This document shows, piece after piece, positions 1 through 64,000 of a stretch of 64,000 nt of DNA. The stretch comes from Octopus vulgaris. Lineage: Eukaryota. The DNA lies in the NCBI GenBank assembly GCA_951406725.2, contig OX597823.1:116808001-116872000 (forward strand), given 5' to 3'. The notes under the pieces were generated by a model, which was given only the letters and a program-made list of their open reading frames with translations, made no database searches and was not told the origin of the DNA. How positions within the stretch are numbered: the first letter of the stretch is position 1; every line of letters starts with the position of its first letter. Both the position numbers and the translations under genes were made by a program.

Positions 1-522
1 GCAGGTGTTGACTGCAAAGGAGTGTGTACCTGGCCAGTGGAACATGTCCCTTCCGCAGAAAGTGGAAGAGTACACTCTCCAGTTTGGTCAGACATAAACT
101 GAGGCAAGGCATGATGGTAAGACTATAATATATGATGGAGGTAATGTATGCATTTGTCACCTCTGCCCAACTTTTCAAGGATAGCTTTCTCTCGGCCCAT
201 ATCTGGGTGAGATTGGTCGTTGTCTTTTACAGCTTGGCCGTTCTCTTTTCTGGATGATTGGCTGTTCTTTTCAGTGCATGAACAATTCTCATTCACCATC
301 TTTTTCTTTAATGAAAAAAAAAGGAGTGTCTTTGCCTAAACAAACACCAAAATAGCCCTTAAGGGCTACAGAGAAGAAGTAACCAGCTCCCCAAGGTTCT
401 AGTTAGTTTATCTACGTAACGATAACAAATGTACAATGAATAGTAATGTGTAACAATATGAATAACAACAAACTTTCAGAGTGATGTACAACACATGCCA
501 ATAGACAAACAATAATAATAAT

Positions 523-556
<34 letters not shown>

Positions 557-558
<2 letters not shown>

Positions 559-755
559 CCTTTCTACTACAGGCACAAGGCCTGAAATTTTGGGTGAGAT
601 GGGGCTAGTTGATTGCTTCAAACCCAGTGCTATGAATAGATAGAATTTTCATTGACCTTGAAAGAGTGAAAGACAAAGTCGACCTCTGCATTAAAACTGG
701 AAGAAATACTGCTAATGATTTTATCCTGTGTGCTGTTCTGCCAGCTTGCTGCCTT
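557..755 (-). mobile_element. tRNA-derived SINE, family B (decayed)
   Basis: Reverse complement of the family B consensus seen at 5817 and 49910 (aaggcggcgagctggcaga...gtcgactttgcctttcatcc...ccttgtgcct), with an (AAT)n tail. Confidence 0.7.
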
Positions 756-834
756 AATCTTAAATGGATATGTACTTAGAGTGAGGAGAAATGAAAAAAA
801 TTATTATTTTGTAGGATGATCGTTGACAGAGTGG

Positions 835-1270
835 CTAACTGGCTTCCATGCCAGTGGCACATAAAAGGCACCATTCGAGTGTGATCGTTATCAGCATCAC
901 CTTACTGGCACTTGTGTCCATGCTAGTAGGGTGCCAAGAGCACTATCCGAGCATGATCGTTGCCAGAGGGCACCATTCGTGTGTGATCATTACCAGCATT
1001 GCCTTACTGGCACCTGTGCCAGTGGCATGTGTAAAAAGATTCAAGCGAGGTCATTGCCAGTACTGCCTGACTAGCCTCCATGCAGGTGGCATGTAAAAAG
1101 CACCCACTACACTCTCAGAGTGGTTGGCGTTAAGAAGGGCATCCATCTGTAGAAACTCTGCCAAATCAAGATTGGAGCCTGGTGCAGCCATCTCGTTCAC
1201 CAGCCCTCAGTCAAAATCGTCCAACCCATGCTAGCATGGAAAGCAGACGGTAAACGATGATGATGATGAG
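835..1270 (+). mobile_element. SINE family C with internal ~60-bp repeats and (GAT)n tail
   Basis: Body 'ggtggcatgtaaaaagcacccactacactctcagagtggttggcgttaagaagggcatcc...ccaacccatgctagcatgga...taaacgatgatg' recurs at 8630, 38025, 53420, 57550 and 61430. Confidence 0.85.
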
Positions 1271-1474
1271 GATGAATGGTTGCAAGTTTGGAGGATAAAT
1301 ATAAAACTTAAGAGAAAAATTTAGAAGCTAAAACATCCAACCTACATCACCCTGGAACATTGATTATAAACGTCAGTTTTCAATAAATTTCTTTCTAGAA
1401 TGTCATTTTATTTTTGTTGTATGAGTATTTCTTGAAGTTATCTTAATTTTTCATTACTTCTGTGTATTTCACAG

Positions 1475-1677
1475 CAATACGATGTTGAATTCTACATTGA
1501 CATTCATGCCCATTCAACCCTCATGAATGGTTTTATGTATGGCAACACTTTTGAAGATGTAGACCGTCTAGAGAAACAAGCAGTCTTTCCAAAACTACTT
1601 CGTATGAATGCTGAAGATTTCTCCATGTCAAACACAAATTTCAATCGAGATGCGGTGAAAGCTGGTACTGGCAGAAG
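1475..1677 (+). CDS. AGBL4: Internal coding exon of cytosolic carboxypeptidase 6 (M14 zinc carboxypeptidase, tubulin deglutamylase)
   Basis: Pyrimidine-rich acceptor ...tatttcacAG at 1473-1474 and donor AG|GTAAGT at 1678. The 203 nt translate as QYDVEFYIDIHAHSTLMNGFMYGNTFEDVDRLEKQAVFPKLLRMNAEDFSMSNTNFNRDAVKAGTGR(R). This matches from memory the CCP6 segment FYIDIHAHS..MNGFMYGN...FPKLL..NAEDFS...FNRDAVKAGTGRR, including the zinc-ligand His motif. Missed by the ORF track. Confidence 0.93.
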
Positions 1678-2010
1678 GTAAGTGGAATATTTAGAATACA
1701 GTTTTTTTTTCAATAGTTTTTATTTATTTATATATTTTGTTTGTTTTTCTTCATTTTGTCAATAACCTATATTTTTCTGATGCCAAAACCCAATAACAAA
1801 GATTCACTACATAGTTTAATATAAAATTCTGTTCAATAGACAACCTATTGTTACATCAAAGGTTGAAATCCTGGTTTGGGGGCTGATAATCGAATATATT
1901 TAATTATTTGATCATATCAGCATCATCATCAGCATCATTGTCATGGCAATCACAATAATAATAATAATAATAATAATAACAGCAACAACAACAACAACAA
2001 TCTGTTTGAT

Positions 2011-2330
2011 AACTGTAGCAACCTTTTGGGTATTGGGGAGGTGAAATTGATTCTTCATAAAACAATTTTATGTAAATCCAAAAGACTTGTCCATGTCTCA
2101 CTTGAATTTCAATTATGACCCAGTGAAAGCCAGCAATCACAGAAAGGTAAGTGGATATTTTGTTTTTATTTTTATTCTATTTTTGTAATGAATGTTTTTG
2201 GCACCAAAACCAATAACGACGGTTTGTTGAATGTTGTTCTGTCGATAGCTAACCTAATGCCTCTGGCAAAATGGAAATTTTGGACTTCGAGTTTTTAGTC
2301 CAACGAGTTAATAATCTGGTTATATTATAC
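2011..2330 (+). pseudogene. Decayed tandem copy 2 of the AGBL4 exon 3' part, donor and proximal intron
   Basis: 2059-2146 translates KQFYVNPKDLSMSHLNFNYDPVKASNHRK versus KLLRMNAEDFSMSNTNFNRDAVKAGTGRR. It retains AG|GTAAGTGGA at 2147 and the intronic motif 'ccaaaaccaataac'. An in-frame TGA lies just upstream. Confidence 0.8.
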
Positions 2331-2469
2331 TGAATATGACAATGATGATGGTAACCATGATGGGGCCCCTACCACCACCAATACCAAAGATGATGATGGT
2401 GTTGATGATGATTATGGTAATGATGATCTTATTAGTTTAGCTGCCATAGCAACCACCTAACAAAACGAT

Positions 2470-2680
2470 TAGTCTCTCTCTAAAAGTATTTCATGAATAT
2501 ACAGAATATATCTCCATGTTTTACATACATTTCAAAAGCTTGTTTTCACAGTAGGTAGGTGGACATTAAAAAAAAAAAACAGAAAATGTTTTTAATCAAT
2601 GTATTTGGCGTCAAAATTCCAATAACAGCGACTCATCTCAAAATATATCAAAAACTATTTAATTCTGATATTGTTAAACA
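2470..2680 (+). pseudogene. More decayed tandem copy 3 of the same exon/intron junction
   Basis: 'agtctctctctaaaagtatttcatgaatatacagaatatatctccatgt' resembles exon 'agtctttccaaaactacttcgtatgaatgctgaagatttctccatgt'. AG|GTAGGTGGA at 2555. 'tcaaaattccaataacagcgactca' resembles 'ccaaaacccaataacaaagattca'. Confidence 0.6.
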
Positions 2681-3314
2681 TGTGATCATAGACGGCACCA
2701 CCAATGAATTCCCATGACATGTTCTAATCAATAGAGAGAGAACACCGAAGACTCAAAGAAATATGTGAAGGGACAACATCATAAAATAGAACTTGTGGCA
2801 TTGTTATTTAGAATACTGCAAAGTCTTCTTAATTGAGTGACATTTTCTTGTAGCCATTCTGTTGATATCTGTAAGTACAGAACATACTTCCAGAAACTGG
2901 ACAGAGCACTGCTAGGATGCTAGGTAAACACTACTAACCTGTAGAATATATATCTTTCTGATGTTGAGGATATTGAATAGTCTTTCTCGTATTTCATTTT
3001 CCCCTCTGTAATTTAATGCTGTTATTCGATGTTATTTAGAATATTTTGTTGTTGGTATTTAATCTTCAAGGAATTCATTTTTGTTGTAATAAAAAAATAT
3101 TATTTAATTTGTGAGTGTAGTCATTCCACATCACTTACACTCTCATTTAATTCTCTAATAAGGCTAAACTCTCATTTAATTCTTTGCATATCTGTGTGCA
3201 AGACAACAGGACACAACACATTTTAATATACTGCTCTACAGATGGTGAGCTCTTGTCTCGTTGAAACCTGTTTTCCTCTATTTTGTGCCTGTATAGGTGG
3301 TGTGCATGTATGTA

Positions 3315-3364
<50 letters not shown>

Positions 3365-3889
3365 CTTATGCCTTAATAATGCTACCAATAGTTTCACGTG
3401 AACAGAAATTCTACAATTTCATTTTTCAAGCAAGTTACTTAATAATGTTGGTATCGCCTCCATTTTGAATGGAACAACATGACACACACTAGAATATACA
3501 GGATTTCAAATTAAATAGGTAAATATAAGAGAAGACGACCCTTAAGGGATTTCTTTCGTTTTTATCTTCCTTGGCTTTTTTGCCAGCATTTGAGCTCAAG
3601 ATATTTTAATAGCATCATGTAAGGAAACGGGATATTGATAGATGAGAATGTATCAATATCCCATCCATGTGTGTGTGTGTTGAAATATACCTGCATGTAT
3701 GAATGTATGTACACGACATGGGATATGCCTGCATTTTGTGAATGTGTATTCATGTGTATTATATTATTTAGGAAGTTTTTGCAGGTTTTAAACGTGAGTT
3801 CATAAGATATATGCTATGTCTTGCATGTGTGTGTGTGTGTATATATATGATATACATTAGTGTGCAGTTAAGAATTCCACCATAAGTTC

Positions 3890-5700
3890 TTGGGAATATG
3901 CTAATATGCATATTGTGCACATAATCAATAATAACAGATTACCTTAAATTTATCCTGTTTGGACAGGTGATGAGGTATTTATGCTTGAAATTTTGTACTT
4001 GTTTGTGCATACAAAGTGAGAAAGTTTCTTCCCTAATGTTCTAAATGTTTGCCATTGTAGTTATGATGTTTTATTTCTCTGTGATACAAAGGATCTCTCT
4101 GTTGCCTTGTCCCATGTATTTACTGGTCTTAGCTGTGATGCTCCATTTTATAAGGGAGTGGTTGTCCATGATCCTATCATGAAGGTTCCATATCATCTGA
4201 GATAAAGATGTGTCGTTTGTGCTTATCTCTAAATGAAGCCAAGTGTTGCAAGTATCTTTCCATGAAAGTATTTCCATTCATTCCAATGTACATTCTTATG
4301 ATCTCATCCATGTCAGTGATGTTAAGTCTTGTAAACGAGTTCTTTTTCCAGGCATATATTGTTCAGGTGACATTTATTGCGGGATCTATAAATTTAAAAT
4401 CTATGAGGTGTGTTCCTAATGCTATTCTTCAAATTGTAATTGAAGATCATTGATATTATGTTTAAGAGGCAACTATAGCTAACTTTAACCATGTTTCTAT
4501 TAGAGATCTGGCGATATTTATGAGAGTGTGGGAAATGAGTATCTCTAAGTCTCAGAAATCATCTTAGCCACACTTGTACCTATGTTTGTATTATATGGAA
4601 GTTTATATTGCAAAATTTTGCTACATCTATGTCTTTTTGGCCACTCTAAATTTGGCTAAAATATAGTTTATATTGTTTTTAAAATTAGATCTTTCTAATG
4701 TGGTGTTGTAATATGGAGCCACCTTTTTGAAAGCTGCTTCACCAGAGGATAACTTGAAAACACACTTGTTAATGCTATTACTTGCTTAATTATTGATGAT
4801 GGATTATTAAAACCTTTGTCAATGCAGGAGTTTCTTTATTTGATTTATGAAAAAGTTCATATTTTTCTGTTCTATGATTCATGGTCGTGTCTAGAAAACT
4901 AGCAGAAGATCAGTGCTAGCTGTAGTTTTTAAGTTAAGTTGACTAAATATTTTGCATAACATTTTTCTTATCCATATTACCTCCATTCTTATGTACCTGC
5001 CCCTAAATTCTTATCCCTATATAAGCCTATATTCCATGTAGAATGTAGAGACCAACCAGATCTGCTACCTCTGCTCCATGATGTCTTCCTATGGGGACAT
5101 TAAATAGTTCATCTTTGTTCTTTTTTCACCCAAAAGGTATTATTGTGAAAAAGCAATCAGAATAGTTTCACCATTCCATTTATTTTGACATTAGCAACAA
5201 TTTCACCTGAACATTAATACTTTTTTGGGTGCATAAAATCGTAACTCCATGAATGTATGATATTTTCAGTCAGAAATATCTTTGCAGAACTGTCATTTCT
5301 GGAACTTACTACAATTTAGAAAAATGCTAAACCCTTGTATCGTAATCCCTCACCATATCCTGGTTGACATGTTGTGGTTTATCATTTCAGCTCATGTTGA
5401 TTCCTCCATGGTGTTGTTTGCATTTGTAATAAAATAAATACATACAAATTATAAAAATAACTTTAAAAAAAACGATAGAGTACAGACTGTTTCTACTTTG
5501 TGGATTTTCACCTATTGCAGAGGGTTTTGGAACATAACACCTGTTGTAGTCAAGAGATTGCTGTACTACACTTTGACAATTTTCATATCTTGGCATCTGA
5601 AACAGCTGGAGATACGATAGTTTGACCAAAAGAACCGGCTATTGCCAATAAAATTGAATACTGAAAATACGCATTTGACCAAATTTGGACATACAACAGT
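3890..5700 (-). mobile_element. Highly degenerate non-LTR retrotransposon ORF2 remnant (possibly L1/Tx1-like)
   Basis: Minus-strand fragments resemble an RT-associated C-terminal region (IWNLHDRIMDNHSLIKW), a GIRILG-like motif and SVVQG, which is rejoined after removing the MITE at 5340-5563. Many stops. Confidence 0.4.
5340..5563 (-). mobile_element. pogo/Tigger-like MITE (same family as 13167-13427)
   Basis: Internal sequence is the reverse complement of 13167-13427. Degenerate TIRs tcgtaatccctcacc / gtcaagagattgctg, flanked by TA. Confidence 0.75.
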
Positions 5701-5719
5701 TTAACATAATATTCTTCTT

Positions 5720-5793
<74 letters not shown>

Positions 5794-5816
5794 TATTATT
5801 ATTATTATTATCATTA

Positions 5817-6030
5817 AGGTAGCAAGCAAGTAAAACCATTAGCATGCTAGGCAAGATGCTTAGTGGTATTTTGTCTGCCATTACATTCTGAGTTCAAATT
5901 CCACCAAGGTCAACTTTGCCTTTCGTCCTTTTGGGATCAATAAATTAAGTACCAGTTGAGTACTGGGGTCTATGTGATCGACTGTCCCCCTCTCCACAAA
6001 ATCCAGGCTGTGTGCCTATAGTAGGAAGGA
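5817..6030 (+). mobile_element. tRNA-derived SINE, family B
   Basis: Head aaggtagcaagc..., B-box-like 'gagttcaaattcc', conserved 'actttgcctttcgtccttttgggatcaataaattaagtaccag'. Inserted in (TTA)n. Confidence 0.8.
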
Positions 6031-6050
6031 TTACTACTATTATTATTATT

Positions 6051-6545
6051 ATTTTCCTTCTTTCTTCAAATTTTCTTCCATTTCTCACCGAGTGTTTTCC
6101 GTACACCTAGGGCAGAGAAGCTCATTGTATACATTCCCAGATTTCACACCCAAATTCATAGGTAGAGTATGAATTTAAAAAATTAATAAATAAATAAATT
6201 CATAAATGGATGTTGTTTTCACAGCGATAATGCTCTTCTCAATACATGAGTCATTCCAGTTAACACAATTTTTTGCACTTCCTGTAGGGATGGTAAGCCT
6301 GGTATCATTTTCAAATAGGTTTCAGTACCTTTTTTTTCTCATTGCTAGAGCTCCTACAATCACTGGTATTGTAGTTGCCTTGAGATGCCACATTTTTTCA
6401 ATTTCTATTAGCAAGTCTTTATATTTACTGATCTCGTCAAATTCTTTTGCCACTATATTGTGATCGCAAGGAATACTCATATTAATTAATAAACACACCT
6501 TTTTTGTCTGATCTTTTATAATATCCAGTTTATTAGCTTTTATTT
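6051..6545 (-). mobile_element. R4/Dong-like LINE 3' fragment (restriction-like endonuclease)
   Basis: Minus strand reads approximately ..LDIIKDQTKKVCLLINMSIPCDHNIVAKEFDEISKYKDLLIEIEKMWHLKATTIPVIVGAL.., an RLE signature (PD..D, K..KY, W, P..vGAlG). Flanked by (TTA)n. Confidence 0.75.
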
Positions 6546-6589
6546 ATTTATTTATTATTTTGATTATTATTATTATTATTATTATTATT

Positions 6590-6880
6590 CAGTAGTTTTA
6601 TTTTTATAGCGTGCTTTCACTTCACTACCGAGCGCAGCTTTGTGTGTCTTGGGTATGTGCTGTGATTTGTTGTGATGCTCTGATGGTTACTGTATTGAAA
6701 GTGTTTTGCATAGGATGTGTGCAGTGCCCAGTAGTGCAACTTTCTGTATGTTATATGTGTTTGTAAGTCCTGGTGTTTTTGTTATGTATTTGTCTGAATA
6801 TTCTTTTATCATACCTAATGCACCTACTATGATAGGAATTGTTTCTGTTTTTAGATTCCACATTCTAGTTAACTCTATTT
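6590..6880 (-). mobile_element. Second R4/Dong-like LINE 3' fragment
   Basis: EIELTRMWNLKTETIPIIVGALGMIK...IQKVALLGTAHILCKTLSIQ* is an RLE C-terminus. Its 3' end abuts (TAA)n. Confidence 0.8.
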
Positions 6881-6980
6881 CTTCTTCTTCTTCTTCTTCT
6901 TCTTCTTCTTCTTCTTCTTCTTCTTCTTCTTCTTCTTCTTCTTCTTCTTCTTCTTCTTCTTCTTCTTCTTCTTCTTCTTC
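6878..6980. repeat. (TTC)n microsatellite, ~34 units
   Basis: Pure ttc run; source of the poly-E and poly-S ORF artefacts. Confidence 0.97.
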
Positions 6981-7922
6981 ACTGTTGTTATTATTATTAT
7001 TAAGGTGGCAAGCTGGCAGAATTGTTAGCATGCTGAGTGAAATGCTTAGTGGTATTTTGTCAGTCTGCATGTTCTGAGTTCAAATTCTACCATAAAAGAG
7101 AAAATCAGCACCTGCAAGGTTTGAAATCAAAGCACATAGCAACAGGATTTCAACAACTCCACTGCATCTTCCAATCCATCAATCACTTACATAATGAAAT
7201 CACTGCTGTTAATTGTTTTTATTGCTGAAACTAAATGTCATCACATTTAGTCTTTTGTCCAATTGCTTCTCCCCACTCTCCTCTCCTCTCCAGCCTCCTA
7301 CCACATCTCTACTAATCTCCTCTCACCCACACATCCTGTCAGTAAAACAATTATAACAAGAAACCAATTAAGTTAAGAAGTAGAATATTCAGTAAACATC
7401 TTAGGATGAATCTTATTAGTAAATGAAATTATCTCGTTAGCTCAATGTCATTGTGTAAACACTGAAGTACTTCAGTTGCTTAGTTTTTAACCGATTCTCT
7501 TACGAATGTCTTCTGCTTCTTCATGTCACCCAAGTTAGCATCCTCTGCTGTTCTTTTATCTTTTCTTTTATTTTTCCCCAACTTTTATTTCTTGCTCATG
7601 CTAGACTTTAACGTAAATATTGAGAGAGAAAAAAGCAAAAAAACTAAGATATTTTCGACACTCTAAATAGGCTATAATTGTTGAATGCATAGAATGTGTC
7701 ATTTATCCTGTGAATTCCATGATAAACTTTACCATTAATTTTAATATTTCTCATCTTGCTAATAAGTTATAGGCACAGGAGTGGCTCTGTGGTAAGTAGC
7801 TTGCTTACCAACCACATGGTTCTGGGTTCAGTCCCACTGCTTGGCACCTTGGGCAAGTTTCTTCTACTTGCCCAAAGCCTTGTGAGTGGATTTGGTAGAT
7901 GGAAACTAAAAGAAGCCCGTCG

Positions 7923-7940
7923 TATATATGTATATGTATG

Positions 7941-7983
<43 letters not shown>

Positions 7984-8036
7984 GTATATATATATGTATA
8001 TATATATGTATATATATATATGTATATATATATATG

Positions 8037-8083
<47 letters not shown>

Positions 8084-8294
8084 GTATATATATATATGTA
8101 TATATATATATATGTATATATATATGTATATATATATATGTATATATATATATGTATATGTATATATATATATGTATATGTATATGTATATATATATGTA
8201 TATATATATATGTATATGTATATGTATATATATATATGTATATGTATATGTATATATATATATATATGTATATGTATATGTATATATATATATG

Positions 8295-8339
<45 letters not shown>

Positions 8340-8357
8340 GTATATGTATATATATAT

Positions 8358-8390
<33 letters not shown>

Positions 8391-8447
8391 TATATATATA
8401 TGTATATATATATGTATATGTATATATATATATATGTATATGTATAT

Positions 8448-8497
<50 letters not shown>

Positions 8498-9081
8498 GTA
8501 TCGGCACAGAAGCCAGTCGAAGCGATGCCAGCACCGCCTTGACTGGCTTCTGTGCCGGTAGCACAAAAAAAAAAAAAAAAAAGCACCAACTGATTGTGGC
8601 CGATGCCAGACCCCTCTGGCACCTGTGCAGGTGGCACGTAAAAAGCACCCACTACACTCGCGGAGTGGTTGGCGTTAGGAAGGGCATCCAGCTGTAGAAA
8701 CACTGCCAGATCAGACTGGAGCCTGGGGCAGCCCCTGGCTCCCCAGACCCCAGTCGAACCGTCCAACCCGTGCTAGCGCAGAAAACGGACGTTAAACGAT
8801 GATGATGATGATGATGTATATGTATATATATATATATATGTATATGTATGTCGTCTTCTAAGAGTTATACGGTCTTGTCCATGTTGTATTTTTCTACATA
8901 CCTTAATATATATGTATATATATATATATATATATATGTATATGTATATATATATATGTATATATATATATGTATATATATATATGTATATGTATATATA
9001 TATATGTATATGTATGTATATGTATGTGTATGTATATGTATGTATATGTATATATGTATGTATATGTATATATGTATATGT

Positions 9082-9119
<38 letters not shown>

Positions 9120-9314
9120 GTATATGTATATATGTATATGTATGTATATGTATATGTATGTATATGTATATATGTATGTATATGTATATATGTATATGTA
9201 TATGTATATATGTATATGTATGTATATATATATATGTATATGTATATATATATATGTATATGTATATATATATATGTATATATATATATATGTATATATA
9301 TATATTTATATATG

Positions 9315-9345
<31 letters not shown>

Positions 9346-9348
9346 TTA

Positions 9349-9399
<51 letters not shown>

Positions 9400-9420
9400 G
9401 TGTGTGTGTGTGTGTATGTG
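7923..9420. repeat. Compound (TA)n/(TATATG)n microsatellite blocks
   Basis: About 580 bp (7923-8500) and about 520 bp (8905-9420) of alternating purine-pyrimidine repeats. Confidence 0.97.
8501..8815 (+). mobile_element. SINE family C nested in the spacer of SINE A
   Basis: Family C body and (GAT)n tail, flanked on both sides by TATG repeats. Confidence 0.85.
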
Positions 9421-10845
9421 TGTGTATATGTTTGTGTGTCTGTGTTTGTCCCCCCAGCATCGCTTGACAACTGATGCTGGTGTGTTTACGTCCCTGTAAC
9501 TTAGCGGTTCGGCAAAAGAGACCAATAGAATAAGCACTAGGCTTACAAAGAATAAGTCCTGGAGTTAATTTGCTCAACTAAAGGCAGTGCTCCAGCATGG
9601 CCACAGTCAAATGACTGAAACAAGTAAAAGAGTAAGTTTCAAAACATGGCTGTGTGGTTAAGTTTGATTACAAATCCCTTGGTTCTAGGTTTTATCCTAA
9701 TGTATAGCATCTTGGACAAGTAACCAAAGCCTTATGAGTGGATTTGGTGAACAGAAACTAAGAAGTTGTTGTATATATAGACCTCTTCTACAGCAACACA
9801 CCTGTTTCTGTTTTTCTGTCTCACTATAACCCTTCATCTCATCTGACACAAGATCACCTCCTCCAACTCCCCCTCCCCTCTCAAAAGATTTTTGTCTTGC
9901 AAGTTACTTGGTGACCCTGTCTGTGCAGGTGCCACTTAAAAAGGACCCAGTCCACACTATAAAGTGGTTGGTGTTTGGAAGGGCATCCACCTGTAAGAAC
10001 CTTGACAAAACTAACCTCACCTGTGCTTGTGCCATGTAAAAAGCACTAAGTTTACTCTGCTGGGTGGTTGGTGTTAGGAAGAGCATCCACCTGTAGCAAC
10101 ACAAGCAGCCAGTGTCATATTGGATGAGATCTCATGGCAGCCATTGCCATCTCTGAGACTGGAGTGAGACCTCACCTGCATCCATTTGCCATGCGTGAGA
10201 TCACAACAAACTCGTGGAGAAAACTATATAAAGGGAAAACCCTCTTCAAATTCCTCTTCTTCAGTGCCATTACACAGCAGCACTGAATAACACCACTGGC
10301 TGTGGTTTTCTGCCTGTCTATCTCCAGAGGCAATGCACTCACACTAACGGAGCTTAAGATGGTAGCTGAGAGCAGCACACTTCACCTTTCCTGTAAATAA
10401 ACCAGATGTAAATAGCAGTTGTACTTGAAGTACTTTCTCTTCGCCTGCCGGAAGCCTGAACTACATAAAGAACAAAGGGAATGATGGAAGGAAACGATAT
10501 TCTTCCAATATTGTAAACCTTGCCTTCCATTATTAAACAGCCAAAGTAGTCACAGAAGTCTGGTACAAGATTCTGCCTGGCCAGCTCTTGTCAAACCATC
10601 CCACCCACACCAGCATGGAAGGCAGATTCTAAACGAGGATGATGATGATATATGTGTATATATATATGTACATTTCAAATCTATGTGAATTACTTAATAC
10701 ATTTTTAAAGTGTAAAGGTGATTTGTTTAAAAGAATTATGATTTTACAAAATGTAATGAAATCTTTAATCGGGATATTACTAACCATTTTTGAGAAGTTT
10801 TTATCTTGTGTGTGAGCTCTTTCAATTAATGTTTTTAAACACATG

Positions 10846-11222
<377 letters not shown>

Positions 11223-11315
11223 TTATATATATATATTATATTTTGTGAAATTTGATTTATTATTTCTAAATTGAATTTTTCCCTGTAAGTTTGGAATAAT
11301 ATTCCCTCAAATTAT

Positions 11316-11372
<57 letters not shown>

Positions 11373-11837
11373 TAGATAGATAGATATAGATATATATATA
11401 CACATATACATATACATTTATAAAAGCTTCTTAATTTCTGTCAAAGTTACCTCAGTATTGCTGAAACAAAAGCCATCACAGAAGAAAAATAAGAAAATAA
11501 AGCATTTCCAGGGATGACGCTTTTACACTTCATTGAGGAGATAACAGAAGACAACATTGACTGGCAGCACATTGTATGGAGTAAGTCTCACACCATGAGC
11601 TATTAAGGGATGGCAAAATGGACACTAAAATTATGTTATATATATATATATATACATTACATCAGATATATATGCATGCTTACATATCTGCCTACTGTCA
11701 TCTCTACATCACTGACTCCCTTTGATAATCAGTAACCCCTCTGACACACATATCACCAGCCCCAACACTAGTTACTCCCTTTCTTTTTCTCATCTCTTAC
11801 TTCACATACCCATATGATACATGCTTTCTTGCTTGTG

Positions 11838-12275
11838 ACAGCGTTCACCCAGGGCGGCTTGAGCCGGCTTCTTCTCTGGTCCTGACGGCATCACAAACCA
11901 TGGTGGCCCATGCCCGACAGTCCTGTGCGAGGTCACTGGAGATAGCGAGCCACTCGTGGTTCCATCTATGCAGACTGACCACCTGCGGACCTGAGAGTTC
12001 GGAGAGGTCCTCCTTTATCGTCTTTGCCCAGGTCTCCAGCTGCCCGCCATGTGTTTGCGCCAGCTAGGAAGTGGGGGTGAGAAGAGGACATCGCGAATCA
12101 GCTCACCCTCTGGACGCGGGGCCGCATGACTGAACCACCTTAAGTGCTGCTGTAGAAGCACCGAAGGGAGGGAGGGGCCGGAGATTCAGGTGATGACGAA
12201 GACCAGTTGTAGGGACCCGATCAATGTGTTGGCAGCAAAGAATGCAACGGAGACAGTCATTATCGAACACCTCCA
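11838..12275 (-). mobile_element. RTE-clade LINE 3' fragment
   Basis: Minus strand reads ..LRWFSHAAPRPEGELIRDVL...GGQLETWAKTIKEDL...LAQDCRAWATMVCDAV, the RTE C-terminal LRWxGH / GGQ..TW / A.DR..W pattern. Confidence 0.75.
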
Positions 12276-12479
12276 GCCTTCGCTGATCAATACATCTGTT
12301 TATTCATCATATATCAACGTCACCCATGTTTCTTTTGCCCCTGTCTTTATTTCCCTTGCTTCCCACACCCATGTTCCTACGGTTCATCTTTCAATCCTTC
12401 CTTAATATTGTTATCAGTCTCACTGTACTATGTTGTCAGTGTGATTAAAGATGGCCGAGAATATTTCTTCTGTTCAAGA

Positions 12480-12693
12480 GGGTGAACTGGCAGAATCATA
12501 TGCATACCAGGCAAAATGCTTAGCAGCGTTTTGTCAGTCTTTGCAATCTGAGTTTAAATTCCACTGAGGTCAGCTTTATCTTTAATTCCTTCAGAGTCGA
12601 TAAAATAAGTATCAGTTGATTACTGAAGGTCGATGTAATCAACTTACCTCCCCACCCTAAAGTTGCTGGCCTTGTGCCAAAATTTGAAAACCA
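12480..12693 (+). mobile_element. SINE family B
   Basis: ggtgaactggcagaatc...gagtttaaattcc...gtcgataaaataagtatcag...ccttgtgccaaaatttgaaa. Confidence 0.75.
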
Positions 12694-13166
12694 GTATTTC
12701 TTCAGTCCATTGCATGTTGCATGCACTCTCTCACTTATGTTTTTTTATTGCTCATCGTTTTTTCACTGTTCATTGCATTCTTTCATCCATACCTGAAACT
12801 CTTCTAGGTAATTAGTAGCCACCAAATATGTACTGACCCCAACTATAACAAAATATCCTACTCATACCAGAATGGAGAGGGAACATGAAATGATGATGAT
12901 GATGCCAATTGTTGTTGTTGTTAAGCAACAAGACGGGTAAGCGTGATTAGGTGATGGTTTAGGGCTTAGGGGCGGGAGACCCCAGACCTTGGGAAAAAAA
13001 AACTTTGGTCATCTTGTTGTAGTCGAGGTCTCTTCGTTGACGCCCAACACCACTGGGAGGTGGCCCTCGAAGTCGCTGGAAATGGAGATCTCCAGGTCCA
13101 AATTCTTGACCAGCTGCTGCTGATGATGATGATGACGAACATGATCATGATGATGAGCCCCTTATA

Positions 13167-13427
13167 CAGTAATTCCTTGACTATCATGGGTGTTACATTC
13201 CAAGACCTCCCGCGATAGGTGAAAATCCTCAAAGTAGAAGCAGTACTCTACTGTATATTTAAAAAATGTTTATAATTTGTATATATTTATTTTATTATAA
13301 ATGCAAAACAACACCATGGAGGTATCGACATAAGCTTAAATAATAAATCATGATAGGTGAACTGCGATAGGTGAGCCACGATAGGGGAACTGTGATAAGT
13401 GAACCGTGATATGGCAAGAGATTACTG
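13167..13427 (+). mobile_element. pogo/Tigger-like MITE
   Basis: TA|CAGTAATTCCTTGACTATCATGG ... CCGTGATATGGCAAGAGATTACTG|TA: ~23-bp TIRs and TA target duplication. Confidence 0.85.
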
Positions 13428-13572
13428 TATATAGATTACCTCTTTTACTGAGATCATATTTTAAGGCAGTGTTTCTCAACCACATTTTGCCTACAAACCC
13501 CTTGGATTCTTATTTTACCCTTGCACTGGACCCTCGTACCCATTCAATATTTATAAAATAAACTCTATTATA

Positions 13573-14085
13573 TTGGATTGTCCAGAAAGTTCGTGCCAAT
13601 TTATAGTAGCTTAGCTTTTGACTTTTTTAGAACATGGTTGAGTCCATAAAATAGGATTTGACTACACCTCCATTTAGAGCACAGTTTAAGCTATCTTTTC
13701 GTGGAAGAAGGTTTGTTCCTATAACCTGTGTTAATTCGGTAAACCTTTAAAATGGAAGATAAGAAAGTTCATTTTCGGTACTTGATGCTTTGGGAACCAG
13801 ACAAAAATTGCTGCAGCTCAGCTGGGATGTGTTACCCCATCCTCCATATTCACCAGATATTGCTCCCTCAGATTTCCACCTATTAAGTTCTGTGCAGAAT
13901 AGTCTTAATGGTAAAAATTTCAATTCCTTGGATGACATAAAAATATACCCTGATAAATTCTTTGCCATGAAATCATCTCAATTCTGAGAAGAAGATATTT
14001 TCAAGTTAAAGGAAAGATGGAGACAAATTGTGCAACAAAATAGTTCATCTTTGGTTGGTTAAAAATGTAATGGCAAGTATTTATT
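13573..14085 (+). mobile_element. Internally deleted mariner transposon
   Basis: TA|TTGGATTGTCCAGAAAGTTCGTGCC TIR-like start. Translation LLQLSWDVLPHPPYSPDIAPSDFHL contains the mariner YSPDLAPxD motif. Confidence 0.85.
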
Positions 14086-15125
14086 GATCAATTGTTAATT
14101 ATATGTCTTACTGATTAGTGGATATTACTGTTATAATCAGATGTTGTTGCAGAGAGAGTTAGGCAGTTCTTGTAATTCTTGCAGGTATCTGGGATCAAGT
14201 GCAGGCATTTTTTTTATCCTTTAACCTAAGATTTATGATTTCAATTCTCGACTTGTTTACTGAGTTATCACTTCTATTCTCTTTCTCTTTCAGTCTCCAG
14301 ATATACTGAGAGGGTGAAGTAGAATTTCTTTATCTACTTTCTTTTTTGTTACTGAAACAGAAACTATATTGCACACAGGTCCCTTTCAGTATATATTCTG
14401 TGTACCCAATATAATCCTTGCTGATACCATCTTTGGATTATACTTTCATTTGGTATAATAGAACGTTTTGTGAGATGCTTGCTTTTGAATGAACTGGGTA
14501 TTTTATTGTGAAGTTACATTTTGGTGAATAATGTGATTTGCTTCAAAGTGTGATGTTAGTCTTATCACCCTGAGCTATCTGTGAGTCAATGTTTTTTCTC
14601 ACACAAATATTGCTAACTTTTAAGCTGCTTTTTAAACAGCTTGTGGTACTTATGGTTGATGGGGAAATATTTTTTTATCTACATTCAGATTTTTCTAGCT
14701 ATGTTGGACACTACATTCATACTAAAAGTTACATTAAATTAGATGATTTTTGTATTCCTAGTTTTGCTATTTCCATGGTTTTACTATTTTTCTGGTTTCT
14801 TTCTAGTATATACATACACATACATACATACATACATACATACATACATACATTTTGACACACACACATACACATAGACACACATACACACATACACACA
14901 CACACATATAGATATTAGTTTCTCTTTAAATCCAATTCTCAGCACATCATTAAAATAATGTGCATTATAACAAAATTGTTTTTCAGTTGGAGAATATATT
15001 GAATATTCTCCTTGTGTATATAATTTTTTTATGTACATTTGCACACAAAACATGGATACATATCCAGGTAAAGAATATATACAACATGTACGTTTATTCT
15101 GATATATATCTTGATTATTTTCCAC

Positions 15126-16206
15126 ATTTCATTCTTTTTAACTCTAAAAGTCCTATACCACAAACACCTGCTGCTGTCATTAAATCCCAAATCACAGAAA
15201 ACCAGGGTTCAAATAATGTTGTTTAGGGATTCAAAATTGAAATTAAGCACTTTCTGTGGGAGAAACAAAATCTGTCCTCATTTTAGAAGAAAAAAACCTT
15301 CTATCAAAAGGTTTCCTGTTAACGCACCATGTTTATCTTTTTTGTGCTTTTAAAAGAAATTTTCTTTGGAGTTCCTTTCATTTTTTAACTTAATGGCAAT
15401 TAATACCTTAATAATTTGGTGACATTATTTATTAATGATTTAGTTATTATTAATTAATTATTAAAGATTTTAATTTGGAGTTGGTGCCCAGTAATCGATA
15501 TTTTTGATAATAAAAGGTGAAAACACTTCCATTTTGTCAACGTCGCTGTATTCATCTTACCTAGGCAGCAGTAATTTTATGACAACAGGTAAAAAAAATT
15601 AACATAGATTATTTTACATAGATTATTTTAACTTGCGTGCGAGATGGATTGTGTAAATATATGTACGCATGCATTTATGTGTATATTTTAGATTTATATT
15701 TATACGTCTGTATATGTATGGCGTTTGCACGCATCCTTCTGTGTATGTTGATATATATATGTACACTTTTATAATAATATGTATTGCAGTGTAATATTTA
15801 TAATAGGTTTAATTTCTATGCTTTAATTATACTTTCCTCATTAATGTCAATATGTATTTTATTCAATGTAAGGTTTTTTCCTCGAATTTTATAATTTTTA
15901 TAAGTTTTTATATATATATATACATATATTTTTGACCTTTTTGTTTATCGCTCGAAGATTGACCGTTTTTTCTGAAGGGCCGATCAAACAAGTCCAATTT
16001 TTTTAAAGGTGTAGCGTTTGTAAGAGTCTAGATTGAATTGATATATCGGTTCCATTCTAGCAAAAACTGTCTGATGAACGGCAACGAGAAACTCAGAGTA
16101 ACAGATTTTGTTGAATTTTCTGCTGCTTAAAATAAAGCATATTACTCTACCACTGGTATTTGAGTACTCATTTTTCCACCTTGTTTCACATTTATGTGTT
16201 TACTCC

Positions 16207-16208
<2 letters not shown>
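15126..16208 (+). mobile_element. Probable 3' remnant of a Penelope-like element
   Basis: Carries a hammerhead at 16061-16110 followed by AATAAA and ends at (TA)n. Weak similarity of IMLF...ICPHFRRK (ORF 15111-15353) to ILF...RCPHWRRH of the PLE at 22639. The left boundary is uncertain. Confidence 0.5.
16061..16110 (+). ncRNA. Type I minimal hammerhead ribozyme
   Basis: CAAAAACUGU-CUGAUGA-A-CG(GCAA)CG-A-GAAA-CUC-A-GAG-UA|ACAGAUUUUG. Stem I pairs 9/10, stem II has a GNRA loop, stem III is palindrome-like, predicted cleavage after GUA at 16100. The stem II closing pair is A.A instead of G-C. Confidence 0.8.
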
Positions 16209-16274
<66 letters not shown>

Positions 16275-16283
16275 TATACATAT

Positions 16284-16342
<59 letters not shown>

Positions 16343-16373
16343 TACGAGAAAGAAGCAACAAGAATGGATTAGT

Positions 16374-16464
16374 TTTTAGTACAATTGTTTCATACAAAGA
16401 CAGGCTTTATTAAAAGTTGCAAATATTGCAGCAGATAAAAGTGTCCCGTACTCATCAGCTAAAA
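16374..16464 (-). ncRNA. Hammerhead ribozyme (mirror copy in the left inverted arm)
   Basis: Reverse complement of 19236-19326. Confidence 0.8.
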
Positions 16465-16545
16465 CACATATGAATTCTCCAAACATCTTAGTGGGTGAGG
16501 CTACACTCATGAAGTATTGGAGATAATTTCATTAAAAGCAGATTC

Positions 16546-17953
16546 CTAATAAAGAAGTTATCAGTAACCACATAAGCAGCAATATAGACCATGCCCGAAA
16601 TAGAAGTAGAAGTAGATTTAAGGTAACCGCAAATCTAGTGTACAAGCCCAATCATACAAATAGAAGCATAGACCAAAGCATAGGTAACTCGGATAAAATC
16701 AAATTAGATAAATCAAAGAAGCATACAAATAATGGTAATAAATACAATGACTCTGGTGAGAATAATAATAATTCAACGAACCCCGATTCTAATTCAAGGA
16801 AATTTAATAAGAAAGATATAATCTGGCTGAATATTCCTTTCAACTGTGTGATTCAATCGGATATACAGAGCAAATTCAAAGTAATTCTAGAAAAAAATTT
16901 CCCAATCTCTCATAGATATCATAGAATTATTTCTAAAAAAACAGTTAGGATTTCTTATTCAACCCTCCCAAATATGTCCACTTTAATAGCTAAGATTAAT
17001 AATAACAACATTAAGCTAGCCAGGAAACATAAAAATAATAATACCAACATGAATACCAATAACAATTATAATGATACTACCAAAAATAATGGCAATAAAC
17101 TCAACAATAGTAACTATCAAAACATGGGTAGAATTAGTAACCACAGAATGACTAATAATAATATTAATATTAATAGGAGTAATAATAATATTGATAGTAA
17201 TAGGAGTAATAATGTTAATAATAGAAGTAAGGCTAATAGAGAAAATACAGGGAATGAAAACATCAGTGATATCTATAACAACAATATACATTCAGATAAA
17301 AATACTAGCAATAATAGTAACAATACCAATAATGTAAATAATCATGGTAGGACTTTAGACCTAAAGGATGGAGCAGAAGGATCAATAAATAATAACACTG
17401 CTTTAGATAACAGCACCAACTATAAAAATAATAATAATAATAAAGATAATTATACTCATGATAATCAAAATAACAGGAACATGAGACATCTATCCATGAA
17501 TAATTCAACATCTGAAGTTGATCCTCCTGCGTGTAAGTGTAGAATTAAGTCAAAATGCCTGGCACCTGGTCTATGCGGGGTAAGTAACGTAATCTATAAA
17601 TGTACCATATCTACTGAGAATAACAAATTTTTTTACATTGGTTGTACGGTAAATTTTAAGGATAGAGTTAGAAACCACATCCATCTTTTAAATTACGTCA
17701 TAAGGCTGGTACCACCACACTTTCAAATAAGATCTGGGAACTCAAAAATAATAATAGTAATTATAACCTTAATTGGGAAATAGTTAGAAGAGCAATGCCG
17801 TATAAAAATAATAGGGTTGGTTGCCAACTCTGCTCCATGGAGACGTATGAAATTCTAAAGCATAGAAAGAATAAGGGTTTGTTAAATAACCATATTGAAT
17901 TAGGTCAATTTTGTGTCCACGCAAAATTGAAGACTCTAAAATATTTTAAATGA
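16546..17953 (+). pseudogene. PLE polyprotein C-terminal part: post-RT linker, Asn-rich insert, CxCx5C, GIY-YIG endonuclease (one frameshift near 17681)
   Basis: KKDIIWLNIPFN...FPISH.YH.I...TVRISYS.LPNM, then CKCRIKSKC, then VIYKC...FYIGCT.NFKDRVRNH. After the frameshift: SFKLRHKAGTTTLSNKIWELK...NWEIVRRAMPY...CQLCSMETYEIL...LLN...FCVH...* (TGA 17951-17953). Confidence 0.88.
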
Positions 17954-19235
17954 ATAACAGTATAGAATAATCGTAAGAAGATAGATAGATAGATCTAGCT
18001 TGTTTTTTACTAGTATAGCATAACTTTAATTTTTTAAGTAGATAACTGCGAGCTCTCACACTACAGTTATCTCTTTCTTTATAACTGCACCTGATTTTGA
18101 ACACAAGGAAACAAATAGTACTTGTACGTTGCTTAAATGAAGTTTTAATTGACTTTATAGTTAATTTTAAATTTTTATTTTTTAATTTTTAATTTTTAAT
18201 TTAATCTAATTTAGGTAACACAACTTAAATAAAATAAGTTACTAAGGCTTCATAATTCTATTACAAAATTAAATAAGTAATGCTGCTCCCTTGAAAGTAG
18301 TATAAGAAATTTCAATATAATAAGCAATTCCCCCACACCTTGTAAACTTACTTCTAAGTATTGACCTGTAGTCGGTCAATGTATAGATAGTAACGACAAC
18401 ATTTTAAGACAGTAACAGTAATAAATGAATAAATTTAAATGACCTCTTGCTAGTATTGCACTTATTTTCTCTTAATGTATTTCCATTTGATGATAGCCTT
18501 TGACCCCTCTATCCCTGACCTTGTTATCTCTTTAGATTCTAGTATCTGCTTTCAGCTACGTCAGGTTGGCAATAAATAGCTGTTTACTGGTCAAAAATAA
18601 TATTCTCCTTATAGTTCTTAGATTCCTGCAAATTTCGAAGTCAGCCAGGCTGTCTACAAACTTTTCTGTGTAGTAAGGTTACCTGCGACCCTTTTCCCTC
18701 TCAGTTGTCACAGTATACTCTATGTGGGCGTTTTTTCTTTTTTCCCCTTTTTTCTTTTTTCTTTTTCTTTTTTCTTTTTTCTTCGTTTTTCTTTTTTCTT
18801 TCTTTTTCTTTTTTTCCTTTTTCCTTGTTTCTTTTCTTCTCTTTCCTTTCTTTTCTTTTCTTTGCTCCACAATAATTCCTTCAGCCTTTAGAAGTCATAA
18901 CATAGCAGTCTTGTGAAGAGAACAGTAATGTGGTAAATACCTTATCATATAGCATGAAATTATACCCACCTCATTGTGGATTAACCATGGATAAATTCAT
19001 CGTCTGTGAGTATGAAACACCTCCTCATATCTCTGGAAATTTACACCTACACTACGGATTAATTCACCTTCTCTGTGAAGCTAATAAGCTTTTTAAAACC
19101 TGTGATAAGACTGTGCATCATCATTAAAGAACTTCGGAAGTCTGTTTACAACCTGAATCTGCTTTTAATGAAATTATCTCCAATACTTCATGAGTGTAGC
19201 CTCACCCACTAAGATGTTTGGAGAACTCATATGTG

Positions 19236-19326
19236 TTTTAGCTGATGAGTACGGGACACTTTTATCTGCTGCAATATTTGCAACTTTTAATAAAGCCTGT
19301 CTTTGTATGAAACAATTGTACTAAAA
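19236..19326 (+). ncRNA. Type I hammerhead ribozyme in the PLE 3' arm
   Basis: UUUUAG-CUGAUGA-GUACGGGACA...UGUCUUUGUAU-GAAA-CAAUUG-UA|CUAAAA. 6-bp stem I, extended stem II, palindromic stem III, cleavage predicted after 19320. Confidence 0.85.
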
Positions 19327-19372
19327 ACTAATCCATTCTTGTTGCTTCTTTCTCATTTATAATCACCCCACA

Positions 19373-19925
19373 TTACTGTATGGTTAACACGATATAGTTT
19401 TCTGGACACCGCTGGTCACAGCACGCTGTCCATTCCTCTCTGGAACGCACCTTTCTCATCCACGTGATCCCAATCATCCTCCTGAAATTGTAACTCCACT
19501 GTCGTGGAGGTCTTCCGGGTGGTCTTTTCCGCTCGCACGGGTACCACTCGACAACTGCATGCGTCCACTGATTATCGATGAGCCGGGCGACATGTCCAGC
19601 CCATCTATACTTGCTGCGAGTATACTCTGTGATGACATCTCTCACGCCGGACTTCTTTCTGATGATCTTGCTACTGATGTGCTCTCTCAACGAGATACCA
19701 AGCATTGACCTTTCCATGGCTCTTTGAGCCGTTACCAGTCTTTGCTCTTCTCTCTTTGTGGTAGCCCATGTTTCACTACCATATAACATTGTAGGCAGAA
19801 CTGCACTGTTAATGAGGTTGGCGCGGGTGGTCCTGTCCAACCTTCCCTTGAACACATCCCTTATGCCATTGAACGCCTTCCATCCGGCCCTTACTCTCCG
19901 TGAGATCTCCTTTTCGATATCTCAG
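19373..19925 (-). mobile_element. RTE-clade LINE 3' fragment
   Basis: [13 protein letters not shown]...VLPTMLYGSETWA...AQRAMERSMLG...KYRWAGHVAR...RKRPPGRP..W. Confidence 0.9.
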
Positions 19926-19982
19926 CATTATATATATATATAATGAATACATAAATATATTTATATATATATATATATAATG

Positions 19983-20016
<34 letters not shown>

Positions 20017-20017
20017 G

Positions 20018-20057
<40 letters not shown>

Positions 20058-20060
20058 TAC

Positions 20061-20092
<32 letters not shown>

Positions 20093-20659
20093 CATACATA
20101 CATACATACATGTATGTATGTATGTATGTATGCATGCATGCATGTGTATCTAGTGTTTAAGGTCTCTGTTTAGAAGTAAATTTCCAAGTTTGAATCTAAG
20201 CCAAACTTGGCATGACTTACTTGCTCAACATTAGAACTCCCAATGCCAATTTGATTGGAACTATTTATAAATGAAAGCAGAAATATTAGCAGGTAATAGC
20301 TCAGAAAAAACAATAAGTTGTATTATTAAAAGTGTAACATCTATGATTCTGTGCCATCAAATATCTTATCTTCATTGACCATCTAAAGAAGAGCCATTTG
20401 GCTGATTGGCATTTCCGCCTGAACAAACACACTCCAGCATTTAGCACAATACGTGCAGTCTCTTTTCTCTGTTTTTTTTTTGCTTTTCTTTTTGCCACTA
20501 TCATGTCCTCTGCTCTCCTTTGAGTTGGCTGCTCTGTTGGTGCATTGAACTGCTTCCTTCTCTAAAATAACCAATATGTCTAAATTTTATTCACAGAACA
20601 TTGGCTCTCTGGAACCTCCACCCTGCAGGTTTTAGCCCAGATCACATTTATACACACAG

Positions 20660-21180
20660 TAGTGATCTGGCTGAATCGTCAGCATGCCAGGCGAAATGCT
20701 TAGCGGTTGTGGGATGATGTGAGCAGCTGGAGAGCTGACTGGAACTTGGGACTGACTGGAAGAGGAAGGGGAAAGAGTGATGCATGCGCAGGCAGGGGAG
20801 CATTGGGCCTTTTTGATCGGGGTAGCTGACAGAGCTGGATGTGTGAGCGCTTTGTCAAGGTAGGGGAAAAGCAGATGCTATTTTTAGTGTTCGGATTGGG
20901 CCATGTGGAAGGGGGCATTACCGCTGGTGAGGTCTGCGTCGACGAAGAGAAGATAGGTGTTCTTATTTCAAATCTCCCACATACACCACAGCGGTATTTG
21001 ACCTCCTGTTACGTTCTGAGTTCAAATTCCACCAAGGTCAACTTTGCCTTTCATCCTTTCGGGGGTTGATTAAATAAGTACCAGTTACACACTGGGATCG
21101 ATGTAATTGACTTAATCCCTTTGTCTGTCTTTGCTTGTCCCCTCTATGTTTAGCCCCCTGTGGGCAATAAAGACATAAAT
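20660..21180 (+). mobile_element. SINE family B interrupted by a solo LTR
   Basis: Head ends ...aaatgcttagcggt at 20707 and resumes gcggtatttg...gagttcaaattcc at 20991. Confidence 0.8.
20708..20990. mobile_element. Solo LTR (283 bp)
   Basis: Termini TGTGG...CCACA (TG..CA inverted), with the exact 5-bp target duplication GCGGT on both sides. Confidence 0.8.
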
Positions 21181-21232
21181 AACTTCATACGCACACACAC
21201 ACACACACACACACACATGATATATATAGATG

Positions 21233-21628
21233 AAGGAGTGGTTGTGTGGTAAGAAACTTGCTTCCCAACCACATAGTTCTGGGTTCAGTCCCACTGCGTG
21301 GGACCTTGGGCAAGTGTCTTCTACTATAGCCTCAGGCCAACCAAAAACTTGTGTGTGGATTTGGTATATGTAAATTGAATGAAGCCCGTCAGATATAAAT
21401 GTATGTGCATGTTTATGGGTGTGTGTCTGTGTTTGTCCCCCTGCCATTACTTGACTACAGATGCTGCTGTGTTTATGTCCCCATAACTTAGCGGTTCAGT
21501 AAAAAGGAGTGATAGAAGTATTAGGCTTAAAAAGAATGAGTCCTGGAGTCAGTTTCTTCAACTAAAACCTTTTTAGGTGGTGCTCCAAAAATGGCTTCAG
21601 TCAGATGACTGGAACAAATAAAAGAATA
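21233..21628 (+). mobile_element. SINE family A
   Basis: Head, (TG)n spacer and tail match 60368-60762. An inverted tail fragment follows at ~21650-21840. Confidence 0.85.
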
Positions 21629-21964
21629 CACACACACATACATACATCTTTTATCGTTATCTTTTGCTTGATTCAGTCTCAAACTGCAGCCATGCTGGAG
21701 CACTACCTTGCAGAATTTTTGCTTGAATGAATCAACCACAGTACATTGTTTAAGCCTGGTATTTATTCTATCGGTGTTCTTTGTCAGACTGCTAAGTTAT
21801 GGGGACAGAAGCCCACCAACAGAGGTGATGGTGGGGGCACAAACAAACTCACACACATGTACACATACAATCACACACATACATATCATATATATATATA
21901 TATATATAATTAGTGAATGGAAGAAATGGAGTTGAACGAAGATTGTACAGAATTCCTTTTATTG

Positions 21965-22048
21965 CATTCTACACATGTTTCAAAGGCCACAATTTTCCAA
22001 ATTCTGATTAAATAAGGATACCATATTGCAGCTTTCTCTTCAGGAAAA
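21965..22048 (-). ncRNA. Hammerhead ribozyme (element-sense copy)
   Basis: Reverse complement of 23642-23725. Confidence 0.72.
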
Positions 22049-22638
22049 ACCAGGAATTACGTTGTCAGAACAAAACAAAACAAAGGCGCAGCAAAGCAAT
22101 TCGAACGAGGACGCTCCTTAAGAGCCCATGGGTAAAATGTTTATCAATGTACGTTGGTGGGGGCCGACAAAAGGTCCGTTGGAATAAATCCAGGTCAGGC
22201 CGCGGTCAAATCTAGTAGGTGAGGAATTAATGAGAACAAGGGGTGTGGAGATGTTCTGTGTGACCAAAGCTAATGTTCTGAATATTTTAAGAATACAGGG
22301 TGTATTTTTTTGGGTGCAAGACGATATCTACCTAAAAGCATGTATGTGTATACTAGCCTATGTGTGCGCTGCCGTATGTTGGCGAGGGGCGCTAGATAAT
22401 GAAATAATTCTGTGTTCGTGTGTGCGTCTGTGGCCTGCTTGTCTGAAATTATCAACGTCAAAGAATCAGGAGGGTTTATAATTCCAGCGTTTGCTTCCAA
22501 AACCGACCAATCGCCTAAGGGGGGTAATTTCCCCTTGCAAGAGTTATTCAGAGATTTTTTAAAAAGTTTTTTCCAAAAATTATTTCCAAAAATTATTTTC
22601 ATTTTCATAGGGTATCAAGGTGTTAATTGTCTTAGGTA

Positions 22639-23004
22639 TCATTTATATGTAAGATAAGTATGACGCCGCCAATGGGGACATCGAAAAGCAGTCTGTAAAA
22701 GCCCGTTTACCAAACGGCCTCTGGCGAACAATATGTGGAAAAGCTCAGAGTTACAAAGATTACACCTCCTTCTGCCTCTATCAAACGGGAGGGCCACCAA
22801 CAAAATCGACCATTCCAGCCTAAAAACTGAATTCGCGTTCTTCAAACGCCAGATAAGTTTGCTAAGTCCTGTGGCTTGGTATTTATTAACGTCGCGAAAA
22901 GTTGCGAAATGGTTCGATATTCTCAAGGCCAATTTTGACGATGAGGCCCCGACATACGAGTAGACATCCGAATCCGTGTAAACATTGCATTGGTAAATGG
23001 CATT
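22639..23004 (-). pseudogene. GIY-YIG endonuclease domain of the PLE (5'-truncated, open frame)
   Basis: NAIYQCNVYTDSDVYSYVGASSSKLALRISNHFATF...TGLSKLIWRLK...EWSIL..ALPFDRGRRRCNLCNSE...RCPHWRR*. Colinear with the domain at 17580-17953. Confidence 0.88.
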
Positions 23005-23641
23005 TTGATGTCCCCATTGGCGGCGTCATACTTATCTTACATATAAATGATACCTAAGACAATTAACACCTTGATACCCTATTAAAATGAAAATAATTTT
23101 TGGAAATAATTTTTGGAAAAAACTTTTTAAAAAATCTCTGAATAACTCTTGCAAGGGGAAATTACCCCCCTTAGGCGATTGGTCGGTTTTTGGAAGCAAA
23201 CGCTGGAATTATAAACCCTCCTGATTCTTTGACGTTGATAATTTCAGACAAGCAGGCCACAGACGCACACACGAACACAGAATTATTTCATTATCTAGCG
23301 CCCCTCGCCAACATACGGCAGCGCACACATAGGCTAGTATACACATACATGCTTTTAGGTAGATATCGTCTTGCACCCAAAAAAATACACCCTGTATTCT
23401 TAAAATATTCAGAACATTAGCTTTGGTCACACAGAACATCTCCACACCCCTTGTTCTCATTAATTCCTCACCTACTAGATTTGACCGCGGCCTGACCTGG
23501 ATTTATTCCAACGGACCTTTTGTCGGCCCCCACCAACGTACATTGATAAACATTTTACCCATGGGCTCTTAAGGAGTGTCCTCGTTCGAATTGCTTTGCT
23601 GCGCCTTTGTTTTGTTTTGTTCTGACAACGTAATTCCTGGT

Positions 23642-23725
23642 TTTTCCTGAAGAGAAAGCTGCAATATGGTATCCTTATTTAATCAGAATTTGGAAAATTG
23701 TGGCCTTTGAAACATGTGTAGAATG
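23642..23725 (+). ncRNA. Type I hammerhead ribozyme in the inverted arm
   Basis: UUC-CUGAAGA-GAAAGCUGCAAU...AUUGUGGCCUUU-GAAA-CAUGUG-UA|GAA. Stem II pairs 11/12, stem I is short, and AATAAA follows at 23727. Confidence 0.72.
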
Positions 23726-23931
23726 CAATAAAAGGAATTCTGTACAATCTTCGTTCAACTCCATTTCTTCCATTCACTAATTATATTAAATTTCAATTAT
23801 CCGCACCAACGCACGGTTGCAACACCATATGGTCTTATCTCCAACCTTGTTTTTTCTGCTGTGATTTTTGCTACCCAGGTATCGGTTAAACTTTTGAATA
23901 ATCTGTAACAAGATAATTCATCTTTCCATTT

Positions 23932-23976
<45 letters not shown>

Positions 23977-24095
23977 CAATTGGCTTCTTTCAGTTTCTGT
24001 CTACCACATCTACTCAAACAGCAGATATGGGTGCAGGCTTTGCTGCATGGAGCTGTTTGAAATTTTAAAGAGAGCAAATAGTGAAAAATCTAATA

Positions 24096-25612
24096 CCATA
24101 AAAACCCATGTAATTTGCGCACCTGTGTAATTTATGCAGGTGATTTTTCAGAATAAAAATTGTTAAAAAAAGCTCCTATTTATGTAAAATTCACACCCAA
24201 AATTTTTCAGAATTGCCAATATGGCCAGGGGAAAAAGGTTTTCAGTTTAGTTGCATTTAGCATAATTTCACTTACTTATGATTAGATTTTATTAAATTTT
24301 CATTAAATAAAAATAATTTCTGTTCAACATTGAAAGCTATTAAATTACAAAGTGTTTGTGTTGTTTATGATAAACTTAATTTTACATTTCTTGCCCAAAA
24401 GAGATTATGTTTGGTCTTTAGCAAACTTCTGTATGTCTTCTCAAACTACAATCACAGGAAAGGTTGTTGATAATTCTTATAAACAAAAACAAAGCTGATA
24501 AATACACACAAGTGTTGCAAAATAAGTTTAATTATCAATAAACAACAGCTTGGAACACAGTTTACTCAACCAACTGAGGAAGGTGACTAATCAAACTGAT
24601 TATCTAAACAGAATTCTGATTGGTCGAACGTGTCTTCTTGTCTCAAGCTCTGATTTTCGGCCTATTCTTTTCAGAAACTGAGATATGGAATGGAATATTA
24701 AAATTTTCATCCCTTTCACTCTTATAAAATGTCTAGCAAACTTCATAATTTGTCATTACTGTTTTAGCTGGGAGACCAAACTAATATTTTGGTAACCTAC
24801 CATAATAAACATTAAAAATTGAAAGGAGAGAATAAACAGCTTTGCAAGTTTAACCCAGTGTTTATTGAACAGGAGAGGTGCGAAATTTAAGAAGAGACTT
24901 GTTAGAATATACATGTCTGTGAGGGGACATAAGCAAGAATAGCAAAATCTACTATACCAAAAGAACTGGTAATACATACAAGTGTTCTATGAAAATAAAA
25001 TATGATTGCTGTATAATTCAACATGAATGTGAAACAGCGTTAAACATTGTATAAGGTAAATGAAGGTTTCTGTAGAAAAACTAAGTCCTATTCACTTGGT
25101 GAGTTTACATGCATAAGGATAGATTATGATGCTGTCATGGTGTTAGATGCAGTAAGAGCTGGTAGCAGCAATGTCAGTGGTGATGAATTTCATTGTCCTA
25201 ATGTGGAGAAAGCGATAAATAGCTTCCTGGAGGCAAACACAAGCTAGACTTCTTAAGGAAATTGCTGGGCTCCATTGCAATAGGTAGAAACTCCAAGCAA
25301 TGTAAAATATGGCCTGGACCATGATTACCAGCATGGATGACAAACTTCAAAAAGTTTTAATAAACTTATATAGAAAAAGTAAGCATTATACCATCCAGTA
25401 TAAATAAAAGTCAACTTCATTATATTTTTTCTGTAAAAACTTATTAAATGAGTCAACTTCTGGTACAAATGTTTACATTTGTACATCATTTTTCAACAAA
25501 AAAATATTTCTAAAAATATTCTGGAGATGATCTACTCATGTAATTTGCACACCCACTAAAGTTTGTTTTTGTTTTTGCGGGAAAGATGCACAAATTACAT
25601 GGGTTTTTATGG
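24096..25612. mobile_element. pogo/Tigger-like DNA transposon, non-autonomous or decayed
   Basis: TA|CCATAAAAACCCATGTAATTTGCGCA ... TGCACAAATTACATGGGTTTTTATGG|TA: 26-bp TIRs, TA TSD, and subterminal repeats of 'tgtaatttgcac'. Confidence 0.85.
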
Positions 25613-25619
25613 TAAATAA

Positions 25620-26900
25620 TAAACTAGACCTTCATCTTTCCTGTATACATAAGGCTACCCACACCTTTAAATATTTTAAGGACATTTAACAATCCCTATA
25701 ATAGCTCCTAACCTCAGGCCAATCAAATTTACTCCTTCTATTGTTGACCCAAAAGTCGATTGGCCTGCTTATTTGTCTGAGTCCTTCTAGTCTTGTTCTT
25801 CTTTACCATTCCTTCTTAACCACTCTTACTATACTTGCATGGCATGCTATATTGAAGGAACTAACCATTCTATCTGTGGTGTACCCAGTATATGCATTAG
25901 TGGTAGTGAAAATATCTAACCTAGAAGTAGCAGCCTGCACTCCCTACCCAGTTCTTTTCCAATTTCACTAAGTAATCCTTATACCAAGATAGAGTTATTT
26001 ATGCTGCACATGTTAAATAATAGATGGAACACACTCTCCAAACCTCTTACCTATGACTATTATCCAGAATTGCATTACCTGATTCACACAATGGTGATTA
26101 TACTAATTAAATAATATCAACATCACCTATCTAACATTCCAAATTGTTAATCATTAGACTACTTCTTACTGTTGCCTTTCCAATCTGGTATTCCCTCTAA
26201 CTTGGTACTAGGTGTAGTTTATTACATAACCCCATCTTTCTTTGAACTCCTTAATGATGAGTAGTACTGGATTTTTCCTCTCCAGGCAAACATGTCCTCA
26301 TATTACAAGTGGTCTCCACTATCCCATATAACATTCATATCGAAAACAACATCCTACATCTTTCCCCTTTACCAGATAAATCAATCACACATAACACGAC
26401 AATCTCTTAACAGTTAGAGCTTATTCGAGTACCTTTGTACAATCCCCAACATTCAACCTATATCCACAGAATACCCTAAGTTCTGTATATCTCTACCCTC
26501 TTCCCTTTGTTTTTTTAGCCTTAGCTATCAAATTCTAAACCCCAATCCTATCCCTAATTGGCTTTATTTGTGCATTTATATTTCCTCACTTTTTGCTTTC
26601 TTTATTCTTTATCCTTCCTTTATCTTCAGTCCTCTTCCAGCTACCCACTTCTCTAAGCCTAATATAATAAAATATCACCTATGTTCCACCTCTAGTCTAT
26701 CAAAGAACCCGGCTAGCTGAATCTTATCTCACCCAGGTTGTTGACCTTAAATATCATATTACACCTTTCACAAGCTATATTCTTAACATAAGCACCACCC
26801 CCTAATGTCCACAGGAGCCAATTTTGTTGATCATTCTCCCATTTCGTAGTTAGCCTCAACAGACTTCAGCAACATCCCTGCAGTATTCTTGGAATATTCT
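25620..26900 (-). mobile_element. Possible very old LINE (AP endonuclease region) remnant
   Basis: Strand-skewed composition and faint LNVxG / W / GGV-like motifs on the minus strand. No intact ORF. Confidence 0.3.
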
Positions 26901-27298
26901 TCTGTTTCTAAAATTATGTTTCATCTCATGATTACGGATTTTCGTAATGGAGTAATGTTCTCATTCTTGAATTAAAAAAATGCGTAAGAAACAGCTGTGA
27001 CGACCTGACAATTATCCACCGTCTGTAATTATCATTCATTTGATTATAATACAACGTAGGGCATTTACAACTTGTTGGACACCCTACAGTATACCAACAA
27101 TGTACAATTCAATGTAATGCATGCTTTGGACCCGTCCCTTGGTGCTATATACTCATAGGGCTGGTTTTCTCTGTGTACACAACAAGAATATCCTATTTGA
27201 AACTTATCAACCACAGGCTGGAGCAACAGGTTTATCTAATCCTACCTGATGCTTATCTTTTCAAGTACCCAATTCTATCAGAATCCTTATTTTACTAC

Positions 27299-27330
<32 letters not shown>

Positions 27331-27559
27331 ATGTATATGTATGTATGTATGTATGTATGTAAGCACTGCATAACCAGCCAGAGGAGGTATCTTCTGGGGG
27401 TTAAAATTGCAACACTGTTGATTCCTAGTGAACACCCATGTTTAGGTAGAATTAAATACTACTTGCCACTATGAATACTGCTTTCACCTCTCATAGAGAT
27501 TTTCTTGACTAGCTATTTTGCTTGTGTGTGTGTGTGTGTGTTATTGTCTCTCAAGTCAG

Positions 27560-27840
27560 AAAGATGGCCCAGCAATTTCTTCCTGAATGAACAATCCGCA
27601 AAAGTGATTTGTTTATAGTGGTGGTCAAATGTTCCTGCAGAATATCAGTTCAATCCCTCCATCAAATAGACATTGTCTGTACAGGTACACAGTGTGCCAT
27701 ATGTCAGATGTCAAAGTGATCACAAAGCAACATAAGTATTTTGTTTAAGAACACTATGTACTACTTGGTATAGGAATCAAACCTCCAATCTCATGACCTT
27801 GAATGCAACACCACAGCCTAACAACTAGGCCACATGCCCT
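27560..27840 (-). mobile_element. tRNA-derived SINE family F (decayed)
   Basis: Reverse-complement similarity to 56631-56915. Confidence 0.6.
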
Positions 27841-28959
27841 CATGTAGCCACCTTAATGAAACATTAGTGACATCAAGTTCACAAGTCACAGACGGCCTGC
27901 ACGAGCATGTAAAAAATATCTTATGCTTTCTCACCTATTTCCAACATATCAGTTCAAGATACCAGTAATTATTTCCCCTTCCAGTGTAACTTAGTAAAAA
28001 CAAAACTTCTGTGATACTCTCCATTAGTCTTTTCATTCTTCATTGTGGTCCTGTGGCAGTAAATTGTACAGAAGCTTTAAAAGGAAGCTTCACTGGAATG
28101 GTTACTCAATGTTTTCTCAGAAGATTAAATACCTGATTTGTTACCAATCTCCTGACAACTAAATCAAATTGGACACCTTAACATATCTTGCCCAGGAACA
28201 ACACTCCCTATAACATGTAGACTGATCTTTTAACTGTTTCGTTTTCCCTGTTTCTCCTCTCCCCTTTTTTCTCCTTTCCTTTCTTTTTACTTCCTCCTCT
28301 TCCTTTCTGCAAAGTGAATATTGATTTCTATTTTTACAACCAGAATAAAAGTCACAGACATAAATGCATGGACCAATGCCATATTGTAAACCCCACATTT
28401 TTGCCAAGAGCAACAACACTGTCGGTGAAATAAAATAGATTTAGCAAAGCAATGAGAATAATTTAGCCAAGGGGCTTGCATTCTACTACACAGATTATTT
28501 ATAAATGGAAAGAACAGGCGGCCAAAAAGTACTAAAAAATATGGCTTTTATTTATATTTTTCCAGCCTTTCATTTCTACTTTCAATAAATGTCTTTTTGG
28601 TAAATATGAAAGCCAAAGAAATCTTTGTCATTCTCTCTGTATTTTTAGTCAGATAATTATATCTCTACAGACAATATCTATATCCTCTTCATAACATATT
28701 TCAATTTATTTCCTTTCATTTCTTTTTCATCTTCATCATTGTATTGTTTTTATTTTCTAATTTTCTATTTTTCTTGATTTTCTTTCATATCTTCTTCTAC
28801 ATCTTCCTCTGTTGTATTATTTTTCCCCCTTTCATCAATGACAGATCTTACCCATAAACCCCACAAATAAGCACTTCACCCAGGCCATTACCCACAATTA
28901 TGCAGCTTTCCAGAACTCTGACTGCCATTATTTGTTTCTACAGACATTTCTTCATAGAA

Positions 28960-29470
28960 ATTCCACTGTAATGACCACATTAGTATAAGTTGATCAACAT
29001 GTCTGAAATTAAATTGTACAGACCTCATCAATATGAGATGACCAACATAGCTCAACAAACTCTACTGACCATATTAATATGAGATGATCAAAAGCAGTGA
29101 GCTTTTGCCAGGAAAAATTCTCTGCAGCATTTTAACCCATCTTTGCACTCTCGTTCACAAATTTTGCAGAGGATGATGTTGCCGTTCATCCTTACTGGGT
29201 AAAGTAAGTACCAGTTGAACACTGGGGTCGATGTTATCAACTTGGCCCCCTCCCCCAAACCTACTGGCCTTGTGCCAAAACTTGAAACCAATATAAGATG
29301 ACCAACTGGACTGAAAATAACCCTGTATTGACCAAAATGGCTGAACATAAACTGTACTGACAACATCAATATGAGATAATCAACAGGATATGGTTGAATA
29401 GAAACTGTACTGGCCACATCAATATTGGTTGATCAACTTGACTGAATGCAAACACTATTGACCACATTAG
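28960..29470. repeat. Degenerate ~50-bp minisatellite interrupted by a SINE B
   Basis: Recurrent unit approximately 'aactgtactgaccacatcaatatgagatgatcaacatggctgaa', about 7 copies on both sides of 29090-29292. Confidence 0.75.
29090..29292 (-). mobile_element. SINE family B-related insertion
   Basis: Contains 'aagtaccagttgaacactggggtcgatgttatcaac...ccttgtgccaaaacttgaaa'. The body orientation matches the + strand copies and the head is decayed, so the strand call is uncertain. Confidence 0.55.
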
Positions 29471-29959
29471 CATCAAAGAGTCTTTGATCCTGACAAGTCA
29501 TTCCCAATTGATATTAAATATTCTTTCTCCTGTTCTTGTTCTCTACTTTGTCATTCTTTGTTTCTACTCCTTAACCTCTTCCTTCATCTTTATATTCCCA
29601 ACATATTCTTGATGTGCTCTGGTACTTCTTCACATTCTTCTTCTGTGGAATATTTTTCTGTTTTTGGTGCAACAATTTGTTGCAGATTGAACACTCAGCT
29701 GCCATGTTGTTGGATCTGGAGCAACGATGGTAGAACGCAGTAAAATAAACTAATATGAAATCAATGGTAGAGCTAGAAATATAGTTATGTCTCTGTTCTC
29801 CACATACAAATATGTACACGTCACACACAGCTCTTTGGATCCAATATTAAAGAATTGCTGTGAAATGTATGTATCCTGATTACATGGTTATGCATTCACT
29901 TCTTAACGCTAGGCATTACGTTCATAAAGACAGGGAGGCATCAAAGATATAAGAGTGAT

Positions 29960-30210
29960 ATGCATGATGTACTTTATATATTCATGACACTAATGCTGTT
30001 TATGATGAACCAAGGTTATTAAGTCTTGTATTCATGATATTAATAAATACTTAGGATGTATCCAAGATATCTATGATGTGGCCAAAATATTCATGATGTA
30101 TCCAAGATAATTGTGATGTACCCATTATACTAACAACACTTGTGATTTAGTCAAGATACTTATGACTTAGATCGTTATATCATTAATTCTTGTGTTGTAG
30201 CCAAGATACT
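29960..30210. repeat. Degenerate 20-bp minisatellite
   Basis: Unit approximately 'ttcatgatgtatccaagata', clearest at 30051-30130. Confidence 0.75.
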
Positions 30211-30824
30211 TTAGTAAATTGAAGCAAATGTCAATTTCTAAATGGATCTAACTGAACATAAAAACCAAAATAACAAAGAAACAATGGAATTGATTCCTTG
30301 ATAGAGAATCATCTAAAACTAAAAGGAAATGGCTGTCATATTAAACAAAATGAAATATAATTACTTAAACAATTAAGAAGTGGCGTTGTGTAAATATAAC
30401 ATCTATGACACTGAAGCAAATATATAACTGCACTTTAAACATTATCATAGTAGTTTAAACATTATTTCAAACTGGTGTATAAACACACAGGACTACGCTA
30501 GTCGATAAAATATTTAACACAAGTGTGAATATATTCTCAAATGCCATTAATGTCCAACACCAGTGAAATTATAATCTCAAATGAAAGTCAGTATGTGTAA
30601 ACATCTATTCTAACACTTTTATAAACAAAATCCTCCATTGTTGTGTAAATATACCCCTGAACTAAAAACTATGATCCTTCATGATAAATAGTGTTTAAAT
30701 ATAATGTAAAAAAACTTCAAGTCTAGCAACAATAATTGGTGGCAACGATGTGTATTCAGGGAAGAATTAATCACTGTAAACAATAGATGTAGTCTAAGAA
30801 TACACTCATAAGAACAACAACAAC

Positions 30825-30881
<57 letters not shown>

Positions 30882-31415
30882 CATGATGATGATAAATACA
30901 CACAGACATAACTTCTTCACTTGTGCTGAATTGAAAATTTGGTCAGGTTAGCTATTTCATTATTGTCTGTTGGTTGGTACAGATAGTCAAGATTGTCTTT
31001 CTTTAGATTCTGACAGAAGAAAGTATGTGTAATGTTTACTGTATGAGTCCAACTGTCAGTTAAATGAGATCCCAGGGAGGGAATTGATAAATGGTATTGC
31101 CAATAATAATGGATTTGAAGTGAATCCAGTGTGTAAGTCAGTTGTGATCCAATACCATAAAAAATAAAGATTGCTAAAAGGCATAAAATTGGTGTATGAG
31201 AGAGTGAGTGACGAATGTGTGCATGCGGGTGTGTGTGTGTGTGTGTGTATTTGGAGGGGGGGTACATTTGAGTTGATTAACCTGAGTATTTTATTGTGAT
31301 GAAGGAATACAGCCAACCCCAGCCATATTTGAATTCAGAACATACAATAACAGCACTCAATACATGTATTTTGGTTACTCAACTGATTCAGCTGTCCACC
31401 ACCCTAATGATGATG

Positions 31416-31461
<46 letters not shown>

Positions 31462-31463
<2 letters not shown>

Positions 31464-32008
31464 CAGTGCCAGGCAGTGGCTCTCATGGCTTCTGATCTTA
31501 ACTGATTGGAAGTGTTATAACATACATTGTTTTGTCTTGGTATAAAAGATGGACTACAGCAAATATTCTGCTCAGTACCACAGATTGGTTTGTCAGTTGT
31601 TTGACTTTAACCTGTTGAGCATGTCCCTTAGTGGCTGACGATATGTGCATCTCTGATCATGAGCAGAAGTAGTGGGGGAGCATCATAGCCACGTGCTGAG
31701 AGGGATTCTTTGGGGTTTGAATAATTCACCTCTGGGAACATGAGTGTTTCATTCAACATCCTTAAACAACCCTTATTTAGGGACCTTTTGAGCAGGATGG
31801 GCTACTCGACCAGAAGAAAATTCCAACTGGGCCCCACCTGCAAGGTCATGTGCTGTTTATCTTGATATGAGATCACCATGTCATGCACATATGGTTGTGA
31901 TGCATGTGCCTAGTGTACCCTTATCAGACGGGTAGTCATGATGGGTATACTGGGCTTCGTATATTTTACCCCAGTGTCACTTTGATGGCATGCACTGCTC
32001 TCTCACTC
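31462..32008 (+). mobile_element. Unclassified ~550-bp interspersed repeat (family E) inserted in (AAT)n
   Basis: Full-length inverted copy at 50175-50705 with the same ends. Both are flanked on both sides by (AAT)n. Confidence 0.85.
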
Positions 32009-32044
<36 letters not shown>

Positions 32045-33526
32045 TGCAGTGATTTACCTTATATTTACTGAGGATTACATCACCCTCCATATGAGACATG
32101 TTTAAAGATATAAGTTTAAGACATGATTACACATCCACACACAAATATGATGTGAATTGGTTGTTTATATAAAGGAACCATTGAGAAGCTGTGCTTTGAT
32201 GAAGAGACAATACAATATCTTCAATATCTCAATGGATGCCTCTGAAAACATAGTTACAACATAACAGTCAAAGAATAGACATGTGTGTCATTTCTGGTTT
32301 AGCAACAGAGAATGCCCTGAAGACTATACCAGCAGGAGACTGAAGGCCAAATCAGTGGAATTCTAATGGAATACATGAGACAGTATCACTGAAAGACTGA
32401 AGACAACATCAGTGGATGACAAAAGACAACTTTCTCTTTACCCCTCTTCCTGCCACTCATTTTTGCCATCCACGACTCTCCCTCTCTTATCCCCATTTGT
32501 CTTTATTACTCTCCCTGACTCCCACATTACTCCCTTCCTTATTATTCAATATTAGCATCATTCAGTCTCTCTCTCTCTCTCTCCCTCTCTCTCATTTCCT
32601 CCCTTTCTTGTATCCTGTATCCAGTACCTTCTCCATTATTTGTCTCACTTCTGTTTAACCACATCATGATTCCATTGCTATTTCTATTCAATCACCTTAC
32701 CCACAGTCATCATATAGTCTTTCCTCTGCTCTCCATACTCTCTTCTCTATAACTGTGCTTTATTTTATTGCTCTCTCTCTCTCTCTTTCTCCTTTTATGC
32801 TTTCAATCGTATTTTTTTCTACTCACCTTCCTTACCACTAACCCTCATGTAGCTGTCTCTCTTATGAATAAGGACTGATGCAAGCACTTGATGACCCATT
32901 CAACAAATGTTAGCATGTAATATTGAAGATAAACTAATGATGGTCATGATGTGTGTGTGTGTATGCAAGTATGTATATGGATATATATATATATGTATAT
33001 ATTAATATATATATGTGTTTGTGTACACACACAGAACATAAATATATAAATGTTTTAATCCAAGATGGAGATGAGCACTGATGTTCCATGTGACAGGTTT
33101 GATAACTGTTAAGGTATTTCTCTTAACATGAAACCAATGGTAGCCTTAATTGATAAATATACATAGAATTGTTATCCATTAATGTGATGTTGGGCACTCA
33201 TTCTTATTTTTCGATATAAATATATATATATACACACACACTGCATCCTACATTATTAGGCAAATCAACCTTCTCTCAATAAGTAAATGTATATTCATTC
33301 AAAACCAGTTGTTTTCTCACTGACTGTTGGCAACACCTGTCTCTACACATTCTGTTAAAATAAATTGGATCTCAGCAGATGCCAAGAAATGATGGCCATT
33401 TTTGTGATTGGGCAACATTTTCAGCATCACAAATTTTTAGGCAAATATAATAAAAATGATAATTGTGTCAGAAAAAACATTTATTTAATTCAATAGTAAA
33501 GGTTTAACAAAAAAATTATTCATAAT

Positions 33527-33940
33527 AGGTGTAGGAGTGTCTGTGTGGTAAGTAGCTTGCTTACCAACCACATGGTTCCGGGTTCAATCCAACTGCGTGG
33601 CACCTTGAGTAAGTGTCTTCTACTATAGCCTCAGGCCAACCAAAGCCTTGTAAGTGGATTTGGTAGACAGAAACTGAAAGAAGCCCGTCGTATATATGTA
33701 TATATATATATGTATGTGTGTATGTATACATTTGTGTGTCTGTGTTTGTCCCCCACAACATTGCTTGACAACCGATGCTTGTGTGTTTACGTCCCTGTAA
33801 CTTAGTGGTTTGACAAAAGAGACCAATAGAATAAGTACTACACTTACAAAGAATAAGTCCTGTGATCGATTTGCTTGACTAAAGGTGATGCTCCAGCATG
33901 GCCACAATCAAATGACTGAAACAAGTAAAGGAGTATAAAG
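33527..33940 (+). mobile_element. SINE family A nested in the Tc1
   Basis: Full-length match to the family A consensus. Confidence 0.9.
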
Positions 33941-34019
33941 GACTTCATGGTAAACATAATGATACGTCTGAATGAAAATAATTATGGAATTATAATAATA
34001 ATACTAATAATAATAATAA

Positions 34020-34493
34020 TGAAATTATCGTATACAGTGCTCAGTTGCACCACAACTTGTCAAAAGGGTGTATAAAGTATATTTAGTAATGTACAAATGT
34101 CTGGAAAGTGAACAGTGTATGAGTCAGATACATGTTTGTGTGTGTATGGAGGGGAGAAAATCAGGTGTAGTGTTGGCGAATCTCAGGAAGCATGGAAGTT
34201 TTGAAGGATGCAGTGCTCCAACAACCAACAACTGATGCTGGCAGTTTGTTCCATGCTTCAGCAACTCTCAGCGTGAAAAAATGTTTCTGAAAGTCATGGG
34301 AGCTGTGCTGTTTTCCGACTTTGTAAACATGTCCACGGGTGTTAGACGGATGGAGTTTGAAAAGGTTCTCAGAGTTATTGTTTGTAAGATGGTTGATAAT
34401 TTTATGGGTGCCTGCTAAGTCAGCTGCCAGACGGAGTTTCAATGTATCCATGCCTAGGGAAGTAAGGCGTTCAGAATATGGCAAACGCCTGAT
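34020..34493 (-). mobile_element. CR1-clade LINE 3' end nested in the Tc1
   Basis: LPYSERLTSLGMDTL..R...TRGH.YK...FFTLRVAEAWNKLP, with a (TTA)n tail. Same family as 46455-46974. Confidence 0.85.
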
Positions 34494-36066
34494 ATCATAG
34501 AGCTCTTAATGTATGATATATCATCCTCCACATGAAATAACCTTCCTTACCTGTTGATCCATTGAATTTGTCAAGGTCATGATATCCTCTTGTGTCATAC
34601 TTTGAGCAACATCTACAATAGCATTCCAGAGGGCAGCTTTACTTGAAAGCTACCTTCCATCTTGGTAAACGCACCTCTTCAGGTTCTCGTTTGGGTTTAA
34701 GTCAGGGTAACAAGGTGGCCACACCATCAAACGACCTCCAGAGAATCCTATTTGCTGCAGGTATTCCTTGGAATTCTTCACTGCATGAGATGGGCCATTC
34801 TCTTGCATGAAGACCAGCTTTCTCTTGAATGAAAGTTTTTGCGTTTTGAACTTGTTAGAAATTGTTCTTTAAGAAAGTAACATGTGTTTGATGTCATCTT
34901 AATGCCATCTGGGATTTTCCATGGCCCGACCATCATACCACTAATGATGCCAACCCAAAATATGACTCCACCTCCCCACTGTTGGCATTTCAGATGATGA
35001 GGATGGTTCCCACTGATTGATACCCAACCTTTACTCCTGCCATCTGGTCCATCATGGGTAGTACAGCATTCATCCATGAACAGAACTGTTGAAAAATCTA
35101 TCTTAATGTATTCTTCTGTCCATTTCAGCCTCTTCATGAACAACCTTCTCAGGGTGTGTGTGTGGCAGCCTTGTCACAGGTTTATCACTCCTGGCTACTT
35201 GCATCAAGAGATGACACTTTGTCATTTTCAATATATCTTCCTTGCCACAACGTTTGCAGACTTTTCTACTTGTCAGACGTGGGTTCCACACAACATCCCC
35301 TTTTCCCATTTGACAAAGTACGATTTGAAGCAACCCTCAGCTTACCCTTATCTGCCCTCGACCGGACAGAATTAGGGGACTGCACAAATTTCTTCACTGT
35401 TTGATGATCTCGTCCCAGTATTTTTGATATTTTTATGGTTGTTTTCCTTTTCCAAGCTCTGACACAATGATAGACTTCTTATTCAAAGTAAGATCATGTT
35501 TCTGACCCATAATGGCACTTAAATTGGGCTCCTGCCTAATAATTTGGGACAGCAGAAATGTTGCTGCTACCTGATAATGGCCACCATTTGTTTTCATCTG
35601 CTGAGATCAAATTCATTTTAACAGAATGTGTACAGACAGGTGTTGCCAACAGTCAGTGGGAAAACAACGTTTTGAATGAATATACTTTTATTTATTGAGA
35701 GAAGGTTGATTTGCCTAATAATGTAGGATACATATAAATAGTAAGAGGAAGGATATAATATCCAGGCAGATACCAAATTTCTATACATAAAATTCCAAGG
35801 CTGGTTGCTTCAGATGGTGCCCGACGTTACAGTTTTTTCATGGCTACTTACTGTAAAGTACGATATTGATAATAAGGAGAATGAAGGATTTGAACATTTA
35901 AACTTTACGTTTATTTACAGTTAATTTATTCATAATAATTGTCTGACACGTGTTTTGATTGCATCAACTGCATATTGCTGCATATTTATATGCAGCGATT
36001 TATGCATTATTTGTACGATCTTTTCAAGGTGTATAAATATGATATTGTTCAAAGAGGAATTCCCTC

Positions 36067-36103
<37 letters not shown>

Positions 36104-36248
36104 GTATGAAGCATTTCGATAGAACTCTTTTGACATTGCTTATTCAATGCTGAGTTATTTGACATTAGAGGTTTTACTGGTTCTTTCATTCTCTCCCTCT
36201 TTTTCTCTCTCTTTGTTTATATGTGTGTATTTCTGTGTGTGTGTGTGC

Positions 36249-36284
<36 letters not shown>

Positions 36285-37507
36285 TTATATTTCTGTGTGT
36301 TTTCTTGCATTACCAAAATGTACCGTTGCCAAAGCAGATTGAATGTCCAGTCAGCCATAGCAAATTCACAATGTCGAAACAGCTGCACCAAATTGTCTCA
36401 TTTCAATACATACATAAATATATATATATGCACACACGTGTACATATATATGTATGCATGTATGTACATCTGTGTGTATGTGTGTGTGATTCATTCTTGC
36501 TGTCACATCCCCTTTCATCTAACATTTCACTTCATGTTCCCTCTCCACTCCCAACACTCTGATTCAATCACACTCATTTTCTTGAACCCTTCCCCCCCCA
36601 TTTCCCTTTCTTTTCTGCTCACATTCTTTGTATCCCTCTCGTCCCCAAGTCTCACTTTTTCTCTCTTTTTGCCATCTTTCTTCAACTCTTTTGTCCCCAC
36701 CTCTCCGTTTTATTTCCATACTCATTCACCGCTGTCTCCCTCTCCCTCTCTCTCCCTCTCTCTCTCTCTCTCTTCCTTTCCTGTCTTTCTCTCTCCAAAG
36801 ACCTAACCTAATTCTTGAAGTTACCAAACTATGTGTACACATAAATGTAATATCTTTGCAAAGTGTCCTTCTTCCATGGATGGCTAATTGATGACATTGT
36901 GCAAAGAACAGCAGAACGAAGAACCAAGAAAAATTTTTTCCTCCTTCTGCAAAAAAAGAAAAAAAAAACATATCAAACAAATTGATGCGGGTGATGGGGT
37001 GTGTGGCAACAGTGGGGCTGTTAAGGATGATGTGAGGGTGGCAGCAGTCGCAATGGTGATGATCATGTTTTGATTCTGAAGCAAGAAAGTTAATCACAAC
37101 AATGCTACCCATTTGGGGAAATGGTACAATGCAAGAGTTGACCTGGTTTTTTCAGTTATATGCTTCTCAACATACCTGCTAACACACACACATACTGACA
37201 CACATATCTACATACATAGATTCATATACATAAATATAAATATATATATGTGTATATACATATATATACATATGTATACATATACATACATATATATATA
37301 TATATAAATATATATACACACGCACACACACACACATATATATAACATTATATTATTTATATTATATTATATGATATATTATATTATACCATTTACACAT
37401 CTAGCACAGGCTGGTTGTTTGCTTCACAACGATATGGTCTTGGGTTCAGTCCCACTGTGTGGCACCTTGGACAAGTATTTTCTACTATCGTCATCAGTGT
37501 TTTATAA

Positions 37508-39530
37508 CACCGGTCAACAAAATTAAATGTATGAATGCAAACCAATGTTTTTTTACTAATTTTTCATGTTGATTTCAAAATTTCACAACATTTGTATACA
37601 GCACGTATCAGTTTTTCAGTAGCTACATGCAAATATTTACATATTTGTATATATGAAATCATTAACGTAATAAATAAGAATATATTATTTTTAGAAAGTA
37701 AATGAGTTTATTGAGTTAAAAATCATCACTACCATTCTACAAAGAGTGGAATACACAAAGAATAGGTCAGTCAGACAAAACAGACAAAGTTAGAACAAGA
37801 GTGAAACATTGTGATTTGGATTTCCTGTGGTGTTCCTGATCTGGTTGATCATGGTAAAGTGTCCAGCAGTAGTCAACCAGCATACTGTCATTCCTCCAGA
37901 AGTCTTGGTACCATTTCTCTATAGTACTAATGTCCTGGTGAAATCTTTTCACCATGTGCTGGTGGAATGTGTAAAAAGATTCGAGCGAGGTCATTGCCAG
38001 TACTGCCTGACTGGCTCCCATGCTGGTGGCATGTAAAAAGCACCCACTACACTCTTGGAGTGGTTGGCATTAGGAAGGGCATCCAGCTGTAGAAACTCTG
38101 CCAGATCAAGATTGGAGCCTGGTGCAGCCATCTGGTTCGCCAGACCTCAGTCAAAATCGTCCAACCCATGCTAGCATGGAAAGCAGACGTTAAACGATGA
38201 TGATGATGATGATGGTGATAATGTTCGTCAAACACTGCTTCTAGGTTATCTGTGAAGAAATCCAGATGCAGTCCAAGAAGTGAACTTTCAATGACATGCG
38301 ACAACTCATTGCTGAGTAACATTCCAGAAGATCCTTGTTGTCCATTGCCTTCTTGTTACCCAAGAAATTCCCACAGATCCTATTCAAAGCATTCCAGTTC
38401 ATCCAGTGTTGTCTTGAAGTTGACCTCTTTGAGCACTTCTCTAATTTGGGGTCCAACAAAGATACCCTCTGTCAACTTTGACTGCGTGATTTTGGGAACC
38501 TTTTCAATAATATGCTCAAACCCTCTGACATTTCTCTTCCCTAGTATCTTTACAGACCGTTTCCTCAGTCCAAGCTGTTATGTTCAAAGGAGGCAATAGG
38601 ACATTACATGGAGCTACAAGAGGTGTATTTTTGACGTTAGACAGTCCTGGCTGGTATGATGTTCTTGTCTGCCAGTTTGGTTCCGAATAATGTCTGTCTA
38701 TCCCATAGACACAAGAAACAACAGCATTTTGCGAAACCTGACTGCATTCCCATTAACATTCCAATGACTTTTAAATCTCCACATATTTTCCATGAGTATC
38801 TTTCATAGGCAATGGCATGAAGTAAAAGTTCCATATTCTCATGTGATTCATGAAGATGAACGGAGTGTGCAACAGGAATGGAGGGCTTCAAATTACCATT
38901 ATGGAGAAGTACAGCTTTTAAACATCGTTATGAAGAGTCAATAAGTAAACACCACACAGCAGGATTTTGTGATAAACATTCAAAAAATTCCATCGATGTT
39001 ATTGCAAAAGTAAAGCAGGCCTTCAACAGAAAAACACGTTTGTAGAACCACATTTCTCAGCCAAAACTAAGTTATACAAACACCATGTGCTAGCAGATAC
39101 TTCTCCAACAGTTCTGCTTTATCTTTTGGGAGGGATAGGTCTCTGACAAAGTCATTGAGTTCAGCTTGGGAAAATTTCTGATGTTCAAAGCTATCGTCAT
39201 CAGCCACATGGTCTTCCTCAGCAGCACTATCATAACATTCAGCATCATCATCTGATGTTTCATTACCATCATCTGGTAGAACTGGAATTGGCAGACTTCC
39301 ATTGAGGCACAGGTCTCACTGCAGAATCCAAATTAGGATGCACAGTTTTGTGTTTATTCTGCATAGAAAATCCTGTAATGTTTACTTTGCAAAAATACCA
39401 GTCATTAAAATGTTCTTTTGGCTCCCTTCTGTATCATTAGAATGGCAAAAGGTATGGACTTCTTATTTATTGAACTCATTTGAGCAAACTGAGCAGATAA
39501 TCGGTTCTCCGTGTCCTTTTCTGATGTGAA
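37508..39530 (-). mobile_element. Chapaev3-like (CMC superfamily) DNA transposon with a decayed transposase
   Basis: PSIPVAHSVHL.E...WKICGDLKV..L.G.Q.G..KCCCFLCLWD; EGIFVGPQIR; FLGN; MSCRMSLKVHFL..HLDFF; DEHGERFHQDI...DYCW. Terminus TAA|CACCGGTCAACAAA. The other end is replaced by an RTE insertion. Confidence 0.82.
37957..38220 (+). mobile_element. SINE family C inserted in the Chapaev transposase
   Basis: Splits the DEH|GERFHQD motif; (GAT)n tail. Confidence 0.88.
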
Positions 39531-40877
39531 CTATTTTGAAAGCAAACTTCCTAAGTATGAAAAGTGGTTGACTTTCTCCAATGGCGTCTCTGAGATGGTA
39601 ATGTTGAAGTCTGGAGTTTGCTGACTTAGAATGGGTTGTGCCAGGATTTTTGCCTTTTTGATGTTGACTTTTAGGTCAAATCGAGTGTAAGCATTGGTGA
39701 AGTTATTGAATGGAGTGTTGAAGCTGTTCACTGGAGTGGCAGACTGCTGCACTCTCATCTATAAACTGAAGTTCAGTGATCTTCTGCTTCCTGGTCAGTC
39801 TTTGTGACTTCAATCTGGCAAGGTTGAAACACCCCTCCCCCATCATTTGGTACCTTTATATTGACTCTTGGATTGTCCGAAGGCAGTTCATAAAACATTG
39901 CTGCAAGGTATAAGGAGAAGAGCATCGGGGCCAAGACACATTTAATTCTTTTGTGATTGGGAAGTCTTGAAGCCGTTGGTTTTGATGGAAGATGCTTCCA
40001 GTCACACCCTGTGCTAGGGAAGTGAACTGATCAGGGCCGCCAAAGTGTCAGACGATCTGACACACTGCAGGCCTTGGGACGGTATCAAAGGCCTTTTCAA
40101 GGTTATAGAAAACAAAATAGAGAGGTTTTCGTTGTTCTCTACTCTTTCCTTGTATTTGTCATGCACAAAAGATCATGTCAGTTGTCCCACTGGAGGGTTG
40201 AAATCCACAACATTGTGATTTGGGTAGGACTTCCTCTGCAATGACTTGGAGATGATCCAGAAGGAGCCTTGCAAAGATTTTCCCTGTGGTGGGGAGCAGT
40301 GAGATGCCACAATAGTTCTTACTTATCTTTCTATCTCCTTTTTTAAAGATGATGATGATAACATCCCCTTTGAGGTTTTGGGGAACATGGTGATTCTTCC
40401 ACATTGAGAGAACTAATGTGAACAGGCTGGCACTTAATAGTAGTCCACCATGTTTTAGAATTTCCACTGGGATGTTGTTTAGGCCAGGGGACTTCCACTG
40501 CTTCATGCAACTGAGGGAAATTTGGTACTTTTCGTAGGGTGGTGGCATGTTCATCTAGTGTCGAGTTGAATGAATGGGTACATTCTTCAAGAAATTCTCT
40601 GCACATTGGAATCTTGGTTCAGTAAACTTGAGAAGTGCTCCCTCCAGCATTGAAGGATATCTTGTGGGTCAGTCAGGATAGTGTCAGAGTCTTCTGATTG
40701 AAGAGACCCTATTGATGATCTCACAGGCCCAAAAAATTCCTTTGTTCCAACATAGACGTGTCTGAGGTCACAGACATCAGCATACATTTGGAGTTCAACA
40801 GCTTTTTGTTGCCACCAGTTGTTTTGCATCTCTCTCAATTTTGTTTTGGCATTGTCTTTTGTCTCTCCGAGTACCAA
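39531..40877 (-). mobile_element. RTE-clade LINE reverse transcriptase region (frameshifted)
   Basis: WREHFSSLLN; KSPGLNNIP.EILKHGG; KKGDR...NYCGISLL..GKIFAR; QCGF...TDMIF; KAFDTV; V.HFSYLGS. Confidence 0.9.
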
Positions 40878-41028
40878 TCTCTGCTACCATCTTTATGTCA
40901 TAAAATATAGTGACAATCAAGAACTGGGGTGTACAGTGTGAACTAAGCCCTGCTTCCCTCCTAAAATAAATTTCTGACCTTGTGCCCATAATTAGAAAAA
41001 TTATCACATGCACATAAGTGTGTATGTA

Positions 41029-41083
<55 letters not shown>

Positions 41084-41107
41084 GTATGTATGTATATGTA
41101 TATATAT

Positions 41108-41428
41108 ATTCTTTTACTCTTGTTTCGGTTATTTGGCTGTGTCCATGCTGGAGCACTGCCTTTAGTCAAACAAATCAGCCCCAGGACTTATTCTTAGTAA
41201 AGCTGGTACTTATTCTATCAGTCTCACAGATGCACAAACATACACACACACACATATTTATATATATATATATGATGGGCTTCTTTCAGTTTCTGTCCAC
41301 CAAATCCACTCACAAGGCTTTGGTCAGCCTGAGGCTTTAGTAGGAGACACTTGCCCATGCTGCCACTCAATGGGATTAAACCTGGTTCCATGTGGTGGGT
41401 AAGCAAGCTACCTGTCACACAGCCACTC
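41108..41428 (-). mobile_element. SINE family A (internally deleted)
   Basis: Reverse complement of the family A head and tail. Confidence 0.8.
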
Positions 41429-41452
41429 ATTTACCACTCAGATACATATATA

Positions 41453-41493
<41 letters not shown>

Positions 41494-41495
<2 letters not shown>

Positions 41496-41760
41496 TAGCC
41501 TAAAGCCACCTTATCGGGCAGCTTTTAAGCTAGCTCCTGTGGAGGGCCCTTCTTTGGGCCTTGGGCCCAACAATGACACTTCATGCATTGAGGACATATT
41601 AAATTTTATCAAACTTGAACAATATTTTTCAAGCAATGAACAAGTTTCATCAAAACTATGATATAATTTGTCGACTTGGAAATTAATGCAAAACTGCATG
41701 AGAAACATATTTTGTCTTCCCACTCAGGATTCAGTACGATTTTTTTTTCTGTCTAACCTC
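41494..41760 (+). mobile_element. Possible Helentron/HINE-like non-autonomous element
   Basis: Begins ACTAG immediately after (TA)n, contains 'aagtttcatcaaaa' and ends in a microsatellite. Pattern recall only. Confidence 0.3.
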
Positions 41761-42326
41761 TTTCTTTCTCTCTCTCTCTCTGTTGATTGTTTTCAACCAT
41801 TTCTATGACCAGTACCACCACCATCGCCACCACAGCTGCCATACACACACCATTCAGACTTCTGATGCCACCACCACCAATACCTTTGACTTCACTGTCT
41901 TTCACATCACTTATTATCACCATTGTCTCTGACTGCTTCAGCTACCACCACCACCACCACCACTATCATTACCATCGCCGCCACTTCTATCACAACTACA
42001 GGCCATGCTATTAATATCACCCCATTACCATCACAACCGTCAATTTGCTACCTTCTTTATGCCCACTATTACTTTCCAACATGAGCAATAGCAGGAGTGT
42101 CAATGAACAGTGAGAGACGGGCTTGAAGTGTGATGCACTAACACACAGAAATGAGTTTTCACATTTATTATATTAGCTACATACATATATATATATAAAA
42201 TTTACAAAATGAGGGCAAAAGAAAAATTCTAATGCCAAATATGCCGAAAAAGACAAAAATTGTCAATAACCATTATAATTTATGCATCTCGAAACAAACC
42301 GATAGAAATTTCTAAAAAATCCGTTA

Positions 42327-42387
42327 TTACCGTATTGGTCCCAATTTCGGGGTTAATTCATAAGAATTTTCCCTTCTTCAGTGATAA
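42327..42387 (-). ncRNA. Hammerhead ribozyme-like motif in a probable PLE terminal remnant (~42197-42540)
   Basis: Minus strand reads UUAUCA-CUGAAGA-AGGG..AAUUC..GAAUU..CCCC-GAAA-UUGG(GA)CCAA-UA|CGGUAA. The core is intact, with mismatches at the closing pairs of stems I and II. Confidence 0.65.
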
Positions 42388-42545
42388 ATATGTGAGATAT
42401 AAGTGAAATACTTCCTCAAACCCATAGAAAAAGCAAGCACTAAGTCCTGAGCAGACCTAAGTACCCCAAATATATCCAAAATAGATATGCTGGCCATTGA
42501 TAAAATTTTTTTCCCGAAAAAAATTTTATCCTACATTACTTATAT

Positions 42546-42936
42546 GGTGATGGAAGCACTCCGTCGGTTACGACGATGAGGGTTCCGGTTGATCCGAATC
42601 AACGGAACAGCCTGCTCGTGAAATTAATGTGTAAGTGGCTGAGCACTCCACAGACACGTGCACCCTTAACGTAGTTCTCGGGGATATTCAGCGTGACACA
42701 GAGAGTGACAAGGCCGGCCCCTTGAAATACAGGTACAACAGAAACAGGAAGTAAGAGTGAGAGAAAGTTGTGGTGAAAGAGTACAGCAGGGATCACCACC
42801 ATCCCCTGCCGGAGCCTTGTGGAGCTTTTAGGTGTTTTCGCTCAATAAACACTCACAACGCCCGGTCTGGGAATCGAAACCGCGATCCTATGACCACGAG
42901 TCCGCTGCCCTAACCACTGGGCCATTGCGCCTCCAC
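42546..42936 (-). mobile_element. tRNA-derived SINE family D, full length
   Basis: Head ggaggcgcaatggcccagtggttagggcagcggactcg...ggtttcgattccc (A and B boxes). Apparent TSD acttatat. Confidence 0.88.
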
Positions 42937-43095
42937 ACTTATATATATATGTATATGATGACTTAATTAGCCAAAACTTCGAAGTCACTGTCAACAACAT
43001 TCCTGTATAAGAATAATAAATTTGTACTCTACAAAAGTAGAGAATAACCCATCAGATTAATGTAAAATTATTTTTATAAACTGAATGTAAAAACA

Positions 43096-43134
<39 letters not shown>

Positions 43135-43225
43135 TTTTAGCAACAGCTTAATTCATCTCGGTATGTTGAATGCTTTCTTTAGTCTATGGTTAACTAAGAA
43201 TCTTATTTCTGGTTAAGTATTTCTC

Positions 43226-43390
43226 TTACAATTGTCTCAGTTGGAAGATGGCATCAGGGGTTTCTCTCTTTGATATAAAACCAAACTGTATCTCATCTAG
43301 GCTAACCCTGTTCCCGATACATTTTGCAAGAACTCTTTCAGTAACTTTCATAACTTGGTCCAACACTTTGATGCCTCTCACTCCTCTCGT
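43226..43390 (-). mobile_element. RTE-type RT fragment
   Basis: RGIKVLDQVMKVTERVL...QFGF...T.DAIF.LRQL. Confidence 0.8.
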
Positions 43391-43716
43391 ACATCTTCTT
43401 TGCTTTCGTAACAGTTCACAATGAAGCAGCAACACCAGTCAATGACTGTGACACTTGCTTGTGTTACTTGAATGACTGTTTGAGAGATTCCACCAGATTC
43501 TACTTCACCAGATATTTTAAGAATCTCATCGCCCTTTCACCTCCGTTCTTACAGATGTTCTACAGCAGGTGTATCCAGCCAAACCCACCACCACCACCAC
43601 CACCACCAGTACTACTACTACTACTGTCCATTTGTGTGTTTTCAGATATCTAGTATGTATTTCTTGATTTGTGGTTCTTATACACATATTCACTTCCACG
43701 TATGTATGGATGTATA

Positions 43717-43771
<55 letters not shown>

Positions 43772-43861
43772 GCACACACACACACATATATCTATATCTA
43801 TATATGTATATGTATATATATATACATATATATATATACATATATATATATATACATATAT

Positions 43862-43892
<31 letters not shown>

Positions 43893-43899
43893 CATATAT

Positions 43900-43950
<51 letters not shown>

Positions 43951-45685
43951 TTAACACTTTATTCAGCGTACATTTACATATTCTTGTAAGCAAGTACAAC
44001 ACCTTTATACACACATTCATACATACACATAATTACACATTAATGTACTTGAACACAGCTACGTACACACACACACACACCAACACACCCATTCACTACT
44101 CACGCACCCACATTTTTGCAATGCTTTTATTCTTTTGGCCTGATTACTAGTTTTGCTCCATCATTTCAGGAGAAAACTGTTTTAGCCACCAGCAAATGCC
44201 AAGATGGAAACTTCTGAAATGGAGCCAAGATTTTGGTTTTTCTGTTAGTGAAGTTGTAATATTTGCTATTCCACCTTCACCCCCCACACATGCACCATTG
44301 CGCCTCACCACTCGGTTGCATTACAATGCACTTGCACAAAATAATTTCTGGCATGTAGTTTTTTTTTTTTTTTTAAAACAGTTTTCTGTCTATATTGATG
44401 CTGTTGTTGTTGCTTAACCCTAGGTCAGTCTTGATGAAGTAAAACTCTGATCAAAAGGCATTTCAACCATGATCATCCTGTCACTTTTGAGGTATGCAGG
44501 ACTACAATATCCAATGTGTCCCTTTTCAAAATGGTATGGTGAGAATTGGAGGAGATTTGGCTGCTTTTTCTAGCAGATCAAAAGACCACGAACCTTCTTC
44601 ATTATCTTATGATTTACATATTTTTAACCGTTTACTCATCAAATTACTCTGTCAAATGTAAGGCTTATTTATTCACGTAAATGTACGTTGAATAAAGTGT
44701 TAATATATATATATGTGTGTGTGTGTGTGTGTATATATACATACATGGAAGTGTATGTAGCTTTTGAGATGAGACTGCTTATTTTTAGAATGACATTGTA
44801 GAATAGGTGTGAGAGGCCTGATCTGGCTGATTTGAACATAGAACAGAGTATTTGTACTGGGTCTGGCAATTTAAAACTGATAGTAGTTGGAATCTTTATA
44901 CGTCCTCAGAGAATTCCTGTTTTCTGTGAATGGTTACTATCACATAAGCGACAATGACACACAGACATCAATTTTTCTGTCTGTCTGTCTATATCAATAT
45001 AGATAGACAGTCTGACAGACAGTAAGACAAATACATAGACAGGAACGGGTGTGGTTGTATAGTCAAGTACTTTGCTACCCAGTCATGTAATTTTGGGTTC
45101 AGTCTCTCATATGCCACCTTAGGTAAATGCCTTCTACTATAGCCTTGGGAATGAATTCAGTGGATAGAAACTGAAAAAATCCTGTCACATATATAAATAT
45201 ATGTGCATGTGTGTGTGTGTGTGTGTATGTGTGTGTGTGTGTGTTGTGTTTACATTTGCACTCTACAAAATTTGTGAGCAATGAGCAGTGATAGTTTTGT
45301 CACTTCTCCCGACAACAAATCATCTTTTCACTTCACACCTTCAAAAACATGTGAAGCAGGAGATTGCATACTTGAAAATAAGGAAGGGTTAACAACACAA
45401 ACATCATTTGACTGTTAATCAATGCCTCGGTGATATATTTCTCTAACCCATGCCAGCATAAACAGATATAAAATAACCAAACAAATGAAATACACACACA
45501 CATATACATACATGTGAATTATATCTGTATTTATTTATTTGACGGTAAAGCTTCTTGGCCCACTGTCTTCTTCTGGAGGTCTTTGCCAAGTTGATTACCT
45601 ACAGAATAGGGAACTCAGAGTATTTGTTGTGTAAAATAATTTGCTTTGACTTAAGGATTATATAAACACTAGTTCATGTATTTGT

Positions 45686-45985
45686 GGAGGTACATAGCCT
45701 AGTGGTTAGAGCAGCAGACGCGTGGCCAAGGGATCGCAGGTTTGAATCTCAGACTGGGTGATGTGTGTGTTTGTGAGCGAAACACTTAAGCTCCATGTGG
45801 CTCCAGTAGAAAATAATGGCAAACTTCTGCTGACTCTTTTGCCACAACTTTCTCTCACTCTTTCCTCCTGCATCTTGCAGCTCACCTGTGAAGGACTGGC
45901 ATCCCATCCAGGTGGGGAACCTATATGCCAAGGAAACCGGGAAACCGGACCTTATGAGCCAAGCATGGCTCAGAAGGAACAAACG
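45686..45985 (+). mobile_element. SINE with family D head and alternative 3' body
   Basis: D-like tRNA head, then 'gactggcatcccatccagg...gaaaccgggaaaccggacc.atgagcc', shared with 61693-61950. Confidence 0.75.
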
Positions 45986-46454
45986 CTATTACTAATAGTT
46001 TCATAGATGCATACAGCCACTAATTTTATCATGCATGTGAGTATTTTTGTGTGTATGTTTCTTGTATATACCATGTATATATCAGGCTATATACAGTTGT
46101 GCATATTCACACACATCTCCATTTTTAAATGTACACGCACACACACACGCATGCACACATACACACACACAAGCCAACAAATTGAGCCTGTATCTTCCTA
46201 CTGACGAACCCAGCCAGATAACCATTACATAAAACAACGATGATTTAGTTTTCCAATTAAGTGTACACATGCTTCTTTTTATTGCATGCTTATCCTTCAT
46301 ATCTTGCAATCGTCCCCAGCAGCTCAACATATCCTGCTCAATGCATTCCGTTTGTGACTCACATAACAAAATATAGCATCCTAGTTTCATATCTGAACAA
46401 CAACAGCAAAAACAGCAATAACAACAACCTGCTTTGGTTAATTATTTGGTGTTA

Positions 46455-46971
46455 TATAGAACATAGTTTGACATGCAGCCAAGAGAATTCCCTCCATCAG
46501 GCGTTTGCCATATTCTGAACGCCTTACTTCCCTGGGCATGGATACATTGAAAATCCGACGTATGGCAGCTGACTTGGCAGACAACCATAAAACTATTAAC
46601 CATCTTACAAACAATAACTCTGAGCACCTTTTCAAACTCCACCCATCTAACACCCGTGGACATATTTACAAAGTCAGAAAACAGCACAGCTCCCATGACT
46701 TTCGGAAACATTTTTTCACGCTAAGAGTTGCTGAAGCATGGAACAAACTGCTGGCATCAGTTGTTAGTTGTTGGAGCACTGCATCCTTCAAAACTTCCAT
46801 GCTTCCTGAGATTCACCAACACTACACCTGATTTTCTCTCCCCCCCATACACACGCAAGCATGTATCTGACTCATACACTGTCCACTTCCCAGACATTTG
46901 TACATTCCTGCATATGCTTTATACGCACTTTTGACAAGTTGTGGTGCACCTGAGCACTGTATACAATAATT

Positions 46972-46974
<3 letters not shown>
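46455..46974 (+). mobile_element. CR1-clade LINE 3' end
   Basis: KRIPSIRRLPYSERL...TRGHIYK...FFTLRVAEAWNKL, with a (TTA)n tail. Confidence 0.85.
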
Positions 46975-47002
<28 letters not shown>

Positions 47003-48720
47003 AAAGATAAATGTCACCCTCAAGAATATAAACTTGGGTATTTTTAATGAGGCTAAAACATGAAGTCCCTCAGTAGGTCTACAAATATATGATCCACTTA
47101 GTGAAACTGCAGTTACTGTGTTCATAGCCAAAGCCATAAATGACCTCAATATAATATTCTCCAAAACAATTCTCTTAATTGTGTCTCACATAGAAGAAAC
47201 TAGTGACGCTTCTTTTTTCCTGGTTTCTCCTGGGAATTTAAATTTATTCTTTTTGTGCAAATAGTTTCTATGAATTTTCTGATATAAGGGACTTAAAATA
47301 CATCAACACTCATTTATTGGCTGATCACTGACACTAAACTTCTGCTGTATATTTAGTTTACTCTCTTTTATAGCAAGGTCAGTCAAGTGTACCAACTTTA
47401 CGTTCCAATTACTTTGTTCTGTGCCAAAAAAATAAACAATTTGCTACAATGAATGAATAAATAAATAAGGTTATTAAATATGATGCCAAATTTAGCAAGT
47501 TTTGTTTGATTATGTTGGTCGATTTAACATTAGCAGATGTCTTCTTGTTCCGATATCATGTTAATGTTTTATATCCTGTGGTGATTGTAACACATTTTTC
47601 CATTCTCTCCAGTATTAAAAAATATAATGGAATTTTCCATACAAATTTTTTCAGCCCCATCACTCACTTACGATGCCATTAGCACCTCTGGATGCTGACA
47701 GGATTCTAATGGTACCTCTATAATATTGCTTAGCACTCAAAAACTGCATTAATTTGAAATGCACCTGAAGAAAACCAAGTAATCTATTTTCTCCAATGAA
47801 GTTTGTAACAGAAATAAACTGTGAAATATTCAATTTAATCTCTCATCAAAGACAGGAAATGGCTTTTAATAAAATAAAGTAAATATTTTATTCATAAAAA
47901 TAACAAGCAGCAATTAAAGAGTGAAATATGAATATATTGCTCAATAAGTAATACATACATGGTTCAAGTCTCAGAAGTGAACATGTAGCATTCTTTTTGT
48001 TTTATTATCATGTCTAATATAAAACAATTATATTAATGTAGTAGCTGGTGATAACTTATAAATATTTATTAATTGAAGTTCACAGGTAAAATTTCTATCA
48101 ATTTATTTGCCCATCAGCAAATCTACAAATTTGTATCTCTTGAATATTAAAGTAAATAAACTGCTTTGACTTTATGTTGAAACTTTCAACAAGGTTTTAT
48201 AAAACTCTCAAGAAACTCTCTCAGGAGCAACAGTTTTCCTATTTTCTCGCCAGTTTTAGCATATTTTGCAGCTTTACATCATCAAAATACACACACACAC
48301 ATACCTACATGCATGCACACACACACACACACATCTACATGCACACACACACACTGAATCTCCATACACTAATTTTCACTCAGTGGTATTGGTCAATCTG
48401 AGAGCAGGCAAAAGTGACCAGCCCATGGTACAACACAATGAGATTAAATCCAAATCAATGAAGTGAGGAAGTTGGACTTCCTAAATAAGACACCCATGCC
48501 AATATACAATATTTTTCTGTAATGCATAAACTACAACCATTTTCTTTTATATTATTGTAGAGTTAGCTTTCTAAACAATATTCCATCTTGTAAATAATAC
48601 CATTGCTATGAATGTCTTCATTTTTTGTGTGTCCATATGCTTTTTAGACACTAGCACGCACACACACACACACACACACAAACAAGAATATTGATAACAG
48701 CAACTTCAAAGTCTCGACCA

Positions 48721-49146
48721 GTTAGTTAGTTAATTTGGCTCAAAAGCAAATAGCAAGGCCATGTAGGGGGACATGGAGTTAAGTACAGGGTGGTGTTCAT
48801 GTAAAGAGTTCAGGCCACTTGAGGTCAAGGGAGGCTTTGAACAAAGCGGTCGTCGGCATCTTCACCATCTCGTCTGGCAGCTTGTTCCACGGATCCGCAA
48901 CCCGGACGGAGAAAGCTCCTCTCCTTCGATTAAGATGAAATCGTCGCAGGTAGAGCTTTTCGGAATGACCCCGCAGCCGACGCTCTGGAGCAGGAGTGAA
49001 GAACAGCTCTTTCGAGAGGTTACACTTTCCGCTTATGATGTTGTGGGCGAGAATGAGATCACCACGGCGGCGGCGTTTTTCAAGAGAATAAAGGTCGAGC
49101 GTCCTCAGCCTTTCTTCGTAGGACAAATTTTTGAGACCATTTGTTA
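48721..49146 (-). mobile_element. CR1-clade LINE 3' end (second family)
   Basis: GLKNLSYEERLRTLDLYSLEKRRRRGDLI...LRGH..KL...FSVRV..PWNKLP, with a (TAAC)n tail. Confidence 0.9.
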
Positions 49147-49379
49147 AGCCATTGTTGGACTGCTTATGATGGCTTATTTGGCTGAGATTTCAAAGTCACT
49201 GACAACAATATTCTTGTTTAAGAATAAACTTGTACTCTACAAAAGTCTAGAGTAAACACCAGATTAATGTAAAATTGTTTTTAAAAAACCATAAATAGCG
49301 TTTAAAATTTATAACAGTTGTTTCAGTAGAATTTTATTGAAGTTTTTAGTAGAATTTTATTGAAGTTTTTGGTTGAACA

Positions 49380-49618
49380 AATCACTCCCAGTGTAAATTT
49401 TAAAATCTGGTGCCTACTCTCTTAGTTTCTTTTGCCAAACCTCTAAGTTACAGGGACATAAACAGACCCCAAGATACACACACAAATACATATATACATA
49501 CATAAATATATATATATATATATGCTTATCTATCTACTTATGTATGTATCTTTCTCTCACTCTCTTTCTCTCTCTCTCTCTCTCTCTGTATATATATATA
49601 TATACACATATATATATA

Positions 49619-49681
<63 letters not shown>

Positions 49682-49840
49682 CATGGGCTTCCACAGTGTT
49701 TCCATCTATCAAATTCACTTGCAAGGTATTGTTTGTCCTAATACTTGAAGGCACTTGCCCAAGGTGCTACGAAGTGGAACTGAACCCAAAATCATGTGGT
49801 GGCAAATTGAGCTTCGTAACCATACAGCTATGCTTGCACC
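49380..49840 (-). mobile_element. SINE family A (decayed)
   Basis: Reverse-complement head at 49700-49840 and tail at 49380-49480 around a (TA)n spacer. Confidence 0.7.
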
Positions 49841-49909
49841 TATATGCAATATATTATTTCTATTATTGTCATTATTATTATTACCAGTAGTAGTTGTAGT
49901 AGTAGTAGT

Positions 49910-50122
49910 AGGGTGGCGAGCTGGTAGACTCATTAGCATGCCGGGTAAAATGCTTAGTGGTATTTTGCCCATCACTACATTCTGAGTTCAAATTCCACCA
50001 TGATCAACTTTACCTTTCATTCTTTCAGGGACAATAAAATAAGTATCACTTGTGTACTAGGGTTGATATAATCGACTAACCCACTCTCCCAAAATTGCTG
50101 CCCTTGTGGCAAAATTTGAAGC
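49910..50122 (+). mobile_element. SINE family B
   Basis: gggtggcgagctggtaga...gagttcaaattcc...ccttgtggcaaaatttgaa, followed by (TTA)n. Confidence 0.82.
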
Positions 50123-50174
50123 CATTATTATTATTATTATTATTATTAATATTATTATTATTATTATTATTATT

Positions 50175-50705
50175 GAGTGAAAGAGCAGTGCATGCCATCA
50201 AAGTGAGACAGGGGTAAAATATACGAAGCCCAGTATACCCATTATGACTACCCATCTGATAAGGGTACACTAGGCACATGCATCACAACCACATGTGTGT
50301 GACATGGTGATCTCATATCAAGATAAAAAGCACATGACCTTGCAGGTGGTACCCAGTTAGAATTTTCTTGTGGTCAAGTGGCCCACTCCACTCAAAAGGT
50401 CCCTGAATAAGGGTTGTTTAAGGATGTTGAATGAACTACCCATGTTTCCAGAGGTGAATTATTCAAACCTCTAAGAATTCCTTTCAACACATGGCTATGA
50501 TGCTCCCCACTACTTCTGCTTGTGATCATAGATGCACATATCGTCAACCACTAAGAGACATACTCAGCTGGTTAAGGTCAAACAACTGACAAACAAATCT
50601 GTGGTACTGAGCAGAATATTTGCTATAGCCCATCTTTTATACCAAGACAAAACACTTCCAATCAGTTAAGATCAGAAGCCATGAGAGCCACTGTCTGGTA
50701 CTGCA
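50175..50705 (-). mobile_element. Family E repeat, second copy
   Basis: Reverse complement of 31462-32008; (TTA)n on both flanks. Confidence 0.85.
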
Positions 50706-50738
50706 TTATTATTATTATTATTATTATTTTTGTTGTTG

Positions 50739-50803
<65 letters not shown>

Positions 50804-51022
50804 AGACTTATTTCCATGAGTTGATTTTTATTTTAACTTACTTTCTAATGGTAATCTCAGTTTTTTGGAGCTTTCAGTAAAAGCTTTTTAACAAATAAAA
50901 ATTCTGCTATCAGTAGCTTTAGCATATTATAAGCCATTGTAGATTATACTTTCACCTAAATATATGTCTATGGTATGTTGACTTCGATAGTGTGAGCCGA
51001 AGGAAGAGGAGACATTATTGTT

Positions 51023-51063
<41 letters not shown>

Positions 51064-51680
51064 TGCCATCATTATGATGATCATTATTACAATTATCATT
51101 AGTATCACCATCGTCATTTTCTCAGTATAACGCTGTCCTTCATTGGAATTTCCCATTATCCAATCAAATCTAAAAGATTTGGGAATAAGAGGAAGCTAGA
51201 TGTGACATAGAAAATGCAAAATCTTTCCTCATTTAAAATGGATGACTGCCAAATTTAATGAAACAGTCAAATCAGGACAAGGTTCTTATTTTCTGATAGT
51301 CTAATTAAGACCCTATTATCTGCTTAAACAGAGACCCCTTACTAATATCGATTGATATTATTCTCAGTTAGATAATGATTCAGATAATAGCAGTGGTTAT
51401 ACCATTCTTATCTGGATCCATAGCCATATCATCTGGAAAACTTCAAATTAAAATATGGTTCCTTTTGATTCTTCTTTCTTTCTGCTTGAATTTCTTCAAT
51501 TAAGAAGGAATTTATTTCTGATTATTGAGTAAAGCAATGGAGAGAGCTGCGGAAGACTTCAATGTATATATTACATACGTTAGATAGTCATCACTTTTAT
51601 ATACAAAACTATATACAATAACATACATACATACATACATATACATACATACATACATATATACATATATATACACACAC

Positions 51681-51762
<82 letters not shown>

Positions 51763-51812
51763 GTTTAAATATTTGTTGGCTAAACTGGCAATATGACCAT
51801 TCCGAAATATAA

Positions 51813-51845
<33 letters not shown>

Positions 51846-51876
51846 CATACATACATATTTATACAAATACATATAT

Positions 51877-52045
51877 AGGTGCAGGAGTGGCTGTGTAGCA
51901 AGTAGTTTACTTACCAACCACATGGTCCCAGGTTCAGTCCCACTGTGTGGCACCTTGGGTAAATGTCTTCTACTATAGCCTCAGGACAATCGAAGCCTTG
52001 TGATTGGATTTGGTAGACGGAAACTGAAAGACGCCCATCATAAGT
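51877..52045 (+). mobile_element. SINE family A head
   Basis: aggtgcaggagtggctgtgtagcaagtag...ggaaactgaaagacgccc. Confidence 0.85.
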
Positions 52046-52117
52046 ATATATATATATATATATAGTTCTGTGTATGTATGTATCCATATGCTTGTAGGTG
52101 TGAGTATACTCACACAA

Positions 52118-52164
<47 letters not shown>

Positions 52165-52342
52165 TTAAGTTTTCAAGAAAAAAACTTGACAGAAACTCTA
52201 AGGTTTTAACTCTCTTGCCTTAATCAAAGTTGTAAGTGATCATAAATGCGTACTCACCTCAAAAGCCTTGAGTCATTCTTCAGTTCAATCTTAAGGTGTT
52301 TTTATATATAACTGGATGCAAAGCAAATATAAATCAACATCT

Positions 52343-52555
52343 TAAGGCAGTTCACTGTCAGGATCATAAGTACACCAGGCAAAATGCTCAGCAACATTTC
52401 ATCAGTCTTTATCTACTTAGTCCAAATACTGCCGAGGTCAACTTTTCCCTTCATCCTTTCAGAGTTGATAAAATAAATACCAGTTGTACACTGGGGTCAA
52501 TTGAATCTAATTAACCTCTGAACCAAATTGCTGGCTTTGTGCCAAAATTTGAAAG
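52343..52555 (+). mobile_element. SINE family B
   Basis: Family B body and tail. Confidence 0.72.
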
Positions 52556-52557
52556 CA

Positions 52558-53583
52558 TTCCCAACCACATGATTCTGGGTTCAGCCCCACTGCTTGGCAC
52601 CTTGGGCAAGTGTCTTCTACTTTAGCCTCGGGCCAACCAAAGCCTTTTGCGTAGATTTCATAGATGGAAACTGAAAGAAGCCTATCGTATACATATATAT
52701 ATATATATGTATATATATATGTGTATATATATATGTATATATATATATATGTATATATATGTATATATATATATGTATATATATATGTAAATATATATAT
52801 GTTGATGAAAATCAAAATCAAAATCAAACCAAATCAAAATAGATGAACATCAATGGAATTTGTATCTTTGTGGTTCCAGTACCGGTGGCACACAGAAAAC
52901 CATCCGATCGTGGCCGTTCGCCAGCCACATCTGGCACCTGTGTCGGTGGCACATAAAGACACCATCCGAAGACCCGGCGACGTAGACAGTCCACCTGCAT
53001 ACCTTCCTTCTTGTGACACTTGTGAAGACCTGTTGAGGCAAGTGAAAATCAAATCAAATCAAATCAAAATAGATGAACATAAATGGAATTTGTATCTTTG
53101 TGGTACAGTGCCGGTGGCACACAAGAAAATCATCCGAACGTGGCCGTAGCCAGTACCGCATAGACTGGCCTCCGTGCTTTGGGGACGTATCCGATCGTGG
53201 CCGTCCGCCAGCCTCATCTGGCACCTGTGTCGGTGGCACATAAAAACACCATCCGAGCGTGGCCGTCTGCCAGCCTCGTCTGGCACCTGTGTCGGTGGCA
53301 CATAAAAACACCATCCGAGCGTGGCCGTCTGCCAGCTCGTCTGGCACCTGTGTCGGTGGCACATAAAACACCATCCGATATGGCCGTTCGCCAGCCTCGT
53401 CTGGCACCTATAAAATCACCCACTACACTCTCGGAGTGGTTGGCGTTAGGAAGGGCATCCAGCTGTAGAAACACTGCCAGATCTGACTGGCCTGGTGCAG
53501 CCTTCGGGCTCCCAGACCCCAGTTGAACCGTCCAACCCATGCTAGCATGGAAAACGGACGCTAAATGATGATGATGATGATGA

Positions 53584-53652
<69 letters not shown>

Positions 53653-53827
53653 ACTACCAATGTTGGTGTGTTTACATACCTATCACTTAGCAGTTTGGCA
53701 AAAGATACCGATAGAATAAGTACTAGGCTTACAAAAAAATAAGTCCTGGAGTCGATTTGTTTGACTAAAGGTGGTGCTTCAGCATGGCCACAGTCAGATG
53801 ACTGAAACAAGTAAAGAAATAAAAGAA
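52558..53827 (+). mobile_element. SINE family A split by a long family C composite
   Basis: A head at 52558-52690 and A tail at 53655-53827, with the insert inside the (TA)n spacer. Confidence 0.8.
52801..53585 (+). mobile_element. Family C composite element with ~61-bp tandem array and a duplicated (AAATC)n module
   Basis: Unit 'gcctcgtctggcacctgtgtcggtggcacataaaaacaccatccgagcgtggccgtctgcca' about 3.5 times at 53190-53410. Module 'aaatcaaaatagatgaacat.aatggaatttgtatctttgtgg' at 52831 and 53061. Confidence 0.88.
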
Positions 53828-53833
53828 TGTGTA

Positions 53834-55513
53834 CAATGGGGTACTCAAAAATAACCAGAAACATTCTCTGTAGTTCAGACTTCTGCCACTAGAGGCCACT
53901 TGATGTGACCCTCAGGCATCAGACTGCTGACCAGCATCATCCACTGAGGTTGCACTGCCATCTGGTGAGTCTTGTTTTGCAGTGCTTCACCCCTGTTCAT
54001 TGCTTTTGTGATGGCTGAAATGAAGGGACAGTGTGCTTCCATGAAATTCTGTTTTCTGCTGGGGAAAACAGTGGCCAAAACAGTTCTTCCATTTCAAACA
54101 GCTTATAAGGATGCCGCCATTAGCAAAACATAGATTTATGAGTGGTTTTTACACTTTAGGAATGGTCCCTTGTCACTTGAAGACCAACCTTGTTCAGGGC
54201 AACCGTCAACCTCTCTCAAACGAATGAAAGCATCACAAAAATTCACAAACTGAGGAACATCACTGAACAATTACTCTTTTATTTCTTTCAGTCATTTGAC
54301 TGCGGCCATGCTGGACCACTGCCTTGAGTCAAGCAAATCGACCCCAGGACTTATTCTTTGTAAGCCTAGTACTTATTGTATCATTTTTTTTTTTGCTGAA
54401 CCACTAAGTTACAGGGATGTAAACACACCAACATCGGTTGTCAAGTGATGTTTGGTGGGGGACAAACACAGACACACAAACATATACACACACACACACA
54501 GATACATACATACATACATATATACATATATACATATATATATATATACATATACACGATGGACTTCTTTCAGTTTCCGTCTACCAAGTCCACTCACAAG
54601 GCTTTGGTCAGCCCAAGGCTGTTGTAGAAGACACTTGCCCAAGGTGCCAAGCAGTGGGGCTGAACCCGGAACCATGTGGTTGGTAAGCAAGCTACTTGCC
54701 ACACAGCCACTCCTGCACCTATGATGAACTTTTTGATATGACTGGTGTGTCCTGAAGCTCCAGACAACAAATTTTGAGCGAGGAATTGCAAACAAAAAGA
54801 ATTGCAGCAAAATTTGTGCCTCACTTGTTCATGGAAGATCAAAAACAGTCATCACTGAATGCAGGGCATGAACTGAAAGAACAGTTTGAAGTTGATCGTG
54901 ACCTTTTTTTCAAAGGTCATCACTAGTGATAGCTGGTGCTATGGCTACAAGCCAGAAATGAAGCAGCAATCAAGTCAATGAATGCATTCAATGTGATCGT
55001 GTTCCCCAAATGTACATCAAGTGAAGTCCAATGTCAAGACGAAGCTGATTTGTTTGATCTGCAGAAAAAGAATTGCTTACAAAGTATTTGTTCCTCTCGG
55101 TCAAACTGTTAACAAGACATTTTACTGGGCAGTTCTGAAGCTTTTGTGATACATGGCACGACAAAAACGTGTGATAGTCTTTTACCAAAAAGGACATGAC
55201 CCTATTTACCCACCCTCCTTATTCCCTGATCTTGTGCCCTGCAACTTTTTTCTGTTCTCCTGAATGGAAAATTCCTTAAAGGAAAACGTTTTGCAGATGT
55301 GGAATAGGTGAAGAAACAAACAATGTAGGTATTAAAAGCTAGCTATCCCTTTGCAAGAGATCTAGGCCGACTTCAAACCGTGGAAAATGCATCTGGATTG
55401 ATGCATCGCTTTAAACGGAGAATACTTTGAAGGTGATAAAAGTGTAAATATGTGAAACTAAATGAATAAACTTATATATTGCAAAATTCCAATTACTTTT
55501 GCGTAATCACTCA
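53834..55513 (+). mobile_element. mariner transposon (decayed, near full length) interrupted by SINE A
   Basis: MKFCFLLGKT...AYKD...YEWF..F..G...LED...SG.PST; AKFVP; V.T.D.W.YGY.PE; HPPYS.DL.PC.FFLF. Degenerate TIRs with TA flanks. Confidence 0.85.
54272..54720 (-). mobile_element. SINE family A nested in the mariner
   Basis: Full-length reverse complement of family A. Confidence 0.9.
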
Positions 55514-55817
55514 TATGTATGCATACATGCATATGAAATATGAGACTGACAAGCATGATTCAATATATATATATAAAATTGGCAATATATATATATTGAA
55601 TATATATATATATATGTATTCAATATATATATTGGAAGTTTTTTTTTTTAATATCTGCTTACCCATGTCCACATATATTATTGGGGTGTATTTGAGGCAG
55701 GTCTTTTGCAGCCAAATTCTCTTCCTGTCACCAACCTTTGCACATTTACCTGTTTTTTTTTTTAACTAAGGGATTATTCTTTCAGAGGAATACCTGTGTA
55801 CACACACACACACACAC

Positions 55818-55851
<34 letters not shown>

Positions 55852-56024
55852 AGCAAAACACCCTCCCCCTATCCAATGGACAGTGCTGAGTTGAGTTGTC
55901 AAACATTTAAGCCGAATTTTCTCAAAACAACTTCTCTGACCGTCCCATAGGCCTCCCCTTTGAGAAACACTGATTTAATCTAAATTTGAGACACCAGCAA
56001 AAGAAGAAATAAAGATAGACTTTT

Positions 56025-56217
56025 TTTTCTATTCCGAAGAAAAACGATTTCCCACGGCTTTATCGATCACATTCTAACCTGGAATCGATTTTTGTAATTT
56101 TTTCAAGACTTATATATGCCCTGATACCGTCGGTATCTACATATCAAATTTGAGCGCAATCGGATGGAGGATGCCCGAGATCCTAGAAGACACACACACA
56201 TAACGATTTTATATAAT

Positions 56218-56220
<3 letters not shown>
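56025..56220 (+). mobile_element. Possible Helitron/Helentron-associated element 3' part
   Basis: 'caaatttgagcgcaatcgg...acacacacaca...ttttatataatat' resembles DINE/HINE-type ends and is CpG-rich relative to its flanks. Confidence 0.4.
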
Positions 56221-56293
<73 letters not shown>

Positions 56294-56630
56294 GTATATA
56301 CACATATATATATAAATGCTTGGCTCACTTGGTTGACCAGTTGTTTCACATGCATGTGTATATTCAGAGACAAGTGAAACAATATAAATTTAATGAAGAA
56401 GCATAATGAATTGATCATTAAGTAGAAATTTGTACCTAATTCAATAACTAAATGATTATAATAATTAGAAGGACAGTCTAGAGGAAAACAATTAATGAGA
56501 TGAAGTGGCAGAAACAAAGTTTGGGGTTTATTGGTTACTGTTCTGTACTAGCCATCGATATTTTAATTATTGCGCATGCACACACACACACACACACTTT
56601 GTGTGTCTGTGTAATAAACCATGTGCCTGT

Positions 56631-56915
56631 GAAGGTGCATGACTTAGTGGTTAAGGTGTTGCACTCATGACTGTGAGATCGTGGGTTCGATTCCCAGACC
56701 AGGTGTTGTGTAATGTTCTTGAGCAAAGCACTTCAGTTGACATTGCTCTACAATCCTTTCGATATCTGACATGCAGCCCCCACTGCACCTGTACAGGTAA
56801 TGTTGATCTGATGGAGGGAGTGAGCTTATGTCTACACAAACATTTGATCACTATAAACGAATCATCTGTATGGTTGTTCTGTAAGAAATTACTGAACCCT
56901 CATACATCATCTGTT
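56631..56915 (+). mobile_element. tRNA-derived SINE family F
   Basis: A box 'tgacttagtggttaagg', B box 'ggttcgattccc', CORE-like 'ttcttgagcaaagcactt'. Confidence 0.75.
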
Positions 56916-56928
56916 ACACATATATATA

Positions 56929-56971
<43 letters not shown>

Positions 56972-57018
56972 ATGTATGTATGTATATATACAGATATAGA
57001 TGTATGTGTGTGTGTGTA

Positions 57019-57056
<38 letters not shown>

Positions 57057-57344
57057 AGATTACTTATTTCTCACATATCTTTGCAGAACACTGAGCAAGC
57101 AGCAAAATGTCATGCTTACCTCTCTAAGCAACTTGACCCATAGCTCTGTGTTTTCAATGCAATCAAATGCAGTGGAATAAAAAATACTCTCCTTTAAACA
57201 CAGGGAAAGGATGGTAACAAGCAAGGAAGGGCTGGTGGCAAGGATATCTGGCTGAAGAAAATTGCCTCAACATACCTTTGACTGTTCCATGCCAATATGG
57301 AAAAAGTGGTCATACAAATGATGTTTATCTATTTTTCTCTCTCG

Positions 57345-57421
<77 letters not shown>

Positions 57422-57544
57422 TGTACACATATATATCATTATTTCATAATGTCCATTTTCCATCCATGCTGTGTATATGTATGTGTGAATGTATATGTAT
57501 ATATATATATATATATGTGTGTGTGTGAGTATATATATATACTT

Positions 57545-57738
57545 ACGTGCAGGTGGCACGTAAAAAGCACCCACTACACTCACGGAGTGGTTGGCATTAG
57601 GAAGGGCATCCAGCTGTAGAAACATTGCCAGATTAGACTGGAGCCTGGTGCAGCCTTCTGGCTTCCCAGAACCCCGGTCGAACCGTCCAACCCATGCTAG
57701 CATGGAGAACGGACGTTAAACGATGATGATGATGATGA
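57545..57738 (+). mobile_element. SINE family C
   Basis: Family C body with (GAT)n tail, flanked by (TA)n. Confidence 0.88.
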
Positions 57739-58337
57739 TATATATAACCCTGCTCGCTTATGTTCATAGTGTGCTAAATTTTTCTTGGGAACAATTCTTA
57801 GTGGTTGAGACCCTTGCAGATCTATCTCTAGTGTAAGAGCGTCCACATAGTGGATTCTCTCTCATATTTGTCTATATTTATATATATATATATACAAAAG
57901 TCACCTGATAGTAAATCAATATTCCATAAATATTTAATATTCAATTTTATTTATTCATTCCAATTATGAATGTTTAATAATTGAATGCTGTTAATTAAAA
58001 TCACTGTTTCTTTTTCTTCAACATTTGTCTATTTATTAGAGAAGTCTCATATAAAATAAATTTTTGTTTTACTCTTGGAATTAAGAGGTTTTGATATACT
58101 GTCAGATGACTTTTGGCCAACCCTGTATATATATATATATATATATATCCATATCCATCCAAAGGCAACAATAAAACACCCAGACAGATAAATAATAAAA
58201 AAAAAACAGGCAAGAACAACAAAGGACAGGTCATTCGCAGCAATCTCTCCTCAGTCAAGAAACCAGAAAATCCCAGCAGTTTCAGCCAATATATGTGTGT
58301 ATGTATTTTGTATGTATCTATCTATCTATCTGTCTAT

Positions 58338-58377
<40 letters not shown>

Positions 58378-59086
58378 AGAATAGGGATTAAAATATCCAG
58401 TCAGATATCAATAAAGCACTTAGTTTTAAAAGAGTTTGTTTAACTACATTCAACAATCAGCCACCAGTAAATGTAAGTAGAATACTCATCTAAGGTAAAT
58501 CCACATGTATGACAAGTAAATCCAAATATCATTTAGAAGAATTCCAAGAAATTCAGAGTATTTGACAAGAAAAAAATACATACAGAGAAAATCACATCTT
58601 TATTGTGGAATTACCCTAAGAAGCCAACAATTGTTTCTATTGTATTAACTAATATATACACACATGCACTATGAATGGTATATACAACCATGAACAAGCA
58701 GGCAGTTTATTCTTTAAGAAGTTTAGAAATGGAAAATGTAAAGCGACGTTGGTAGGGAAAAGAAAAATCAAAATGTAAAACTGCAATTCATTGAAAGACT
58801 TGTTTTACTGTCCTGAGAGTTGATTTATTTCAAGGAATTTATTTCATGAAATTATTATAAAAGTAAAGAAGGGAGATTAAAAGAAGAATTGATAACCATT
58901 TCTTGTAAAAGTTCATTTATGCATATCACAGAAATTCCAAACTATATTCATGCAAAAGATGCTAAAGAAATTTATGTTTTCCCAATATTTTAACTTTAGA
59001 TTTTTCGTGATCATTATTACTTTATATTACAAGCAATTCTTTTCCTTTTTTTTTTTTCTCTTACCATTGATTAAAATTTATGTCCA

Positions 59087-59122
<36 letters not shown>

Positions 59123-59152
59123 CATCTTTAGAAACTGTTTTCCTGCAGCAGC

Positions 59153-59312
59153 AGGCACAGGCATGGCTGTGTGGTGAAGTTTGCTTCCCAATCATGTGGT
59201 TTGGAGTTCAGTCACACTGTTTTCCATCTTGGGAAGGTGTCTTCTGCTATAGCTCCATGTCAGCCAAAACCTTGCAAGTGGTTTTGGTAAGTGGTAACTG
59301 AAAGAAACCTGT
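59153..59312 (+). mobile_element. SINE family A head (decayed)
   Basis: aggcacaggcatggctgtgtggtgaag...aactgaaagaaacc, followed by (TA)n. Confidence 0.75.
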
Positions 59313-59343
59313 TGAATGTTTGTATGTATATATACATATATAT

Positions 59344-59420
<77 letters not shown>

Positions 59421-59521
59421 TATATATACATATATATATGCACATATATATATATATACATATATATACACATATATATATACATATATATACACATACA
59501 TATATACACACACACACACGC

Positions 59522-59563
<42 letters not shown>

Positions 59564-60367
59564 TTAATAATTATATATATCATTATATTAATGGAGCAGA
59601 GTGAAATGACCTGTTTCCTAAATGCTTGAAATAAATGCCAAGATGCTAAGAAACTACCAAATAACTCCAAAGACAGAGGCTGCAGTCAGGCAGGTGAAAA
59701 TATACTAAAAAAGACTTCACATTAATTGTGAATTGGATCCAATTTCTTGAATAAGCCATAAAAGAAACCTTTTTCCTTCATCAACACAGTACATGGGAAT
59801 ACACATACAAATAATTATACATACCTGTACAAAGCAGATTTACACATCTACAAACAAATATTTGCACTTATAGACCAAAAATAAGTTAGATTTATATTTA
59901 TACATGACAACTACATGTATTATCAAAATAGCTCCACAGGAAATGCGATTTTGATCAGAAGTAAAAATATATTATTTTATTTTATTTATTCTTAATAGAA
60001 TAGAAAGATAAGATCATGCTAATTATTATATCAAGTACTCAGCATGAAATAAAAATTTATAGGAAATTTATATATTAAATTAATAATTTCATATATTCAT
60101 ATATATAGTTATATCAAAGGAGCAGGTGTATACGTGCAAGTATTTGTATGTAGACATGTGAATCCACTTTGTATGGGTCTGTATAATTATTTGTATGTAT
60201 TTTCTCGTGTATTGTGTTGACAAAGGGAAAGAGTCTTTTTTAATGGCTTTAATCCAGAAATGATGATGGTGATGATGACGTGGCAGAGATGAGGGCAACA
60301 GTGAAGATGATGTTGACACACATGCCCACATATACGCAATAACGTCAAATTGAAATTATTATTTTAT

Positions 60368-60762
60368 AGGTGCAGGAGTGACTGTGTGGTAAGTAGCTTG
60401 CTTACCAACCACATGGTTCTGGGTTCAGTCCCACTACGTGGCACCTTGGGCAAGTGTCTTCTACTATAGCCTCGGGCCGACCAAAGCCTTGTGAGTGGAT
60501 TTGGTAGACAGAAACTGAAAGAAGCTCGCTGTATATATGTTTATGTATATGTATGTGTTTGTAACCCCCCCCCCCCAAACATCACTTGATAACCAATGCT
60601 GGTGTGTTTACGTCTCCGTAACTTAGCGGTTCGGCAAAATAGACCGATAGAATAAGTACTAGGCTTACAAAGAATAAGTCCTGGGGTTGATTTGCTCGAC
60701 TAAAGGTGGCGCTCCAGCATGGCTGCAGCCAAATGACTGAAACAAGTTAAAGAGTAAAAGAG
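60368..60762 (+). mobile_element. SINE family A, compact full-length copy
   Basis: tRNA-like head with A and B boxes, CORE-like 'ccttgggcaagt', short microsatellite spacer, and a tail ending aaagagtaaaagag. Confidence 0.92.
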
Positions 60763-61228
60763 GAAGCTTAAGAATAACACCTGAATGGTTCCTAAAATGG
60801 AAGTTGAATCTATTGTAGAATTCCTGTTGAGTGGAGCTTTATGTTTCACCTGACAGTTTATTCAATCAACATGTATGTATGTATGTACATGTGCATGCCT
60901 GCAGCTGCTGATTAGTGGAGTAGATTAGCCCTTTTAATGTGGAAAGCAGTTATATCCACTCAAAATTTAATCTATCCTTAACTACAGTAAGCATTTTTAC
61001 ATACCAATCTATCTTTTGTTGGGGAACTTTATGATTCAAACTATTTTTAGCTGAGATATCTCAAGTTTATTGAGACAACTTGACTTTCAGAAAATGCTAA
61101 GTTTATATTTTGGTAGATATTTGATATTACTGAAACAAGTATGAAATTTAGTTTCACAATAAAAGGCTTGAAATATCACTAAAATCTGACTTTAATTGGC
61201 TGTGGACTTTTACTCGTTTAGTAGTAGA

Positions 61229-61360
61229 AGGAGGAGGAGGAGTGGCGGTGGAGGAGGAGGAGTGGCGGTGGAGGAGAGGGAGGAGTGGCAGTGGAGGAGG
61301 AGGAGTGGCAGTGGAGGAGGAGGAGTGGCAGTGGAGGAGGAGGAGTGGCAGCGGTGGTGG
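61229..61360. repeat. G-rich ~21-bp tandem repeat (ggaggaggagtggcagtgga)
   Basis: About 6 units visible. Confidence 0.9.
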
Positions 61361-61429
61361 TTTACTGGTGGTGATTGTAACTGGTTATAGCAGTATTGAC
61401 AGTGATGGTAGCAGTGATACTGATTATGG

Positions 61430-61650
61430 TCATCGTCAAGATTTAACATCCGTTTTCCATGCTGGCATGGGTTGGGTGGCTTGACAGGAACTGACAAGAT
61501 CAGGGGGCCTGCACTAGGTTACTTAGTTTGTTTCGGTTTGGTTCCTACAACTGGATACCCTTCCTAATGCCAACCACTTTACAGAGTGTACTGGGTGCTT
61601 TTTATGTGGCACCAGCATCCACATCAATGCTTTTTACGTGGCACCTTGGT
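61430..61650 (-). mobile_element. SINE family C variant
   Basis: Reverse complement of the family C body. Confidence 0.7.
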
Positions 61651-61692
61651 TTTAGGATTTCAATTTTAATGTGGTGGGTAGGTCTTCTTGGT

Positions 61693-61952
61693 GGAGGCGC
61701 AATGGCCCAGTGGTTAGGGCAGCGGACTCGCAGTCGGAGGATCGCAGTTTCGATTCCCAGACCGGGCATTTTGTGTGTTTATTGAACGAAAACACCTAAA
61801 AGCTCCACAAGGTTCTCTCACTCTCTCTTCCTGTTTCTTGAGTAATGCTGTGATGGACTGGCAGCCTGTCCAGCTGGGGTGGGGGGAACACATACGCCAC
61901 AGAAACCGGGAAACCGGACCCATGAGCCTGGCTAGGCTTCAAAAGAGCGAAA
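61693..61952 (+). mobile_element. SINE with family D head and alternative 3' body
   Basis: Head nearly identical to 42546-42936; body matches 45686-45985. Confidence 0.82.
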
Positions 61953-62575
61953 AGAAAGCAAGGTATTCTTGAGCACAGCAGTGCACCACATATCTCAGTC
62001 CTCTGTCAACAAATCAATATGTATACCCAGGATCTGTGGAACTAACTAAACTAGTCATGGGAGAACTGCAGCAGCCCATGGGGCTTTTTGAATGGTACAC
62101 CTAACAAAAAATACCCTGACATTTTTAGTAGTACACTCCAGTTGAGGATGAGCCATGTCCCTTGTGGCCCACTTCATCACAATTGTTGCCCATACCTGAA
62201 CTAAACTATAACCTACTTGGGCTGATCAAGGGCTTGCAACTAAAATTTGGTAAATGGAAACTGTGTGGAAGCCTGTCAGCAGAAACATGCCTATTTGTGG
62301 GTGGTAGACATAATGCCACAATTTGGTCTACATTGCTGGAATGAGCCATACCATCTCAACGAGTTTTTTTTTCCAGCATCCATCATAAAGGCTATCAAAA
62401 ATACATGATGCTGCCCTTTTTATTTTATTAGTGGTGGTCATGGCTGGGTGGAGGTGGTAATAATGGTTCCATCATAGTGTTGCTTGTAGTTATGGTTGTA
62501 ATGATAACTTTAGCAGCACTTTTAGTTATGGTTCTAATAATGGTTGTGGTAGTGGTTGTGATGGAGGTATAAGGG

Positions 62576-62614
<39 letters not shown>

Positions 62615-64000
62615 ATAGTAGATTTGTTCATAACGTCGCAAGATTGTTGAAGGCGGTAGTGTAGGCAGTAGCAGTGGTAGTAGGGGTGATGATAGTGGTC
62701 ATTGTGTCGGTTGTAATAGTAGTAGTAGTATTCATAATGACAAAATATTGGCAAAGAAAGTAATGGCGGTAGTAGAAGTGGTGGTAGTGGTTATGGTAGT
62801 AGTCATTGTGGTAGTGGTGGTGATGATGGTAGTAATAGTAGTAGTAGATTTATTCATGACAAGATATTGTTAAAGGAGGTAGTGGAGGTGGTGGTGAGAG
62901 TAGTAGTAGCAGTGGTAGTACAGTGATGGTGATGGTGGTGGTGGTGGCGGTGGTAGTGTGTAAAACATTCTGAGTATTTATTGCAGTTCTTTACAGAGGA
63001 TGCTCGATATGAATTCATCAAAGGGAATCGGTGAGATGGCGGAGGGAGAAGGGTGAAAGGGAGAGAATGAAGAAATAAAACAAATTTTAACAACAACAAC
63101 ACACAATAACAACAACAACAGCAAGCAAGATAAAGATCATCTTTCACTATAATCTCTAGCATGCTGCTTGATTTACAAGTAACCACATCCCCTCTTAATA
63201 TAATTTATCACAAATCTCAGATCATTAATAATTCATATTGTAACAATCCAACTGAAATCCCAACACACCAATTCTTTTCTAAGTTAAGGAATTTTACTTA
63301 ATTTTTCTTCTTTTTTTACCAAATCTGCTTGCCATGCTATGATTTCATCTAACCTTATCCTGCTAAAAATGTCTGGAGGTGTAAAATGGAAAATTATGGA
63401 AGCAACGTTGATTTTTTTTTTTTTTTTACATCTTTCCATATCTGCCCATAATATCAATCATTCTATGGGTTCAATTAGCCAGCTAGAAATAGCACCCATA
63501 TCAAACTACATCTCCACCATCATAACAGGAAAAGAATACATTGGAGAATGTACTCCTAGATACACTGTGCTTGAAAATTGCATAGCAGCTTGGTCAAAAC
63601 TGAAGTGCTTTCGAATATGCTTTTTCTTTATTTACAAATTTTAAATTCCTCAGTTGTCATCATCACCACCACCACCACCGCCTCTGTCTTCATTATCAAC
63701 TTCCAGCGGATTCTCAGAGGCCTAAGGCACATGTATATTAGATGGAGAGAAACTTCTCAAGAAGTTGAGTGTTTGATGTCAGCACGATTTCTTTGAATTT
63801 TGTAGATCGTTGGTTTCCTTGGGATCTGGTCAAAAAATTTGTCAGTACCTTTGTTGGTCATTCCCAGGGTACACAAAAAGAACAGGAATGGTTTTGGTTT
63901 TTAATTGCCACATCCTATGTTGTTATATTATGACAGGTGAACTCTGCATTCCATGGCTACTGATATGCAGACTCATGCCATTTTTCCTTAATGGTAAGCA

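Follow-up and report, generated by a model that had tools for sequence, protein, structure and literature searches.

The window, a 64-kb stretch (64,000 nucleotides) of the Octopus vulgaris genome, contains one exon of AGBL4, the gene for cytosolic carboxypeptidase 6 (CCP6), and downstream of this spliced exon two young Penelope-like elements (PLEs), A and B. The exon (1475-1677, plus strand) has an AG acceptor and a GT donor and matches an O. vulgaris protein at 100% and CCP6 of other animals at 77-93%; seven further AGBL4 exons lie upstream on the same strand, at 115.70-116.07 Mb. Splicing at its donor was seen in one contig, from a sequencing run that we guess to be RNA. The original prediction had assumed an AGBL4 pre-mRNA context; the host exon proved real and spliced, but searches of the window and the assembly did not find the next AGBL4 exon, and no N gap interrupts the 1.264 Mb surrounding AGBL4, a stretch that extends 90 kb beyond the window. 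Because that exon is missing from the assembly, an AGBL4 intron is the likely, rather than the mapped, site of both insertions. An NCBI-labelled model, P0001, places its last exon at 2852-2920; the spliced contig makes no use of this exon. The features are as follows, with the basis of each in brackets.

1475-1677, plus: AGBL4 exon (protein matches and spliced contig)
16209-16345, no strand: (TA)n-type microsatellite, the target on the left side of element A (sequence; nearly all family ends adjoin (TA)n)
16346-16545, minus: element A inverted arm, short end, without tail (arm alignment)
16374-16464, minus: element A left-arm hammerhead motif, predicted cut 16380 (motif scan)
16542-17953, plus: element A 5'-truncated ORF (translation)
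19155-19354, plus: element A sense arm, portion in common with the inverted arm (arm alignment)
19236-19326, plus: element A sense hammerhead, type I motif, predicted cut after 19320 (motif scan, folding)
19355-19405, plus: first 51 nt (long end) of the ~120-nt tail of the element A family (family comparison)
19406-19929, minus: unrelated fragment with a 182-aa frame, interrupting the element A tail (translation)
21904-23005, minus: element B longer arm, short end, holding the GIY-YIG frame (to the stop at 22639) (arm alignment)
21967-22046, minus: element B left-arm hammerhead motif, predicted cut 21970 (motif scan)
23007-23786, plus: element B inverted arm, in sense orientation to the host gene (arm alignment)
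23644-23723, plus: element B sense hammerhead, type I motif, predicted cut after 23720 (motif scan, folding)
23787-23937, plus: element B tail, 151 nt (long end), then (TA)n (family comparison)

Alignment confirmed the proposal that both elements carry young inverted arms pointing outward. The arms of element A (16346-16545 and 19155-19354) are alike at 199 of 200 positions, and those of element B (21904 to about 22689 and 23000-23786) are about 99.5% alike, with three inner differences and two at the junction. Both window arms of B share a rare variant, whose 28-mer occurs only five times in the genome, and the tail-less arm of B extends further 5' than the tailed one. The ORF of A runs from an RT thumb through an Asn-rich linker (167 aa, 38% N) and a CxCX5C motif to GIY-YIG; it contains a 1-nt frameshift near 17681 and meets the left arm across a 4-nt overlap. 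GIY-YIG frames had been placed between the arms in both elements, and they are visible in the translations, but that of B lies on the minus strand with its last codons inside the arms; Pfam named neither of these window frames. Both elements have a tail on one side only, interrupted in A, which the earlier account had not described as such. The interrupting fragment may resemble the C-terminus of RTE-type LINEs; it had no Pfam match. A near-full family A copy (L113) has RT motifs followed by GIY-YIG, relatives of this family carry PF26215 in the same domain order, and family B has GIY-YIG only, RT being absent from all copies fetched. The hallmarks of EN+ PLEs (5' truncation, an inverted copy at the 5' end and a tail at one end) were found. 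This inverted-arm layout is an already described PLE insertion shape, and the Fig. 2 legend of PMC8557442 and PMC3846280 give an inverted 5'-truncated copy with a one-sided tail as standard for PLEs.

A relaxed scan of the window for hammerhead motifs returned four matches, exactly the four arm copies, one motif per arm, with cuts predicted after 19320 and 23720 on the plus strand and at 16380 and 21970 on the minus strand. A stricter scan gave 26 matches in the 1.264 Mb around AGBL4 and none in the reversed sequence. The motifs combine a CUGANGA core, GAAA and NUH with pairable helices I-III, and seven long-helix-II sequence types preserve pairing with different letters. The core-to-GAAA spacing is 60 nt in A, which has a palindromic 8-nt helix III, and 55 nt in B, where helix I is 3 bp. 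None of the 144 Rfam matches at E<=1 was a hammerhead, and the hammerhead fold was not favoured as a monomer (z-scores -0.4 to 0.7). In constrained folding with the opposite arm left out, the probability of the lone monomer fold was ~3e-5 (A) and ~1e-9 (B), in agreement with published reports that PLE monomers are inactive; no cleavage was seen with a minimal PLE ribozyme on its own (PMC4209133). For the short palindromic helix III, a monomer hairpin was predicted at +2.4 kcal/mol and a dimer helix at about -6 kcal/mol. The geometry of the original prediction is right: read-through RNA yields the antisense arm before the sense ribozyme, with 165 (A) and 713 nt (B) of arm transcribed ahead of the cut site. 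Sequestration likewise held up in the folding model, in which the arms form duplexes of -351 and -1474 kcal/mol, tertiary contacts and proteins being left out, and the whole ribozyme is predicted to be paired (79/79 nt in A, 74/74 nt in B).

We then sampled family A with an exact 31-mer of ribozyme A, using the first 100 listed of its 510 genome matches. These contained 24 pairs spaced by no more than 8 kb, every one facing outward, and no same-strand pair, as a direct-repeat (partial tandem) pLTR would give; L113 also lacks such a repeat. The pLTR has been described as frequent rather than universal, Hydra-1_Obim being given as "no pLTR" (PMC8557442). At 39 of 76 position-sampled sites there was a joined two-armed insert with outward arms, and at the other 37 the joined second end was absent; the sample required an intact 31-mer in one arm and so missed very short inserts, and three sites labelled C2 are possibly duplicates of one insertion. 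The two ends of an insert were almost always different: 38 of the 39 inserts had one long and one short end, one had two short ends and none two long ends (p 7e-11 in a binomial test that assumes each end chooses independently at 0.5). Among 30 family B loci, which were the best matches to a long-end query rather than a positional sample, 17 had a second end in the locus, in every case short. The tail that separates the long from the short site measures about 120 nt in family A and 151 nt in family B. Nearly all ends abut (TA)n, and the short sites overlap the target by a few TA-like letters. Two sites (L078, L092) have a pair of short ends that point towards each other across (TA)n; we read these as separate insertions.

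The 5' extents of the two arms differed by at most 25 nt in 18 of 38 inserts, whereas permutation gave a mean of 5.2 and none of 50,000 permutations reached 18. When both arms exceeded 100 nt, 8 of 21 inserts matched against 2.0 expected (p 1.8e-4), with a rank correlation that was weak by itself (rho 0.39, p 0.08). The short-ended arm reached more than 50 nt further 5' in nine inserts; in 11 others it was the long-ended arm that did so. Arms differed by 1.6 positions per 150 nt within inserts, compared with 4.6 between inserts (16 pairs); this likeness might also stem from gene conversion or from a single active source copy. A whole ribozyme was present in both arms of 18 of the 39 inserts and in neither arm of 12. 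None of 76 arms from two-armed inserts has its start at the predicted cut, in a sample that excludes most such copies.

Taken together, these observations suggest, with a probability that we put at roughly 0.75, that A and B are two recent, 5'-truncated EN+ Penelope-like insertions with routine outward arms, likely produced by priming at two ends, and that the predicted masking of the ribozyme is probably incidental. One long plus one short end and matched arm lengths point to coupled priming from two cut ends. The GIY-YIG endonuclease would cut both target strands in (TA)n; one cut end would prime at the short site, the other at the long site 120-151 nt further 3'. The two cDNAs, which probably arise together from a single RNA, would halt at similar points and be joined head to head, leaving both RNA 3' ends outward. 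In host pre-mRNA the arms would then pair, and a ribozyme on its own would scarcely cut in any case, since cutting needs a second same-orientation copy or the element protein. These steps are inferred, none having been directly observed. Purified PLE protein is a predicted dimer that cuts and extends both strands and starts at two tail-bounding sites, and the ribozyme did not cleave unless the protein was present (PMC11167929). A broader proposal, to which we give about even odds, is that PLE insertion is obligate coupled two-site priming, in which one RT-endonuclease dimer on one RNA would give each cut end its own fixed start, at most 150 nt apart. Two polymerases running together would make the arms face outward, leave a single tail on each insert and keep the arm lengths matched, and self-masking would come free and may aid accumulation in the giant octopus introns.

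The arms could instead arise from self-priming, in which one cDNA or antisense template folds back and is copied and later deletions reshape the centre, as has been proposed for Adineta PLEs (PMC3846280). The near-symmetric junctions, some of them at short palindromes, are in keeping with this, as are the 23 of 76 arms that terminate near the helix II hairpin, 60-100 nt away from the short end. However, the tail-less arm reaches further 5' in element B and 9 of 38 inserts; since either arm can be longer, simple fold-back from the long end is insufficient. In addition, two partners (L066, L129) hold tail sequence only, and about a third of junctions show filler or gaps instead of overlap. We regard self-priming as unlikely. 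Even so, arms of either relative length could result if fold-back were followed later by a one-sided deletion at the palindrome centre. Assembly artefacts are known to arise at perfect palindromes, and fold-back reads might have created the arms. Against this, the arms differ at a few positions, 38 of 39 inserts end at two fixed biological sites, spacers reach 3 kb, and AGBL4 also holds older, diverged pairs (76-87% alike), which makes an artefact exceedingly improbable.

A different question is whether masking is a function. The original prediction held that the antisense arm is an off-switch making intronic insertions tolerable, with A-to-I editing able to release the ribozyme. The predicted duplexes, which cover the whole ribozyme, and the arm length transcribed ahead of each cut are compatible with such a switch. 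A fast ribozyme within an intron can abort splicing, and a slow hammerhead did not block it (both as reported in PMC2995048); a preprint (10.64898/2026.07.22.740005) reports that Xenopus retrozymes are depleted from introns. In the AGBL4 introns (1.11 Mb), unpaired sense motifs were rarer than antisense ones, but the split of 4 vs 9 was non-significant (p = 0.27; 4 vs 7 and p 0.55 without two weak matches). Antisense bias of retroelements in introns is common. Given the mild deficit of sense copies, weak selection may be at work. The four sense motifs, two of which are of the long-helix-II type (one with a helix III mismatch), persist, each lacking an antisense arm within 8 kb. The predicted intron enrichment of two-armed copies was not seen, their share in AGBL4 (6/19) not exceeding that genome-wide (39/76; Fisher p 0.2, with a different family mix). 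The absence of a whole ribozyme from one or both arms in many inserts and the rarity of the monomer fold also argue against a switch. Release by editing fared no better, as simulated editing ruined the ribozyme core before the duplex opened: editing 25% of adenosines left the core intact in 24% of molecules and duplexes at about -98/-121 kcal/mol, and editing 50% preserved the five core adenosines in 1-2.5%, with -56/-70 kcal/mol remaining. Thus, an off-switch appears quite improbable, and masking is probably a side effect of two-ended insertion rather than an evolved switch, because mirror arms are a routine insertion shape.

While a safety switch for introns would have come as a surprise, what we find favours a by-product. 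PLEs are the closest relatives of telomerase RT, and the literature has yet to settle how they build their arms and tails (PMC8557442 discussion; PMC11167929). The young, high-copy octopus families offer countable rules: long plus short ends, matched lengths and unusually long tails. Among the listings and passages covered by a literature search, none described masking of PLE ribozymes by an antisense arm or gave counts of long and short ends, and no ribozyme content was found in PMC3365414.

The Hydra clade of C-terminal EN+ PLEs includes Hydra-1_Obim, from Octopus bimaculoides, and Penelope-13_HM (Craig et al. 2021, PMC8557442), the latter being listed with an inverted copy truncated at its 5' end and with hammerheads on both strands (PMC8557442 supplement). 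Judged by its motifs, element A appears to fit this clade. The L113 translation has RWK (IRWKT) and DKT (ADKTG) in the RT N-terminal part, and element A has the CxCX5C linker CKCRIKSKC, an endonuclease of the form CQLC..E..N..CVH (CxxC/CxH around E and N), no CCHH, a (TA)n target and a canonical type I hammerhead near the 3' end. Element B shares the (TA)n target, hammerhead and CxxC and CxH (CNLC..E..N..CPH), but the CxCX5C linker is absent ahead of the endonuclease in the longer frames of its two longest copies (L060, L044), and we therefore call B Hydra-like without filing it as a member. Unlike the listed Hydra elements, which are mostly <3 kb, family A measures about 4.4 kb and has an Asn-rich linker and a 1.4-kb 3' region; the core-to-GAAA distance is 55-60 nt in the octopus motifs, compared with a listed helix II plus loop of about 12-24 nt, and the ribozyme listed for Hydra-1_oBim is a different sequence.

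The dimer-type minimal metazoan PLE hammerheads (PMC4209133; PMC6765202) are likewise type I with a short palindromic helix III. The putative octopus ribozymes differ in their much longer helix II and would form no dimer in cis, because a same-orientation partner is absent from the insert. The inverted pLTR described for EN+ PLEs such as Pen2a_Av (PMC3846280; PMC8557442 Fig. 2) shares the head-to-head inverted 5'-truncated copy, the junction overlap and the tail at one end; its tails are 30-40 bp, in contrast to about 120 and 151 nt here, and in octopus the ends are counted (38/39) and arm-length matching is shown. Another related system is the in vitro reaction of Poseidon_Ac (Frangieh et al. 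2024, PMC11167929), in which two RT start sites bound the tail, both strands are cut and extended, targets are AT-rich and insertion needs no ribozyme. In that system, however, the strands showed no difference in start site, whereas the octopus inserts imply different sites almost always.

Both inserts in the window carry near-identical inverted arms that face outward with a hammerhead motif in each, as the original prediction held. The relevant features are:

1475-1677: host exon for a portion of cytosolic carboxypeptidase 6 (AGBL4), with 100% identity to a protein labelled as Octopus vulgaris
16346-16545 and 19155-19354: arms of element A, 1 difference in 200
21904-about 22689 and 23000-23786: arms of element B

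The four arm copies, with CUGANGA, GAAA and GUA and three pairable helices, were the sole matches in our window scan, and a stricter scan gave 26 matches in 1.264 Mb and none in reversed sequence. An Rfam search of the window did not detect them. Seven hammerhead sequence types occur at C10:115.70-116.83 Mb (L138-L254), with a helix III of 8 nt of the form AC....GT and a core-to-GAAA distance of 55-78 nt, longer than any listed for elements of the Hydra clade.

Judged from sequence, both elements are young, because copies 98-100% alike are spread over many chromosomes. The window copy of family A is truncated at its 5' end and frameshifted. Between RT thumb and endonuclease, this family has an Asn-rich linker (167 aa, 38% N; window 17030-17530, L113:4165-5178), which is shorter in a relative (P0121); such inserts in Adineta PLEs are described as unseen in other retrotransposons (PMC3846280). 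A different type of PLE, broken and in opposite orientation (YLDD, CX4CXXC finger; L113:1115-2218), adjoins the 5' end of a near-full family A copy. The family B endonuclease is Hydra-like; the CxCX5C linker was absent from the two longer copies examined, and RT was not found in any fetched copy.

Seven AGBL4 exons lie upstream on the same strand, 0.74-1.1 Mb distant. One contig (depth 3.9, from a run guessed to be RNA) departs from the genome at the donor of exon 1475-1677 and continues into the expected next exon, which was not found in the window or the whole assembly; sequence is gap-free through 90 kb past the window. Elements A and B are thus likely intronic in AGBL4, with the far exon unplaced in the assembly. 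The gene exceeds 1.1 Mb (C10 115.70-116.81 Mb and beyond), with one 740-kb intron, and its 3' exons are transcribed yet missing from the assembly. Flanking exons in the database model P0001 are different ones. A weak second match to the 3' part of exon 1475-1677 (41-50% over 34 aa; 2054-2155), 380 nt behind it, is possibly a decayed partial copy.

Each family has two 3' ends, one short and one long; the long one lies about 120 nt beyond the short one in A and 151 nt beyond it in B. Each window element has one end of each type; the tail of element A is interrupted at 19405 by another fragment. Positions 73-104 of the family A tail form an inverted repeat, a potential hairpin that would lie ~16 nt upstream of the long end. 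A 31-mer from ribozyme A had 510 exact matches in the genome; by position, the first 100 of these represent 76 sites, all fetched. Joined two-armed inserts made up 39 of these, all outward, 38 with a long and a short end and one with two short ends. No joined second end was present at the remaining 37, of which 8 had a long end and 29 a short one; two of the 37 have an inverted piece lacking an end, and two lie opposite a nearby short end across (TA)n. Of 30 family B loci with a long end, 17 had a second end, short in every case. Two single copies (C10:116328155 and 116625074) start within a few letters of the helix I 5' strand, directly after (TA)n. At C2:206.28-206.30 Mb, three copies of family A (L122, L123, L124) share one orientation at a spacing of 8.5 kb, and two have a common truncation; they probably reflect tandem duplication of host DNA.

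For another PLE, cutting and extension on both strands have been demonstrated, with two RT start sites bounding the tail, a protein predicted to be a dimer, and a ribozyme that is inactive without protein and not needed for insertion (PMC11167929, in part). We infer that in octopus each cut target end may prime at its own site on the RNA, that both cDNAs would be made together, and that their truncated ends would then be joined; the arms would therefore necessarily point outward. Arms are more alike within one insert than across different inserts. The extents of the two arms lie within 25 nt of each other in 18 of 38 inserts (5.2 by permutation); among inserts with both arms >100 nt, this holds for 8 of 21 (2.0 by permutation). 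The published self-priming model (PMC3846280, in part) fits the symmetric junctions. However, where extents differ by >50 nt, either arm may be the longer (9 and 11 inserts), and inserts with a longer tail-less arm do not fit self-priming unless later deletions occurred. Among arms of two-armed inserts, 23 of 76 end 60-100 nt from the short end, near a hairpin inside helix II (window 19255-19295), which is likely an RT stall site.

The antisense arm had also been proposed as a built-in off-switch making intronic insertions tolerable. Folding does predict pairing of the ribozyme with the upstream arm, but an adaptive switch is unlikely. Even without that arm, the lone monomer is predicted to hardly fold (3e-5 for A and 1e-9 for B, from nearest-neighbour energies only). 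Helix III is a 2-bp hairpin in the monomer and an 8-nt palindrome in the dimer, and the parts covered of PMC4209133 and of a review (PMC6765202) report no cleavage by single PLE ribozymes. According to a second-hand account (PMC2995048, in part), splicing is blocked by a fast HDV ribozyme but not by a slow intronic hammerhead. The 1.11 Mb lying between mapped exons of AGBL4 contains 20 motif matches at 19 sites, of which 6 are two-armed, 9 are single antisense copies (2 of them weak) and 4 are single sense copies that lack an inverted partner within 8 kb. Single sense copies are thus fewer than antisense, which leans toward tolerance through masking, but not significantly (p 0.27). Xenopus retrozymes are described as depleted from introns, though 42-44% are intronic (preprint 10.64898/2026.07.22.740005, in part). 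Release by A-to-I editing failed in our model, in which pairing is lost at edited adenosines: the core was destroyed long before the duplex opened.

Inverted 5' copies, one-sided tails, (TA)n targets and hammerheads are in print for PLEs, and the sections covered list a Hydra family from O. bimaculoides and give Penelope-13_HM a hammerhead on both strands (PMC8557442). Within the PLE literature covered, we found no counts of end types and no counterpart of the 120-151 nt tails, of the long helix II or, for the Hydra clade, of the Asn-rich linker of family A. Families A and B are new families of a known PLE kind, and they carry a useful footprint of the insertion mechanism.
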